A stretch of 64,000 nt of DNA from Longimicrobiales bacterium (lineage in GTDB: Bacteria; Gemmatimonadota; Gemmatimonadetes; Longimicrobiales; Gaopeijiaceae): the NCBI GenBank assembly GCA_963664435.2, contig CAXXKM010000001.1, positions 1,152,001-1,216,000 on the forward strand, in the 5' to 3' direction. Made by a program: the position numbers and the translations under genes. The notes beneath the pieces are model-generated. The model was not told the DNA's origin. It searched no databases and worked only from the letters and a program-made list of their open reading frames with translations. Shown here in pieces: positions 1 to 64,000 of the stretch (positions within the stretch are counted from its first letter, which is position 1; every line of letters starts with the position of its first letter).

Positions 1-595
1 CCAGAGGATGCGCGCCCCCATGGAACATCTGGTAGATGCCCGCCTCCCCCATGTCCATCCGGTCCGCTTCCTGCCAGCCGAACAACTCCGAATAGAAGGC
101 CCAGGCGGCCTCCCAGTCGGTGGTCGCCAGTTCGCGCCAGGAGAACTCGCCGAGCTGGGCCGGCTCGTCGTGCCCGGGCGTCACGTCCGAGGGCTGATAC
201 GCGATGAAGACCGCGTCCAGCGGATCCTTGAGCACGGCCATGCGCCCGACCTGGTCGACATCGACCATCTCGAGAACGCTTCCGCCCAGGCTCTCGGCCT
301 TCGCGGCGCACGCATCAGCGTCCGGCGTCGACACGTAGAGCAGCCAGTGCGGCGGCACGCCCGCGCTCGCGAGATGCTCGGGGAGCTCCATCATCCCGCC
401 GATGGGCACGCCCTCATTCATCCACAAATGGTACGGCGTCTCGCTTTCACTCCACTCGCCCATGCCCCAGCCGATCACCTCGCCGTAGAAGGCGGCTGCG
501 GCTTCGGGGTCGCTGGTGAGCAGTTCGTGCCAGCAGAATCGACCGGTGGGTGTCGTCGTGCTTTCGGAAGGCGCGGTCGCGGTGGTGTCGGACAT
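1..595 (-). CDS. VOC/glyoxalase family protein (two-domain), truncated by window edge
   Basis: Not in the ORF track. Manual translation from ATG 595 (GAGG RBS): MSDTTATAPSESTTTPTGRFCWHELLTSDPEAAAAFYGEVIGW...PPHWLLYV...GEFSWRELATTDWEAAWAFYSELFGW, the duplicated WxEL..D....AFY..(V/L)(I/F)GW VOC pattern. Confidence 0.88.
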   Translation of the reverse strand, partial: MSDTTATAPSESTTTPTGRFCWHELLTSDPEAAAAFYGEVIGWGMGEWSESETPYHLWMNEGVPIGGMMELPEHLASAGVPPHWLLYVSTPDADACAAKAESLGGSVLEMVDVDQVGRMAVLKDPLDAVFIAYQPSDVTPGHDEPAQLGEFSWRELATTDWEAAWAFYSELFGWQEADRMDMGEAGIYQMFHGGAHPL

Positions 596-609
596 GACTT
601 GGATTCCTC

Positions 610-658
610 TCGGGATGTCGGGGATGGATGTCGGGATGTCGGGGATGGATGTCGGGAT
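610..658. repeat. 21-bp tandem repeat, about 2.3 copies (TCGGGATGTCGGGGATGGATG)
   Basis: Exact copies at 610-630 and 631-651, partial copy at 652-658, in the divergent intergenic region. Confidence 0.9.
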
Positions 659-846
659 CGGGAAAGTGGTTTTCGCGCGGCTCGATCGTTGACTCGATTG
701 CCGGGCTCAACAATCTTGCCTCGATCCTCGATCCATTCAACGCCCGCGCGATTCGCGGCGCACACGACATCAGCCGCGAGAGGAGACGGCGCGGGCCGCG
801 ACCCGGCGCGGCGCCACCGCGGCTCAACAGGAAAGGCGACGACTCC

Positions 847-1320
847 ATGACACCCATCCGCGTGGGCGCCGATGCGCCCGATTTCACCGCGTTCGCGCCT
901 CCCGGCAGCGCGAACTTCACGCTCTCCGAGCACCGTGGTCGGCCGACCGTACTCATGTTCGTGCCGCTGGCCTTCACCAGCACATGCACGGCCGAATTCT
1001 GCCACATCGCCGAGAACTGGGGCCAGTGGGGCGAGCTTGGCGCCGACGTTGTCGGCATCAGCGTGGACTCCCCCTTCGTCAACCAGAAGTGGGGCGAGGA
1101 GATGGGCGCACCGTTCCCCATCCTCTCGGACTTCAACAAGGAAGCAGTGAGCGCATACGGGGTTCTGCAGGACGAACTCATCGGGTTGCGCGGCGTGGCC
1201 CGGCGCTCGGTGTTCGTGGTGGACGGAGATGGGCGCGTCACCTACGCCTGGGTGGCGGAGAACCCGGGCGTCCTGCCCCCGTTCGACGAGATCGTGGAGG
1301 CCGTGCAGGCGGTCGCGTGA
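847..1320 (+). CDS. Peroxiredoxin, AhpC/TSA (redoxin) family
   Basis: APDFT, PLAFTSTCTAEFC (PxxxTxxC peroxidatic motif), GISVDS, FPILSDFN, RSVFVVD. Confidence 0.9.
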   Translation: MTPIRVGADAPDFTAFAPPGSANFTLSEHRGRPTVLMFVPLAFTSTCTAEFCHIAENWGQWGELGADVVGISVDSPFVNQKWGEEMGAPFPILSDFNKEAVSAYGVLQDELIGLRGVARRSVFVVDGDGRVTYAWVAENPGVLPPFDEIVEAVQAVA

Positions 1321-1504
1321 CGGCCGCGGACGGGTCGGGAGCCGATGCTCCCGGCGGCTGCCGCCATGCGATTCGTATCGTGGCCTCGATCGGACCCGGC
1401 GTCCTTTCAGCGGTACCGCGTCGCCAGTTGTCCAAGATGACGAGGGTCCCTGCGGCTCACGGCAGGGGTTTGTCCGCAACACAAGCAATTTCCAGGAGAG
1501 GAAG

Positions 1505-2458
1505 ATGACGCTCACACGACGCGACTGGCTCAGGCTCACGGCTGGCGGCGGCGCCGCACTCGCTCTCACCCCCGACCTGCTGGCGTCGCTTGCGCGTCAG
1601 GAGGTCCTGGCCCGGGCCATTCCGGCAACCGGGGAGATGCTGCCGGTGGTGGGCCTCGGCAGTTCCGCCACCTTCTCACGCGTGGCGCGCAGCGAGGACG
1701 TGAGCGCCATCAGCGCCGTGCTGCAGACCTTCGTCGACAACGGCGGCACGGTGTTCGACACCGCTCCCGGCTACGGGGCTTCAGAGCAGGTGGCCGGCGA
1801 CGTCGCCAACGACCTCGGCATCCAGGAGCGGATCTTCTGGGCCACCAAGGTCAACGTCGCGGGACGCGGGGGCGGCTCGGCCGACCCGGCGGCGGCGCGC
1901 GCGCAGATCGAGCGCTCCTTCGACCGCTTCCAGCTGCCGGTCATCGACCTGATCCAGGTCCACAACCTGGGCGACCCGCCCACCCAGATCGGCATCCTCA
2001 AGGAAGAGAAGGCGGCGGGCCGGGTGCGCTACATCGGCATCACCAGCACCAGCGAGCGGCGCTATCCGGACCTCGCGGCGGTCATGCGCAACGAGCCCAT
2101 CGACTTCATCGGGGTGGACTACGCGGTCGACAACCGCGCTTCGGCCGACATGATCCTGCCGCTCGCGCAGGAGCTGGACATCGGCGTGCTCGTGTACGCC
2201 CCCTTCGGCCGCACCCGCCTCTGGAACCGCGTCAGCGGACGCGACGTGCCGGAGTGGGCCGGCGAGTTCGACGCCCACAGCTGGGCGCAGTTCTTCCTCA
2301 AGTTCGTGGTGGCGCACCCGGCGGTGACCGTGGTCACCCCCGCCACCAGCCGCCCCGAGCACATGATCGACAACCTGGGCGGCGGCATGGGCCGGCTCCC
2401 GGACGAGAGCCAGCTCGAGCGCATGGTCCAGCTCGTGGAGGATCTGCCGCCGGCCTGA
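1505..2458 (+). CDS. Aldo/keto reductase with Tat-like N-terminus
   Basis: TRRDWL twin-Arg; FDTAPGYG, ATKV, DLIQVHN, GRVRYIGI; GGAGAGG RBS upstream. Confidence 0.9.
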   Translation: MTLTRRDWLRLTAGGGAALALTPDLLASLARQEVLARAIPATGEMLPVVGLGSSATFSRVARSEDVSAISAVLQTFVDNGGTVFDTAPGYGASEQVAGDVANDLGIQERIFWATKVNVAGRGGGSADPAAARAQIERSFDRFQLPVIDLIQVHNLGDPPTQIGILKEEKAAGRVRYIGITSTSERRYPDLAAVMRNEPIDFIGVDYAVDNRASADMILPLAQELDIGVLVYAPFGRTRLWNRVSGRDVPEWAGEFDAHSWAQFFLKFVVAHPAVTVVTPATSRPEHMIDNLGGGMGRLPDESQLERMVQLVEDLPPA

Positions 2459-2932
2459 CGGGGGTAGGAGTCGCAGGCGGGGGAGCGCACAATTCCCTGC
2501 GAAATCCTCGTGCAGCGACCGCAGCCCGGCGTTCCTCGCGCCGGCTGCGGTCGCTGGTGCGCCCTCTGCCAGGTAGGACGCCAGTAGGTGACTGGTTGAC
2601 CTCGGTTCCAACGCTCTTTCTCAGTGCCACAAACTCAAAGAGCCGCGGGGTGGCCGTAGCGTGCTGCCGGTCCAGTGCCGGGGATGCCGTCGCGCCCGAG
2701 CTGGACGACCTCGGAGAACCGCTCTCCGCCTTGCATGCGGACCACCCTGGCGAGGCCGCCCCAGCAGTGGATGTCCCCGCCGGCGGCGAGGCCGTTTTAG
2801 CCATGGATTCGCCCGGCCATCCTGCCGATCGTCATGTTCAACGGGATTTCACCCGGAATTGCGGCGGCCGAACGTGGCTGACTCGATCATGGTGGTCTCC
2901 CACCCAAGCTGCGGGAAAACGGGATCCATCAT

Positions 2933-3031
2933 ATGAGTCGACGCGGAAAGCTACTGCAGAGGTATCAGGTACGGCAGGTCCGTGGCGTTATTCTGAAATA
3001 CAATCTTGGGGACAACCTGGATGATGCATAA
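2933..3031 (+). pseudogene. hicA: HicA-family toxin remnant (internally deleted, 32 aa)
   Basis: MSRRGKLLQRYQVRQVRGVILKYNLGDNLDDA* joins a HicA-like N-terminus directly to the YQVxQVR.I.KY.LG C-terminus; its stop overlaps the hicB start. Confidence 0.7.
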
Positions 3032-3236
3032 GTACGAGATCATTCTGTATTGGAGCCGGACCGACGGCGCGTTTGTGGCCGAGGTCCCCGAGTTGCCTGG
3101 CTGCATGGCCCACGGAGGCACACAGCAAGTCGCTCTCCGGAACATCACGAGCGCGATGGATCTCTGGATCGATACCGCAAGGGAACACGGAGATCCGATA
3201 CCGGAACCCAGGGAAAAGCGTCTAATGCCGGCGTAA
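3024..3236 (+). CDS. hicB: HicB-family antitoxin
   Basis: KYEIILYWS..DGAFVAEVPELPGCMAHGGT...AL.N...AMDLWI......G.PIPEP. Confidence 0.92.
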   Translation: MHKYEIILYWSRTDGAFVAEVPELPGCMAHGGTQQVALRNITSAMDLWIDTAREHGDPIPEPREKRLMPA

Positions 3237-3263
3237 GCAAGCGTCCGGCGACCGGCAATTACG

Positions 3264-5423
3264 CTACCCCTCCGGCCTCACGATCTCGTACTGCGGCGGC
3301 GGCTCCGCCCCCAGCAGGTGGCGCACGAAGTAGTCCCACCGGCGGCGGATGAAGTAGGGCTCGTTGAGGCCGTGAGCGCGGTCCGGAGCCCAGATCAGGT
3401 CGAAGTCGCGGTTGGCCTTGATGAGCTCGTCGATCACCTGGACCGTCATCGCGGGGTGGACGTTGTCGTCCATGTCGCCGTGCATCAGCAGCAGCTTCCC
3501 CTCCAGGTTCGCGGCGTAGGTCTTGTTCGCTGAAGCCTCGAAGTTGTCGGTGCCGGTCGAGTCCTCTTCCATGACGCCCTGGTACTTCTCTGCCCAGTAG
3601 ATGTTGTAGCTGCGGTTGTCGTGGTTGCCGGCCCCTGACACCGCCACCTTGAAGAAGTCGGGATAACGCAGGATGGCATCCGTGGAGGCGAACCCGCCGC
3701 CCGAGTGCCCGTAGATGCCCACCCGGTCCAGGTCGATGAAGGGGTGGCGCGCCGCGAGCTGCCGGATCACGGCGATGTGATCGGGGATGCCGTTGTCGAT
3801 GAAGTTGCCGTAGTAGTTGTCGTGGAAGGCCTTGGAGCGGTGCGGCGTCCCCATGTGGTCGATCTGCACCACCACGAAGCCGAGCTGCGCCAGCGCGAAG
3901 TTCTCGCCGCCGCCCTTGAACTCCCAGTCCCCGACGCTGCCCCGCTGGGGCTCGGGGTAGATGTGCGAGATGATCGGGTACTTCGCGTTCTCGTCCAGGT
4001 CGGGTGGGAGATGGAGGATGCCGTACAGGTCGGTGATTCCGTCGCGCGCCTTGGCCGTGAAGACCTCACCCGGGATGAAGCCGATCTCCTCGATGGCGGA
4101 GATGTCCGCCCGCTCAAGTTCGCGCACGACGCGGCCGTCGGCTACGGTCCGCAGGACGGTGACAGGCTCCCCTTCAACGCGCGAGTACGTGTCCACGAAA
4201 TAGGCGCCGCCGGGCGAGAACTCGACGATGTGGTTGGCGTCCTCCGGGGTGAGCAGCGTCAGCCCCGAGCCGTCGAAGCCGACCCGGTACAGGTGCGCGT
4301 AGTACGGGTTTCGCCCCGGCTCGCGGCCGCGCGCGGTGAAGTAGATGCGCTGCCGCGCCTCGTCGACGAAGACGGCCTGGCCGACCGTCCATGGGCCGGA
4401 GGTGATGCGGTTCCTGAGGTTGCCCTGCCCGTCGAAGCGGTAGAGGTGGGCCCAGCCGTCGCGCTCCGACCACCAGATCACGTCGTCGCCGCTCTCCGAG
4501 ACGTACCAGGACGGAGTGCCCCCGCTCGATCCCCCGCCCCGGTGACCGAGCGACACGAAGGTGCGTGTGGAGTCGCCCAGGATGACCCGTGAAGCCCCGG
4601 TCGCCGGGTCGATCTCGGCCAGGAACACGCGCTGTGAGCCGCGGGTGAAGTAGTTGACGTGCAGACGGGCGCCGTCGGCGCTCCAGGCCGAGTCCGGGGC
4701 CGAGCCGGCGAATGAGAGCTGATGGGGCGTGGGCGCCACATCGACCCGGCGATTGGCGGCGGCGCGCAGGGCGGGGACGTTCCCGTCGGCCATCTCGCCC
4801 TCCTCAAGCTCCACGATATGCACGGTGGGCAGCGGGATCACCGAGTCGCCGGGCAGCGCGTACGGCTGGGAGAAGTGCCGCGGCCGCTGCGAAGTGTACG
4901 AAACGTAGTGCATGTGCTCGACGTTGCGTTCATCCCGGCGCGCCACCGCGATGTAGCGCGAGTCCGGCGACCAGGCCAGCGTGGGGGTACGCGGCCCCGG
5001 CCCCTCCCGCTGCTGGTTGGGGCGTGGCTCGTTGTAGCCGTAGGCGTAGTGCTTCTCGCCGTCCGTGGTGAGCTGGATCGAGTCGCCGCCCCCCGCCGGG
5101 CGCACGTAAAGATCATACTCGTGCGAGAAGGCTTCCCAGCGCCCGTCGGGGGACTCCACGAAGGGCAGCCGCGAAGGGAGCGTGTCCGCCACGACGCACG
5201 AGTAGCCCGCGATGTCGCAGGTGAAGCGCCGGCTGTTGGCCGTGAACTCGATTTCGCTCTCGCCCGCGCCGAAGCTGAAGGTGCTGAAGGGCAGCTGGTC
5301 CGGGACGTAGGCGGTGTCGTTCGCGAGCGACATCGCCCCGGCCAGGCGGTAGTGGTCGAAGAGCGGTTCGCGGCTGGCCGCGGCCGGGTTCACCATCACG
5401 AACTCGTAGCCCGACCCCGTGTT
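3264..5423 (-). pseudogene. S9B (DPP-IV-like) peptidase, 3' part, separated from its N-terminus by the integrated element
   Basis: DPP-IV N-terminal propeller plus GIYGHSGGG / DDNVH / RAHG catalytic motifs; no signal peptide; in-frame TGA 8 codons upstream of the core, inside the element. Confidence 0.92.
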
Positions 5424-5432
5424 GTTGCGGTA
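5424..5432. repeat. att core (left copy) GTTGCGGTA
   Basis: Identical to 14298-14306; reads TAC CGC AAC (YRN) on the minus strand, in frame with the 3' peptidase part. Confidence 0.92.
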
Positions 5433-6042
5433 GCGGATCCCCAGAGGCCAGAATCACGGCAGAAGATCGTCTAACTACTTACAGGACTGCACGATCTGCG
5501 TTTTTGCCGTTGGGCCGCATCCGCTCCCGTCGTCCAGAAACAGCGGGGAAATCGCCTCAAATCGCGGGAATCTCGTTCGACACACGGCCCTTCCCATCGC
5601 GGCCTCTTCAGAGCCGCAAGCAAGGTAACCACAGGTCACCAATCGGATCGACTCGGGTCATCCCCTCGGCCATTGCACCCGCACACGCTACCAAGGCCAC
5701 CCGTGGCCGGTGCTGTTATCGTACAAGGATCCCGTACGATGCGAGCGAGACCTGCCCGAGAGCGGTGGCCCAGCATGTACTGTCCCGGCGGAGTGGCGGC
5801 GGGTGTGAATCCCGGCATGACCGCTTCCCACGCATGCGCCAAGACGGGTCCGAGCACCGCAAGCTCCGGGTGGTTGGGCTTCTACGCCTGTCAATTACGC
5901 GCGTGGAATGGCGAAACTGGCGCGCCCGAACGCGAGGACTTACGGTTCAGGAGGCGAAAGCAACACCCACAGGCACACGTTCCGAGAAGGAACAGCGCCG
6001 ATCCCGTCCAACGATCTTTACACGACTTGGAAGAGTCACGGC

Positions 6043-6555
6043 ATGAAGAGGAAACACGTTCTGGTGGTGTTTGCGATCTGGTTCGTGGGCGCGCTCATCG
6101 CCATCACGCCCTACCCCGCGCCTGTCCCGCAGGAGCAGGAGTGCTACGAGGTCGGAGAGATCGAGTGCGTCAACACATCGGCGGGCTGGGTCGCGACGTG
6201 GCCCGCCAGCCAAGAGTTTCGGGACCATATGATCGAGACCATCGACCTGCTTGAACTGTCGGGCGACTTGAACTGGCAGCAGCAGGAATTCTGCGTCCCG
6301 ATCCTCAACAACGTGAAGGGTGAGTTCCGGTCCCAAGTGCTCACCGGCCTGGGCATCTACGAGTTCAACATGTCGCACTACCACGAGGGGGTCCAACTCC
6401 AAGGACGCCACGCGCCCGGACACGGCCACCCGCACTACATGTTCAACCGCGGGCGTTGGGGCCTGATGGGGACCCTCATGATGCACGAAGTCGCGCACCA
6501 CCGGGGCCTCACCCATTCCAGCGCGAACACCGCTGAAACGTGCCTCGACCTGTAA
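6043..6555 (+). CDS. Small secreted putative zinc metalloprotein (HExxHxxGxxH)
   Basis: Hydrophobic signal-like N-terminus MKRKHVLVVFAIWFVGALIA; C-terminal HEVAHHRGLTH; 4 Cys. Confidence 0.7.
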   Translation: MKRKHVLVVFAIWFVGALIAITPYPAPVPQEQECYEVGEIECVNTSAGWVATWPASQEFRDHMIETIDLLELSGDLNWQQQEFCVPILNNVKGEFRSQVLTGLGIYEFNMSHYHEGVQLQGRHAPGHGHPHYMFNRGRWGLMGTLMMHEVAHHRGLTHSSANTAETCLDL

Positions 6556-6571
6556 GGATGGAGGAGAGACG

Positions 6572-7099
6572 ATGAGACACGCACTACTCGCAACGACACT
6601 GATGCTCGCTCTCGCGGCCTGCACGGACCAAGCCGGCATGATGGACGCCGAGTTTTCCCAGGAGGATGTCTCCGGGGCCGCGCTCGATCGCGCGCCCCAA
6701 GCGGCCACCATGAAGGAGGACGAGCGTCACCCGCTGATGCTCGCGATCCTCGACAAGCTGCTCGCCGAGCACCCGGACGCCGCCGGCGGGCGCGTCAACC
6801 TAGACGGCATGTTCGGGGGCGCGTACGTGGGCGAGACCGTCACCCGTGCCGGCCAGAGCTTCGAGCGGGTTTCCGCTGGCACGAAGGTGGAGAAGGGCAC
6901 CTACACGATCACGTTCCAGGACCTCAAGATGACGGCGACCAACGAGGCCGTGATGGGCGTCGGGCTGCTCCACGCGGACGAGAACGGGAGCGTGTTGGAC
7001 CACGTGTACGAGGTTCTACTCGTGCGCGACGACGACGACATATGGACGGCCGACCTCACGTACAAGGGACACTTCGACGGGGTACTCGAGGGAAGCTGA
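6572..7099 (+). CDS. Hypothetical lipoprotein
   Basis: GGAGGAG RBS; lipobox MRHALLATTLMLALAAC; 16 bp after the previous stop. Confidence 0.8.
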   Translation: MRHALLATTLMLALAACTDQAGMMDAEFSQEDVSGAALDRAPQAATMKEDERHPLMLAILDKLLAEHPDAAGGRVNLDGMFGGAYVGETVTRAGQSFERVSAGTKVEKGTYTITFQDLKMTATNEAVMGVGLLHADENGSVLDHVYEVLLVRDDDDIWTADLTYKGHFDGVLEGS

Positions 7100-7619
7100 C
7101 CCGCATTTCCCGCACCAGAGCAATCTGTGACCGCGACCGACAGGCAACGCGAGCGCGGAGGACTGGTGCCCGTGTGTGCTACATCGCGTCGCACGATCTG
7201 AACCGTTGCGGCCGGTAGCCGCTCTCAACAGCAGGCCATCGGTCCTCTGCTCTTTGGGCGGGAACACAGCACCTATGCAGAAGGCGCCGTAGAACAGCGT
7301 CCCCGTTCTCCCTTGAACTGAATCTCCAGCGCGTCCTCCAGCCCCCGACCGGACGGTTACGAGCGGCGGCCCGTCCCCAGCGCCTCGACACGGGCCAGGC
7401 GGTCGCAGGAATAGGAAGCGAGGAGCGACGCCAGTCGTTCAAGCTAATCGCCGAGCGGGCCGACCGGGTAGCAAGAACCGGTCGCTGAAGGACCACACCC
7501 GATTCTCCAAGGTCTTCGGGGCCATGACGGATTTCCGGCTGGCTTACAAAGCGCCCGCCTGAGGGGCGCGGGCGGCCCGCCGAGACATTGCGGGGGTGTT
7601 TTCCGCCCCGTTGGCGACG

Positions 7620-7821
7620 GCCGGTGTCGAAGCCCCGGAGTTCAGGGCCCGGGCAATCTGGTTAAGGTTCACGCCGATCCGGCGGAGTTCGACGCGCTCC
7701 CATGCACCGAGATGCGTGCCGCCGCGGCCCGCTCGGCGATCTCGGCGGCTTCCGCGGTCGTTGCGCGCACGCCGATCATGCGCGTCTTGCGCTCGGCTTC
7801 GGGCTTCTGGGGACGGGCCAA
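7620..7821 (-). pseudogene. mobC: mobC (relaxosome accessory) remnant, internally deleted/frameshifted
   Basis: AAGGAGG RBS + TTG; ARPQKPEAERKTRMIGVRATTAEAAEIAERAAAARISV in one frame and ELRRIGVNLNQIARALNSG (MobC motif) in another. Confidence 0.8.
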
Positions 7822-8010
7822 GTCGGACGGCCTCCTTGGGTGGCTCGCGGAATGTTGTTGCGGGCTCCGGGGGATTACCCCCGGCCAGAGGTTTTCGAGA
7901 AACGAAAAACACATCTTTTCGGCTTTCCGGCATCGGAACCCAGAGTCTTGCGGTGTGCCACCCGTCCCCATAGCGTCAAGGACCTCACCCAAACGAAGAG
8001 GAGGCATAGC

Positions 8011-8523
8011 ATGAAGACGCGTGTATCGATCCCGTGGCTGGTTGCGGTGGTCGCGCTTGCGGCATGTGACGGGTCCACGCGACCGGATGGGCAGCAGCCT
8101 GATAGTGTGGAACCACCAGGGTGGCCGCTGAAGGTTGGCGACAGGGTGGGCGAGGTGACGCGCTCGAGGTTAAAGCGCGAGTTCGGCACCATCGTCCTGC
8201 ATCACCAGTTCGTGAAGAGACCTGCCGAATACACACATCCGAATCAGGAGCGTTACGGGTTCGCCGAGTTCGAGATCATGTACGAGGAGACCGGCGGACT
8301 GACTGAGGGCGAGGACAACGCGCTGTATGCGTGTGAGGATCCACCGGCACCTTCCGCCAACGGGACCATCTCGATCGACCAAGAAGACGGCGATTCCGAC
8401 GAGATCGAGCCTTGGAAGACGGTGGACGGCGCTTACAAGTTCTCGTTTGCGGCGAGCGTTCGGTGCGACCCCGACAAGCGCTACAGAATGCTGTATGTGT
8501 ACCGGGGGCACGTCCGTCCGTGA
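8011..8523 (+). CDS. Hypothetical lipoprotein
   Basis: GAGGAGG RBS; lipobox MKTRVSIPWLVAVVALAAC; acidic C-terminal half. Confidence 0.78.
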   Translation: MKTRVSIPWLVAVVALAACDGSTRPDGQQPDSVEPPGWPLKVGDRVGEVTRSRLKREFGTIVLHHQFVKRPAEYTHPNQERYGFAEFEIMYEETGGLTEGEDNALYACEDPPAPSANGTISIDQEDGDSDEIEPWKTVDGAYKFSFAASVRCDPDKRYRMLYVYRGHVRP

Positions 8524-8987
8524 GGATGGTCGTCGGATGCCTGTGTGCATTCGTCCTGTCCGCGTTCGCGCCGGTGTCTCAAAGCGAAGAGATCGAAAAG
8601 GAATTCGAGAAGAAATGGAGGTGGAACGGCACCGGTCGGTTGTGGACGGACACCGAGCTCGGCTTCTGGAGCCAGCGCCTCCGATTCCTCGATTGGGACG
8701 CGACCACCGAGTGCCAAAACCACCGCAACGCGATGGTGAGCCTCTACAACGGCGGTCACGATTTGGGATGGGCCAGCCCCAGGGGCAACCGCGGTGGCAC
8801 GCACTTCTGGCGTGGCCAAGAGGATTGGATCATCATCTCGCCAAAGGGCTTCGGCGGTCGCCAGAACGACGATGTGGTCAGATCCATGGTACACGAAGCG
8901 GCACACCATTTTGCCGGGCCACAGGCTGGACATAGCCAAGACTGGCAGGAAATCGTCGATTGTGTCCTGTCTTATTCGGGAGCGTGA
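8520..8987 (+). CDS. Small secreted SprT-like HExxH zinc protein
   Basis: GTGA overlap with the upstream stop (alternative ATG 8526); signal-like N-terminus; MVHEAAHHFAGPQAGHSQDW resembles the SprT-type HExxH...GH..W motif. Confidence 0.7.
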   Translation: MRMVVGCLCAFVLSAFAPVSQSEEIEKEFEKKWRWNGTGRLWTDTELGFWSQRLRFLDWDATTECQNHRNAMVSLYNGGHDLGWASPRGNRGGTHFWRGQEDWIIISPKGFGGRQNDDVVRSMVHEAAHHFAGPQAGHSQDWQEIVDCVLSYSGA

Positions 8988-9529
8988 CTTCTAGTTGCCT
9001 TCGGGTTGATCGCGTTGACGGCGTGCGGTTCGTGACAACGCCTCCTCACTCGGTCGTCCCGCGGCCCAAGACCTTCGCTCTTGGATTCGGTAGAAACCCG
9101 GACAGGACAGACGGCGTAATGGTTCCTTGGCCGGTTCCTCCCAAATCCGATCTTCCGTCCTGAGGTGTTGCGGACTTGAAGCGCGCTCGCCAGTGCCCCG
9201 GAGTTCCGACTTGCAACCGTACTGGAGTGCGAGAACGACACGGGGGGTCGATGTGCATTTTGGCATTCCAGCGATGCGCACGGACGTTCGCGCCTATCCG
9301 CATGCGCAACAGCGTCCTTGCGGCCTCGCCGCCCCGTTCGCCTGTGGCGTAAGGGGCGCTCGGGCCGTGACGCTAGTCTCCATGTCAAGTGGACGCCAGT
9401 TTTTCTCGAAGCGACCTGCCTCGCAGCGCCCCTCGCGACGCTTCCGCTTCGGTGCTCATTCTGGCCCGGCTCGATCATCTGTGAACGCTCCCCGCCGGGC
9501 TGGGCGTTGGGAATGGCCGGGCAGGAGTA

Positions 9530-10090
9530 TTCGCCCGGACGATGCGCCGTCCAAGTGCGGTCCTGCTGCACTAGAGGGCATTGGCGAGGATGAGGAGTCT
9601 CCGCATCATGGCCGTCAGGGCGACCTTCGGCGGCTTCCCTCGGGCCACGAGCGCTTCCTACTTCCGCTTGACGTCGGGAATATGGCGGACGACAACTATC
9701 GCGGGCATGTAGAGGAGCCTGCGCACCCGGTGCCTGCCGCCCTGGATGAAGCCGCGTCTCTTCCAGTATCCAGACACTTGGGTTGACCGGGGCCAGCCCG
9801 GCGAGGCTGGCGGCTCGGGCACCGGTGAGTGCCCAGGTACGGCAAGTGGACGATCAGTCCCTCGGCGGTGGCGTCCGAGATCGAGCCGCCCGCCGGATCT
9901 CGGCGTCTATGAACTTCATCCGGGCGCTCGATCTGCCTCAGCCTCTTTCGACGGCAGCTGCCATGGTGGCCAGCATCCGGGCGTCCACCGCGTCGGTCTT
10001 GGCGCGTCGGTCATGAGAGCGGGCGAAGGACCGGACTCGGAAGGGGTCGATCACGTAGAGGGGGAGTCCGGAGTCCCAAACGGCGGAGGA
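9530..10090 (-). pseudogene. IS110-family transposase relic
   Basis: Fragments GLPLYVIDPFRVRSFARSHDRRAKTDAVDARMLA, AASLAGLAPV, SGYWKRRGFIQGGRHRVRRLLYMPA, GKPPKVALTAMMRRLLILANAL; in-frame TAG at 9660-9658, frameshifts, central part missing. Confidence 0.88.
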
Positions 10091-10909
10091 CGGGCATGTT
10101 CGCCGTGCTGTGCGCGGCCGCGCTGTGCGTCGTGCGACGTGACGCGCGCGCGCCCGGGCTCGAACTTCTATGGGTCCGAGGAAGGCAACGGGCCGAGGCG
10201 GTTGGTAAACGCGGGCGGCCTGCGGGACGGGTCCCGTGCTGGAGTTCCACGTGCCCGACCGGAAGCTGGCAGGTCTCCACAGCGTCCGCGTCGTCGAGAT
10301 AGCCGGTCAGGACCACTGGCTCCTCGAAGCGGACGACCACCGGGCCACCGTCGCGCGCTGACGGCGGGAGCGTCGTAGGTCGGCCAACGCGCCGCCTTGG
10401 AGAGTTCGCCCCGTTGCTGAAACACTTTGGCACGGTCGCCCGTACGGGGATGCCTGGTAGCGCGAACAGGCTCGCCAGATGCCGAAGGTGGAGGCGTTTT
10501 CGACAAGCCGCTGGCGGCGGATTCCCGAAGCTCCCGTACGTTACCGGACATCCTCGAACGTTACCGGACAAGAGGAGGTTTCCGAAGGGTTGACTGCCTC
10601 AAGGACGGTTGTTCAACGTCTCGGCTATGGAGACGCTGACACAGCCGCTCGACAGGGAAGCGGGCGGTACGATCGCCCATCGTGACGGCCGCCAAGGTGC
10701 GCGCGGGTCCTTCGACTTGACCGGACACCGGACCGAATCGATTGCGCTCGCATGCCGCTGCGGAGAGGCGTTCGCCCACGCCCGGCGTGCGCGGCTCATG
10801 GACCGCGCAAGCCGAGGCGCCGGGCAGCGCATGAGCGCGTCGAGGAGGTCGATGCCGACCTGTTCCCGGGCGCGGCCCACGGGGGCGTTGGTCGCTGTTA
10901 AGGCGTCCA

Positions 10910-10943
10910 GCCAGCCTACCCATTGTCATACAATGGGGCTGGC
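10910..10943. other. Candidate oriT hairpin
   Basis: Imperfect inverted repeat GCCAGCC-TA-CCCATTGT-CAT-ACAATGGG-GCTGGC about 100 bp upstream of mobC; position typical of oriT, nic site not identified. Confidence 0.45.
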
Positions 10944-11047
10944 GAGGGGCTGGCTCCCGCCCCCCCTTCGAACCCCCCGCTGTTCGCGCTCCCGAGGAGG
11001 TCGCGGATGGGGGCGCCGCCCCCTTTCCCCCGTGTCGGTGCGGCGTG

Positions 11048-11386
11048 ATGCCTGAGCGCCGCACCGCCGTCGTCACCGCCCGCGTGTCGGCGGCCGAGTC
11101 CGCCGACTGGCGGGCCAAGGCGGAGGCCGCAGGCATACCGCTGTCCGCGCTGATCCGGCGGGCCATGGCCCGTACACGGACCTGGACCGCACGCGCGGCC
11201 GAGGTCGAGCGCGAGCGCACCCGGCAGGTGTCGCGCGTCGGGAACAACCTCAACCAGATCGCCAAGTGGGCCAACACCCACAAGGGGGCGGCCGAGGCCG
11301 TCGAGGTCCTCGCCCGGCTTGTGGCCATCGAGCGCGCGCTCGGCGCGCTGGCTCGCTTCGAGAGTCCGGACTCCGATGCACGTTAA
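11048..11386 (+). CDS. mobC: MobC/MbeC-like relaxosome accessory protein
   Basis: RHH-like N-terminus (TARVS..E..W..KA..AG..LS.LIR) and RVGNNLNQIAKWAN motif; overlaps the relaxase start. Confidence 0.92.
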   Translation: MPERRTAVVTARVSAAESADWRAKAEAAGIPLSALIRRAMARTRTWTARAAEVERERTRQVSRVGNNLNQIAKWANTHKGAAEAVEVLARLVAIERALGALARFESPDSDAR

Positions 11387-12947
11387 GTTCTTGGCGCACG
11401 GGACCGGCTCGGCCGGCAAGGCGGCAGGCTACCTCCTCGGGGAGCGGGACGCCGCCGGGAAGCTGCGCGAGGGCGTCGAGGTGTTGCGCGGGAACCCGGA
11501 CATGGTGGCCGCGGTCGCCGACTCGCTCGACTTCGAGCACAGGTACACCTCCGGCGTGATCGCCTGGGCACCGGACGACCACCCCACCGACGAGCAGATC
11601 GAAGCTGTGCTCGACGAGTTCGAGAAGACGGCTTGGGCGGGGCTGGAGCCCGACCGGTACGCCTGGGCGGCCGTGCTACACCGTGAGGAGGGCGGAGGCG
11701 CGCACGTCCATGTCCTCGCCGCTCGGTGCGACTTGGAGACCGGGCGGAGCCTCAATATTGCGCCACCGGGTTGGCAGCGGACGTTCGATCCGCTCCGCGA
11801 CGCCTTCAACCACGAGCACGGCTGGAGCCGTCCAGACGACCCGGAGCGGGCCAGAGTGCAGCACCCCGGCCACCGCGCCTACATCGAGGCGACCCGGCTG
11901 CGGGCCGGACTACGGCTCGAATCCTCCCCCCGCGACCTGATCCGGGACTACCTGCTCCAGCGTGTCGAGCACGGCGCGGTCAAAGACCGCCACGATGTTG
12001 TCGCCGCGCTCCGGGAGGCGGGCCTTGAAGTGCCGCGCCAGGGCATGGACTACATCACCGCGCTGGACCCCGAAACCGGGGACCGGTGGCGGCTGAAAGG
12101 AGAACTGTACGGAGTTGATTTCCAACGCGAACGATTTGACCGAACGGCTGCGGAGGAGGCTGGAACACGAGCGCAGGGAGATCGAGGAGTTGACCGCGAG
12201 CGAGCTCGAAAGGCTCGGCGAGCACTCGCGGCGCGTCGCGAGGAGCGCGGTGCGTACCATCGAGCGCGATACGGAGGAGGCGACCGGCAAGATGCGCGAG
12301 TTGCTGGTCAAGGCGTGGCAACGGCCGCTGATCGTCGGCCTGAGTCTTTGGATCGGTTTCTTCGGCGGAAGCTGGGCGACGATGCGCTGGTTGGCGGGCA
12401 GCATTCAGGACCGGATCGTGACCCGAGCCGAACTGAACCGGGACATCGAAGACGCCCGGCGGACGCTGGCCCAGCTGGAGGAGGACACCTGGGGGCTCGT
12501 GTTCCACGAGATCAAGGGCGAGAGGTTCGTGGTGGTGCCGGACGGGGTGCTGGACGATCCGCCCTGGTGGGTGGAACCGGGGCACCTTCCGGCGTTGAAG
12601 CTGTCGAACGAGTGAAGGAGATCTATGACCGCGTTAGAGGAGCAGTTGACGAGGGCCTTGCGGAGGCTGTGCGCGCAGTACGAAACGGAACAGCAGCGGC
12701 ACTCCGAGCAGGTCGCAGCCTTGCAAGGGCACGTCGAGCGGCAAGGCGGAGAGATCGAAGCCTTGCGGCAGCACGTCGAGCGGCAGAGCGCGGAGTACGA
12801 AGCCTTGCAGATGCAAATCGAGCGGCTCGACGCGCTGGCGACACGCTTGGCCGAGTATTTCGGGACATCCGCCGTCGCGAGACGGCGCGGCCTCCGTATC
12901 TGATGCGCCGCCCGGGACCGGACCGCGATCAAGGTCCGAGCCGCTGA
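11376..12947 (+). CDS. Relaxase, ColE1 MbeA-like (MOBP5-related) with a 3-His motif
   Basis: MHVKF..HGTGS.....YLLG, VLRGNP, RYTSGV, LHREEGGGAHVHVL...DLETGR.L; C-terminal DRDQGPSR tail. Confidence 0.9.
   Translation: MHVKFLAHGTGSAGKAAGYLLGERDAAGKLREGVEVLRGNPDMVAAVADSLDFEHRYTSGVIAWAPDDHPTDEQIEAVLDEFEKTAWAGLEPDRYAWAAVLHREEGGGAHVHVLAARCDLETGRSLNIAPPGWQRTFDPLRDAFNHEHGWSRPDDPERARVQHPGHRAYIEATRLRAGLRLESSPRDLIRDYLLQRVEHGAVKDRHDVVAALREAGLEVPRQGMDYITALDPETGDRWRLKGELYGVDFQRERFDRTAAEEAGTRAQGDRGVDRERARKARRALAARREERGAYHRARYGGGDRQDARVAGQGVATAADRRPESLDRFLRRKLGDDALVGGQHSGPDRDPSRTEPGHRRRPADAGPAGGGHLGARVPRDQGREVRGGAGRGAGRSALVGGTGAPSGVEAVERVKEIYDRVRGAVDEGLAEAVRAVRNGTAAALRAGRSLARARRAARRRDRSLAAARRAAERGVRSLADANRAARRAGDTLGRVFRDIRRRETARPPYLMRRPGPDRDQGPSR
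12115..12615 (+). CDS. MbeB-like mobilisation protein overprinted in the relaxase (+1 frame)
   Basis: AAGGAG upstream, TTG start; charged coiled-coil N-terminus plus one TM segment (PLIVGLSLWIGFFGGSWA); same position as mbeB within ColE1 mbeA. Confidence 0.72.
   Translation: MISNANDLTERLRRRLEHERREIEELTASELERLGEHSRRVARSAVRTIERDTEEATGKMRELLVKAWQRPLIVGLSLWIGFFGGSWATMRWLAGSIQDRIVTRAELNRDIEDARRTLAQLEEDTWGLVFHEIKGERFVVVPDGVLDDPPWWVEPGHLPALKLSNE
12625..12903 (+). CDS. MbeD/MobD-like protein overprinted in the relaxase (+1 frame)
   Basis: AAGGAG RBS; MTALEEQLTRALRRLCAQYE resembles the MbeD N-terminus (MTELE..L..AL..LQQ.Y); coiled-coil. Confidence 0.78.
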   Translation: MTALEEQLTRALRRLCAQYETEQQRHSEQVAALQGHVERQGGEIEALRQHVERQSAEYEALQMQIERLDALATRLAEYFGTSAVARRRGLRI

Positions 12948-13039
12948 TGGCTCAGGGCAGGGCTGGATCTGGCGCGGGCAACACCGCTCAGCGAAGTTTC
13001 GTTCGCGCAGATCGTGCGGTCCATCACGAGAGGAATCGA

Positions 13040-14203
13040 ATGATGGCACGCACGAAGCGGGACCGGCGCAGCTACAGCGCCGGCGAGTGGGGCCGGAACC
13101 GGGTGAGGGTGTTTGCCGATCCCAAGACCGGTCTCTACCAGATTGAGTGGCGAGAGAACGGGCGCAGGCTCACCCGATCCCTGAAGCACCGGGACTGGTC
13201 GAGAGCCAAGCGGCAGGCCGACGAGGCCGCCGCAGGCCTCGCGACATACGAGCCCAACGGCAAGGCCGAGGCCGAACCCGAGCCGCTCACTCTGGAGAAG
13301 CTGTTTGACATTTATGGTGAGGAGGTGACGCCGACCAAGGGCGAGCACACCCAACGACACGACAAGATCGCGATGCGGATGTTCCTGCGGTTCTTCGGGA
13401 AGGACCGCGACCCGGCGACACTGTCACAGAGGGACTGGGACCGCTTCATCCGGGCGCGGCGCGCGGGCAAGGTCGGACCGAGCGGCAAACCCGTATCCGA
13501 CCGGACGGTCGAGTGCGACCTGCGGTTCCTGATCGCGGTGCTCAACTGGGCGGCGAAGTCCAGGGACGAGCAGGGGAGACTCCTGCTCGACTCGAATCCG
13601 CTGAGGGGCCTGAAGACGCCCAAGGAGAAGAACCCCACCCGCGTCGTCCTTTCGGAGGAGGAGTACCAGGCGATGCTCGGGATATCCCGGCAGGTCGATT
13701 GGCGGTTCCGCGTCGCGTTCGTGCTCGCCCACGAGACCGGACACCGAATCGGAGCCATCCGCAACCTTCGTTGGAGGGACATCGATTTCGAGGGTCGCGA
13801 GGTGCGGTGGCGCGCTGAACACGAGAAGACCGGCTACGAGCACGTCACGCCGATGACGGACGAGGCGGTAGCAGTGTTGGAGGAGGCGCGCGAAACGAAC
13901 CCCGGGAACGGGAAGACGCCGGTCTTGCCCGCGCTGCGGGACCCCTCGGCGAGCATCAGCTCTAGGCTGGCGGGTGCATGGTGGCACAAGGCCGAGCGCC
14001 TTGCGGGGCTGGAACCCCGGCGAGGGAGAGGCTGGCATTCGCTCAGGCGGAAGTTCGCTTCGGATCTCATGGACTTGCCGCTCAAGGTGCTGTGCGAACT
14101 GGGCGGCTGGAAGGAGGCCCAGACGGTGCTCCGCTGTTATCAGCAGGCCGACGCTGGACAGCTCAGGAAGGCTTTGGAGAGTCGGCCGAGAGTTCGCGCC
14201 TGA
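13040..14203 (+). CDS. Tyrosine recombinase/integrase
   Basis: ETGHRIG.I..LRW.DIDF, EKTG, HSLRRKFAS, LGGW, RCY (R-K-H-R-W-Y catalytic set); GAGG RBS before 13040; alternative ATG 12947 overlaps the relaxase stop; ends 94 bp before the right core. Confidence 0.95.
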   Translation: MMARTKRDRRSYSAGEWGRNRVRVFADPKTGLYQIEWRENGRRLTRSLKHRDWSRAKRQADEAAAGLATYEPNGKAEAEPEPLTLEKLFDIYGEEVTPTKGEHTQRHDKIAMRMFLRFFGKDRDPATLSQRDWDRFIRARRAGKVGPSGKPVSDRTVECDLRFLIAVLNWAAKSRDEQGRLLLDSNPLRGLKTPKEKNPTRVVLSEEEYQAMLGISRQVDWRFRVAFVLAHETGHRIGAIRNLRWRDIDFEGREVRWRAEHEKTGYEHVTPMTDEAVAVLEEARETNPGNGKTPVLPALRDPSASISSRLAGAWWHKAERLAGLEPRRGRGWHSLRRKFASDLMDLPLKVLCELGGWKEAQTVLRCYQQADAGQLRKALESRPRVRA

Positions 14204-14297
14204 CCCAACTCGATTGGCGGGAATCAAACAGCGGGAATACGGTGTGTGAGTCCCGTAAGGTCAACGGTCACAGCAAGTTGTGAACTCTATGACTTCC

Positions 14298-14306
14298 GTT
14301 GCGGTA
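14298..14306. repeat. att core (right copy) GTTGCGGTA
   Basis: Identical to 5424-5432; codons 70-72 (YRN) of the peptidase 5' part. Confidence 0.92.
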
Positions 14307-14513
14307 CCAGAAGCGGTCGGTGTCCCCCGTTTCCAGCCAGTTCGGCACTACTTCGGCCCCCGCGATCATCCGCTCGGTGTTCCAGGTCAGAAAGCGCTCG
14401 GCGCGGGAGTAGTCCACCTCCTGGGCGGCGGCCGCCCCACCCCCGGCGAAGGCTGCGAACAGGGTCGCCAGAGCGAACGGACGAGCGACGGAAGCATGGA
14501 CCGGATAACGCAT
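14298..14513 (-). pseudogene. S9B peptidase 5' part (signal peptide + first 72 codons)
   Basis: GGAGG RBS, MRYPVHASVARPFALATLFAAFAGGGAAAAQEVDYSRAERFL...PNWLETGDTDRFWYRN; joins in frame to NTGSGYEFVMVNP at 5423. Confidence 0.9.
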
Positions 14514-14554
14514 GGGGCCTCCAGATGCATTGGGGATGCGGGGTATCGGGATGA

Positions 14555-14583
14555 TTGCGGAATCCGCACGGGGCGGGGATAAT
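14555..14583 (+). promoter_or_regulatory. Possible sigma70-type promoter for the dehydrogenase
   Basis: TTGCGG-N17-GATAAT, 71 bp upstream of ATG 14655. Confidence 0.35.
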
Positions 14584-14654
14584 CCGTGGTGCCAATGTGC
14601 GGAGGTGCCGGAACGCGCGGCAAACCGTCCCCGACCCCAGCATCGAGAGCCCAC

Positions 14655-16061
14655 ATGAGCGAGATCAGCTTTACCGCACAGGTCGACCGTCACTTCCACA
14701 AGGCGGCCGCCCACACGAGCCACCCCCCGGGCCTCCTCGAGCAGATCCGGGTCTGCAACAGCGTTTATGCGTTCGCCTTCCCCATCCGCAAGGACGACGG
14801 CACCATCGAGGTGATCCACGCCTGGAGGGCGGAGCACAGCATGCACAAGACCCCCACCAAGGGGGGGATTCGCTACGCCTCGCACGCCAACCAGGACGAA
14901 GTGGTGGCGCTCGCAACCCTCATGACCTACAAGTGCGCCCTGGTCGAAGTCCCCTACGGCGGCGCCAAGGGCGCGGTCTGCATCGACCGGCGCCAGTACT
15001 CGGACGCCGAACTCGAGCGCATCACCCGGCGCTACACCTTCGAGCTGGTCGCCAAGAACTTCATCGGCCCGGGCATCGACGTGCCCGCCCCGGACTACGG
15101 GACCGGGGCCCGCGAGATGGCCTGGATCGTCGACACCTACGAGCAGATCGCCACGTCCAAGCTCAACGCCGCAGGGTGCGTGACCGGCAAGCCGATCGCG
15201 CAGGGCGGCATCCGCGGGCGCACCACCGCCACCGGGCTCGGCGTCTTCTTCGGAATCCGCGAAACCTGCCTCGACGCGGGATTCATGAAGGATCTGGGCC
15301 TGCAGCGGGGCGTCGGCGGCAAGCGCATCGTCATCCAGGGGCTCGGCAACGTGGGCTACCACGCCGCCTGCTTCCTGCACGACGCGGGCGCCGTCATCAC
15401 GGGCATCGCCGAATACAACGGCGGCATCTGGTCCGAGTCCGGCATCGATCCGCGGGCGGCCCGGGAGCACTTCCGAGAACACGGCTCGCTCCCCGGCCTG
15501 CCGGGAACGTCCGGCGTGGAAAACGGCATGGATCTGCTGGAGGCCGAGTGCGACATCCTCGTTCCCGCGGCCATCGAGAACGTGATCACCGACGAGAACG
15601 CGGGGCGAATCCGCGCCTCGATCGTCGCGGAGGCCGCCAATGGTCCCACCACCGCCGCCGCGGCGGAAATGCTCCTCGAGCGAGGCGTGCTGATCCTCCC
15701 CGACATGTATCTGAACGCCGGAGGGGTCACCGTCTCGTACTTCGAGTGGCTGAAAAACCTCTCCCACGTGCGCATGGGCCGGATGGAGAAGCGATTCGAG
15801 GAGGCGAGCAACCGCCGGCTGCTGGCCGCGATGGAGGCGGTGACGGGGTATCAGCTCTCCGAGGCGGTGCTGGGCACGGCGGCCAAGGGCGCGAGCGAGG
15901 AGGATCTGGTCCGCTCGGGCCTGGAGGACACCATGGTCAACGCCCACAATTCCAGCTGCGAGGTGGCGCGCCGCCACGGCGTCGACCTGCGTACCGCGGC
16001 CTACATCATGGCCATCGACAAGATCGCGCTGATCTACGCGGAGCGAGGGATCTTCCCGTAG
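14655..16061 (+). CDS. gdhA: Glu/Leu/Phe/Val dehydrogenase, probably glutamate dehydrogenase
   Basis: PTKGGIRY, MTYKCA..VPYGGAKG, DVPAPD, QGLGNVG, EAANGP, NAGGVTVSYFEWLKNL. Confidence 0.93.
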   Translation: MSEISFTAQVDRHFHKAAAHTSHPPGLLEQIRVCNSVYAFAFPIRKDDGTIEVIHAWRAEHSMHKTPTKGGIRYASHANQDEVVALATLMTYKCALVEVPYGGAKGAVCIDRRQYSDAELERITRRYTFELVAKNFIGPGIDVPAPDYGTGAREMAWIVDTYEQIATSKLNAAGCVTGKPIAQGGIRGRTTATGLGVFFGIRETCLDAGFMKDLGLQRGVGGKRIVIQGLGNVGYHAACFLHDAGAVITGIAEYNGGIWSESGIDPRAAREHFREHGSLPGLPGTSGVENGMDLLEAECDILVPAAIENVITDENAGRIRASIVAEAANGPTTAAAAEMLLERGVLILPDMYLNAGGVTVSYFEWLKNLSHVRMGRMEKRFEEASNRRLLAAMEAVTGYQLSEAVLGTAAKGASEEDLVRSGLEDTMVNAHNSSCEVARRHGVDLRTAAYIMAIDKIALIYAERGIFP

Positions 16062-16072
16062 GAAGGACCCCC

Positions 16073-17776
16073 CTACTTGAACACGCGCTCGAACTCGTCG
16101 CGCTGCGAGTTGGTGCCGACGAAGAGCACGTGCTCACCCCTGCGGATGACGCGCCCCGGCCGCGGATGGGGGTTGACCACCCCGTTGCTCTCGACGGCGA
16201 TCACGGCGAGCCCGGTGCGCGCCAGGATCCCGCTCTCGCGCAACTGCTTGCCGTCCAGCGAGCGCGGCACCTCCGCGTTGAAGAGGTCGAGTCCCTCTCC
16301 GAAGATCATGGGTTCCCTGCCGCGCAGGGCGCCCAGGACCGACTGGATCTTGATCTGCGAGTCGCTCACGGCGAAATCGGCGCCGGCGCGATGGATGGCC
16401 TCGACGTTGGAGGGGTGGCTGACCCGGCTGACGATGATCGTATCCGGATTGAGCTTCCGGCAGTAGACCGCGAGGAAGATGTTAACAGCGTCTTCGTGCG
16501 TGGTGAGCACGACGGAAGCCGCCTCCGTGATCCCGAGCCGCGTCATGACCCGGCTGTCCGCCGCGTCCCCGATCACTACGTCGTTCGCGACCTCCTCGAT
16601 GCTCTCCCGCAGGGTCGGGTCGCGCTCCACGACCCGAACCGACGCCCCCCGGCCCTGCAGCGCACGGGCCACCTCGCATCCGACCCGGCCGCCGCCGATC
16701 ACCAGCACGCGCCCACCGCAGGTAATGCCATCGCCCAGATACCCGTTGAGCGCCTCCACCTCGGCCGCGGTTCCCACCGCCAGTCCGATGCAGTCCTCCC
16801 TCAGGAGCGTATCGGGCAGCCCCGGTTCCAGGTGGCCCCTCTTGGCGAGGGCGGCCACGGTCACGCCCGTTTGCGCCCGCACCTGCGCGTCCTCCAGGGT
16901 CATCCCGGCAAGACGGGTATTGCGGATGGGAAACTCGGCGATCGCGATCTGCCTGTAGCGGCCGACGGTCAGCGCGCGCGCCGAACCGACCGACACCCTG
17001 TTGGCCAGCTGCTTGCCGAGCCTCCGGGCGGTCAGCACGACCTGGTTGGCCCCGGCCAGCTCCAGCACCGCCTCCCCCTCGGGGTTCACCGCGGTGGCCA
17101 CGATGGGAATCCGCTCCGATACCTCGCGCGCCGTGAGCACGATGTTGGTGTTGACCTCGTCCGCGGCGTTCGCCAGCAGAAGTCTCGCGCGCCCGAAGGC
17201 GCAGTTCTCGTAGGTGGCCCGCACGCCGAGGTTCCCGCGCACCACCGGCAACTTGTCGGCGTGCAGGGAAGCGGCCTGCAGCGGATCGGACTCGATCACC
17301 ACGCTCTCGATTCCGGAGAGCGCCAGCCGTTCGATGAGCTCCTCGGCCACATCGTCGCAGGTGCTGATGATGACGTGTCCCTCGAGCTCCGCGGGGACGC
17401 GCGTGCGCACCCGGGTCTTGAACTGGGCTTCCACCCAGGGCGCGTAGAAGCGGACGAAGGCCACCGGCAGGTAGATGAGCAGCATGCTGACCCCGGCCAC
17501 CAGCACCACCATGCTGAATATGCGCCCGAGGTCCGACTGGAACACGATGTCGCCGAACCCCAGCGTACTCATGGTTGTGAGGGTCCAGTAGATGCCCGTG
17601 AACCAGTCGTGCTCCTGGCCCTCGCGCGCCATCAGCAGCTGGAAGATCGCCGATGACACGGCAATGAAGGTGACCAGCACAACCGCGAAGCCCAGCAGGT
17701 TCAGAGGCCTCAACTCGGCGTTGCCGCGATGGCTGCCGCCGACCAGGTCGGCGATTGCGCCGATGGTTCCCTTCAT
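16073..17776 (-). CDS. Potassium channel with two RCK (TrkA-N/TrkA-C) units
   Basis: Pore motif TMSTLGFGDI between TM helices; GGGRVG nucleotide-binding motif; two TrkA-C-like segments. Confidence 0.88.
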   Translation of the reverse strand: MKGTIGAIADLVGGSHRGNAELRPLNLLGFAVVLVTFIAVSSAIFQLLMAREGQEHDWFTGIYWTLTTMSTLGFGDIVFQSDLGRIFSMVVLVAGVSMLLIYLPVAFVRFYAPWVEAQFKTRVRTRVPAELEGHVIISTCDDVAEELIERLALSGIESVVIESDPLQAASLHADKLPVVRGNLGVRATYENCAFGRARLLLANAADEVNTNIVLTAREVSERIPIVATAVNPEGEAVLELAGANQVVLTARRLGKQLANRVSVGSARALTVGRYRQIAIAEFPIRNTRLAGMTLEDAQVRAQTGVTVAALAKRGHLEPGLPDTLLREDCIGLAVGTAAEVEALNGYLGDGITCGGRVLVIGGGRVGCEVARALQGRGASVRVVERDPTLRESIEEVANDVVIGDAADSRVMTRLGITEAASVVLTTHEDAVNIFLAVYCRKLNPDTIIVSRVSHPSNVEAIHRAGADFAVSDSQIKIQSVLGALRGREPMIFGEGLDLFNAEVPRSLDGKQLRESGILARTGLAVIAVESNGVVNPHPRPGRVIRRGEHVLFVGTNSQRDEFERVFK

Positions 17777-17988
17777 CCGGGGAAATCCCTCATGGCGTGA
17801 TGTTCTTCAACCCTGCGCGTCCCTCGAATGTAATGACTCGAATGGCCGGCGCGGAAATGCCGGGCGAGCGGCCGGCGTCCGGGTCCGCCCTTCCGCCGGA
17901 GCGGCGCCGTCTTCCCGTGCCATTGCGCGAGCACGGCTCCGCAGGCTACGAGTTGCCCACGGCCATCTCCATACGCAAGGGGGGAGCG

Positions 17989-18666
17989 ATGTTGCTCCGC
18001 TTGACGCTCGACCCGCTACGCCGCAGAGCCCGACGCCTCGCCACGCCGGCGGGTGCATTCATTCTCGGCGCCGTCGCACTCGCCTCACAGGCGGCGGGGC
18101 AGGACGAGCCGGGTCCAGGCGAAGCCATACCCTATTTCATCGACAACGGGGCCGGGATCCCCGGGTACCAGCCGTCGGACGACGACCTGGCCCGCGCGGC
18201 GTTCGAGGCCTGGGCGCGGGAAAGCGGCGGGCGGCTGCGGTTCGCGGAAACCGCCGCCGAGGACGCGCTCATCCACGTGGTCTGGATTGACCCCGGGAGC
18301 GGCGTGTACGGGGAGATGCGCACCGTCCTGATCGACGGCCGCCCCGTGGCCCTTCTCTACGTGACGCCGAGCGTCGACCTCCAGGGACCCGCCATCGCCC
18401 GCCTGGCCGCGGGCGACCCATTGCTGCGGGACGCGATCGTCTACCTGACGTGCGTCCACGAACTGGGCCACGCCATCGGGCTGCCGCACACCGCCGACTT
18501 CGAGGACATCATGTACTCGTTCGCCTACGGCGGCGACATCGTGCGCTACTTCATGCGCTACCGGGAACGGCTCGCCGACCGGTCCGACATCGCGAACCAC
18601 TCCGGGCTCTCGGCGGGCGACCGGGCGGTCCTCCACGGCCTGTACCCGCCCCGCCAGCGCCGGTAG
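17989..18666 (+). CDS. Matrixin-like (metzincin) metalloprotease
   Basis: HELGHAIGLPH followed by the Met-turn DIMY; signal-like hydrophobic segment. Confidence 0.82.
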   Translation: MLLRLTLDPLRRRARRLATPAGAFILGAVALASQAAGQDEPGPGEAIPYFIDNGAGIPGYQPSDDDLARAAFEAWARESGGRLRFAETAAEDALIHVVWIDPGSGVYGEMRTVLIDGRPVALLYVTPSVDLQGPAIARLAAGDPLLRDAIVYLTCVHELGHAIGLPHTADFEDIMYSFAYGGDIVRYFMRYRERLADRSDIANHSGLSAGDRAVLHGLYPPRQRR

Positions 18667-18733
18667 ACGCGACCGGGCGCGGCGCCTTCCGCTTCAGCCG
18701 GCTTCCGGAGCTGCCCGACCGCGCGGGCCGCGC

Positions 18734-19897
18734 TCAGCGTCCGTCCGCGGGCTCCAGTCTCAGGACCGGGGTCGGCTCCGCGTCGCGATGGTCGATGGCG
18801 AGGTAGATCAGGCCGTCCGGGCCCTGGCGCACGTCGCGGACCCGCCCCATCCCGTACACCAGCGTCTCCTCCCGCTGCACCATCTCCCCGTCCATGACCA
18901 GGCGCGCCAGCTGCTCGAGCGCCATGCCGCCGGCGAAGATGTCCCCCTTCCAGCGCGGGAAGGCGTCACCCGTATAGAGCATCAGGCCGGAGGCGCCGAT
19001 GGACGGCACCCAGACGTGGCTGGGGTCGGCCATGCTCTCGTCCATGGTGCCCTTGTGGATGGCGAGCCCGCTGCGGTAGTTCACGCCATACCCCACCACC
19101 GGCCAGCCGTAGTTCTCGCCGGCGGCAACCAGGTTGAGCTCGTCGCCGCCCTGGGGCCCGTGTTCGGTCTGCCACACCGCCCCCGTCTCCATGTCGATCG
19201 CGAGCCCCTGCGCGTTGCGATGCCCCCAGGCCCAGATCTCGGGCCGGATGCCGGAGCTGTTCACGAACGGGTTGTCCGCGGGAACGCTCCCGTCCTCGTT
19301 GATGCGATTGGTGGTGCCGTGGTGATTGGACGGGTCCTGGGCGGGGTGCGCCTCCAGATCCCCGGATGGGGGCGCCTGGCGGTCGCCGACGGTGACGAAC
19401 AGGGTCCCGTCCGGATGGAAGGCCAGCCGGGCCCCGTAGTGGCCCCTCCCCTGGGACCTGGCCAGGAAGATCTCTTCCTCGGGGGTGAAGGTGTCGTTCT
19501 CGAAGGTGCCGCGCAGCACCGACGTGGTGGAGCCTCCCTCGACCGGCTTGGCGTAGCTGATGAAGAGCACGTTGTTGCTGGCGAAGTCGGGATGCGGCAG
19601 CACGTCGAAGAGCCCGCCCTGCCCCTGGGCGAAGACCTCGGGCACGCCGGGCACCGGGTCGGGCAGCAGGTTGCCGTCGCGGACGATGCGCAGCCTCCCC
19701 GGCCGCTCCGTGATCAGCATGTCACCATTGGGAAGCCAGGCCATCGACCATGGGCGGATCAGGCCGTCCGCCACGGTCGCGACGCGGTAGTCGTGTTCGA
19801 GCGAGCGGATGACGCCCGACTGCGCCGAGACGGGGGTCGGAGCGAGAGCCGACAGCAGAAGGCCGGCGGCGGCGAGTGCGAAGAAGGAGCGGGCCAT
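18734..19897 (-). CDS. PQQ-dependent glucose/sorbosone dehydrogenase family
   Basis: Signal peptide; PWSMAWLP, ITERPGRLR, GQGGLFDV, GHRNAQGL, EHGPQGGDELN, NYGWP, RVRDV.QGPDG. Confidence 0.92.
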   Translation of the reverse strand: MARSFFALAAAGLLLSALAPTPVSAQSGVIRSLEHDYRVATVADGLIRPWSMAWLPNGDMLITERPGRLRIVRDGNLLPDPVPGVPEVFAQGQGGLFDVLPHPDFASNNVLFISYAKPVEGGSTTSVLRGTFENDTFTPEEEIFLARSQGRGHYGARLAFHPDGTLFVTVGDRQAPPSGDLEAHPAQDPSNHHGTTNRINEDGSVPADNPFVNSSGIRPEIWAWGHRNAQGLAIDMETGAVWQTEHGPQGGDELNLVAAGENYGWPVVGYGVNYRSGLAIHKGTMDESMADPSHVWVPSIGASGLMLYTGDAFPRWKGDIFAGGMALEQLARLVMDGEMVQREETLVYGMGRVRDVRQGPDGLIYLAIDHRDAEPTPVLRLEPADGR

Positions 19898-20033
19898 CTG
19901 AGTTCTCCTGTGAGGGTCCGAGTCTCTTGAATGTTATCGCCGGGAACGAGGGCGGGCGAGTGGGCGGGCGATCATCGGGTACCCGGCTGGTTTCCCGGTC
20001 CCGGACCCCGCGGCGGCGGTGCCCGGCAGCCCA

Positions 20034-21389
20034 TCAGTTGAAGCCCTGGATCCCCCGGAAACGGTTGTTCACGACATTGTTGAAGATCGAGCCGAACTGA
20101 AACGAGAATCCCAGGCGCAGGTTGTAGTCGTACGACGTCGCCCGCAGCCGCAGCGCGAGCAGGGCTTCCTCGTCGGTCACGCCCTCCCCCGACAGGTAGA
20201 TCTGGTCCTCGACCCGCCGGATGCTGCCGCGCGCATTGATGCTGAAGCCCCGCAGCACGCGGTAGTCGATGTCCCCGCGCAGCGAGATGTTGTAGAGGCC
20301 GGTGTCGTGGAGGAACTGGGAGCCCTGCAGGGTCAGGCCCGCGTCTCCCCAGTCCTGCCGCTGCGAGAAGTCGACCTCGAAGGAGTGTTCCGCGCGCGTC
20401 TCCTGGTCCTCGCCGTAGGTGGTCGTCTCGAAGTACTCCCGATACGCCGCGCCGATGCGGTAGGACGCGGTCAGAGACCGCCGGGTGGCTTCCTCGTAGG
20501 GAAAGAAGCTGTACTCGATGACCGGGCTCACCTCGACCCGGACGCGCTGGTTGAAGCGCGTCGTGCGCGCCGACTGCAGCTGCATCCCGGTCGACCAGTG
20601 GTTGGCGAGCGAGTAGACGGCGGTCTGGTTGAAGTTCCAGTCGATCCGGGTGTCCGAGAAATCGCCGTCGTCGAGCTCAACGAGCAGCCGGTTGTAGCTG
20701 GTCCGGATGTTGGTGCGCACCTTCCAGGTCGGGGTCACCCGGGACACCGAGAAGCTGCCGGAGCTCTGAGTCCTCTTGCGGGTCGACTCGCCGTCGAACT
20801 CGCCGCTGCCGTTGATGCGGAACACCCACAGGTCCCACCGGTCCTCTACCTCGGAGCGCGCGACCACGCGCTCGCCCGTCACGTCCCGCGGAGTGACGCT
20901 TACCAGGCTCACGATGTCGCGAAATCCGGCGCTGGCGGCGAAGCTCGCCAGACCAACGCCCAGTGCGTGGGCGAACCCGTCGAGCTGTTCGCGCTCGGTG
21001 TCGGTGGGGAGCGACTGGTACCGTACCGCGGACTGGTATCCTTCGCTGGCGCCGTAACCGATGTAATCGAAGCGGAACTCCCTGCCTCCGCTGCCGGTGC
21101 CCAGGCTGGTGATGATCACGTGGACATCGGCGGCCTCGGGCAGGCGCACCCAGTTCACCCAGTCGATCTCGGTGCGGTAGTAGTCGAGGTTGCACCTCGG
21201 GCCGGAGCAGTCGAAGAAGACGTTGGGCCGGTCCACGGGCGCGGCCTCGTCCTGGGCGAGCGCGCGCGCCGGTGCCGGGAGCGCCGCCAGCAGGAGAAGC
21301 GGAGCCAGAGCCGGAAGCACGGCCCGCAGTCGGTGGGTCGAGCCTCGCGTGGGGACGGGAGGCGGAACTCGGAGAAGCGGAGTGGGCAA
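20034..21389 (-). CDS. Hypothetical outer-membrane beta-barrel protein (start uncertain)
   Basis: Signal-like segment ending ARALA-QD; alternating aromatic beta-strands; C-terminal FSFQFGSIFNNVVNNRF. Confidence 0.7.
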   Translation of the reverse strand: MPTPLLRVPPPVPTRGSTHRLRAVLPALAPLLLLAALPAPARALAQDEAAPVDRPNVFFDCSGPRCNLDYYRTEIDWVNWVRLPEAADVHVIITSLGTGSGGREFRFDYIGYGASEGYQSAVRYQSLPTDTEREQLDGFAHALGVGLASFAASAGFRDIVSLVSVTPRDVTGERVVARSEVEDRWDLWVFRINGSGEFDGESTRKRTQSSGSFSVSRVTPTWKVRTNIRTSYNRLLVELDDGDFSDTRIDWNFNQTAVYSLANHWSTGMQLQSARTTRFNQRVRVEVSPVIEYSFFPYEEATRRSLTASYRIGAAYREYFETTTYGEDQETRAEHSFEVDFSQRQDWGDAGLTLQGSQFLHDTGLYNISLRGDIDYRVLRGFSINARGSIRRVEDQIYLSGEGVTDEEALLALRLRATSYDYNLRLGFSFQFGSIFNNVVNNRFRGIQGFN

Positions 21390-21637
21390 CGCTATGAGGA
21401 TGGCTGCTGAAGGACGCTTGGGTCGGGGCCGTTGGTTCCCGGAGCCTGACCGGCTCCAAGGGCAGGGACCTCGGAAGATGCAATAGTGTTGACCCCGGCG
21501 ACAGGTGCCCGGCGGGGAACGGGACCCCACTGGCATTTCAAGCGTCCCCGCGTGCATGATGCGGTTATCCGTGTTCCCGGGATGCGTTGCCGGTACCCGT
21601 GACGCGTCGCCCGTTCCCGTTTTCGGAGGATCTCGCC

Positions 21638-23326
21638 ATGCGCCTGAAGCGACCCAGGTACGGCCTCCGCGGCCTGTGCGCCGCGGCCCCTGTTCTCGCC
21701 GCGGCGGCGGTCGCATCGTGCGCGCCCGCCAGGGATGCTCCCGGCGCCGGGGAGGCCGCCTCCGCGACCGGCGCCAACCGGATGGTCGAGCTCCTGTCGA
21801 GCGGCCAGCCGGTCTTCGGCATCTTCTCCGGCGAACACACGCCGGGCCAGGGGGCGCGCATGGCGCGCAACCGGGAGGCCGACTTCATCTTCTACTCGCT
21901 TGAGTCCGGGCCCTTCGACATCCCCGCCATGGAGGCGTATATGGAGGGGATGCGCGAGGGGGCGGGCGACTACGCGCCTCAGCCGGTGGCGCTGCGCATC
22001 CCGCCGATCCGCGATGGAGCCGACTCGGCGCGGGCGCGGGCGCGGGCCGGGCTGAACGCCGGCGCCCACTCCATCGTGTATCCCCACGTCGAGAGCGCCG
22101 AGGAGGCGGAGCTGGCGGTGGGGGCGCTCGGCGACGCGGCCTGGCCGGGCAACCGGGACGGGAACCTGGTGAACATCCTGCTCATCGAGGACCAGGTCGG
22201 GATCGAGCGCGCGGCCGGGATCGTGCGCACACCCGGGGTGAGCGTGGTGATCCCCGGCCCGGGCGACCTGCGGCGCGCCTACGAGGGAGACATGGAGGCG
22301 GTGGAAGCCGCCATCCAGACCGTCCTGGCGGAGTGCCTGGCGGCGGACGTGCCGTGCGGCATAACGGCCGGGCCCGACGATATCGGTGAGCGCCTCGACC
22401 AGGGCTTCAGGGTCATCATCGTGACCTCGCCGGAGGCGCTCACGGTCGGGCGCGCCCACGCCGGACGGGCGGAAGCCGAGGTCGCGCGCGCGACCAGCAC
22501 GATCGGGCTCTGGGAGCGCAACCTGGCCGCCTTCGGGGTGTTCGTTCCGCCGGAGTTCGCGGGCGGTGGGGGATCGGGGGGCGGGGGCGGGCCGAGTGCG
22601 AGTGCCGGCGCGGAGCCGGGCGCGGGCGCGGAGCCGGGCGGCGGCGCGCGCGGACAGAGGGGGCCGCCGCGCTACACCGTCGAAGGTGGGCGGGAGCTGG
22701 CGCGCAATCCTCTCCTCGACTTCGTCTTCCTCAACCTGGAGCGGAACTACGATCCGGCCGCCGTGGAGGCGATCGCCACCGGGCTGCGCTCTGCCGACGC
22801 CGTCGGGCGCAAGACCCTGCTGGTGCGCATCCCGTCCATAGAGCAGGACGGAGAGGAAGCGACGCGGGCCCGCGTGCAGGAGGCGCTTGCACTCGGCGCC
22901 GACGGGGTCGTGCTGCCGCATGTGCGCAGTGTGGCGGAGGCGCGCGCCGCGGTCGGCTTCTTCGAGGTCGCGGGCGCGGACGTGTGGTCGCCCGCCAACC
23001 CGGACGGCACGGTGATCGCCATGCTCATGGTCGAGGACCCGGATGCGGTCGCGGAAGCGGCGGCCATCGCCGACGTACCCGGCTACAGCGTGCTGGCCTG
23101 CGGCATCGGCAGCCTCACCGGCGCTCTCGGCGGGGACCGCGAGGCGGCCGAGCAGGGCAACCAGGCCGTGCTCGCGGAGGCCACCCGGGCCGGGCTGGCC
23201 GACATGATCACCGCGAACGCCGGCGACATCGAGCAGCGGGTCGAGGAAGGATTCCTGGGGCTGCTCATGCAGGTGGGCGGCGCCGAGGAGGCCATCCGGC
23301 TGGGGAGGCAGGCGGCGGGACGGTGA
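21638..23326 (+). CDS. Lipoprotein with two HpcH/HpaI aldolase-like domains
   Basis: GGAGG RBS; lipobox AVASC; two repeats of (L/V)RIP...P(H)V.S..EA...L(I/V)ED; Gly/Pro-rich linker. Confidence 0.75.
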   Translation: MRLKRPRYGLRGLCAAAPVLAAAAVASCAPARDAPGAGEAASATGANRMVELLSSGQPVFGIFSGEHTPGQGARMARNREADFIFYSLESGPFDIPAMEAYMEGMREGAGDYAPQPVALRIPPIRDGADSARARARAGLNAGAHSIVYPHVESAEEAELAVGALGDAAWPGNRDGNLVNILLIEDQVGIERAAGIVRTPGVSVVIPGPGDLRRAYEGDMEAVEAAIQTVLAECLAADVPCGITAGPDDIGERLDQGFRVIIVTSPEALTVGRAHAGRAEAEVARATSTIGLWERNLAAFGVFVPPEFAGGGGSGGGGGPSASAGAEPGAGAEPGGGARGQRGPPRYTVEGGRELARNPLLDFVFLNLERNYDPAAVEAIATGLRSADAVGRKTLLVRIPSIEQDGEEATRARVQEALALGADGVVLPHVRSVAEARAAVGFFEVAGADVWSPANPDGTVIAMLMVEDPDAVAEAAAIADVPGYSVLACGIGSLTGALGGDREAAEQGNQAVLAEATRAGLADMITANAGDIEQRVEEGFLGLLMQVGGAEEAIRLGRQAAGR

Positions 23327-23340
23327 CCTGATCCTCGTAC

Positions 23341-24462
23341 TCAGACCGCCGAATCGCCCGGGGACGCCGACAGCAGGAAGCGCTCCACCGCGACGCTGGT
23401 CGCCTCCCAGGACAGCGATTCCGCGTATCGACGCGCTCCCGCGCCCAGCTGATCGCGCAGCTGCCGGTCCGTAACCAGTCGTCTGATCGCCCCCGCCAGC
23501 GCATCGACATCGCCGTGGGGCACGAGCAGCCCGGTCTTTCCGGCCAGCACGGCCTCACGCAGCCCGGGAGAGTCGCTCGCCACCGATGGAGTGCCGCAGG
23601 CGCCGGCCTCGAGCACCGTGATCCCCCAGCCTTCCTTGGGAGACGTGAGCCCGTGCACCCACGACGTGCGCATCAGGTCGACCTTCGTCCTGTCATCCAC
23701 GAATCCCAGAAAAATGACCCGCTCCTCCACGCCCATCTCCTTCACCAGCTGCTCCAGCTCCGGGCGGCCATCGCCCGCGCCCGCCACCTTGAAGTCGATG
23801 TAGAGCCCCTCCCGCGCGAGCTTCGCCACCGCTCGCACGAGCAGGTCGACACCCTTGTAGCGCTTGAGGCGCCCCAGGTAGAGGAGGGAGGGCCTTGGCG
23901 TGCTGCGGCCGCCCGGATGCGGCGTGTAGTGGACGGTGTCCACCCCTACCGGAATGACCTCCATGGGGGCCCGCAGCCCGCGTCCGGTCAGGTCGTCGCG
24001 CGTGCTCCGCGAGACCGCGATGGTGGGCCGGCGCCGATACACCAGCGGGAGCGGCCGTTCCATGAGCCAGGTCGCCGCCGCGAGCGGGAAGGAGGCCTCA
24101 CGGAAGGCGGTCAGCCCGAAGAGGTGGTGCACGACCGGAACGACCGGCGCCGACGTCCACCACGGAGAGAAGAGGGGCACCTTGTTGAGGTTGTCCACCA
24201 CCACGTCCCAGCGTTCGCCCCGCAGGTTGCGCAGGTAGTACCAGGGCGCGGCGATGGAGAACGTGTAGCGGCCGCCGGTTCTGTGAACCTCGATGTCGTC
24301 GAGGCGCACGCGGGGCTCGCACCCCTCGAAACCCGAGGCCAGCAGCGTGACCTGGTAGCCGCGGCGCGCGAGCCGGCCGAAGACCTGGTGGACGTGTTCC
24401 TCGGCGCCACCGGCCTGCGGGTTTTCCCGGTCCTGCCAGTTCAGGACGAGGATTCGCCGCAC
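23341..24462 (-). CDS. Glycosyltransferase family 4
   Basis: NWQD..NPQAGGAE, LGRLKRYKG, EGWGITVLEAGACGTP (EX7E). Confidence 0.92.
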   Translation of the reverse strand: MRRILVLNWQDRENPQAGGAEEHVHQVFGRLARRGYQVTLLASGFEGCEPRVRLDDIEVHRTGGRYTFSIAAPWYYLRNLRGERWDVVVDNLNKVPLFSPWWTSAPVVPVVHHLFGLTAFREASFPLAAATWLMERPLPLVYRRRPTIAVSRSTRDDLTGRGLRAPMEVIPVGVDTVHYTPHPGGRSTPRPSLLYLGRLKRYKGVDLLVRAVAKLAREGLYIDFKVAGAGDGRPELEQLVKEMGVEERVIFLGFVDDRTKVDLMRTSWVHGLTSPKEGWGITVLEAGACGTPSVASDSPGLREAVLAGKTGLLVPHGDVDALAGAIRRLVTDRQLRDQLGAGARRYAESLSWEATSVAVERFLLSASPGDSAV

Positions 24463-24466
24463 GGGC

Positions 24467-25357
24467 TCACGCCGGCCGCGCGTGGGCGACCAGGTGGTCG
24501 ACGTGGTGGTCTTCCATGCAGTTGGCGGCCGTGGTCTCCAGCTGAACCGTCACGTGCCGGATGGCGAACTCCTCGTAGGCGATGGTGCGGATGCGTCCGA
24601 GCAGGTCCTGCATCTCCCCCCGCCGCTCCGGTTCCACCATCACGTGGGCGGTCAGGGCGTCGTACCCCGGGGTCAGGGTCCAGACGTGCACGTCGTGGAT
24701 CAGGGTCACCCCCGGCAGTTCCTCGATCCGGCTGCAGAGCCGGTAGACGTCGATGTGCTCCGGCGTGCCCTCGAGCAGCACGTGGACGACGTGGGCCAGG
24801 AGCCGCCAGGTGTTGACGAGCGCCAGGATGGCGATGGCCGCTGCGAAGGTCAGGTCAGCGGCCTGCCAGTCCAGTATCTGGATGGCCAGGGCCCCGAGGA
24901 CAGTGGCTGCCGGACCCATGACGCTCAGGAAGGTGTGCTCGTGCATGTGCGCGACGCCCGCATGCTCTTTCGCCGGTTGTTTCAGGACGAGCATGACGAT
25001 GACATGCACTGCCAGCCCGATCACCGCGATGCCCAGCATGAGCCCCCCGTCGACGTCGGATCCCTCGCCGAAACGGCCCCAGGCCTCGAGCAGAATCCAC
25101 GCCGCGATCGCCCACAGCACCAGTGCATTGGCCAGAGAGGCCAGAATCTCGGCCCGCTGGTAGCCGAACGTGCGCTGCACGGTCCCGGCGGGTGCGTCCG
25201 ATCCCGTGGTGAGCAGGGCCAGCCCCATGGCTACGCCCACGGTCAGGCCGTAGCCGGCGTCGGCCAGGAGCGCCAGGCTGCCGGACACGATCCCGCCGGC
25301 CACCTTGGCGATGGTCACGACGACGACGAGGGTGAGCGAGATGCGCAGGCTGGTCAT
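24467..25357 (-). CDS. Cation diffusion facilitator paralogue with a degenerate transport site
   Basis: SGSLALLADAG, TFGYQRAEILA, HDVHVWTLT; TM2 YGLTV and TM5 HTFLS replace HxxxD. Confidence 0.85.
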   Translation of the reverse strand: MTSLRISLTLVVVVTIAKVAGGIVSGSLALLADAGYGLTVGVAMGLALLTTGSDAPAGTVQRTFGYQRAEILASLANALVLWAIAAWILLEAWGRFGEGSDVDGGLMLGIAVIGLAVHVIVMLVLKQPAKEHAGVAHMHEHTFLSVMGPAATVLGALAIQILDWQAADLTFAAAIAILALVNTWRLLAHVVHVLLEGTPEHIDVYRLCSRIEELPGVTLIHDVHVWTLTPGYDALTAHVMVEPERRGEMQDLLGRIRTIAYEEFAIRHVTVQLETTAANCMEDHHVDHLVAHARPA

Positions 25358-25413
25358 GGGCTTCGGTCCGGTTTGTGAAGGGAAATGGGGTGGCGGGGGG
25401 CGCCGGCGGGCCC

Positions 25414-27471
25414 TCAGCTGGCTCTCGGCGTCGCCCGGTACTTGTCGAACCAGGCCACGATGTTGGCGATCTTGGCCATCAGCTGGCTGGGTCGGCGGCT
25501 CATGTCGTGGGAGGCGCCGGGCAGTCGGATCACCGCCGTGTCGATCTCGCGCATCTTCAGGGCATGGAAGAGCTGGTACGACTCCGACAGCGGCGTGCGC
25601 AGGTCCTCCTCGCCGGTGATGATCAGCGTCGGGGTGTCGATTTCGCCGGCCAGCGAAAGCGGAGAGAATTCCCAGTAGGGGTCGGGGTTCTCCCAGGGCA
25701 GGCCGTCATAGCGGCTGAAGTAGTAGCCGTACCAGTTGTCCGCCGTGAGCGTCTTGCTGATCCAGTTGATGACCGGCTTCTGCGCCACCGCGGCGCGGAA
25801 ACGATCCGTCTTGCCGACGATCCAGGCGGTCATGATCCCGCCCGCGCTGCCCCCGGTGACGAAGAGGTTGTTCTCGTCGATGTATCCCCGTTCGACCACC
25901 GCGTCGACGCCGGAGATCAGGTCGTCGTAGTCCTGGCCCGGATAGTTGTGGTAGAGCAGGTCCCCGAACTCCCCTCCGTAGCTGGTGCTGCCCCTGGGGT
26001 TGGGGTAGAGGACGACGTACCCCGCGGCGGCGAGCAGCTGCATCTCGGCGGAGAACCGGTCGCCGTAGTTGGAGACGGGCCCGCCGTGGATCTCCAGGAT
26101 CAGCGGATAGCGCCGGCTCGGGTCGAAGTCCGGCGGCCTGACGATCCAGCCCTGGATCGGTCGGCCGTCGAAGGATGATTCCCACCAGATCTCCTCCACC
26201 TCCCCGAGCGTTCGGTTGGCGAGCAGATCGTCGTTGAGCGCGGTGATGCGCCGCGGCCCGTCGTCGTCCCGCAGTCGCACCGCCAGCTCGCCCGGCATGT
26301 CCGGGCGGGTCTGGTTGAGCGCGATGCCGCCGTCGTTCGCGACCGAGAAGGAACCGCCCCCGTAGGGCCGGCCGTAGGATGTGCCGCCGAGGTCCTCCGC
26401 CAGCACCTCGACCTCGCCGTCCAGCGTGGCGAACGCGACCCGGGAGTTGCCCTCGTCGTCGTACTGGAAGAAGAGGCCGCTCCCGTCGGAGGCCCACACC
26501 GGGTTGGCGACGCTCCGGTCCAGGCCGGCGGTGACGATGCGCCGGCCGCTGCCGTCGAGGTTCATGACCTGCAGCCGGCTCACCTGGTAGGTGCGCGTCC
26601 GGTCCTCGTAGCCTACGAACGCGACCTGCCGCCCGTCCGGTGAGACCGCCGGACTCTGGTCGGGGCCGGGACGGTCGGTCAGCGCGCGGATCTCTCCGCC
26701 CGCCGCGGGCGCGATGTACAGTTCGGAGTTCCGGTAGTCGAGCACCCAGTCCGGGTTGCGGTTGGACGAGAACACCAGGCTCCTGCCGTCGGGCGTCCAG
26801 GCGGGCGCGCTGGAGTGCTGGAAGTCGCCCGTGGTCACCTGGACGGCCGTTCCACCCTCCGCCGGGATGACGAAGATGTGGTTGTATCCGAAGTCCAGGT
26901 AGCCGACCCCGTCCTGCCGGTTCTTGAAGCGGTCCTCCATGATGGGCGGGGCGGCCCAGTCGGCCCCCTCGGGGGGGCGCGGCGGCGCCACCAGGCTCGG
27001 CGCCGGATACGGCACCAGCATGTTGAAGGCGATCCGGCGGCCGTCGGGCGACCAGCGGATGCCCCTCGGGGACTCCGTCAACTGGGAAAGGGTGGCGGTC
27101 TCGCCCGTGTCCATCCAGCGCAGGTGGATCTGCCCCTCCGCCGTATAGGCGAGCCTGGTGCCGTCCGGGGACCAGCGCGGCGACCCACCCTCGCCGAGGC
27201 GTCTGTGTTCGGACCCGTCCACGTCGACGATCCACAGCTCGGAACGGCGCCGGTCGCGCATGACGTCCATCGAGTTGCGCACGTAGACGACCCGGCTGCC
27301 ATCCGGGGAGATCTGCGGGTCGGCCGCGAACTCGAGCGCAAAGACGTCCATGGGCTCGAAGTGGTTCTGGGCGTGGGCCGGACGCGCACCGACCTGGGTG
27401 GCCAGAAGGGCTGCGGCGAGGGTGGCTCCGATCGCCGGCGGGGCTGTCACGAAACGGCTCTTGGCATGCAT
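25414..27471 (-). CDS. S9C-like (acylaminoacyl/prolyl oligo) peptidase with PD40 propeller
   Basis: Signal peptide; WSPDG repeats; IHGGP, NPRGS, GGSAGG, EDLRT, ASH. Confidence 0.92.
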   Translation of the reverse strand: MHAKSRFVTAPPAIGATLAAALLATQVGARPAHAQNHFEPMDVFALEFAADPQISPDGSRVVYVRNSMDVMRDRRRSELWIVDVDGSEHRRLGEGGSPRWSPDGTRLAYTAEGQIHLRWMDTGETATLSQLTESPRGIRWSPDGRRIAFNMLVPYPAPSLVAPPRPPEGADWAAPPIMEDRFKNRQDGVGYLDFGYNHIFVIPAEGGTAVQVTTGDFQHSSAPAWTPDGRSLVFSSNRNPDWVLDYRNSELYIAPAAGGEIRALTDRPGPDQSPAVSPDGRQVAFVGYEDRTRTYQVSRLQVMNLDGSGRRIVTAGLDRSVANPVWASDGSGLFFQYDDEGNSRVAFATLDGEVEVLAEDLGGTSYGRPYGGGSFSVANDGGIALNQTRPDMPGELAVRLRDDDGPRRITALNDDLLANRTLGEVEEIWWESSFDGRPIQGWIVRPPDFDPSRRYPLILEIHGGPVSNYGDRFSAEMQLLAAAGYVVLYPNPRGSTSYGGEFGDLLYHNYPGQDYDDLISGVDAVVERGYIDENNLFVTGGSAGGIMTAWIVGKTDRFRAAVAQKPVINWISKTLTADNWYGYYFSRYDGLPWENPDPYWEFSPLSLAGEIDTPTLIITGEEDLRTPLSESYQLFHALKMREIDTAVIRLPGASHDMSRRPSQLMAKIANIVAWFDKYRATPRAS

Positions 27472-27686
27472 CGGCTTGCTCGCGGAGTTCGGTGGCGTGA
27501 AGAAGTCCTGCGCAAAGTCCACCGGATCGGCGCTGACGGCAACCGGTGCCGTCGTCCCTCGAGGCCGTCCTGCCGTTCGTCTCCCGGACAACCTGCCTCC
27601 GTCGCCGGGCCACGCCGCCCGGTTCGTCCCGCGGGTACCGGCCGCTTAGTCTTCATCCACGATGCCACCCAAGGGGAGATCGACCC

Positions 27687-30305
27687 ATGAACAGCTCCGC
27701 TTCGCCGCGCGGCCTCCTCCGCGTTCCGCTCCTCGCCCCCGCGCTTCTCCTGGTCCCTGGCCTCACGGCGGCCGCGCTGCTCTCCGGGCCGGTCCCGGCT
27801 GCGGCCGCCCAGCAGGGCTACGAGTACCCGGATCCGTTTCCCGGGGGCTACCCGTCGCTCGCCGGCGCCGGCGGCGCGGGGCGGATGTACATGGAGAGCT
27901 ACTTTCCCCCGCCGGTGACGGCTTCCCCCAGCTATCCGGCGTGGTCGCCCGACGGCGAGGAACTGGCCTTTGCGTACCAGGGCAGGATCTGGATCGTCCC
28001 GGTCGAGGGCGGGACCGCCCGCCAGTTGAGCACCGGCGCCGGCTACCATTCCCAGCCCAGCTGGTCGCCCGACGGGCGCCAGGTCGCCTACGCGGCCGAC
28101 ATCGACCGCAACTTCGACATCTTCGTGGTGGACGTCGCCACGGGCGCGTCGCGGCAGCTGACCGATCACCCGTTCCTGGACCTTCGGCCGCGCTGGTCGC
28201 CCGACGGCTCGCGCATCCTCTTCACCACCGAGCGCGACGGCACCTTCGACCTGTGGGTGTACGACCTGGCACGCGCGGTCGCAGAGCCGGTCATCGCCGA
28301 TCCCGACGTGAACGACATGGCCGGCGACTGGGTCGGCTCGAGCGGCGACATCGTCTTCGTGTCCCGGCGGGGCGAAGCGGCGCTGGGTTCGGGCTCGCTG
28401 TGGCGCTGGCGCGCCGAGACCGGGCAGTCCGAGCTGCTCATCCGCATCGAGACCAACTACCAGGCGGCGCCGGTCGTCGCCTCCCACGGCGGCATCGTCG
28501 CCTACATCACCGACGCGTCGGGCAACAACGACCTCTACAGCGTCCCCGCCGAGAAGTCGCCGCGCGGCATCCAGCCGGTGCGCCTCACGCATACGCGCAC
28601 GAACGAGTACTTTCCGTCATGGTCGCCGGATGGCGAGCGCATCGCGTTCGCGCGCAACGGCGGCACCGACGACCAGCCGCGCACCATCGACAACGGGATG
28701 GGCTTCGCGCTGTACACGGTCGGACGCGGCGGCGGCGCGCCGAAGCGGGTGCGCATCGACGACTACGCGTGGTCGCAACCGACCGGCAGGCTGCGGGTGC
28801 GCGTCACCGATTCCAGCGGCGAACTGCTGCCGTCGCGCATCTACCTGACGGGCGCCGACGGGCGCGCCTACTTCCCCAAAGGCAGCTATCCGCGCGTCGT
28901 CAGCGTAACCGAGGACTACTACTTCCACAGCGACGGCAGCTTCACCGCGACCCTTCCCGTCGGCGAGGCCCGCCTGGAGGCATGGCGCGGCTTCGAATAC
29001 GAGCCCGTCTACCGCTCCGCGGACGTGCGGGCCGGCGAGCACACCACCATCGAGGTCCAGCTCGACCGCTGGATCGACATGGCGGCGGACGGCTGGTACT
29101 CGGGCGACAACCACATCCATCCCAACTACGGCGGCCACTACTTCATCACCCCCGAGGACCTGCGCAACAAGGCCCATTCCGAAGACCTGAACGTGGCCAA
29201 CGGCATGATCGCCAACTACTGGGGCAACAGCCGGGTCGAGGATCTGGAGCACTTCCTCGGGCACCCTCATCCGCACACGGGCCCGCGGACCATCGTCTAT
29301 TACAACGAGGAATACAGGCCCAGCTACTTCGCCCACCTGTCGCTGCTGAACCTGACCGAACTCATCACGCCCTTCTACATCGGCTCGGTCGGCACCGCCC
29401 ACCACGCCCTCTATCCCGACAACGCCCACGTGCTCCGGCGCGTCCACGAGCAGGGCGGCATCGGTGGCTACGTGCATCCTTTCGGGCTCCGGCACCGCGA
29501 TCCCGACGCCGCTGGAGCCGGCTCCGCGCGCGAACTGCCCGTGGATGCCATTCTCGGTCTGGCGGACTTCGTGGACGTGGCCTGCATCTGGAGCGACGAG
29601 CTGGGAACGGCCGAGGTGTGGTACCGCCTCCTCAATACGGGGTCGCGGATCCCGGGAACGGCCGGCACGGACGTCATGTCGGACATCTGGCGGCACCCCG
29701 CCGTCGGCACCACGCGCACCTATGTCCACACCGGCGAGGACCACCTCGACTACGACGCCTGGGCCGACGCGATGGCGGCGGGACGCGCCTTCGTCACCAG
29801 CGGCCCCATCCTCACGCTCGATGTATCAGGCAAGGGAATGGGCGAGGAGCTGCAACTGTCCGGCGGAGAGGTGGTTACGGTCTCGGCAACAGCCCGATCG
29901 CTGTTCCCCATGCACCGGATGGAGATCATCCGCAACGGCGAAATCGTGCACACCGTCGAAGCCGCGGCGGATGGGAGGTCCCTCGGCGTGGAGCTCGAGA
30001 TGCCGGTGGAAGGATCAGGCTGGGTCGCCGCGCGCGCCCTGGGTCCGCCGCAGCACGGCGCCATGGACAGCTACCTGTTCGCGCACACCAACCCGGTCTT
30101 CCTCATCGCCGACGGCGAGCCCATCCGCTCCCCGGAGGACGCCGCCTTCTTCGTGCGCTGGATCGACCAGGTGCTGGACGAGCTTCGGGCCATGGACCGC
30201 TGGGACGACCCCGCGCACAAGGACGAGGTTCTCGCCACTTTCGAGGAGGGACGTCGCCTCTATCAGGCCCAGATCGACGACCCCGACGGGGCCGCGCCCG
30301 GGTAG
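27687..30305 (+). CDS. PD40/TolB-like propeller + CehA/McbA-like PHP metallohydrolase
   Basis: Signal peptide; several WSPDG repeats; GWYSGDNHIH, YVHP, AGTD, RTYV, FVTSGP, AHTNPV. Confidence 0.82.
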   Translation: MNSSASPRGLLRVPLLAPALLLVPGLTAAALLSGPVPAAAAQQGYEYPDPFPGGYPSLAGAGGAGRMYMESYFPPPVTASPSYPAWSPDGEELAFAYQGRIWIVPVEGGTARQLSTGAGYHSQPSWSPDGRQVAYAADIDRNFDIFVVDVATGASRQLTDHPFLDLRPRWSPDGSRILFTTERDGTFDLWVYDLARAVAEPVIADPDVNDMAGDWVGSSGDIVFVSRRGEAALGSGSLWRWRAETGQSELLIRIETNYQAAPVVASHGGIVAYITDASGNNDLYSVPAEKSPRGIQPVRLTHTRTNEYFPSWSPDGERIAFARNGGTDDQPRTIDNGMGFALYTVGRGGGAPKRVRIDDYAWSQPTGRLRVRVTDSSGELLPSRIYLTGADGRAYFPKGSYPRVVSVTEDYYFHSDGSFTATLPVGEARLEAWRGFEYEPVYRSADVRAGEHTTIEVQLDRWIDMAADGWYSGDNHIHPNYGGHYFITPEDLRNKAHSEDLNVANGMIANYWGNSRVEDLEHFLGHPHPHTGPRTIVYYNEEYRPSYFAHLSLLNLTELITPFYIGSVGTAHHALYPDNAHVLRRVHEQGGIGGYVHPFGLRHRDPDAAGAGSARELPVDAILGLADFVDVACIWSDELGTAEVWYRLLNTGSRIPGTAGTDVMSDIWRHPAVGTTRTYVHTGEDHLDYDAWADAMAAGRAFVTSGPILTLDVSGKGMGEELQLSGGEVVTVSATARSLFPMHRMEIIRNGEIVHTVEAAADGRSLGVELEMPVEGSGWVAARALGPPQHGAMDSYLFAHTNPVFLIADGEPIRSPEDAAFFVRWIDQVLDELRAMDRWDDPAHKDEVLATFEEGRRLYQAQIDDPDGAAPG

Positions 30306-30405
30306 ACGCCTCGACTCATCCGCCGTCGCATGGGGTCCCCGCGCCCTCCGGTTCGAGGTAGTTGAGCCCGGACTCGTCCTCCGCCGATCCCTGCCCGGCC
30401 CGAAT

Positions 30406-31377
30406 CTAGGACGCGGCCGTCGCCATCAGGTGGTCCACGTGATGGTCTTCGCTGCAGTCCGCGGCCGAAGTCTCGAGCTGAATCGTGATATGCTCGATTC
30501 CGAAGTCCTCGTATGCGATGTGCCGGATGCGGTCCAGCATCGCGTCGTGGTCCTCGTCGTGTTCGGGATCCACCAGCACGTGCGCGGTGAGTGCTTCGTA
30601 TCCGGGCGTCAGCGTCCAAACGTGGATATCGTGGATGACGGTGACACCGGCCAGTTCCTCGATCCTGCTGCACAGGCTATAGACGTCGACGTGTTCGGGA
30701 ACGCCTTCCAGCAGCACGTGGATCACCTTGGCGAGCAGGCGCCAGGTGCTGAGCAGAATCAGGATGGCCACCACGGCGCCGGAGATCGGGTCGGCGACAT
30801 CCCAGTCGTAGGCCCACACCAGGATCGCGGACACGACGACCGCGACCGAGCCCAGCAGATCGGCGATCACGTGCCTGTAGGCCGCCTCGACGTTGACGCT
30901 GTGTCTGGCGGAGGCGTGCAGCATCCAGGCGACCAGCGCGTTGATGCCGAACCCGATGGCCCCGATGATCAGCATCAGCCCGCCCTCGACATCGTGATCG
31001 TGATCGCCGGCGATGCCGCCCGTGATGCGGTCGTAGGCCTCGATCAGCACCAGCGTCGAGACCACCCACAGGGTGAGGGCGTTCACCAGCGCCGCCAGTA
31101 TTTCCGCTCGATGGTAGCCGAAGGTGCGGTGCGCGGTGGCTGCGCGGGCGGCGAAGTGAACGGCGAACAGGGCGAGCCCGATCGACGCCGCGTCGGTGAA
31201 CATGTGTCCGGCGTGCGCCAGCAGCGAAAGGCTTCCAGCGAGGACGCCGCCGACGATGTCGACGAGCATGTACCCCAGCTTCATGACCATGGCGATCGTG
31301 AGGGCGCGGATGCTCGCGCCGCGCAGTTCGTCCATGGGTTCGTGGCTGTGGGCGTGGTCGCGCGAGTTGGCGGTCAT
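30406..31377 (-). CDS. Cation diffusion facilitator (CzcD/ZitB-like Zn/Co/Cd exporter)
   Basis: His-rich N-terminus; intact HMFTD and HVIAD site-A motifs; TFGYHRAEILAA; HDIHVW. Confidence 0.92.
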   Translation of the reverse strand: MTANSRDHAHSHEPMDELRGASIRALTIAMVMKLGYMLVDIVGGVLAGSLSLLAHAGHMFTDAASIGLALFAVHFAARAATAHRTFGYHRAEILAALVNALTLWVVSTLVLIEAYDRITGGIAGDHDHDVEGGLMLIIGAIGFGINALVAWMLHASARHSVNVEAAYRHVIADLLGSVAVVVSAILVWAYDWDVADPISGAVVAILILLSTWRLLAKVIHVLLEGVPEHVDVYSLCSRIEELAGVTVIHDIHVWTLTPGYEALTAHVLVDPEHDEDHDAMLDRIRHIAYEDFGIEHITIQLETSAADCSEDHHVDHLMATAAS

Positions 31378-31474
31378 CGGGCCCTCCCGGGATGGCGGTG
31401 CGCTTTCCCTGCGGATTGGCAGGCATACTGGGGACCGCGTCGGCGAAAGTCCACGACGCGCCCGGTTCGAGCCC

Positions 31475-32071
31475 TCAGTGCCGGTGATCCTCACGCCCCT
31501 GGTGAAGGACCACATGCAGGAGGGTGCCCGCCACAAAGGCTTCCAGGAGCCTGCCGTCGACAACGGTCAGTTCCGTCATCAGGCCCGCGCCCACCAGGTA
31601 CCCCGCCAGCGTCGCACAGATGATCGCGGCGATCCCCGCGAACGCCATCGCCGCGCCGTGACGCGGCGCCACCAGCCACCAGATCAGCAATCCCAGCGCC
31701 ACCCGGTGCACCACCACCGCCATAACGAAGGCCGGGGACGCGCCCGCGGTGAGCGCGCTCCCTTCCACCAGCGCGTGCACGGAGAGGCCCAGCACGGCGA
31801 ACAGGATCGTGACGTCGTCCGTATGGCGCGCCAGGGTGTGCGACAGTCGCTCGACCACCGCGACCAGCCCGGCCCCGAGCGCGACCACCACGACGGGCAC
31901 CAGGCTCCGGTCGGCCCAGGCGTGCGGCAATACCTGGATCGCCACGAGCAGCGGCAACGCAACGATGACCGCCGCATCGAGCAGCCGGACGGTGCGCGCC
32001 CGGTGGTGCATCGTGACATAGATGAGCACCCCGGCCAAGGGGGCCAGCAGCGCTGAGACGATAGGGAGCAT
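31475..32071 (-). CDS. Hypothetical membrane protein, possibly ZIP-like metal permease
   Basis: Multiple TM helices; LSVHALVEG, VVHRV, AFVAGTLLHVVLH; upstream of the CDF gene on the same strand. Confidence 0.6.
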   Translation of the reverse strand: MLPIVSALLAPLAGVLIYVTMHHRARTVRLLDAAVIVALPLLVAIQVLPHAWADRSLVPVVVVALGAGLVAVVERLSHTLARHTDDVTILFAVLGLSVHALVEGSALTAGASPAFVMAVVVHRVALGLLIWWLVAPRHGAAMAFAGIAAIICATLAGYLVGAGLMTELTVVDGRLLEAFVAGTLLHVVLHQGREDHRH

Positions 32072-32168
32072 GGGCTACAACATTAGCGGTTTCGTCTGCT
32101 TGCGCGGAGGACCCCCGAGGGCTATTCCTCTACGGTTAGGCGTCTTCAGGATCGTGGAGAGGAATGTC

Positions 32169-34634
32169 ATGCGCGCAATCGCGGCATCCGGGCTCATCTC
32201 GGGACTTCTGCTGGCGAGCGGAAGCAGTTTCGTCGGCCCGGGTGCGTCCGGGCCCGATCGGGAACCGGCGACAGGCTTGGTCCGGCCCCATTCCGCCATC
32301 GCCAGCCACGGCTCCGGCACCATTTCCAACGACGAGCTCACCGCCGTGGTGGTACGCTACTGCCAGGTGTGCCACAACGACTTTCTCCAGACCGGCAACC
32401 TTTCCCTGATCGGCTTCGACGTCGCCGCCGCCTCGAGCGCGCCGGAGACGGCCGAGAAGATGATCCAGAAGCTGCGGGCCGAAATGATGCCGCCCCCGGG
32501 GATCCCGCGTCCGGGGGGCGACACCCTCCGGATGCTGGTCGAGACCCTCGAGGCCAACATGGACCGGGCGGCCGCCGAAGCCCCCAACCCGGGCGGCCGG
32601 ACCTTCCAGAGGCTGAACCGGGCCGAGTACCAGAGTTCCATCCGCGACCTTCTCGAGATGGATATCGACGCGGCCGACTTCCTGCCGCTCGACACCAAGA
32701 GCGCGAACTTCGACAACATCGCCGACGTGCAGGCGCTCTCGCCGACGCTCCTGAGCGCCTATCTCAAGGCGGCCAGCGAAATCTCGCGCCTCGCGGTCGG
32801 CAACCCGCTCGCGGGGAACCAGGAGACCACCTACCGCATCCCCCGGCTGGCTTCCCAGCGGGAGCGGGTGCCGGGCGCGCCCTATGGATCGCGCGGCGGC
32901 ACCTCGGTGGTACACAACTTCCCTGCCGACGGGACCTACGAGTTCAGCGTATCGTTCCACTACTCGCCGGAAGGCTACCTGTTCGGCCGCAACGAACCCG
33001 GCGAACAGGTCGACATCTCGATCGACGGCGAGCAGGTCGCACTGCTGCCGATCGACCGATTCATGGGCGAGGTCGATCCCGGCGGAAAGGGCCTGATCCT
33101 CGAGACCGGCCCCATCCAGGTGCGCGCCGGTCCCCACCGTGTCTCCGCGGTCTTCATCCCCACGGAGCGCGGCCCGGTGGACGACCTCTTCTCCGCGCAC
33201 GGCCACAGCATCGCCGACACCCAGATCGGCATCGGCTACGGGCTCTCCATGCCGCCCCACATCCGTGACCTGGTGATCAAGGGACCGGCCAGGGTGACGG
33301 GCGTTTCGGACACCCCCAGCCGCCGCAGGATCTTCTCCTGCCGTCCCACCGGGGCGGACGAGGTCCGGCCGTGTGCCCGCACCATCATCGAGCGGGTCGC
33401 GACCGACGCCTACCGCAGGCCGGTGGATGACGCGGACCTGGCCGGCCTCATGGCCTTCTACGACCAGGGCGCACAGGAGTCCGGCTTCGAAGGCGGGATC
33501 CGCTACGCGCTGGAGGCGATCCTGGCGAGCCCACACTTCATCTTCCGCTTCGAGGAGTGGCCGGAGGGGGTGGAGCCGGGCGAGACCTACCGCATCAGCG
33601 ACGTCGACCTGGCCTCCCGCCTCTCCTTCTTCCTGTGGGCCTCGCCTCCGGACCAGGAGCTGGCGGCCCTGGCGCGCGCCAACCGGCTTTCCGGCCGCGT
33701 GCTGCGCGAACAAACGCTGCGCATGCTGGCCGATCCCCGCTCGAGCGCGCTCAGCAGCCGCTTCGCCGCGCAGTGGCTGCGCCTCTCGGATCTGGAGAAG
33801 CTGAACCCGGACATGGTGCTCTTCCCGGACTACGACCAGCAGCTCGCCGATGCGCTCATTCGCGAGACCGAGCTGTTCTTCGACCACCTCTTCCAGGAAG
33901 ACCGGCCCGTCACCGAGTTCATCACCGCCGACTACACCTTCATCAACGAGCGCCTGGCCAACCACTACGGGATTCCCGGGGTGGTGGGCGAGGAGTTCCG
34001 CAAGGTGCAGTACCCGACGGAACGGCGCCGCGGCGTCTTCGGGCACGGCAGCGTCCTCGCGCAGAGTTCGCTCGCCAACCGCACTTCCCCGGTTCTGCGC
34101 GGGAAGTGGGTGATGGAGGTCATCCTCGGCACGCCGCCTCCTCCTCCGCCCCCGGGCATACCCGACCTCGACGAGACCGAGGGTTCCGAGGGCACGCGCA
34201 TGCTCACTACGCGCGAGCGCATGGAGATCCACCGCGCCAACGTCGTCTGCAACGCCTGCCATCAGTTCATGGATCCAATCGGGCTGGCGCTCGACAACTT
34301 CGACGTCACGGGCCGCTGGCGCATTCGCGAGAACGGCATCGCGCTCGACACCCGGGGCCAGCTCTACGACGGCACGCCGCTCACCAGCCCCACCGACCTG
34401 CACGAAACGATGCTGCGGCTGAGAACGCCGGTGTTGCGCAACTTCACGGCGAACCTGATGGCCTACGCCCTGGGACGCCGCGTGGAATACTACGACATGC
34501 CCGCCGTGCGCCGAATCGTGCAGCGGGCCGAAGAAGACGACTATCGTCCTTCCGAGTTCGTCCTCGGCATCGTCGAGAGCGATGCCTTCCGCATGCGCAA
34601 GGCGGCGGAACTGGCTACCGAAGCACAACGCTGA
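32169..34634 (+). CDS. DUF1587/1595/1592/1588/1585 (PSD/PSCyt) protein with two CxxCH motifs, copy 1
   Basis: CQVCH and CNACH; RLNRAEY...IRDL, FDN, LASRLSFFLW..PD, F..QWL, TSPVLRGKW, DPIGLALDNFD, YALGR. Confidence 0.9.
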   Translation: MRAIAASGLISGLLLASGSSFVGPGASGPDREPATGLVRPHSAIASHGSGTISNDELTAVVVRYCQVCHNDFLQTGNLSLIGFDVAAASSAPETAEKMIQKLRAEMMPPPGIPRPGGDTLRMLVETLEANMDRAAAEAPNPGGRTFQRLNRAEYQSSIRDLLEMDIDAADFLPLDTKSANFDNIADVQALSPTLLSAYLKAASEISRLAVGNPLAGNQETTYRIPRLASQRERVPGAPYGSRGGTSVVHNFPADGTYEFSVSFHYSPEGYLFGRNEPGEQVDISIDGEQVALLPIDRFMGEVDPGGKGLILETGPIQVRAGPHRVSAVFIPTERGPVDDLFSAHGHSIADTQIGIGYGLSMPPHIRDLVIKGPARVTGVSDTPSRRRIFSCRPTGADEVRPCARTIIERVATDAYRRPVDDADLAGLMAFYDQGAQESGFEGGIRYALEAILASPHFIFRFEEWPEGVEPGETYRISDVDLASRLSFFLWASPPDQELAALARANRLSGRVLREQTLRMLADPRSSALSSRFAAQWLRLSDLEKLNPDMVLFPDYDQQLADALIRETELFFDHLFQEDRPVTEFITADYTFINERLANHYGIPGVVGEEFRKVQYPTERRRGVFGHGSVLAQSSLANRTSPVLRGKWVMEVILGTPPPPPPPGIPDLDETEGSEGTRMLTTRERMEIHRANVVCNACHQFMDPIGLALDNFDVTGRWRIRENGIALDTRGQLYDGTPLTSPTDLHETMLRLRTPVLRNFTANLMAYALGRRVEYYDMPAVRRIVQRAEEDDYRPSEFVLGIVESDAFRMRKAAELATEAQR

Positions 34635-34690
34635 AGGCAGACCAAGAGACAGTTAGGCAGGGTACATCCCGTCACCGACAGGAGCACGAC

Positions 34691-36112
34691 ATGAAGTTCA
34701 TCACCGGAACCCACATTCCTCGACGGACATTCCTGCGAGGGTCGGGGATCGCGCTCGCGCTGCCCCTTCTCGACAGCATGATCCCGGCGGGCAGGCTCTG
34801 GGGCGACGCGGCCAGCGAAGTGCAGAAGCCGCGCCTGATCGCCATCGAGAACTCGCACGGAGCCGCGGGGAGCAACGAGTGGGGGGCAACCCAGAACCTT
34901 TGGGCTCCGGCGAAGCTGGGTCGCGACTTCGATCTGAGCCCGAGCGCGCTCAAGCCGCTCGAGGCCTTCCAGGATCGCCTGACGATCATCAGCAACACCG
35001 ATGTTCGCCAAGCGGAGGCCTTCGCGCCGAAGGAGATCGGGGCCGACCACTTCCGGTCCAGCGCCACCTTCCTGACCCAGGCGCATCCCCGGCGCACCGA
35101 GGGCTCCGACGTCTACGTCGGCACCTCGATGGATCAGCTCTTCGCCCAGCGCTTCGGCCAGGAGACCGCGATTCCCTCCATGCAGCTCTGCATTGAGAAC
35201 GTGGACCAGTCGGGCGGCTGCTCGTACGGGTACGCCTGCGCGTACACGGACTCCATCAGTTGGGCCTCTCCGACCGATCCGCTGCCCATGACCCGGGATC
35301 CCCGCGTGGCCTTCGACCAGCTCTTCGGAGCCGGGGGAACGCCCGAGGAGCGGGCGCGGCGGCGGCAAACCCAGAAGAGCATCCTGGACTGGGTGACCGA
35401 AGAAGTCGCGCGCCTGCGCACCGCGCTCCCGCCCGAGGACCGAATCCGGATGGAGCACTATCTGGAGGACGTGCGCGAGCTGGAGCGGCGCATCGAGCGG
35501 ACCGAGGCGCGCAACACGAGCGGATTCGAGCGCGAGCTGCCCGAGGCCCCGGTCGGCGTCCCGGACTCCTACACCGAGCATGTGCAGATGATGTTCGACC
35601 TGCAGGCGCTCGCCTTCCAGACCGACATGACCCGCGTCTTCTCGCTCAAGATGAGCCGCGACGTATCGTCCCGCGTCTTCCCCGAGAGCGGCTGCGAAGG
35701 CGGCTTCCACCCGCAGTCGCACGCTTCCGGCAACGAGGGCGTGCTGGGCTTCTACCAGATCAACCAGTACCACGTGGGTCTGCTGCCGTACCTGCTCGAG
35801 AAGCTCAACAACACGGCGGAAGTGGACGGCACGTTGCTCGACAACACGATGGTCGTCTACGGATCCCCCATGGGCGACGGCAACCTTCACAACCACCGGC
35901 GCGTGCCCTTCATCGTAGTGGGCGGACAGTCCATGGGGCTCGAGGGCGGGGTCCACGTCAAGGCCCCGGACGGTACGCCGCTGGCCAATGCCATGCTCAC
36001 CCTCCTCCACAAGCTGGGGCGGGACGACCTCGACAGCTTCGGCGACAGCACCGGCGAGATGCTGATGTCGCTCCCGACCTCCTACGCCGACGAAGTCAGT
36101 TCGAGTTCGTAG
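34691..36112 (+). CDS. DUF1552 family protein, copy 1
   Basis: GGAG RBS; IPRRTFLRG.G.ALALPLLDSM, GGCSYGYAC.Y...ISW, PR.AF..LFG, D.TRV, LLDNTM..YGS.MGDGNLH.H. Confidence 0.9.
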   Translation: MKFITGTHIPRRTFLRGSGIALALPLLDSMIPAGRLWGDAASEVQKPRLIAIENSHGAAGSNEWGATQNLWAPAKLGRDFDLSPSALKPLEAFQDRLTIISNTDVRQAEAFAPKEIGADHFRSSATFLTQAHPRRTEGSDVYVGTSMDQLFAQRFGQETAIPSMQLCIENVDQSGGCSYGYACAYTDSISWASPTDPLPMTRDPRVAFDQLFGAGGTPEERARRRQTQKSILDWVTEEVARLRTALPPEDRIRMEHYLEDVRELERRIERTEARNTSGFERELPEAPVGVPDSYTEHVQMMFDLQALAFQTDMTRVFSLKMSRDVSSRVFPESGCEGGFHPQSHASGNEGVLGFYQINQYHVGLLPYLLEKLNNTAEVDGTLLDNTMVVYGSPMGDGNLHNHRRVPFIVVGGQSMGLEGGVHVKAPDGTPLANAMLTLLHKLGRDDLDSFGDSTGEMLMSLPTSYADEVSSSS

Positions 36113-36197
36113 TCGAGAGAGGAGACGCTGGAACGAGCATCACTCACAGCCGGCTGACGGGCACGGAACCGAGAATGCGCACACGGAAGGAGAGCCG

Positions 36198-37985
36198 ATG
36201 AAGGCCGCATGGAAGATCAACCTGGTGTGTCTGACGCTGCTGATCTCGGCAGCCGTCCCGCCGGATTCGCCGGTAGCCGACGCGGCCATGCGCGGCGATG
36301 CCGACGAGGTGCGCGAGCTGCTGCGCACGGGGGCGGACGTAAACGCGGCCCAGGGCGACGGCATGACCGCGCTCCACTGGGCGGCGGATAACGGCCAGAC
36401 CGAACTGGCCGACGTCCTCGTGTTTGCGGGGGCTAACCTGGAGGCCACCACCCGGCTGGGCGGCTTCACGCCCCTCATGGTGGCCAGCCGCGCGGGCCAC
36501 GCCGGCATCGTGCGTCTGCTCGCGAATGCGGGCGCCAACCTCGAGGCGACCACCGAGACCGGCGAGACCGCGCTCCACTACGCCGCCTGGTCGGGCAACC
36601 CGGAGATCGCGGTGGCCCTGGCGGAGAAGGGCGCAGATGTCGACGTCCGGGAATCCGCCAACGGCCAGACCCCGCTCATGTTCGCCGCCGCCTACGGCCG
36701 GACCGACATGGTGGGCACGCTCCTCGAGGCGGGAGCGGACCCGTCGATCCAGACCAACGTGATCGACTATCCGGCCATGGCCCGCGAGGACCGCGAACTC
36801 ATCAAGCAACGGGACGCACGCCTCTCCGCTCTCTTTGGTGAAGACATCATTTCGGACACGCCCGTGGACGGAACCCGGGAGGACGACGACGAGGAGGAAG
36901 ACGACGAAGCGGAGGAGGAGGCCGAAGAGGAAGAGGATCGGCCGGCCGGGAGCGCCGCGACCCGCGGGCAGACCCGGGCCCGGTTGTCCTACGACCAGCT
37001 GGTCGGCAGGCAGGGCGGCAACACCGCGCTGCACTACGCGGTCCGCGAAGGCCACCACGACGTCGTCAAGACCCTCCTGGAAGGCGGCGCCGACATCGAC
37101 CGGATCACCGGCGGCGACCTGAGTTCCCCCCTGCTCATGGCGACCCTGAACGGGCACTTCGACCTCGCCATGTGGCTGCTGGAACAGGGCGCCGACCCCA
37201 ACCTGCAGAGCGATCCGGGAGCGACGCCCCTCTACGCCGCCGTCCACCTGCAGTGGGTTCCCAAGTCCTTCTACCCGCAGCCCACCGCGATCAAGCAGGA
37301 GAACACCACCTACCTGGAGCTCATGAAGGCGCTGCTCGACGCGGGCGCCGACCCCAACGTGCGGCTGCAGCGCCACCTCTGGTACACCTCCTTCAACCAC
37401 AACGTCCTGGGCGTCGACACCTGGGGCGCCACGCCCTTCTGGCGCGCGGCCTACGGCACCGACGTGGACGCGATGAGGCTGCTGGTTGCGTACGGAGCCG
37501 ACTACACCACCCCCACCTTCCGCCCGCCGGGACGTCCCGCGACCGGAAACGGCCGCGACGACAGCGAGAAGAAGCCGGATCCATCGGGGCTGCCCGAGGT
37601 GGCGATCGGAGGCCCGGGCGTGCAGCCCATCCACGCGGCCTCCGGAGTCGGCTATGGCCTGGGCCTGGCCGGCAACGCCCATCGCCACGCCCCCAACGGC
37701 TGGCTCCCGTCGGTGCGCTACCTGATCGAGGAGCTGGGCGCGGACGTGAACGCGCGCGACTACAACGGTTTCTCCCCCCTGCACAACGCGGCGGCCCGCG
37801 GAGACCGCGAGCTGATCGAGTACCTGGTCGGGCGCGGCGCGGACGTCACCGTGCTCACGCGCAAGGGCGAGACCACCGCCGACATGGCCAACGGTCCGGT
37901 GCAGCGCGTCACCGTCTTCCCGGAGATCGTCGCGCTGCTTGAGAGGCTGGGCTCGGAGAACAACGACAACTGCGTGTCCTGCTGA
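36198..37985 (+). CDS. Secreted ankyrin-repeat protein with C-terminal CxxC, copy 1
   Basis: Signal peptide; GMTALHWAA, GFTPLMVA, GETALHYAA, GQTPLMFAA etc.; acidic tract; ends NNDNCVSC. Confidence 0.93.
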   Translation: MKAAWKINLVCLTLLISAAVPPDSPVADAAMRGDADEVRELLRTGADVNAAQGDGMTALHWAADNGQTELADVLVFAGANLEATTRLGGFTPLMVASRAGHAGIVRLLANAGANLEATTETGETALHYAAWSGNPEIAVALAEKGADVDVRESANGQTPLMFAAAYGRTDMVGTLLEAGADPSIQTNVIDYPAMAREDRELIKQRDARLSALFGEDIISDTPVDGTREDDDEEEDDEAEEEAEEEEDRPAGSAATRGQTRARLSYDQLVGRQGGNTALHYAVREGHHDVVKTLLEGGADIDRITGGDLSSPLLMATLNGHFDLAMWLLEQGADPNLQSDPGATPLYAAVHLQWVPKSFYPQPTAIKQENTTYLELMKALLDAGADPNVRLQRHLWYTSFNHNVLGVDTWGATPFWRAAYGTDVDAMRLLVAYGADYTTPTFRPPGRPATGNGRDDSEKKPDPSGLPEVAIGGPGVQPIHAASGVGYGLGLAGNAHRHAPNGWLPSVRYLIEELGADVNARDYNGFSPLHNAAARGDRELIEYLVGRGADVTVLTRKGETTADMANGPVQRVTVFPEIVALLERLGSENNDNCVSC

Positions 37986-38013
37986 CGGACTGGAGGTTCT
38001 TCCAAGAGGACGA

Positions 38014-40053
38014 TTGTCCGGAAAAACAGTAATGATCTTCGCCGGCGCCGCGGCCGTTCTGGTCGCGGCGCTGGTGGTTTTCTACGGCCCCACGCGTGCA
38101 ACCTCGCCCCAGTTGCGCCCCGGGCTTCCGATCGACGCGCTGGCCGAGACCGTGTGGATCGAAGAGTTCGACATCTCGCCCGATGGCGGTCTCCTCGTCT
38201 TCAAGTCCGCCGCGGGCGGGTCCTACGACCTCTGGACCGTGCCCACCGCGGGAGGCGCACCCACGCGCATCACCGGGATGGCGGGCCGCGAGATGGCACC
38301 GCGCTTCAGCCCCGACGGGCGCTGGATCGCCTTCGAGGCCGACTTCGGTGGAACCGATGTGCGCGACATCTACGTGGTGCCCTCCGGCGGCGGGGAGCCC
38401 ACGCGCCTGACCGACCACCCGCTGAGCGACGCCGGCATCTCCTGGGCGCCCGACAGCCGCCGCGTCTACTTCAACACCAGCATGTTCTGGGACAACTCGG
38501 TCGCGGCGGTGGACATCGAGACCGGCGGGATCGAGCGGGTCGGGCCGGGGGGCAGCGGTCAGCTGTCCGCCGACGGCGCCATGTTCGCCTTCACCCGCAA
38601 CACCCGCCCGCAGGACGACGCCCAGAGCAACCAGGACATCTGGATCATGCCGGCGGCGGGCGGGGACGCGCGCGCCCTCACCCCGGGCACCTTCGACTGG
38701 CGCGACACCGAGCCGCGCTGGTCCCCCGACGGCACCCGCCTGGCCTTCGTCTCCGACCGCAACGGCTTCAACAACCTGGGCGTGCTGGACGCGGCCACCG
38801 GCGAAGCCACCATGCTGCTCACCGAGGACGTCGAGCACAGCGAGCCGCGCTGGTCCCCGGACGGCCGCTGGATCTCCTTCACCCGTAACCTCGACTACGA
38901 GTACCACATCTTCCGCATCCCCGCCGAAGGCGGAGAACCGGAGCAGCTCACCCACGCCACCGGGGTCAACGGCGGGTCGCGGGCCACCGGCCAGACGCGC
39001 GGCGGCCACCTCTGGCACCCGGACGGCGAGCACATCGTCTACACCCATTCGGGGCCTTCGCGGACCGGAGACCTCTGGATCCTGCCGGTCGAGGGCGGCG
39101 AGCCGCGCCGGATCACCGACCACCAGCACCCGGCCCTCGGCGACCCCGAGCTGTTCGTCGAGCCGGAGTTCATCGAGTACACCAGCTTCGACGGCCTTGA
39201 AGTTGCCGGGCTGGTCTACAAGCCGAAGGGCGCCAGCGCCGGCGATCGCCTCCCGGCCCTCTTCTTCTTCCGCGCCAACTCCAACGGGCAGCACCCGAAG
39301 CAGTGGCATCCGTACATCCAGTATTTCGTGAGCCGCGGCTATCTGGTCTTCGCGCCCAACTTCCGCGGCAGCACCGGACGGGGAAAGGCGTACCGGCAGG
39401 CCGTGCACACCCACGGGGGCGACCGCGACCTGCGCGACGCCTTCGCCGGCATGGACCTGCTCGCCGGGCAGGGCTGGGTGGACCCGGAGCGGGTGGGCGC
39501 CTTCGGGGGCTCGACCGGCGGCTTCTACACCACGACCGCGGTCACCAAGGATCCCGGCCGCTTCCGCGCGGGCATCGTCTGGTACGGCTCGACCGACCTG
39601 GTGACGCTGTCGACCTACGGCGGCATGGAGGGATGGAACCGGTTCCTGATCGGCCGCACGCCGATGGAGAACCCGCGCAACTACTACGAGCGCTCCATCA
39701 TCTACCACGCCGACGAAATCGATGTCCCGCTCCTGTTCCTGTACGCCCAGGGGGACGGGGCAGCGCGCTTCCAGCAGATCGAGCAGTACGGCATCCAGGC
39801 CGAGATCCACGGCAACTGGTACGACTGGGTCGTTTACGGCGGCGAGCCGCACGGCTGGTATCACTGGGGCCCCGCGAGCGTCGGGCAGTCGCTCGAGATC
39901 ATGAGCGCGATGTTCGACACCTTCATCCTCGGCGACGAACACGACGTTCACGCGATGGCGCGGACCCAGCGCGAAGGCATCCGGATCCAGCGCAACCCGA
40001 CCATCGAACTCTGGAACTCCCTGGTAAACGGCCAACCCCCGGGCGGAGGCTGA
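38014..40053 (+). CDS. S9 family peptidase with PD40 propeller
   Basis: GAGGA RBS + TTG (or ATG 38032); WSPDG repeats; PNFRGSTG.G, GGSTGG nucleophile, EPHG. Confidence 0.85.
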   Translation: MSGKTVMIFAGAAAVLVAALVVFYGPTRATSPQLRPGLPIDALAETVWIEEFDISPDGGLLVFKSAAGGSYDLWTVPTAGGAPTRITGMAGREMAPRFSPDGRWIAFEADFGGTDVRDIYVVPSGGGEPTRLTDHPLSDAGISWAPDSRRVYFNTSMFWDNSVAAVDIETGGIERVGPGGSGQLSADGAMFAFTRNTRPQDDAQSNQDIWIMPAAGGDARALTPGTFDWRDTEPRWSPDGTRLAFVSDRNGFNNLGVLDAATGEATMLLTEDVEHSEPRWSPDGRWISFTRNLDYEYHIFRIPAEGGEPEQLTHATGVNGGSRATGQTRGGHLWHPDGEHIVYTHSGPSRTGDLWILPVEGGEPRRITDHQHPALGDPELFVEPEFIEYTSFDGLEVAGLVYKPKGASAGDRLPALFFFRANSNGQHPKQWHPYIQYFVSRGYLVFAPNFRGSTGRGKAYRQAVHTHGGDRDLRDAFAGMDLLAGQGWVDPERVGAFGGSTGGFYTTTAVTKDPGRFRAGIVWYGSTDLVTLSTYGGMEGWNRFLIGRTPMENPRNYYERSIIYHADEIDVPLLFLYAQGDGAARFQQIEQYGIQAEIHGNWYDWVVYGGEPHGWYHWGPASVGQSLEIMSAMFDTFILGDEHDVHAMARTQREGIRIQRNPTIELWNSLVNGQPPGGG

Positions 40054-40069
40054 TTGCCGGCCATTCCGC

Positions 40070-40098
40070 TTGATCCCGGCGAGTCCGGGACCTATTGT
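40070..40098 (+). promoter_or_regulatory. Possible sigma70-type promoter for SusC-like gene 1
   Basis: TTGATC-N17-TATTGT; overlapped by the inverted repeat TCCCGG-N5-CCGGGA. Confidence 0.35.
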
Positions 40099-40185
40099 GG
40101 GGTTTGCTTCCCCAAGGGGTGGGGGAGTTCTATACCTCCGGGCTGACATACGGCCCTGTTTCCTGTTCGCAGCAGAGGAGGCCAG

Positions 40186-43104
40186 ATGGTGCATCCAAGG
40201 TCGGACTACACAAACCTGCACGCCGGCATCGCCCGGCTGAGGAGGGCGGCCCTTGTCGCCGTGGCGATGATTCCGCTGGCGGTGGCGTTCGGGTTCGCGA
40301 CGCCCCGCACGGTTGACGCCCAGGAAAACGGTCAGGTGATCGGCCAGGTGACCGATCAGGCCACAGGTCGCCCGCTGGTTCAGGTGCAGGTCTACCTGGC
40401 GGGCACCGGGCTGGGGACCCTGACCCGGGGCGACGGCCGCTTCCTGCTCCTGAACGTCCCCGCGGGCAACTACACCCTGACCGCGGAGCGCATCGGCATG
40501 CGCACGGCAACGGCGCAGATCACGGTCGATGCCGGCCAGTCCACCACGGCCGACCTGCAGCTGGAGGAGGAGGCGCTCGGGCTGGACGAGATCGTGGTCA
40601 CCGGCACCGCCGGGCAGGCGCGCCGCCGCGAGGTCGGCACCTCCGTCGCCCAGGTGGATGTGGCCACCCTGGCCGACCCGGTGCCCACGGTCGACCAGCT
40701 GCTCTCCGCGCGGGCGCCCGGCGTGGTCGCCGTCCGGACTTCCGGAATGTCCGGCTCCGGCTCGCAGATCCGCCTGCGCGGCAACGTGAGCGTGGCGATG
40801 TCGAACCAGCCGCTCGTCTACGTGGACGGCGTGCGCATCCGCAGTGACGGCCTGGCGCTGAACCACGCCGTCGGTCAGCACGTCGCCTTCGGCCCCAAGG
40901 ACGTGATGGGGCCGCTGAACGACATCAACCCCAGCGACATCGAGCGCATCGAGATCGTCAAGGGTCCGGCCGCGACCGCACTCTACGGCACGGAAGCGGC
41001 GGGCGGCGTCATCCAGATCTTCACCAAGCGCGGCTCGGGCGGCGACGCGCAGTGGAGCGCGCAGATCGACCAGGGCGTCAACTGGGTCCAGGAGTTCGGC
41101 CCTCCCAACGCGCCCTATATGAGGCTCGATCCCTGGCTCCGCAACGGCCACCAGCAGCGGTATTCGCTCTCCGTGCGCGGCGGAACCGAGACCGTCTCCT
41201 ACTACGTGTCCGGCAGCATGGACAACAACGAGGGCATCCTGCCCAACGACGCCGACCAGAAGTACCTGGGACGCATCAACCTGGGATTTCAGCCCCGCAG
41301 CGACCTCGACGTTCAGCTGACCACATCGATCACGCGCCAGCACGTCGAGAATTCGCCCAGCGGATCGAGCCCCTACAGCATTTCCCACAACGGCTACAAG
41401 AGGGCGCCCGCCCGCCAGGCCCACGCCACGTATGTGCGCACATGGGAGGAGGACGTCATCTGGCGGCTCCTCGACTACGAGATCGACACGGACGTGGATC
41501 GCGTGGTGGCCGGCATCACCACGACCTACACGCCGATGCCGCGCTTCACCAATCGGCTCACGCTGGGGCTCGACCGCCTTGCCAGCGACATGCGCAACGT
41601 CCGGCCCTTCGGCTACGTGAACGACCCCACGGGTTCCGTCTCCGACCGCACCTGGACCGCCGAACAGCTCACCGCCGACTACGTGGGCAGCTTTGATCTG
41701 CGCCTGACCGAAAGCTTCCGCACCAGCCTCTCCTGGGGCGGGCAGTCGATCGTTGCGCGCGACACCGATCTGGGGGCGAGCACGAACACGCTCCCCGGAC
41801 CCGGCGAGCACACGGTCACCAGCGGCGCATCCTATCAGGCCCGGGAGGCACGCTCGCGCGTCGTCAACGCGGGCATCTTCGGTCAGACCCTGCTCGACTT
41901 CAGCGACCGCTACTTCCTGACCCTGGCGCTGCGCATCGACGGCAACAGCGCCTTCGGCGAGGACTTCGGCCTCCAGCCCTACCCGCGCGCCACTTTCTCG
42001 TGGGTGGTTTCCGACGAGAGCTTCTGGTCTCCGGACTTCGGCGAGATGAAGTTCCGCGTTGCCTGGGGACACGCCGGGAGGGCTCCGGGCGCCTTCGACG
42101 CCGTGCGAACCTGGCAGCCGATTCCCTGGCTCGGCCAAACCTCCTTCAATCCGCTCAACGTGGGCAACCGCGACCTGGGGCCCGAGCGCACCGTCGAACT
42201 CGAAGCCGGCATCGACGGCGTAATGCTCGACGAGCGCCTCAGGATCGGCTTCACCTACTACGACCAGGAGACCCGCGACGCGCTCGTCCCGGTGCAGCTG
42301 GTCCCGAGCCTCGGCTTCACGGGCTCGCAGCTGCGCAACGTGGGCGTGTTGTCGAACAAGGGCATCGAGCTCGACGTGAACGGCACCGTGATTCAGAGCC
42401 GCGCGCTCAGTTGGGACCTGGGGGTCACGCTCTACACCAACAAGAGCGAGGCGGTGGATCTCGGCGGCAACGCCGGATTCGGTGTCAGCGGGGGTGGATG
42501 GCTCGAGGAGGGACAACCGGTACCCGCGGTCCGCTACGACCGGCTGACGAACCCCGACCAGATCGGGGAGCCCGTTGTCGAGCGGAATCACATCTGGGGC
42601 CCGAACCAGCCCACGCTGACCATCACCCCCAACACCTCTCTCGCCCTGGGGGGCGGCATCACGATTTCGGCGCGCGGCGAGTACCTCGGTGGCCACTACA
42701 TCTTCGACCGCCAGAGCACCACCTCGGCCCAGCGCGGTCAGGTCAGTCCGCTTTGCGACGATGCCGTGCCGAGCCTTCAGGCTGGCCAGCGCGCCCAGTT
42801 GACGGCCTTCGACATCTACGCGTGCAGCGGCGAATTCAGCGCGCACCTCGTCTATCCCAACGACTTCTTCCGAATTCGCGACCTGACCGTGTCGGCACCT
42901 GTGCCGTTCACCGTCCCGGGAACCACCAACGCCACCATGACCCTCTCCGTGCAGAACTTCTGGACGTGGAAGAACGAGGATTTCCTCGCCATGGATCCGG
43001 AGATGGCCGGCAACAATGGGATGGAATCGGGAATCACGCGCGCGATCTGGGAACATCCACCGCCGCCGGCGAGCTTCATCGCCTCCCTCAGGATGGCCTT
43101 CTGA
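40186..43104 (+). CDS. SusC/RagA-like TonB-dependent receptor, copy 1
   Basis: Carboxypeptidase-regulatory-like N-domain, LDEIVVTGT, IRLRG, DINP.DIERIEIVKGPAATALYG.EAAGGVIQIFTK, DGNSAFG, C-terminal F. Confidence 0.93.
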   Translation: MVHPRSDYTNLHAGIARLRRAALVAVAMIPLAVAFGFATPRTVDAQENGQVIGQVTDQATGRPLVQVQVYLAGTGLGTLTRGDGRFLLLNVPAGNYTLTAERIGMRTATAQITVDAGQSTTADLQLEEEALGLDEIVVTGTAGQARRREVGTSVAQVDVATLADPVPTVDQLLSARAPGVVAVRTSGMSGSGSQIRLRGNVSVAMSNQPLVYVDGVRIRSDGLALNHAVGQHVAFGPKDVMGPLNDINPSDIERIEIVKGPAATALYGTEAAGGVIQIFTKRGSGGDAQWSAQIDQGVNWVQEFGPPNAPYMRLDPWLRNGHQQRYSLSVRGGTETVSYYVSGSMDNNEGILPNDADQKYLGRINLGFQPRSDLDVQLTTSITRQHVENSPSGSSPYSISHNGYKRAPARQAHATYVRTWEEDVIWRLLDYEIDTDVDRVVAGITTTYTPMPRFTNRLTLGLDRLASDMRNVRPFGYVNDPTGSVSDRTWTAEQLTADYVGSFDLRLTESFRTSLSWGGQSIVARDTDLGASTNTLPGPGEHTVTSGASYQAREARSRVVNAGIFGQTLLDFSDRYFLTLALRIDGNSAFGEDFGLQPYPRATFSWVVSDESFWSPDFGEMKFRVAWGHAGRAPGAFDAVRTWQPIPWLGQTSFNPLNVGNRDLGPERTVELEAGIDGVMLDERLRIGFTYYDQETRDALVPVQLVPSLGFTGSQLRNVGVLSNKGIELDVNGTVIQSRALSWDLGVTLYTNKSEAVDLGGNAGFGVSGGGWLEEGQPVPAVRYDRLTNPDQIGEPVVERNHIWGPNQPTLTITPNTSLALGGGITISARGEYLGGHYIFDRQSTTSAQRGQVSPLCDDAVPSLQAGQRAQLTAFDIYACSGEFSAHLVYPNDFFRIRDLTVSAPVPFTVPGTTNATMTLSVQNFWTWKNEDFLAMDPEMAGNNGMESGITRAIWEHPPPPASFIASLRMAF

Positions 43105-43160
43105 TGCGGCGGGCGAACGAGGAGAGAGCGAACAGCGATAACAAGAAGGAGTCGTTGAAG

Positions 43161-44429
43161 ATGCGCATACAGCAAACCACCACAGGCGGGCGCCGGATCG
43201 CGCGGCTGGTGGCCCTGGCCGCCCTCGCCGCCACCGGCTGCGATCTGGAAGTGACCAATCCCGGCCCCGTCCAGGACGAATTCCTTAACGACACCCAGGC
43301 GTTCCCGTCGGTGCTGCAGGGCGTTCGACGCGCAAACGCGCTCGCGTACACGCGTCTGGCCTACGACTCGGGGCTGACGAGCTTCGAGGGAACGCCGGGA
43401 GGGCTGGTCGACTCGGAGTTCTACAACGGGAAGCTCACCTCGGAAAACGTGGACGATCACTGGGAGCGGGCCCAGCAGGCGCGCTGGATGGCGGAGGACG
43501 GCGTGCGCCGACTGCGCGACGCTCTGGGCGGCGAGTTCAGCTCAAACGAGATCGCCGGCAGGCTTCTGGTGCTGTCCGGCTTCGCCAACCGCACGCTGGG
43601 CCACAACATGTGCATCGCCGTGTTCGATGGAGGTCCCGAACAGCCCTCCACCGACTTTCTGACACGCGCAGAGGAACACTTCACCGAGGCCATCGGCGTC
43701 GGCAACGCCGCCGGAGCGTCCGACATCGCGCTCGCCGCCCAGGCCGGGCGCGCTGACGTGCGCATGTGGCTCGGAGACTGGAGCGGCGCCCGGAGCGACG
43801 CCACCGGCATCCCCGAGGACTTCGTCTTCCAGCTGCACCATTACGATCTGGACGATTTTCCGGATCCCAACGAGGTCTACTTCCGCGGGGCGTCGGACCC
43901 GTGGCGGGAGTACACCATCTGGGGCACCTTCGCCGAGAGCTACTACGCCGAGACCGGCGACCCGCGCATGGGGTGGTTCGAGATCGCGGACGCCGTCACC
44001 ATGGTGTACAACCTGCCCTTCTATGTACAGAAGAAGTTCACCAGCAAGACATCGCCGCACACCCTCGCATCAGGACGGGAAATGATCCTGATTCAGGCGG
44101 AGGAGATCCTGGCCAACAACCCGGGGAACTTCCAGGCGGCGATGGATCTCATCAACCAGGTCCGCACGAGCGTGGTGAGCGACCACACCGGCGAGGCCCT
44201 GCCGCCCGCAACCGCCGCCAACGCGACCGAGGCATGGACCGCGCTCAAGCAGGAGCGGCGCGTGGAGCTGTGGTTCGACAACCGTCGTTTCGCCGACCTG
44301 CGCCGCTGGGGCCTACAGTCAAGGCCGGGCGCCACCCCCATGGAGGACATGTCGGGGCGCAGCAACTGCTTCCCCGTCGGGGTCAGCGAGATCGACACCA
44401 ACTCGAACCCTCTCAATCGCGTCAGCTGA
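43161..44429 (+). CDS. RagB/SusD-like lipoprotein, copy 1
   Basis: Lipobox LAATGC; EMILIQAE, INQVR, QERRVELWF..RR..DLRRW. Confidence 0.88.
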   Translation: MRIQQTTTGGRRIARLVALAALAATGCDLEVTNPGPVQDEFLNDTQAFPSVLQGVRRANALAYTRLAYDSGLTSFEGTPGGLVDSEFYNGKLTSENVDDHWERAQQARWMAEDGVRRLRDALGGEFSSNEIAGRLLVLSGFANRTLGHNMCIAVFDGGPEQPSTDFLTRAEEHFTEAIGVGNAAGASDIALAAQAGRADVRMWLGDWSGARSDATGIPEDFVFQLHHYDLDDFPDPNEVYFRGASDPWREYTIWGTFAESYYAETGDPRMGWFEIADAVTMVYNLPFYVQKKFTSKTSPHTLASGREMILIQAEEILANNPGNFQAAMDLINQVRTSVVSDHTGEALPPATAANATEAWTALKQERRVELWFDNRRFADLRRWGLQSRPGATPMEDMSGRSNCFPVGVSEIDTNSNPLNRVS

Positions 44430-44468
44430 ACTGAAGCCGGTGCGGGGGGAGCCCTCCAGGAGGTTTTC

Positions 44469-45746
44469 GTGCAAAAAGGTACCGTCGATGCTGGCGAGAA
44501 CGTCATCTTCGACTGGAACCAGTTGCACAAGCGGGCTCCTCTCGCACCCGGTCGCTTCGACCTGGTGGACGAGACTCTGAGGGACGGCCTTCAGTCACCC
44601 TCGGTCACCGATCCCAGCATTGAGCAGAAGATCGAGCTCATCCACCTCATGGAGGACCTCGGCATCCGGATGGCGGATGTCGGGCTTCCCGGGGCAGGTA
44701 CGCGGGCGCAGGACGATGTCCGGGCTCTGGTCGAGGAGATTCGCGACAGCCGCATGAAGCTGACGCCCATGTGCGCCGCCCGTACCATGGTGCGCGACGT
44801 GGAGCCGATCGCCGACATCGCCCAGAAGACGGGCATGCCGATCGAAGTCTACGCCTTCATCGGCTCGAGCCCCATCCGTCTTTTCGTCGAGTCCTGGAGC
44901 GTCGATACGCTCCTGCGCCGCATCGACGAGACCGTGACCTTCGCCATGCGCGAAGGACTCGAGGTCTGCATCGTGACCGAGGACACCACCCGGTCGCGGC
45001 CGGATGTGCTGGATCCTCTCTTCCGCGCCGCGATCCGCCTGGGGGTGCGCCGCCTCTGCCTGTGCGACACCGTGGGACACGTCACCCCGGACGGAATGAA
45101 GAACCTGTTCGACTGGACCCACTCGCTGATCCGCGGCATGGGTGAGCCCGTCGAACTGGACTGGCACGGCCACAACGACCGCGGCCTGGGCGTCACCAAC
45201 GCCATCCTGGCCATCGAGTACGGCGCCACCCGGGCCCACGGCACCGGACTGGGCGTGGGCGAGCGGGTCGGGAACGCCTCCATCGACCAGATGCTGCTGA
45301 ACCTCAAACTGCTGGGCGAGTGGGACCACGACCTGTCGAAGCTCGGCCGCTACTGCCAGGCGGTGTCACGCTATTGCAGGGTGGACATCCACCCCAGCTA
45401 CCCCATGGCCGGGCGCGATGCCTTCCGCACGGGCACCGGGGTGCACGCGGCGGCGATCATAAAGGCCCTCAAGCGGGGGGACCGGCGGCTGGCCGACCGT
45501 GTGTATTCGGGCGTGCCCGCCAACTGGTTCGGCCGGGAACAGGAGATCGAGATCGGCCACATGAGCGGGCTGTCCAACGTCAGCTACTGGCTGGCCTCGC
45601 GCCGCATTCCCGTCGACGACGAACTGTGCTCCGCCATTCTTGCCCGCGCCAAGTCCTCCAACCGCATCCTCACCGATGATGAGGTGATGGACATCGTGCG
45701 GGCGCACCGCGGCGACCCGGTGGAGGAGGCGATCGCCGAAGGCTGA
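44469..45746 (+). CDS. DRE-TIM metallolyase, LeuA/homocitrate synthase-like, without regulatory domain
   Basis: DETLRDGLQ, EDTTR, CDTVG, WHGHNDRG, GVGERVGN, GVHA. Confidence 0.85.
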   Translation: MQKGTVDAGENVIFDWNQLHKRAPLAPGRFDLVDETLRDGLQSPSVTDPSIEQKIELIHLMEDLGIRMADVGLPGAGTRAQDDVRALVEEIRDSRMKLTPMCAARTMVRDVEPIADIAQKTGMPIEVYAFIGSSPIRLFVESWSVDTLLRRIDETVTFAMREGLEVCIVTEDTTRSRPDVLDPLFRAAIRLGVRRLCLCDTVGHVTPDGMKNLFDWTHSLIRGMGEPVELDWHGHNDRGLGVTNAILAIEYGATRAHGTGLGVGERVGNASIDQMLLNLKLLGEWDHDLSKLGRYCQAVSRYCRVDIHPSYPMAGRDAFRTGTGVHAAAIIKALKRGDRRLADRVYSGVPANWFGREQEIEIGHMSGLSNVSYWLASRRIPVDDELCSAILARAKSSNRILTDDEVMDIVRAHRGDPVEEAIAEG

Positions 45747-45799
45747 GGACCGCGAACGGCAGCGGCTGCGCCCGGCCCGTTGCGCCCGGGCCGACAAGT

Positions 45800-46309
45800 C
45801 TACCTGCTCAGGTGCAGCGTCAACCCCAGCATGAATTCGGTGATGGGCCCCCCTCCCGCTGACGCAGGGTCTCCCTCGATCGACAGGAGCAGCCCGAGGC
45901 CGAGCGCGGCCCCCACGCCCGCCGCCAGCCAGGTGCGGGTCTGGTTCAACTCTCGGCGGGAGATGGCCTCGATGTCGGATACCGCGAAGGAAACAGGATC
46001 CGTCGTCACCGACCCCAACTCCGGCAGCAAATCGAGGCGTCCGGCGTCCAGGTCGACCACGGTGCCTTCGACCTGCGTCCTCCTCTCCAGTTGCGCGGGG
46101 AGTCGGTCGACGGCCTGATCGAACACGCGCAAGCGCACCGCTTCGCCCGGCGCCACGGTCTCCACCCCCACCTGGGTATAGCTGTAGCAGCCGGTCGCGA
46201 GTGGAAGTGCGAGCGGGAGAAGCAGCGTGGCGACTCGCGGCAGCCTGCCGGGGAAGGCGCAACGGCGTCGCGATGTTCGGACCGGGTTCCGACGATTCAG
46301 GGGCAACAT
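45800..46309 (-). CDS. Hypothetical lipoprotein (start uncertain)
   Basis: Lipobox LATGC-YSY; C-terminal hydrophobic Gly/Ala helix; similar to 56492-57001. Confidence 0.7.
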   Translation of the reverse strand: MLPLNRRNPVRTSRRRCAFPGRLPRVATLLLPLALPLATGCYSYTQVGVETVAPGEAVRLRVFDQAVDRLPAQLERRTQVEGTVVDLDAGRLDLLPELGSVTTDPVSFAVSDIEAISRRELNQTRTWLAAGVGAALGLGLLLSIEGDPASAGGGPITEFMLGLTLHLSR

Positions 46310-46641
46310 CCGTACGAAGGCCCTCGGGTTTTGAGGTCGGTCAAGCGGGTTGGGAGCGCAATATCAGCGAGCACCTGCGCACAGGGCTGCGGGGGAAAAC
46401 GGGACACGGACCGGCCGTTCCACCCGTCCAAATGTAATGTCGCGTCCGAGGAATGTCGCGATTGGACGAGGCACCCCGTCCGCAGGGCGTGCGCAACACT
46501 TCAACTTCCCTCGTTGTCCCCAAGGATAACCTGCCGCGTGCTGCGGAGCCCGTTCCACGGCGCTCATTTCCCGCCGAGCAGTCCTCGCCGCCGCAGCGAG
46601 GCCAAAGGCCAAACCCTACGCTTCAGAGGAGTTCAACCGAC

Positions 46642-47034
46642 ATGTCGCGATCCATCGCCACCGCCCTCGCCGTGCTGCTGATCCCAGCCTCCGCCACCGC
46701 GCTCTCGGCCCAGAATCCAACTGATTTCGCGGCCGTGCTCGGAGCCTGGGAGATGACCCTGGAAACGCCGCGCGGCAGCATTACCCAGACGCTGACCTTC
46801 GCCGCCGAGGGCGACCAGCTGGAAGGCACGCTCACCGCGCCCAACGGAAGTGTCGAGCTTCAGGAGGTCGCCTTCCAGGACGGCACGCTGACCTTTCGGG
46901 TAACGCGCAACATGCGCAATCGCCAGATTGCCCAGAGCTTCACCGCCACCATCGACGGCGACCAGATGACAGGCACCATCTCCGGCGGCCGGGGTGGAGG
47001 GCGGGAATTCACCGCCATGCGCTCCACCACCTGA
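46642..47034 (+). CDS. Small secreted hypothetical beta-rich protein
   Basis: GAGGAG RBS; signal peptide ending ALSA-Q; GAWEMT.ETPRG...F.A.R pattern. Confidence 0.75.
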   Translation: MSRSIATALAVLLIPASATALSAQNPTDFAAVLGAWEMTLETPRGSITQTLTFAAEGDQLEGTLTAPNGSVELQEVAFQDGTLTFRVTRNMRNRQIAQSFTATIDGDQMTGTISGGRGGGREFTAMRSTT

Positions 47035-47160
47035 CCGCCGCCGGGCGCGCGCGACCGCCCGTTTCGCGTTAGCATCCCTTCCACGACATCGCTCCGTCGC
47101 CGCGCCTTTGCGGCGGTGGGCAGCGACCGGAACCGGGATGCACAACGCGGGAGGAAAACC

Positions 47161-48453
47161 ATGGCCGGGCTGTCACGACGCGCGTTCGTGGGGGCAGGCG
47201 CGGCCGGGGCCGCCGGCGCCTGGCTGACGGGTTGCGGCCAGAGCACGCCGCAGGCCGATGACGGCGCACCCCCGGCCCGGCCGGACGACACCCCCCTCGC
47301 CCGACCGGACGGGGTCGACGACCCGGCATGGGCCCATGTACGGGCGGCCTTCAACCTCGAGGCCGGCATCGCCTACATGAACAACGCCGGCCTGGGCGTG
47401 CCTCCCGGGAGCGTCGCGCGCGCCGTCGCCGACGGGTACCAGGCGGTCTCGCGCGAACCCCGGCGGGCCACCGGCGCACTCCGCGAACTCGTCGCCGGGC
47501 GGGTCCGTCCCGGCCTCGCGGCCTTTCTGGGAGCCGACGTGGACGAGCTCTCCCTGACCCGCAACGCCACCGAGGCGCTGCACCTCAGTGCCGCCGGCTT
47601 CGACCTGCGCCCCGGCGACGAGGTCGTCTTCACCACCCAGGAGCATCCGGCCGGCCGCCGTCCCTGGCAACTGCGGGCCGCCCGCGACGGCATCGCGACC
47701 CGGGAAGTGTTCATTCCCAGCCCCCTGCCCGGCCCCGACCAGGTCGTCGAGGCCTTCGAGGCCGCGCTCACCCCCCGCACCCGGGTGGTCGCCTTCTGCC
47801 ATGTCACCCGGGGCGGGCACCTATATCCGGTCCGCAGGCTCGCGGCCCTCGCGCGCGACCGCGGCATCCTCACCCACGTGGACGGCGCGCAGGCCGTGGG
47901 CATGTTCCCGATCGACCTGCACGCCCTGGGGTGCGACACCTATTCGGCCAGCCTGCACAAGTGGTTCCTGGGCCCCATGGGCACCGGTTTCCTATACGTG
48001 CGCGCGGGCGCAAGAGAGAGCATCCGGTCCGCCTTCGCCTACGACGCCACCCCCGACAACCCGGCGTTCGAGCCCCCCGGCACCAACGATCTGCCGGTCC
48101 GTGCCGCGCTGGCCGCTTCCCTGGCGTTCATGGAACAGGTGGGCATCGACCGCATCGAAGCCCGCACGCGCTTCCTCTCCGACTACCTGAAGGAACGGCT
48201 CGCGGGGATGCCGGGAGCCCGCCTCGTCAGCGGTGCGACCCGCGAGACCAGCGGTCCCGCATCGACCATCTTCGAGATGGACGGCGTCGACGCCGTCGCC
48301 TCGGTGCCGGTCATTGCCGAACGAGCCTCCATCCACATCGACGAACATCGCCGCGACGGTCACGAGGCCATCCGTGTTTCCACGCACGTGTACAACACCG
48401 CGGCGGAGATCGACCGCCTCGTCGAAGCGCTCGCGGGCCTGCGGCCGGCGTAG
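47161..48453 (+). CDS. Class V aminotransferase / PLP enzyme with Tat(-lipo) signal
   Basis: SRRAFV...LTGC; YMNNAG, RNATEAL, EHP, VDGAQAVG, SLHKW, RVSTHVYN. Confidence 0.88.
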   Translation: MAGLSRRAFVGAGAAGAAGAWLTGCGQSTPQADDGAPPARPDDTPLARPDGVDDPAWAHVRAAFNLEAGIAYMNNAGLGVPPGSVARAVADGYQAVSREPRRATGALRELVAGRVRPGLAAFLGADVDELSLTRNATEALHLSAAGFDLRPGDEVVFTTQEHPAGRRPWQLRAARDGIATREVFIPSPLPGPDQVVEAFEAALTPRTRVVAFCHVTRGGHLYPVRRLAALARDRGILTHVDGAQAVGMFPIDLHALGCDTYSASLHKWFLGPMGTGFLYVRAGARESIRSAFAYDATPDNPAFEPPGTNDLPVRAALAASLAFMEQVGIDRIEARTRFLSDYLKERLAGMPGARLVSGATRETSGPASTIFEMDGVDAVASVPVIAERASIHIDEHRRDGHEAIRVSTHVYNTAAEIDRLVEALAGLRPA

Positions 48454-48495
48454 GCCGGGACCGGCCATCGTGCGCGGGCCGCCTCCGTCCCTGCC

Positions 48496-50430
<1,935 letters not shown>

Positions 50431-50589
50431 TGGCGAAGCCCGGGGTTTCGCTGTAGAATCAAGGCTGCGGGGTTGTCTCCGTCCGGGTTGGGGTGCGCCC
50501 CCGGGGAAGGTACCCGCCGGCGGAGAATCTTCGAGCACACCGCACTCGCCGCGAGCGGGCGGGTCAGGCAGAGAAGCGGGGACGACGGC

Positions 50590-53129
50590 ATGAGAGTATT
50601 CGCATCGATCGCGGTTGTGGCGGGCATCGGGATGGCGGCTGCCGGCACGGACGATTCCGGGCCCGTAACCTCGACGTTCCATCCCGGCGACGCGGATGGG
50701 ATCGCGCGAATCCTGGCGGACAACGCGTCAGGACCTGCCGGCGAGGCCCTCTCTCCAGCTCGGGCGGGGAACGCGTCCGGCGCCGCTCACCTGCCCGCAG
50801 CCACGCTCACCGAAGTCGTTCAGCGCTACTGCCAGGTCTGCCACAACGACGCGCTCCTCACCGGCAACATGTCCCTCGCCGGCTTCGACATCGACAACTT
50901 GGCCGCGCGCGCCGAGACCGTGGAGCGGATGATCCTCAAGCTGCGCGCGGGGATGATGCCCCCACCGGGGATGCCCCGCCCGGCCGGCGACACGCTCGAG
51001 CTGCTGGTCACCACGCTCGAGGATCGCATGGACGCCGCTTTCGCGGCGAACCCCAATCCCGGCGCCCGCTCCTTCCAGCGCCTGAACCGCGCCGAGTACG
51101 AACGCTCGGTCAAGGACCTGCTCGATCTCGACATCGACGCCGGCGAATACCTCCCGCTCGACACCAAGAGCGCGAACTTCGACAACATCGCCGACGCCCA
51201 GATGCTCTCGCCCACCCTGCTCGAAGCCTACCTGAACGGGGCCAGCGACATCGCACGGCTGGCGCTGGGCGACGCAGCCGCCACCGCGAGCGAGACCCAG
51301 TACCAGGTCTCCCGCTGGGCTTCGCAGACCGAGCGGGTCGAGGGCGCGCCCTACGGAACGCGCGGCGGCCTCAGCGTCGAACACAACTTCCCGGCCGACG
51401 GTGAATACGTCTTCCGCGTCTCCTTCCACCACGAAACCACCGGCACCCTGGTCGGCAACGGGCGCAACGCGCTCCACACCGACGAATCCCCGGAACAGCT
51501 CGAGATCTCCATCGACGGCGAGCGGGTGGCGGTCCTCGAACTCGACCGCTGGATGCACGTCTCCGACCCGGACGGCGTCAACATGCGCACCGAACCGGTG
51601 TTCGTGCGCTCCGGCAACCACCGGGTGACCGCCGCCTTCCTCAAGCACGCGGAAGGCCCGGTTCAGGACCTCATCTCCCCGCACGACTGGTCGCTCGCGA
51701 GCACCGCCATCGCCGGCACCTACGGGCTGCTGGCGCTGCCGCACCTGCGCGATCTGGTCATCGGCGGCCCCTTCAACCCCACCGGGGTGTCGGAGACCGC
51801 CAGCCGGCGGGCCATCTTCACCTGCCGGCCCACCGACCCCTCCGAAGAGACCGCCTGCGCGACCGAGATCATCTCCCGGCTGGGGCAGAAGGCGTTCCGG
51901 CGGCCGCTGGTCGACGAGGACATGACGGCGCTGATGGCGTTCTTCCGCACCGGCGCCGACGAGGGCGGTTTCGAGGCGGGTATCGGCACCGCGCTGGAAG
52001 CCATCCTCGCGAGCCCGCACTTCGTCTTCCGGTTCGAGGAGCCGCCTGCGAGCACGCGTGCCGACGGAGGCTACCGGATCCGCGACATCGACCTCGCCGC
52101 GCGCCTGTCCTTCTTCCTCTGGGGCACCTCCCCGGACGAGGAACTGATGGAGCTGGCGGTGGCAGACCGGCTGTCGGATCCGGCGGTGCTCGACGCCCAG
52201 GTGACGCGCATGCTGGCCGACCCGCGCGCCGAGGCGCTGGGCACGCGCTTCGCGGCGCAGTGGCTGCGTCTCCAGGATCTCGAAAAGATCAATCCCGACG
52301 TCCGCCTGCAGCCCGATTTCTACCAGCAGCTGCGCGAGTCGATGCACCGCGAGACCGAGCTCTTCTTCTACAATCTGGTTCGGGAGGACCGCAGCGTCTT
52401 CGACCTGTACAACGCCGACTACACCTTCGTGGACGAGCGGCTGGCGCGGCACTACGGCATCCCGGATGTCGCCGGCGACCACTTCCGCCAGGTTGAGTAC
52501 CCGGACGAGAACCGGCGTGGGCTTTTCGGCCACGGCAGCATTCTGACCCTCACCTCGCACGCCGGGCGCACCTCGCCGGTGCTGCGGGGCAAGTGGGTCA
52601 TGGAGGTGCTGCTCGGCACTCCGCCCCCCCCTCCGCCCCCGGGCGTACCCGATCTCGAGGAGACCGAGGAATCGGAGGGTGGCCGCATGCTCACCACCCG
52701 CGAGCGCATGGCAATGCACGCCGCCAACCCGGTGTGCAACGCCTGTCACCAGTTCATGGACCCGATCGGCCTCGCTCTCGACAACTTCGGGGTCTCCGGC
52801 AAGTGGCGCATTCGCGAAAACGGCATGCCGCTCGACACCCGGGGGACGTTCTACGACACGACGCCGGTCTCGAGTCCGACCGAGCTGCAGCAGGCACTGC
52901 TCAAGCGTCCGGAACCCCTGATCCGCACGTTCACCGCCAACCTGATGGCCTACGCTCTGGGACGGCGGGTCGAGTACTACGATCAGCCCGCATCCGGGCC
53001 ATCGTGCGCGAGGCAGAGCAACAGGACTACCGCATCTCGGCGTTCATCCGGGGCGTCATCGAAAGCGATGCCTTCCAGATGAGCGGACCCGAGCCCGCGG
53101 TCGCGGAAAGTCAGGGAGAGTCCCGATGA
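50590..53129 (+). CDS. DUF1592-family diheme protein, copy 2 (1-nt frameshift near 52990)
   Basis: CQVCH, CNACH and the same motifs as copy 1; the frame breaks after YYDQP and IRAIVREAEQQDYRISAFIRGVIESDAFQM continues in another frame to 53129. Confidence 0.88.
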
Positions 53130-53233
53130 CGACAACCAGATGCTGCGCTCGCGATCACGAGCCACGCAGTCGGCCCCGGAGGGCCGTGCGATAAGACAGC
53201 TGACCGACAGTCATACCACGAGTGGAGACCTCG

Positions 53234-54655
53234 ATGCACTTCATTACCGGAAAGCACATCCCCCGGCGCACCTTCCTGCGGGGCGTGGGCGCCACCGTCG
53301 CGCTGCCCATGCTCGACGCCATGATCCCCGCGGGCCGCACCTGGTCGAGGGCGGCCCGCAACGACGATCCCACCCGGCTCATCGCCATCGAGATCGTCCA
53401 CGGGTCGGCCGGCGCCAACGAGTGGGGAGCCACCCAGAACCTCTGGTCTCCCGCCACCACGGGGAGCGACTTCGAGCTGGGCCCCAGTTCGCTCGCCCCC
53501 CTGGAGCGCTACCGCGACTACCTCACCATCTTCAGCAACACCGATGTCGCGAACGCCGAAGCCTACCAGCCCAAGGAGATCGGTGGTGACCACTTCCGGT
53601 CGAGCGCCGTCTTCCTCACGCAGGCCCACCCCAAGCAGACCGAAGCCTCGGATGTCTATGTCGGCACCTCGCTCGACCAGCTGCACGCGCAGCGCTTCGG
53701 GCAGGACACGCCGATCCCGTCCATGCAGCTCTGCATCGAAAACGTGGATCAGGCCGGCGGATGCGCCTACGGCTACGCATGCGTTTACACCGACACCATC
53801 AGCTGGGCCTCCCCGACCGAGCCGCTGCCGATGATCCGCGATCCGCGCATCGCCTTCGACCAGCTCTTCGGCGCGGGCGGGACCGCGGAGGAGCGAGCCG
53901 CCCGGCGCCGCACCAGCCGCAGCATCCTCGACTGGATCGCCCGCGACGTGGCCCGTCTGAAGCAGGAGCTCCGGCCCTCGGATCGGCAGCGCATCGACCA
54001 GTACCTGGAGAACGTGCGCGAGATCGAGCGCCGGATCGAGCGCATCGAGGCGCACAACAGCAGCGGCGAGGAGAGGGAGCTCCCCGAAGCCCCTGCCGGG
54101 GTCCCGGACTCCTTCACCGAGCACGTCGAAACCATGTTCGACCTGCAGGCGCTCGCCTTCGCCTCCGACATGACGCGCGTCTTCTCCTTCAAGCTGGGGC
54201 GGGACGCGTCTTCGCGGGTGTATCCCGAGAGCGGCACCGACAAGCCCTTCCACCCGGCGTCGCACCACGGCGGGAGCCCGGAGGGCGTTGTCGACTTCGC
54301 CACCATCAACAAGTACCACGTGAGCATGCTGCCCTACCTCATGGACCGCCTGCGCGAGAACATGGAAGGCGACACGCACCTGCTCGACAAGACCATGATC
54401 GTCTACGGCTCGCCCATGGCCGACGGGAACCTGCACAACCACCGCAGGTGCCCGCTGATCACGCTGGGCGGGGCCAACGGCAGGCTCCAGGGCAACCTGC
54501 ATCTGAAGGCTCCCGACGCCACGCCCATGGCCAACGTCATGCTGAGCCTTCTGCACGCGCTGGGACACGACGACATGACCAGTTTCGGCGACAGCACGAG
54601 CGCATTCCCCCTGGGGATGTCCGGCACAGCCGCCGCCCAAAGCAGCTCCCGATAG
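53234..54655 (+). CDS. DUF1552 family protein, copy 2
   Basis: IPRRTFLRGVG..ALPMLDAM, GGCAYGYAC.Y, NLHNHRRC; clearly paralogous to 34691-36112. Confidence 0.9.
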   Translation: MHFITGKHIPRRTFLRGVGATVALPMLDAMIPAGRTWSRAARNDDPTRLIAIEIVHGSAGANEWGATQNLWSPATTGSDFELGPSSLAPLERYRDYLTIFSNTDVANAEAYQPKEIGGDHFRSSAVFLTQAHPKQTEASDVYVGTSLDQLHAQRFGQDTPIPSMQLCIENVDQAGGCAYGYACVYTDTISWASPTEPLPMIRDPRIAFDQLFGAGGTAEERAARRRTSRSILDWIARDVARLKQELRPSDRQRIDQYLENVREIERRIERIEAHNSSGEERELPEAPAGVPDSFTEHVETMFDLQALAFASDMTRVFSFKLGRDASSRVYPESGTDKPFHPASHHGGSPEGVVDFATINKYHVSMLPYLMDRLRENMEGDTHLLDKTMIVYGSPMADGNLHNHRRCPLITLGGANGRLQGNLHLKAPDATPMANVMLSLLHALGHDDMTSFGDSTSAFPLGMSGTAAAQSSSR

Positions 54656-54683
54656 CGACCGCATCCCGATGGAGAGGAAGGCG

Positions 54684-56438
54684 ATGACACAGCTTCCGCG
54701 CACGATGGCCACGCTGACTCTGACCCTCCTGGTCCTGGCTGCCGCGCCGCCGCCGGACTCCCCCGTCGCCGACGCCGCCATGCGGGGCGACCTCGCGGGG
54801 GTTCGCGCGCTGATCAACCAGGGTGCCGACGTCAACGGTGCCCAGGGCGATGGCATGACCGCGCTGCACTGGGCGGCCGAGAACGGCAGCGCGGCCACCG
54901 CCGAACTGCTCCTCAGCGCCGGAGCGAACCTGTCCGCCGTCACCCGGCTGGGCGGCTACACCCCGTTGCACCTGGCCGCCAAGGCGGGAAGCGCGGAAGT
55001 CGTGAATGCGTTCCTGAACGCCGGAGCGGACCCGCGCGCCGCCACCACCACCGGGGGCGTCACCGCGCTGCACTTCGCCGCCGCCGCCGGCAGTGGGGAA
55101 GCGGTCAAGGCGCTGATCGACCACGGCGCCGACCCGAACGCGGTGGAATCCGCCTGGGGGCAGACGCCCCTCATGTTCGCGGCGGCGGCCGACCGCGCCG
55201 GAGCCATCCACGCCCTCATGGACGGCGGGGCGGATCCCTCCGTCACCGCCCGCGTGATCGACATCGCGGCTCGCGACAATGAGGACCGGGAGGCGCAGCG
55301 CCGCCGCGACGAGCGGGTTGCGGCCCTCCAGCAGCTGCAGGGCGGGAGCGGTGGCGGGCGCCCGGCCCAGCCCGATCCCACGGTCAGCACCCTCCTGAAC
55401 CCGGACGAGCCGCCGCCGTCGCTGGCGCGTGACCGCAACCGGACCGTGCCCCAGCCGCTCTCCCACGCGGACCTGGTCGGACACTACGGCGGGCTGACCG
55501 CGCTGCTGATGGCCGTGCGCGACGGCCGGCGCGCCGCCGCCGAGGCACTCCTGGACCGGGGCGCCGACATCGACCGGGTGAGCGCCGGAGACCAGACCAG
55601 CCCGCTACTCATGGCAACCCTGAACGGGCACTTCGACCTGGCCAGAGTCCTTTTCGACCGCGGCGCCGACATCACCCTGGCGAGCGACGCGGGAGCGACC
55701 CCGCTGTACGCAGTACTCAACACCCAGTGGATCCCCAAGTCACGGCATCCGCAGCCGACCGACTACTCGCAGCAGGAGACCAGCTACCTGGAGTTGATGG
55801 AGACTCTCCTCGAGGCTGGCGCGGACCCCAACGTGCGCCTCCACAAGACCCTGTGGTACACGGAGTTCGGCCGCAGCTTCCTGAGCGTCGACCGGATGGG
55901 CGCGACGCCCTTCTGGCGCGCGGCGTTCGCGCTGGACGTCACGGCCATGAAGCTGCTGGTCGCGCACGGGGCCGATCCCCACATCCCCACGGTAAACGCC
56001 CCGCGGCGCTTCCGCCGCGGCGGCCGTACCGACATGTCCGGGCTGCCCCCTGTCCCGATCGGCGGACCGGGTTCCTGGCCCATCCACGCGGCGTCGGGCA
56101 TCACCTACGGCGAAGGCTTCGCCGCCAATGTGCACCGCCACGTGCCCGAGGCGTGGGTTCCCGCCGTACGCTATCTGGTCGAGGAACTGGGCGTCGACGT
56201 AAACGCCCGCGACCGCAACGGCTACAACGCCGTGCACCACGCCGCCGCCCGGGGCGACAACGAGTTGATCCTGTACCTGGTCAGCCAGGGCGCCGACGTC
56301 ACCGCCGTGAGCCGGAGCGGCCAGACCACCGCCGACATGGCAAACGGCCCGGTGCAGCGCATCCTGCCCTTCCCGGAGACGGTCGAACTGCTCGAGTCGC
56401 TCGGATCCCACAACAACAACAACTGTGTAGCCTGCTGA
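54684..56438 (+). CDS. Secreted ankyrin-repeat protein with C-terminal CxxC, copy 2
   Basis: PPDSPVADAAMRGD...QGDGMTALHWAA shared with copy 1; ends NNNNCVAC. Confidence 0.93.
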   Translation: MTQLPRTMATLTLTLLVLAAAPPPDSPVADAAMRGDLAGVRALINQGADVNGAQGDGMTALHWAAENGSAATAELLLSAGANLSAVTRLGGYTPLHLAAKAGSAEVVNAFLNAGADPRAATTTGGVTALHFAAAAGSGEAVKALIDHGADPNAVESAWGQTPLMFAAAADRAGAIHALMDGGADPSVTARVIDIAARDNEDREAQRRRDERVAALQQLQGGSGGGRPAQPDPTVSTLLNPDEPPPSLARDRNRTVPQPLSHADLVGHYGGLTALLMAVRDGRRAAAEALLDRGADIDRVSAGDQTSPLLMATLNGHFDLARVLFDRGADITLASDAGATPLYAVLNTQWIPKSRHPQPTDYSQQETSYLELMETLLEAGADPNVRLHKTLWYTEFGRSFLSVDRMGATPFWRAAFALDVTAMKLLVAHGADPHIPTVNAPRRFRRGGRTDMSGLPPVPIGGPGSWPIHAASGITYGEGFAANVHRHVPEAWVPAVRYLVEELGVDVNARDRNGYNAVHHAAARGDNELILYLVSQGADVTAVSRSGQTTADMANGPVQRILPFPETVELLESLGSHNNNNCVAC

Positions 56439-56491
56439 CCCCGGGGGAGTCCGACTGAAGGGTCTTCAGACACCGCAGAAGGAGCAATCTC

Positions 56492-57001
56492 ATGAGTGAA
56501 GCCACGTATGTCCTGCGCCCTTGCCTCAAGCTCACGGCCATGTCGGTGCTTCTCCTCGCCGTCGGAGGGTGCTTCTCCTACTCGACGGTGCCGCTGGAGA
56601 CGATCGCGCCCGACCAGCAGGCACGCCTTGTCCTCGACCAGGAGGCCTTCGGTCGCGTGATGAACCAGGCGGCCAGGGAAGGGTTCCCGGTCCAGATGAT
56701 GAACCTTTCCGGCAACCGCATCAGCGGCCGCGTGGCGGGCGTTTCGTCCGACGCGCTCACCATCCAGTTGCGTGGCGCCGGCGCGTCGGTGTTGAGCACC
56801 CAGGTGGCAACCGGCGCGATTCAGGAAGTCGCGGTCCGGCAGTTCGACCGCACCAACACCATCATCACCGTTGGCGGGAGCGTGGCCGCTTTTTCACTCA
56901 TGATCCAGGGCGGCGTGTTTCCGGGCGGCACGCAGGGCACCGATGACGTGGATCCGGAAAACATGATCGGCTTGCGTCTCTTTTCCATCTCCGTGCCTTG
57001 A
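56492..57001 (+). CDS. Hypothetical lipoprotein
   Basis: AAGGAG RBS; lipobox AVGGC-FSY; similar to 45800-46309. Confidence 0.75.
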   Translation: MSEATYVLRPCLKLTAMSVLLLAVGGCFSYSTVPLETIAPDQQARLVLDQEAFGRVMNQAAREGFPVQMMNLSGNRISGRVAGVSSDALTIQLRGAGASVLSTQVATGAIQEVAVRQFDRTNTIITVGGSVAAFSLMIQGGVFPGGTQGTDDVDPENMIGLRLFSISVP

Positions 57002-57239
57002 CGACAACCTGCGGTCTGGCCACGCGGCGTTGTGTCTGACCGGCCGCGCTGCACGACGAAAAGGTCACCCCTTGCGCGTCACGCGAAGGGACTTCATTCT
57101 GATCGGGTTGCGCCCGGACGCTGGGCAGGATTGTCTGTGCCTTACGAGTGCGGACTCGTTTCCTGGCCGGTTCCGGAGGGGGGGGTTGAGGGGATTTTAA
57201 ACCGGTGGCGGGAACGCCACCACAGAGGAGGAGCGTGTT

Positions 57240-60200
57240 ATGCGAGTCATCCGGCTACTAACCCTTACTCTGCTGCTCGGGGCTTCGTCGTGGTCGTTCG
57301 CGGAGGCTCAGGTGCCCGCGAACAGCGATGTCGGTGCCCAAGCGGTGGACCAGGCCGCCAGATCCCTTGGCGACGCCTTGGGAATCCGCGTGACGGAGGC
57401 GACTCCGTTCGTGGGTTCGCTGACCGGACTGGTGACCGACGCCGGCTCCGGTCGTCCGTTGTCCGCGGCTCAGGTGTTCATCGACGGCACCGGCCTCGGC
57501 GGTCTCACCAACGCCTCCGGACGGTACCTCATCATCAACGTCCCGGCGGGCACCCACACGCTGCGCGTTGAGCTGATCGGGTACACCGCGGCGGCGCAGG
57601 AAGTGACCGTGGCCGACGATCAGGCTACGACGGCCGACTTCGGGCTGAACGAAGAGGTCATCGACTTCGACGAGATCGTCGTCACCGGGACCGCGGGGCA
57701 GGCCCGCCGCCGCGAAGTCGGCAACGCGATCGAGCAGATCAACATCTCCGAGGTCGCAGAGCCCGTGAACGATGTTGGAGCCTTGCTCCAGGCGCGCGTT
57801 CCGGGTGCTCGCATTCAGTTCGGTTCGGGCAACTCCGGGTCCGGGGTCGACATCCGCCTGCGCGGGAACGTGAGCACCGCGCTCAGCAACCAGCCGATCA
57901 TCTACATCGACGGCATGCGCGCCAAGAGCGAGCCCACCTCCAGTGAGAATGGAGCGGAGGACCCCTACAGCCCCCTCGCCGATATCAACCCCGACGACAT
58001 CGATCGCATCGAGGTCATCAAGGGTCCCGCGGCGACCACGCTGTACGGAACCGAGGCGGCCGCCGGCGTAATCCAGATCTTCACCAAGCAGGGCGGCCAG
58101 GGCGCTCCGCAGTGGACCGCGGAAGTGCAGCAGGGATTCTCCTACTTCCGTCCTTTCGGCACCGCCGAGGTGCCCCACATGTTCCTCCATCCTGTCTTCC
58201 GGAACGGCCACCGCCAGCGCTATTCCATGCAGGTTCGGGGCGGCACCGGCGATGTCGGATACTTCGTGTCGGCCGCCTGGAACGACAATATCGGAGCGGT
58301 GGAGACGGACAGCGAACAGAAGCTGAACCTCCGCGCGAACACGACGTTCCGTCCCCATGAGGACGTACTGATTCAGTTCAACAACACGTTGACGCGCACG
58401 GACTTGACGCAGGCGCAGATGGGGAACTCGGTTACCTCCATCATGATGACCGCCATCCGGGGGCCGCGGAGCTACATGCCCGGCTTCTCAAACACCGGGC
58501 GCGACTATGAGACGCTCAGCCTCCTGTTGAGCGAGGATTACAGGAACCAGATCACACGCGCGGTCAGCGGTCTTACAGTCAACTACACGCCGGGCGCGGA
58601 TTTCACCCACCGTCTCACGCTCGGCTATGACTACTCCCAGGACGATCATTTCAACGATCAGCAGCACTGCTGGCTCTGCCCCATCGGTCGTTACGGCGAT
58701 TTCTCCGACTACATAGCGGGCGGAGAGCAGCGCCGCGGCATGTCCCAGAACACGGTGGTCAGCTTCGACTACATCGGCACCTGGGGGTTCGACCTGAGCA
58801 GCAACATCCGCAGCACGCTGTCCTTCGGCGCACAGGGAGTTGAGAACGAGATCGAGAACTCCGAGTATGTGGTTCGCCACTACCCGGGCCCCGGCGACTT
58901 CACCCTGCAGACGGGTGCAACGAGGCAGGATGTCGACCACAACCGCCTCCGCATCATCACGGGCGGCTTCTTCATGCAGGACCAGATCGGCATCTCCGAC
59001 AAGTACTTCCTGACGGTCGGCGCTCGCGTTGATGGAAACAGCGCCTTCGGTGAGCAAGTCGGTTTTGCGCTCTTCGGCGATGATTTCCGCTTTGATATCT
59101 ATCCGAAGATCAGCGGCTCCTACGTGGTCTCCGATGAGGAGTTCTGGCCTGAAGCGTTCGGCCAGGTGAAGTTCCGCGGCGCCTACGGCCTCGCGGGCCG
59201 GGCACCCGGCGCCTTCGACAAGGTGCGAACGTGGAATCCCGTCGGGATGGGACCGGGCGGTCAGGCCTACTACCCTCAAAACCGCGGCAACGACGCACTT
59301 GGCCCGGAGAGGACCATCGAATACGAGTTCGGGATGGACGGCGCGTGGTTGGGCGGACGCTTCAACGCCGAAGTGACGTACTATCAGCAAAAGACCACTG
59401 ACGCTCTCTTCCGCGTGGCGAGCCCTCAGAGCGAAGGCGGCTGGGGTTCCCAGCTCCAGAACGTCGGGGAGTTCGAGAACAAAGGCATCGAAATCCAGAC
59501 CAACACGACCGTCCTCGACACCCGTTCCCTTCGTTGGGACATCGGATTGGGACTCGCCACCAACCACAGTAAAGTGCTGGACCTCGGCAGTGCGGCACAG
59601 TTCTCCGTCGGTGAGTATGGCTGGGTCATCGAGGATCAGCCCGTACCGGTGATCTACGGCCAGCGCGTCATGAACCACAACGAGCTGGCGGATCCAATTT
59701 ATTCGGACGGCCGCACTCTTTACGGTCCGGCGAATCCCCCCTACATGTTCACGGGGAGCATGTCCTTTGACCTTCCGGGCGGACTGAATCTCTCCGCCCG
59801 TGGCGAGTACCTGCGAGGAGGATGGATCTCCAACTACTTCGAGACCGGCGCGACCTGGCGCACCATCTCTCATCCGAAATGCTACGATGCATACCGCAAG
59901 GTGGAGCCCGGTTGGACCAACGGCGGCGAGTTCGGAGAGGCTCCGCCCCCGTCATATCCCGCGAGCCGTCCCGCCGACATGTACGCCTGGGAGGTGGCAC
60001 AGTGCTTCGGTCTGGCCACCAACGAGCACGGCGTATCGGAATCGGACTTCGCCGAGTTGCGTGACGTCACGCTCTCGATTCCGGTCTCGAACCTGCTTCC
60101 GTCGCTCACGACCTGGGCCAGCCGCGCCGACTTGGTCATTTCAGGACGCAACGTCGCGTTCTGGACCCACAAGAACCTGGTGACGGGGCATCCCGAGCAG

Positions 60201-60320
60201 AACGAGAACGGGATTGGCACAACCGATTCGGGCGAGTTCCGGCACGATCTGGTCAAGGGCATTGACGAGACACTTCCACCGGTCTCCTACTTCACGGTTT
60301 CCCTGCGCGCCATCTTCTAG
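57240..60320 (+). CDS. SusC/RagA-like TonB-dependent receptor, copy 2
   Basis: DEIVVTGTAGQARRREVG, IRLRGN, IEVIKGPAATTLYG.EAAAGVIQIFTK, DGNSAFG, C-terminal F. Confidence 0.93.
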   Translation: MRVIRLLTLTLLLGASSWSFAEAQVPANSDVGAQAVDQAARSLGDALGIRVTEATPFVGSLTGLVTDAGSGRPLSAAQVFIDGTGLGGLTNASGRYLIINVPAGTHTLRVELIGYTAAAQEVTVADDQATTADFGLNEEVIDFDEIVVTGTAGQARRREVGNAIEQINISEVAEPVNDVGALLQARVPGARIQFGSGNSGSGVDIRLRGNVSTALSNQPIIYIDGMRAKSEPTSSENGAEDPYSPLADINPDDIDRIEVIKGPAATTLYGTEAAAGVIQIFTKQGGQGAPQWTAEVQQGFSYFRPFGTAEVPHMFLHPVFRNGHRQRYSMQVRGGTGDVGYFVSAAWNDNIGAVETDSEQKLNLRANTTFRPHEDVLIQFNNTLTRTDLTQAQMGNSVTSIMMTAIRGPRSYMPGFSNTGRDYETLSLLLSEDYRNQITRAVSGLTVNYTPGADFTHRLTLGYDYSQDDHFNDQQHCWLCPIGRYGDFSDYIAGGEQRRGMSQNTVVSFDYIGTWGFDLSSNIRSTLSFGAQGVENEIENSEYVVRHYPGPGDFTLQTGATRQDVDHNRLRIITGGFFMQDQIGISDKYFLTVGARVDGNSAFGEQVGFALFGDDFRFDIYPKISGSYVVSDEEFWPEAFGQVKFRGAYGLAGRAPGAFDKVRTWNPVGMGPGGQAYYPQNRGNDALGPERTIEYEFGMDGAWLGGRFNAEVTYYQQKTTDALFRVASPQSEGGWGSQLQNVGEFENKGIEIQTNTTVLDTRSLRWDIGLGLATNHSKVLDLGSAAQFSVGEYGWVIEDQPVPVIYGQRVMNHNELADPIYSDGRTLYGPANPPYMFTGSMSFDLPGGLNLSARGEYLRGGWISNYFETGATWRTISHPKCYDAYRKVEPGWTNGGEFGEAPPPSYPASRPADMYAWEVAQCFGLATNEHGVSESDFAELRDVTLSIPVSNLLPSLTTWASRADLVISGRNVAFWTHKNLVTGHPEQNENGIGTTDSGEFRHDLVKGIDETLPPVSYFTVSLRAIF

Positions 60321-60329
60321 AACGTTCCC

Positions 60330-60378
60330 GCGGCGTCCGGGCTCCACCGCCTCGGCGGTTGCGTGAGCCCGGCGCCGC
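60330..60378 (+). other. Intercistronic stem-loop between SusC2 and SusD2
   Basis: GCGGCG-T-CCGGGCTC...ACCGCC-TC-GGCGGT...GAGCCCGG-CGCCGC; no U-tract. Confidence 0.6.
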
Positions 60379-60443
60379 AAGAACGGAGGATGTGCAAGTA
60401 AGGAAGAGTCGAGGACTCCGGAATCAAGGAGAAGTTTACGACG

Positions 60444-62090
60444 ATGAATGCGAAACTATTCATGAAGAGAATCATGGCGACCGGCACACTCGCTGGTGTC
60501 GTTTCTCTCGCCGCGTGTGATCTGGCGGTTTCCAACCCCGGGCCGGTGCAGGACGCGACGCTCAACCTCGAAGGCGCGTACCAGGGCATCGTGAACGGTG
60601 CCGTGCGGAGTGTCCAGGAGGGGTTCGACCAGTACGCGCTCCTGGGTGGGTCCATCGTGCACGATCTCATGCCGAGCGGGCACACCGGGGCAGCGGGCGT
60701 GCAGGTAGTCGAGGAAATCGCCGTCCTTACCGCTGAGAACAATGGAGCCGGTGGTGACTGGGGATCCCTCCACCGAGGTCGATGGATCGCCGAAGAGGCG
60801 GTTCGCCGCTTCACGGATCCCGAGGCGGAGACCCCTGGGTCGACTAGCCTGGTCGCCCAGGCGCACTTCTGGGCCGGCGCTGCGACAAGATACCTGGGCG
60901 AGAATGCCTGCACGGCCGTCTTTGATGGTGGTGCGCCAGAGCCCAAGCTGTCGCATTTCGATTACGCGATCAACCACTTCGATCAAGCGGTCTCGGTCGG
61001 CAACTCTGCTGGCGAGAGTACCCTCGTCACTGCCGCCATCGGCATGCGGGCAGCAGCGAAGCTGTTCAAGGGCGATTATAGTGGTGCCGCCGCCGATGCG
61101 AACCAGGTTCCGTTTGATTTTGTATTCCAGACGAGCTATACGGGGTTCGGCAACGAGTATTACGTGCTGTACGGCCACGTCCTTTCAGAGGGCTTCCAAT
61201 CCCTCTCGTATTGGGGCACTCCGGCGGGCGAACACTTCCTGCTGACGGGTGACTCGCGCGTGGCCTGGGGTTACGACAACGGGTCCCGGGAGGTCCGGGA
61301 GGGTTTGAGTCACGCCGACCGTGCTCAGAATCACCCGGCTCGCCCCACGTGGACGGCTCTCGTCCCCATGTTCTATCCTCTCAAGGGAATCGCGCCCCGT
61401 GACGCGAGTCGGGAGTTTCTCTTCTTCGAGCCCGACCGCGCCCAGCAGCGCGAGACACTGCAGGTCGATCTGATCGATGGCCGCGAAATGGAACTGATCA
61501 AAGCCGAGGTCGAGCTGCGCAACGGGAACTGGCAGGCCGCCATGGCGCACATCAACAACGTGCGCACCACCACGCCGGTCTATCCCATCGACATGACGGA
61601 TCCGAACAAGTTCGACCTGAAGCTGCATCCTCAGGAGCAGACGGACTGGGACGACAACCCGGAACTGGCCGCGTACTTCAATCAATTCGAATACGAATTG
61701 AAGGACTTCACCGAAGGCGCGATGATGGAGCCGATGGCCAACATGATGCTCGGTGACCGGATGATGGAGCCGGTTCATGCCATGAGCGCCGAAGAGGCGT
61801 GGGCTGCACTCAAGTTCGAACGGCTCATCGAGTTGACGCTGGAGGGCCGCCGTCTTGGCGATCGTTGGCGCTGGCGGAGAAACTCCGAGCCAGTGGCACC
61901 CTCATCCGGGCCTGGAGGCGAAGACACGCCGGGCGAATATCACCGGTTGGAGTTCATTCCACCGTCGCATGCGGCGCGGTACAACGTGCCGACCGACCCG
62001 CTAAACCTGTGCTTCCCGCTGCCTGTGGCGGAGAACGACACCAACGACAACGTTCCCGAGGACTACCGGGACTGGGTACCCAGGCCGTAG
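60444..62090 (+). CDS. RagB/SusD-like lipoprotein, copy 2
   Basis: AAGGAG RBS; lipobox SLAAC; EMELIKAE, INNVR, FERLIELTLEGRRLGDRWRW, CFPLP.AE. Confidence 0.88.
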   Translation: MNAKLFMKRIMATGTLAGVVSLAACDLAVSNPGPVQDATLNLEGAYQGIVNGAVRSVQEGFDQYALLGGSIVHDLMPSGHTGAAGVQVVEEIAVLTAENNGAGGDWGSLHRGRWIAEEAVRRFTDPEAETPGSTSLVAQAHFWAGAATRYLGENACTAVFDGGAPEPKLSHFDYAINHFDQAVSVGNSAGESTLVTAAIGMRAAAKLFKGDYSGAAADANQVPFDFVFQTSYTGFGNEYYVLYGHVLSEGFQSLSYWGTPAGEHFLLTGDSRVAWGYDNGSREVREGLSHADRAQNHPARPTWTALVPMFYPLKGIAPRDASREFLFFEPDRAQQRETLQVDLIDGREMELIKAEVELRNGNWQAAMAHINNVRTTTPVYPIDMTDPNKFDLKLHPQEQTDWDDNPELAAYFNQFEYELKDFTEGAMMEPMANMMLGDRMMEPVHAMSAEEAWAALKFERLIELTLEGRRLGDRWRWRRNSEPVAPSSGPGGEDTPGEYHRLEFIPPSHAARYNVPTDPLNLCFPLPVAENDTNDNVPEDYRDWVPRP

Positions 62091-62127
62091 ACCGAAACGA
62101 ACAGCAGGAGTCGTAGCGGCTCCGGAG

Positions 62128-62163
62128 GGGGGGGGGAGGGTGCTTCGGCACCCTCCCCCCCCC
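62128..62163 (+). terminator. Strong hairpin after SusD2 (16-bp stem, TTCG loop)
   Basis: G9AGGGTGC-TTCG-GCACCCTC9; only a weak T-rich tail (GATTGGTTTAAT). Confidence 0.6.
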
Positions 62164-62423
62164 GATTGGTTTAATGAGATCCGGCGCCGCCGCGAAATGG
62201 CCCGTTCTCCGCCGCATCACGCGGGTGCGCCGCGGCTCCGGTCTCGGCCCCGGGTCAGCCTCCATCTCGATGTCCTGGAAACGAACCGCCGGTTCTCAGG
62301 GTATCCCATGAACCTCGGGGTTGTCCCTGTTACTGCCCCCGGGTCGATGGATCAGCCGCAGTTGATGTCGGCCTCGCCGGGGCGATCCCCGCATCCGGCG
62401 ATGCTTCGTGAAGGAGAATCTCG

Positions 62424-63149
62424 ATGAACCGACGGTCGATTCCGCTTTCTTCGGCAGCGGTCGCCCTGCTGGCGGCTGCGCCGGTGCTGGGCCAGGCCGG
62501 CGGCTCCATCGTGGGCGAGGTGGTGGACAACGTCACCCTGGAGCCCATCGAGGGCGCCACCATAACGGTGGTGAGCCACGAACTCTCCGGCGGCACCAAC
62601 GAGGACGGTCATTTCTCCCTGCGCGACGTGCCGCCCGGCAACATCTCCGTGAGAGTCGAGCAACTGGGATACATCGCCATTGTGGGCGAGGTGGAGGTTC
62701 GAGCGAACGACGTGACCTTCGTGCAATTTCCGCTTTCTCCCATGGCCTTCCTGCTGGACGAGCTGCGCGTCGTCGCGGACAGGCACGAAGAGCCGGTGGA
62801 GGACGGCGGAATCTACACCGAGATCATACCCGACGACTCAGACTCGGCCCGCAATGCCCTGGAACTTCTGACCGCGCGGGTGCCTTCGCTGACGGTACGC
62901 ACGGATGCCATGGGCGGCGCCACGCGGAGCGAGATACGCATTCGAGGAAACGCCTCGGTCTCGCAGAGCAACATGCCTTCGATCTACATCGACGGGGCGA
63001 GAGCGGATATCGTCTACCTGGAGGACCTTTCCGCGACCGAAGTGCGCAGGATCCGCGTGCTGCGCGGCCCCTCTGCCGCCTCGCTCTACCCGGACGCGGC
63101 CAACGGTGTCATCGTGGTCGAGACCTGGCGGTCTCGCGGTGGAACCTGA
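62424..63149 (+). CDS. Carboxypeptidase-regulatory-like + TonB plug domain protein without beta-barrel
   Basis: AAGGAG RBS; signal peptide; PIEGATI, LDELRV, IRIRGNAS, PSIYIDG, IRVLRGPSAASLY.DAANGVIVVET. Confidence 0.8.
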   Translation: MNRRSIPLSSAAVALLAAAPVLGQAGGSIVGEVVDNVTLEPIEGATITVVSHELSGGTNEDGHFSLRDVPPGNISVRVEQLGYIAIVGEVEVRANDVTFVQFPLSPMAFLLDELRVVADRHEEPVEDGGIYTEIIPDDSDSARNALELLTARVPSLTVRTDAMGGATRSEIRIRGNASVSQSNMPSIYIDGARADIVYLEDLSATEVRRIRVLRGPSAASLYPDAANGVIVVETWRSRGGT

Positions 63150-63273
63150 GGCCGGATTCCCCCTCTTCCATCCCCAGCCATGCATCGCCGAGTGTCGCTA
63201 CCGTACCCACGGCCAGAGGGCTTGGGTACCTCTCCCTCGAAGCCGGTTGGCTTGGCAACCAAAGGAGCAAACC

Positions 63274-63516
63274 GTGACGGAGAACCGGAGCCCGTCCGCG
63301 GAGGAAATCCGCCAGATCGTCCGCGAGGAAGTTGGCAAACAAGTCATTCCCGAGGCCGAAATCCGCTGCATCATTCGTGAAGAAACCGGGCCCCGGTTCG
63401 ATTCCCTGGAGGGGAGGGTGGATGCGGTTCACCGCGATTTGTTGAGTCTGCGCTACGAGCTGCGCGGAGTGATCGACCCGGACTTCCCCCCGGTGAGGGC
63501 CAAGGTTCAAGGGTAG
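63274..63516 (+). CDS. Small hypothetical coiled-coil protein (80 aa)
   Basis: AAGGAG RBS + GTG; EEIRQIVREE / AEIRCIIREE repeat; RFDSLEGRVDAVHRDL. Confidence 0.55.
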   Translation: MTENRSPSAEEIRQIVREEVGKQVIPEAEIRCIIREETGPRFDSLEGRVDAVHRDLLSLRYELRGVIDPDFPPVRAKVQG

Positions 63517-63598
63517 CAAGAGCAGCACGACCGCCATCGCCGGGAACGGCAAATGATCACGGGTGTGCATGAGCGAATGGCGCCTGTGTCGCTCCTTG

Positions 63599-64000
63599 TC
63601 ACCCGTCGGAAATCAGCGGTGACAGGTTGCTCGCCAGCAGGCGCCGGTTGAACTCGGCGACTTCCCCTTCGAACAATTCATCGACCTGTGCCCGATACTC
63701 CGCGACCTCTCCGTTCAGCAGCCGCTGGACCTCGCCCGCCTGGTCCGTCGGAGGAAAGTCCCCGTTCATGATGGCGCCGGCCAGGTAGCGCAGCTCCTCG
63801 GCCAGCTTCGGCGCCCAGCGCACGCCGTCCTGCCCCGTGCCCGTGGTGACGCGCAATTCCTGCGACTGGCTCTGCTCGCCATCCACCTCGAGCGTGACGG
63901 TGTAGGTGCCCGGCGGCATGAGCATCGAGAGCCCCTGCCCGCCGGAGCGCGTGCGGTCGTCGCCGAGGTCCACCCAGTCGGCGTAGAGCGGCTTGGTGCG
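63599..64000 (-). CDS. C-terminus of a large BNR/VPS10-like glycosyl-hydrolase-type protein (partial)
   Basis: Frame open to the window edge; PPGTYTVTLEVDG, GQDGVRW, DFPPTDQ, FNRRL motifs recalled from this family. Confidence 0.6.
   Translation of the reverse strand, partial: RTKPLYADWVDLGDDRTRSGGQGLSMLMPPGTYTVTLEVDGEQSQSQELRVTTGTGQDGVRWAPKLAEELRYLAGAIMNGDFPPTDQAGEVQRLLNGEVAEYRAQVDELFEGEVAEFNRRLLASNLSPLISDG

Follow-up and report, generated by a model that had tools for sequence, protein, structure and literature searches.

An integrative mobilisable element with a preferred insertion site splits a DPP IV-like peptidase gene in a sponge-symbiont genome of the Gemmatimonadota

Results

The interrupted peptidase gene

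The 64-kb window analysed here is the whole stretch of DNA taken from genome G000 of genus g1 (other G-numbers denote further genomes, L-numbers metagenome or other contigs, and X1 and X3 runs). It contains an S9 peptidase gene on the minus strand that is split by 8,874 bp of inserted DNA. The insertion lies between two copies of a 9-bp direct repeat, GTTGCGGTA, at 5424-5432 and 14298-14306, which an earlier sequence-only reading had taken as its borders. The repeat does not extend on either side and is found twice in the window and 44 times in the 4.5-Mb genome, with about 0.001 chance occurrences expected within 100 bases of a given point. The right copy, at the integrase-proximal junction, encodes Tyr-Arg-Asn on the minus strand and the same junction was found in L003, L004, L127-L129 and L133; the inner 7 bp of the left copy (5426-5432) are common to all mapped sites. 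Judged from its translation and an orthologue model, the 5' part of the gene (14307-14513, minus strand) runs from the start codon through a predicted signal peptide and two helices into the beginning of propeller blade 1. It shares 89% identity with the corresponding portion of the G005 orthologue, which is intact. The 3' part (3264-5423, minus strand) encodes the remaining propeller and the catalytic domain (DPPIV_N 6e-52, Peptidase_S9 6e-41), with GHSGG (Ser646), DDNV (724-727) and His756.

Deletion of the 8,874 bp in silico produced a single stop-free frame of 791 codons, from the ATG at 14513 to the stop at 3264, as had been proposed. In 13 same-genus orthologues without an interruption (86-93% identical), the predicted junction is present as a single continuous run, which proves the rebuilt join. 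The propeller, the alpha/beta hydrolase fold and the Ser-Asp-His triad (Pfam, PDB sequence hits and the model) place the protein in S9B, the DPP IV-like peptidases. A structure model built for an intact orthologue finds DPP IV structures at E 2e-48 and TM 0.7-0.8, and sequence identity to solved DPP IV enzymes is 22-23%. When the 3' part was read from inside the element, a TGA was met eight codons upstream of the core, and the 5' part continues for nine element-encoded residues before a stop. The attP side, as first claimed, supplies no replacement 5' end and the target gene is left broken.

Genes and ends of the element

The left end of the element (5433-5575, plus strand) carries a conserved motif (5484-5500), and positions 5542 and 5563 are likely arm sites; this end is near-identical in seven lineage members, and about 45 related ends are present in G000. 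It is followed by a first cargo pair (6043-7099, plus strand) encoding an exported protein with a HEXXHXXGXXH zinc motif (6043-6555) and a predicted lipoprotein (6572-7099). Neither matched a Pfam or NCBIfam family, and their Atlas neighbours are unnamed, the nearest named ones being zinc peptidases at 0.83-0.86, which serves as a lead only. A mobC remnant (7544-7933, minus strand; PF05713 2e-8) separates this pair from a second (8011-8987, plus strand), assigned from motifs, that comprises a predicted lipoprotein (8011-8523) and a small exported HEXXH protein (8526-8987) with a SprT-like match of 1e-3, below the cut-off. HEXXH cargo was found in five of the seven copies scanned, two of the seven being scanned only in part. 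A broken IS110-family transposase remnant (9375-10071, minus strand; PF02371 and PF01548 fragments) has copies elsewhere in the genome by BLAST.

The mobilisation genes are all on the plus strand. A conserved non-coding stretch at 10914-11044, immediately upstream of mobC, is by its position a likely oriT; similarity to L001-L003 starts at 10914, where another family member's end abuts in those contigs. A MobC/NikA relaxosome accessory protein (11045-11386; PF21983 6.5e-13, PF05713 5.6e-12) precedes an MbeA-like relaxase of the MOB-P type (11376-12947; PF03432 4.6e-7, over the cut-off; NF047848 1e-28, under it). Two small genes overlap the relaxase frame (12115-12903), one without a family (12115-12615) and one MbeD-like (12625-12903; PF04899 5e-4 and NF033829 3e-4, both below cut-off). 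This gene order and these overlaps, together with weak MbeA and MbeD matches, resemble the mbeC-mbeA-mbeB-mbeD region of ColE1, in which the MbeA (MOB-HEN) relaxase carries a HEN triad. The relaxase scored only 100 bits against a cut-off of 500 and has an H-x(7)-H-x-H run, not a HEN triad, and was therefore rejected as a ColE1-type MbeA. Unlike the ColE1 region, it is joined to an integrase and not to a replicon.

The tyrosine integrase (PF00589 1.4e-19) had been assigned a start at 12947; it most likely starts at the ATG at 13040 and comprises 387 aa (13040-14203, plus strand). Its catalytic residues are kept, as had been stated: R236, K263, H333, R336, W357 and Y367, which we take to lie in the usual motifs of the family consensus. 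Over the start codon RNA folding predicts, family-wide in G000, a hairpin (13006-13055, plus strand) whose 5' arm is inversely complementary to the motif of the left end (5484-5500). The right end (14216-14297, plus strand) has two GCGGGAAT repeats (at 14216 and 14230) that are likely to be arm-type sites of the integrase, and this stretch is conserved 3' of the integrase stop in most of the 27 family members listed in G000.

From its gene content the 8.9-kb insertion is classed as an integrative mobilisable element (IME), in agreement with its original description as an excisable, mobilisable tyrosine-integrase element and not a phage. Direct-repeat att cores bound it and the empty site is known from relatives, it has a site-specific recombinase with catalytic motifs intact, and it has its own relaxase and MobC, both over the Pfam cut-offs, with an oriT predicted from position. 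Among the ORFs of the 8.9 kb that were scanned or coding-scored, no complete mating apparatus was found. Pfam and NCBIfam profile scans recognised no family of replication or partition proteins among the element ORFs, and no excisionase among the ORFs scanned. G000 encodes four VirB10-family genes, a candidate helper conjugation system; the VirD4 (PF02534) and VirB4 (PF03135) models gave no match in G000.

Insertion sites and distribution

A check of relatives for other elements at the same YRN site had been proposed. Of the 11 mapped junctions of this integrase lineage, eight are within the FWYRN codons of S9 genes, both orthologues and paralogues (G000, G011-C5, G168, G265 twice, and 3/3 metagenome contigs). 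Each genome has about 390 matches to the overlap, of which the S9 target makes up one or two, yet it holds these eight junctions, and on this count the lineage strongly prefers the site. Unrelated insertion sites had been named beforehand as evidence against a switch and were found in part: the remaining three junctions (G005, G200 and G011-C2) have the same 7-bp overlap, each at a ...Leu/Val-Arg-stop left whole by insertion, one of them ending a beta-lactamase-fold gene. Both S9 copies of G265 carry insertions, and a perfect site is empty in the orthologue of G005 and in that of G168, both of which carry the element elsewhere. About 30 sibling integrases are present in G000. Among 22 paired elements there, six split coding-like frames; besides the element described here, five paired sibling elements would restore the frame of unrelated genes on excision. 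A sister lineage repeatedly inserts into two unrelated genes with one common DNA motif.

A paralogue in G168 (genus g37) holds a copy identical to the G000 element at 8,883/8,883 bases, and the orthologous peptidase genes of the two genomes are only 81% identical. Since this identity spans two genera, the element must have moved very recently. The copies differ in length (8.9, 10.5, 20, 29, 38 and 54 kb) and their cargo is wholly different, being carried to non-peptidase sites too. L129 is 99.2% identical to the window, with a different right-end variant. The proposal to look for the intact gene in relatives was fruitful, as 13 of 14 same-genus orthologues are uninterrupted. In g1, 2/15 orthologue loci are split and the perfect overlap is present in 12/13 intact loci; in g37, 20 of the 30 loci fetched read as uninterrupted S9 junctions. 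In the species of G000, every run with contigs crossing the site shows it filled, these runs coming from two or three studies, and two element variants occupy it; selection may favour this state. Contigs are unbroken over both junctions in all runs listing them. The recommended check for attB and attP joints gave none at 99% likeness in the contigs of seven runs, and contigs drop rare forms. No RNA data set was among the listed holders of the sequence. Excess sequencing depth over the cargo is accounted for by a second host.

State of the split alleles

It had been claimed that neither half of the gene shows decay. All four complete split alleles indeed give stop-free frames on in-silico removal of the element, and the dN/dS of split alleles, about 0.09, equals that of intact ones; this fits a recent insertion, and also a maintained function. 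However, codon 563 (3951-3953, minus strand) encodes Glu in G000 and Gly in 62/63 homologous rows and in 20/20 diverse homologues. The residue adjoins the oxyanion-hole Tyr inside the invariant YPGP loop. Contigs from the X1 and X3 runs also show the change, which is private to the G000 allele; Gly is retained in the other split alleles. Gly563Glu possibly represents decay of the split allele. Inactivating mutations had also been named in advance as telling against a switch, and this change at an invariant residue of the active-site loop agrees with that in part. In most relatives the gene is retained and purifying selection acts on it. No orthologue was found in G006, G008 and G009, which are 96-100% complete and have only 47-49% paralogues. 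Since these genomes lack the orthologue and G000 retains intact paralogues at 43% and 35% identity, the peptidase would appear to be dispensable.

Discussion

The sequence-only reading had left two outcomes, a recent knockout or an excision-controlled switch. The evidence favours the former, and we consider it probable that the gene was knocked out by a selfish, site-preferring IME whose host tolerates the loss. The integrase would recombine the 7-bp overlap TGCGGTA between imperfect inverted sites, and the element would occasionally excise as a circle. Its own relaxase would then nick the circle, and a helper conjugation system in the same cell would carry the element away, to be re-inserted in the recipient at the best-matching site. 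The gene would be mended in that single cell as a by-product of the element leaving. Within the circle, the predicted pairing of the left-end motif with the leader would favour integrase translation and thus re-integration, keeping the peptidase gene off in most cells. We count against the selfish passenger its strong site preference, the stop-free split alleles with their low dN/dS, the Gly563 kept by the other split alleles, and a site filled across runs by two variants.

The same observations could be explained by a switch exploited by the host, in which a cue such as helper element induction or a stage of sponge colonisation makes some cells of the population excise the element precisely, so that the secreted peptidase is on until re-integration turns it off. 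The element does interrupt a host gene that precise excision restores in silico, without a replacement 5' end, the integrase motifs are intact, and the same S9 codons are hit across two genera in eight of 11 junctions. However, since any conservative site-specific recombination restores the frame, the restored frame is no evidence for a switch, and sibling integrases split unrelated genes alike. A lasting association between element and target, our own yardstick for domestication, was not seen, with 2/15 loci filled and perfect sites empty in G005 and G168. The element is fully mobile and has just crossed genera, uses other sites, is missing from nearly all same-genus orthologues and has no recognised replication or partition gene. 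Gly563Glu, the three near-complete relatives lacking the orthologue, and the contigs crossing both junctions unbroken (which would drop rare forms) also speak against a switch, and we regard it as unlikely. In its fullest form, the switch would be a transferable and reversible one for secreted DPP IV-like peptidases across sponge symbiont genera. Integration would set the off state and bring in small zinc-peptidase-like proteins with lipoprotein partners, excision induced by the helper would turn the peptidase on again in some of the cells, and an RNA formed when the ends are joined would open the integrase leader as a reset; this is a long shot. Selection for the knockout itself, or for a swap, appears about as improbable. 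Here peptidase loss, or gain of the small exported zinc-peptidase-like proteins and lipoprotein partners (surface proteins in other copies), would benefit the cell in the sponge and filled alleles would rise without switching. This would explain the dominance of the filled state in the species of G000, the insertions in both S9 copies of G265, the three relatives without the orthologue and the frequent HEXXH cargo. Against it, purifying selection acts on the gene in most relatives, cargo is wholly different between copies and is also found at non-peptidase sites, and local fixation may be explained by drift in small symbiont populations.

Two further readings concern the locus itself. An internal start (GTG 5399 or ATG 5396, in frame 8-9 codons past the core) with an element promoter might yield a shortened cytoplasmic peptidase with its catalytic domain whole. 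The signal peptide, the two N-terminal helices and the opening strands of blade 1 would all be absent from such a product, with the cut falling inside strand 68-73 of the orthologue model. In one bacterial DPP IV of solved structure, the N-terminal residues 22-33 are part of the catalytic domain (PMC5807507). No promoter-like site (a weak test) and no clear ribosome-binding site were found, and we give this very little credence. Misplacement of a repeated element during assembly was conceivable given some 30 related elements in the genome and the identical G168 copy. It is largely refuted, and barely credible, as contigs of several runs cross each junction without a differing letter and the independent contig L129 shares the right junction with variants of its own.

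The selfish passenger has parallels among known elements. In the IME review of Guedon et al. (2017; PMC5704250), IMEs have an integrase and a relaxase but no mating channel of their own, use preferred and secondary sites and can be present in several copies per genome, all as seen here. According to the same review, those with a single tyrosine integrase mostly use tRNA genes or gene ends, leaving the target whole, and disruption inside dispensable genes (rumA, traG, maff2, snf2) is listed for serine-integrase IMEs. In contrast, a tyrosine integrase here disrupts a host peptidase gene in a member of the Gemmatimonadota. The element is a clean case of a tyrosine-integrase IME whose preferred site is a run of conserved codons well inside a host enzyme gene, which it does not mend. 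It is also a clean case of recent transfer, base for base, in which 9 kb of DNA passed from one genus of uncultured sponge symbionts to another.

Candidates for regulated gene integrity are chosen by repeated hits on one gene site, and in 2020 Mageeney and colleagues reportedly described integrase clades that disrupt one kind of gene in this way. In the present lineage eight junctions are at the S9 site and three elsewhere. As described in PMC10111431, HE-PICI integrase clades likewise disrupt one kind of gene repeatedly, with no replacement sequence and some off-target insertion. There the disruption times the satellite inside a helper prophage, a benefit that has no demonstrated counterpart here, where occupancy is low. 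In active lysogeny (Listeria comK prophage, SpyCIM1, B. subtilis skin and SPbeta; PMC13492144), precise excision restores the host gene, as it does here in silico. Excision in those cases responds to a stimulus and either leaves an episome that is kept or takes place in a terminal cell, neither being seen for our element. Unlike them, it is no phage, moves freely from genus to genus and is missing from the gene copies of most relatives. An in-frame gene on excision is a poor sign of a switch, being routine in this integrase family. Should excision prove to depend on a cue, the element would extend the known switches by one that is not a phage, works across genera and controls a secreted peptidase of a symbiont.

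The predicted leader pairing recalls ICEKp1 (PMC13023037), where joining of the element ends also favours integration over excision and hairpins lie in the integrase leader. The ICEKp1 promoter switch was shown experimentally; here the pairing is an RNA prediction and the integrase is at the opposite end. Since sibling integrases that are about 80-85% identical choose different DNA sites, the family offers a natural series for studying how target choice changes.

The split gene and its element

The split peptidase gene (3264-14513) is a real feature of the window. Its two 9-bp cores (5424-5432 and 14298-14306) are exact, with no extension and no further copies in the window, and removal of 8,874 bp gives a 791-codon frame without a stop, as the sequence-only reading had claimed. 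That reading also held that the element supplies no start to the 3' part, and a TGA does lie eight codons in; the 5' part, when translated from the window, terminates at 81 codons. Since the junction runs uninterrupted in 13 same-genus orthologues, relatives do hold the intact gene and the join is real. Profile and structure-database sequence matches place the protein among the S9B, DPP-IV-like peptidases. The predicted structure of an intact orthologue (pLDDT 78, pTM 0.80) resembles DPP IV enzymes of solved structure; in it the cut falls within strand 68-73 of the first propeller blade. A HicB-like antitoxin gene (3006-3236, plus strand) is convergent on the 3' end of the peptidase gene.

Read from left to right, the conserved left end of the element is followed by two cargo pairs, mobC and IS110 remnants, mobC, an MbeA-like relaxase gene with two overlapping small genes, a gene for a 387-aa tyrosine integrase and a conserved right end. 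Since integrase and relaxase are present and no mating channel genes were found in the element, it is by the features tested an integrative mobilisable element (IME). The proposal of a small mobilisable element rather than a phage is borne out by the relaxase and mobC. A search of viral contigs gave 0 matches. Four VirB10-family genes in the window's genome (G000) may belong to helpers, and two other conjugation models had no match there. No excisionase was recognised in the element, and promoter and terminator scans gave nothing useful. In each cargo pair (6043-7099 and 8011-8987) one gene encodes a small exported protein with a HEXXH motif, the other a predicted lipoprotein; neither pair has a family match, and they recall a protease-inhibitor pair (PMC8235301). 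In L001-L003, three related loci, the inverted end of another family member adjoins, near position 7960 of those loci (10914 in the window), the stretch upstream of mobC; this is an insertion nested where oriT probably lies. L138, a 10.5-kb copy in the related genome G265, has the integrase but nothing that matches the relaxase or mobC of the window; by eye, it also encodes an AlpA-like product, an ATPase and a protein with a HEXXH motif.

Target choice and circulation

End sequences of the integrase lineage were sought in 401 genomes of the order, 314 of the family and one metagenome collection, and gave 11 junction sites, with the pairs G005/G062, G200/G061 and G265/G063, which represent the same places, each counted once. 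Eight of the 11 interrupt S9 genes at their FWYRN codons. In G000, G011 and G265 the gene hit is the orthologue, in G168 and G265 it is a paralogue that shares 61% identity with the window's protein, and all three metagenome contigs supply the rest. The remaining three (G005, G200 and contig C2 of G011) each lie at a Leu/Val-Arg-stop that the insertion keeps whole. The sequence TGCGGTA is common to all 11 and has 392 occurrences in G000, so the lineage strongly prefers the S9 site without being confined to it. Relatives do carry lineage members at the site of the window's element, and the insertion at unrelated sites that the sequence-only reading had named as speaking against a switch is seen as well. 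In G005 and G168 the orthologue site is perfect yet empty, and the element sits elsewhere in the same genome. In metagenome run X7, which was left out of the count, the corresponding site of a peptidase gene about 91% identical is occupied by an element with 99% identity. The lineage is under-sampled in that the contig scan covers 41 of 64 parts, and at least some further integrases (89-99%) lie on other contigs. Four other family-level matches to the 16-base left-junction pattern were rejected as chance matches.

G011 has two left ends of the lineage (contig C5, 184339-185708, and C2) and a single right end. With the query used, the 5' part of its split gene did not turn up; since the contig stops 1.4 kb into the element, either a gap or a loss may account for this. 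Many S9 orthologues carry a synonymous Arg codon that alters the 7-bp overlap (genomes of a second genus, g37; L162 and L181; G010 at L084). This codon was seen in 11 g37 matches, two of which read as S9, and in 1 of 13 in the window's genus; it could reflect evasion of the element or simply codon usage.

The breaking of reading frames extends across the family. By a crude codon score, 6 of the 22 paired elements in G000, the window's included, break coding-like frames (5 of 27 integrases were unpaired). Of 60 scored junctions of relatives, 34 adjoin such a frame, by a filter that overlooked one true case. A sister lineage, with a right end 83-86% identical and the core GCCGCAGTA, recurs at Cys-Tyr-Cys codons of two unrelated genes. 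By eye, one of them looks rhodanese-like and the other hydrolase-like, and a single DNA motif is common to both. The two genes account for 4 loci (L204, L205, L207, L208) and 11 loci (L203, L206, L209, L210, L216, L233-L236, L239, L240), with one further site in L212. DNA sequence, not gene function, governs target choice.

The copies in G000 and G168 are identical at 8,883 of 8,883 bases, while their hosts belong to different genera and have orthologous peptidase genes 81% identical. Other copies vary in cargo and in length, from 8.9 to 54 kb, and both kinds of right junction occur together in three of four runs. Some 30 related integrase matches (66-89% identity) are present in G000, the nearest integrases with a named source belong to assemblies of Longimicrobiales and Palauibacter, and two of the runs in which the sequence is best represented are labelled sponge metagenome. 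The element thus seems to circulate actively among co-resident symbionts, and the identical copy across genera, together with the turnover, points to excision and conjugative transfer.

Excision and the rival explanations

In runs X1-X6 the depth of the cargo contigs exceeds that of the junction contigs several-fold (in X1, 116.5 against 23.7 and 18.5), whereas in X7 the depths are 13.3 and 13.9. A free multicopy circle was not accepted as the cause, because depth sums over organisms and G168-type junctions are present: the loose end at 14318 fits the G168-type paralogue junction (three of four runs), and the contig break at 5451 is the point where the left junction of a G168-type host joins. 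Some share of free circle may nevertheless contribute. Neither empty-site nor circle joints were among the joints listed at 90% likeness, nor at 99%, in the contigs of the seven runs; since contigs lose rare forms, this bounds common forms only. No RNA runs were among the listed runs holding the sequence. In X6 the contig of the left junction (window 5250-5451) reaches a depth of 179 and that of the right junction (14289-14480) a depth of 53, and the 3' part of the integrase is without cover at 99%; the imbalance perhaps reflects mixed strains.

We consider a selfish, site-preferring insertion to be the probable explanation. A regulated excision switch would be favoured by the lack of replacement sequence, by the strong site preference and by four complete split alleles that are free of stops with a dN/dS of about 0.09, the same as in intact alleles. 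However, a very young insertion predicts both stop-free frames and this dN/dS anyway, so that these are uninformative, and restoration of the frame is no evidence for a switch because conservative recombination yields it. Against a switch, the element occupies just 2 of the genus's 15 orthologue loci, even though a perfect overlap is present in 12 of the 13 empty ones. Filled sites may be under-counted in short-read assemblies, yet the site is likewise unoccupied in G001, G005, G010 and G014, genomes of one to three contigs. No orthologue was seen in three near-complete relatives, and G000 keeps intact paralogues. Moreover, residue 563 of the G000 allele is Glu, and contigs of X1 and X3 match it there; it lies two positions past a Tyr that aligns with the YGGP loop in enzymes of known structure. 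Gly occupies this position in 62 of 63 rows (redundancy not removed; the one deviating row is a 31% paralogue) and in 20 of 20 diverse homologues. In DPP IV the Tyr of that loop makes the oxyanion hole (PMC5807507), and the Tyr near 563 is, from the alignment, presumably its equivalent. Together with the family-wide splitting of frames and the joint-free contigs, these observations make a switch unlikely.

We consider it equally unlikely that the insertion was selected as a knockout or as a swap of the gene for cargo. That an internal start still yields a truncated product from the 3' part is very improbable, and an artefact is scarcely credible.

Relation to known systems and proposed mechanism

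The 2017 IME review (PMC5704250) lists disruption within dispensable genes for serine-integrase IMEs and has tyrosine-integrase IMEs mostly sparing their targets; the window's element is therefore a variant of IME. Of the computational features of regulated gene integrity (PMC10111431), it shares the lack of replacement sequence, and its integrase lineage shows site specificity in part. The marks of a true switch (PMC13492144) are either lacking or uncertain in the element. Among the papers listed by the literature searches, none treats the site used here; the candidate tables of Mageeney 2020 may bear on novelty.

From general tyrosine-recombinase biology, strand exchange would take place over the 7-bp overlap, with arm-type sites expected near both element ends, and relaxase-led transfer would proceed via a helper channel. 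Circularisation would place the left end downstream of the integrase gene and could raise integrase output and bias the element to re-integration, an outcome that resembles ICEKp1 (PMC13023037). Folding of the integrase leader (13006-13055) is predicted to give a hairpin across the start codon (-27.5 kcal/mol), and a left-end motif (5484-5500) is the inverse complement of the 5' arm of this hairpin at 16 of 17 positions, the mismatch being a G-U pair. In a predicted co-fold the motif pairs with the 5' arm and opens the hairpin, and most of the siblings in G000 carry this pair of motifs too.
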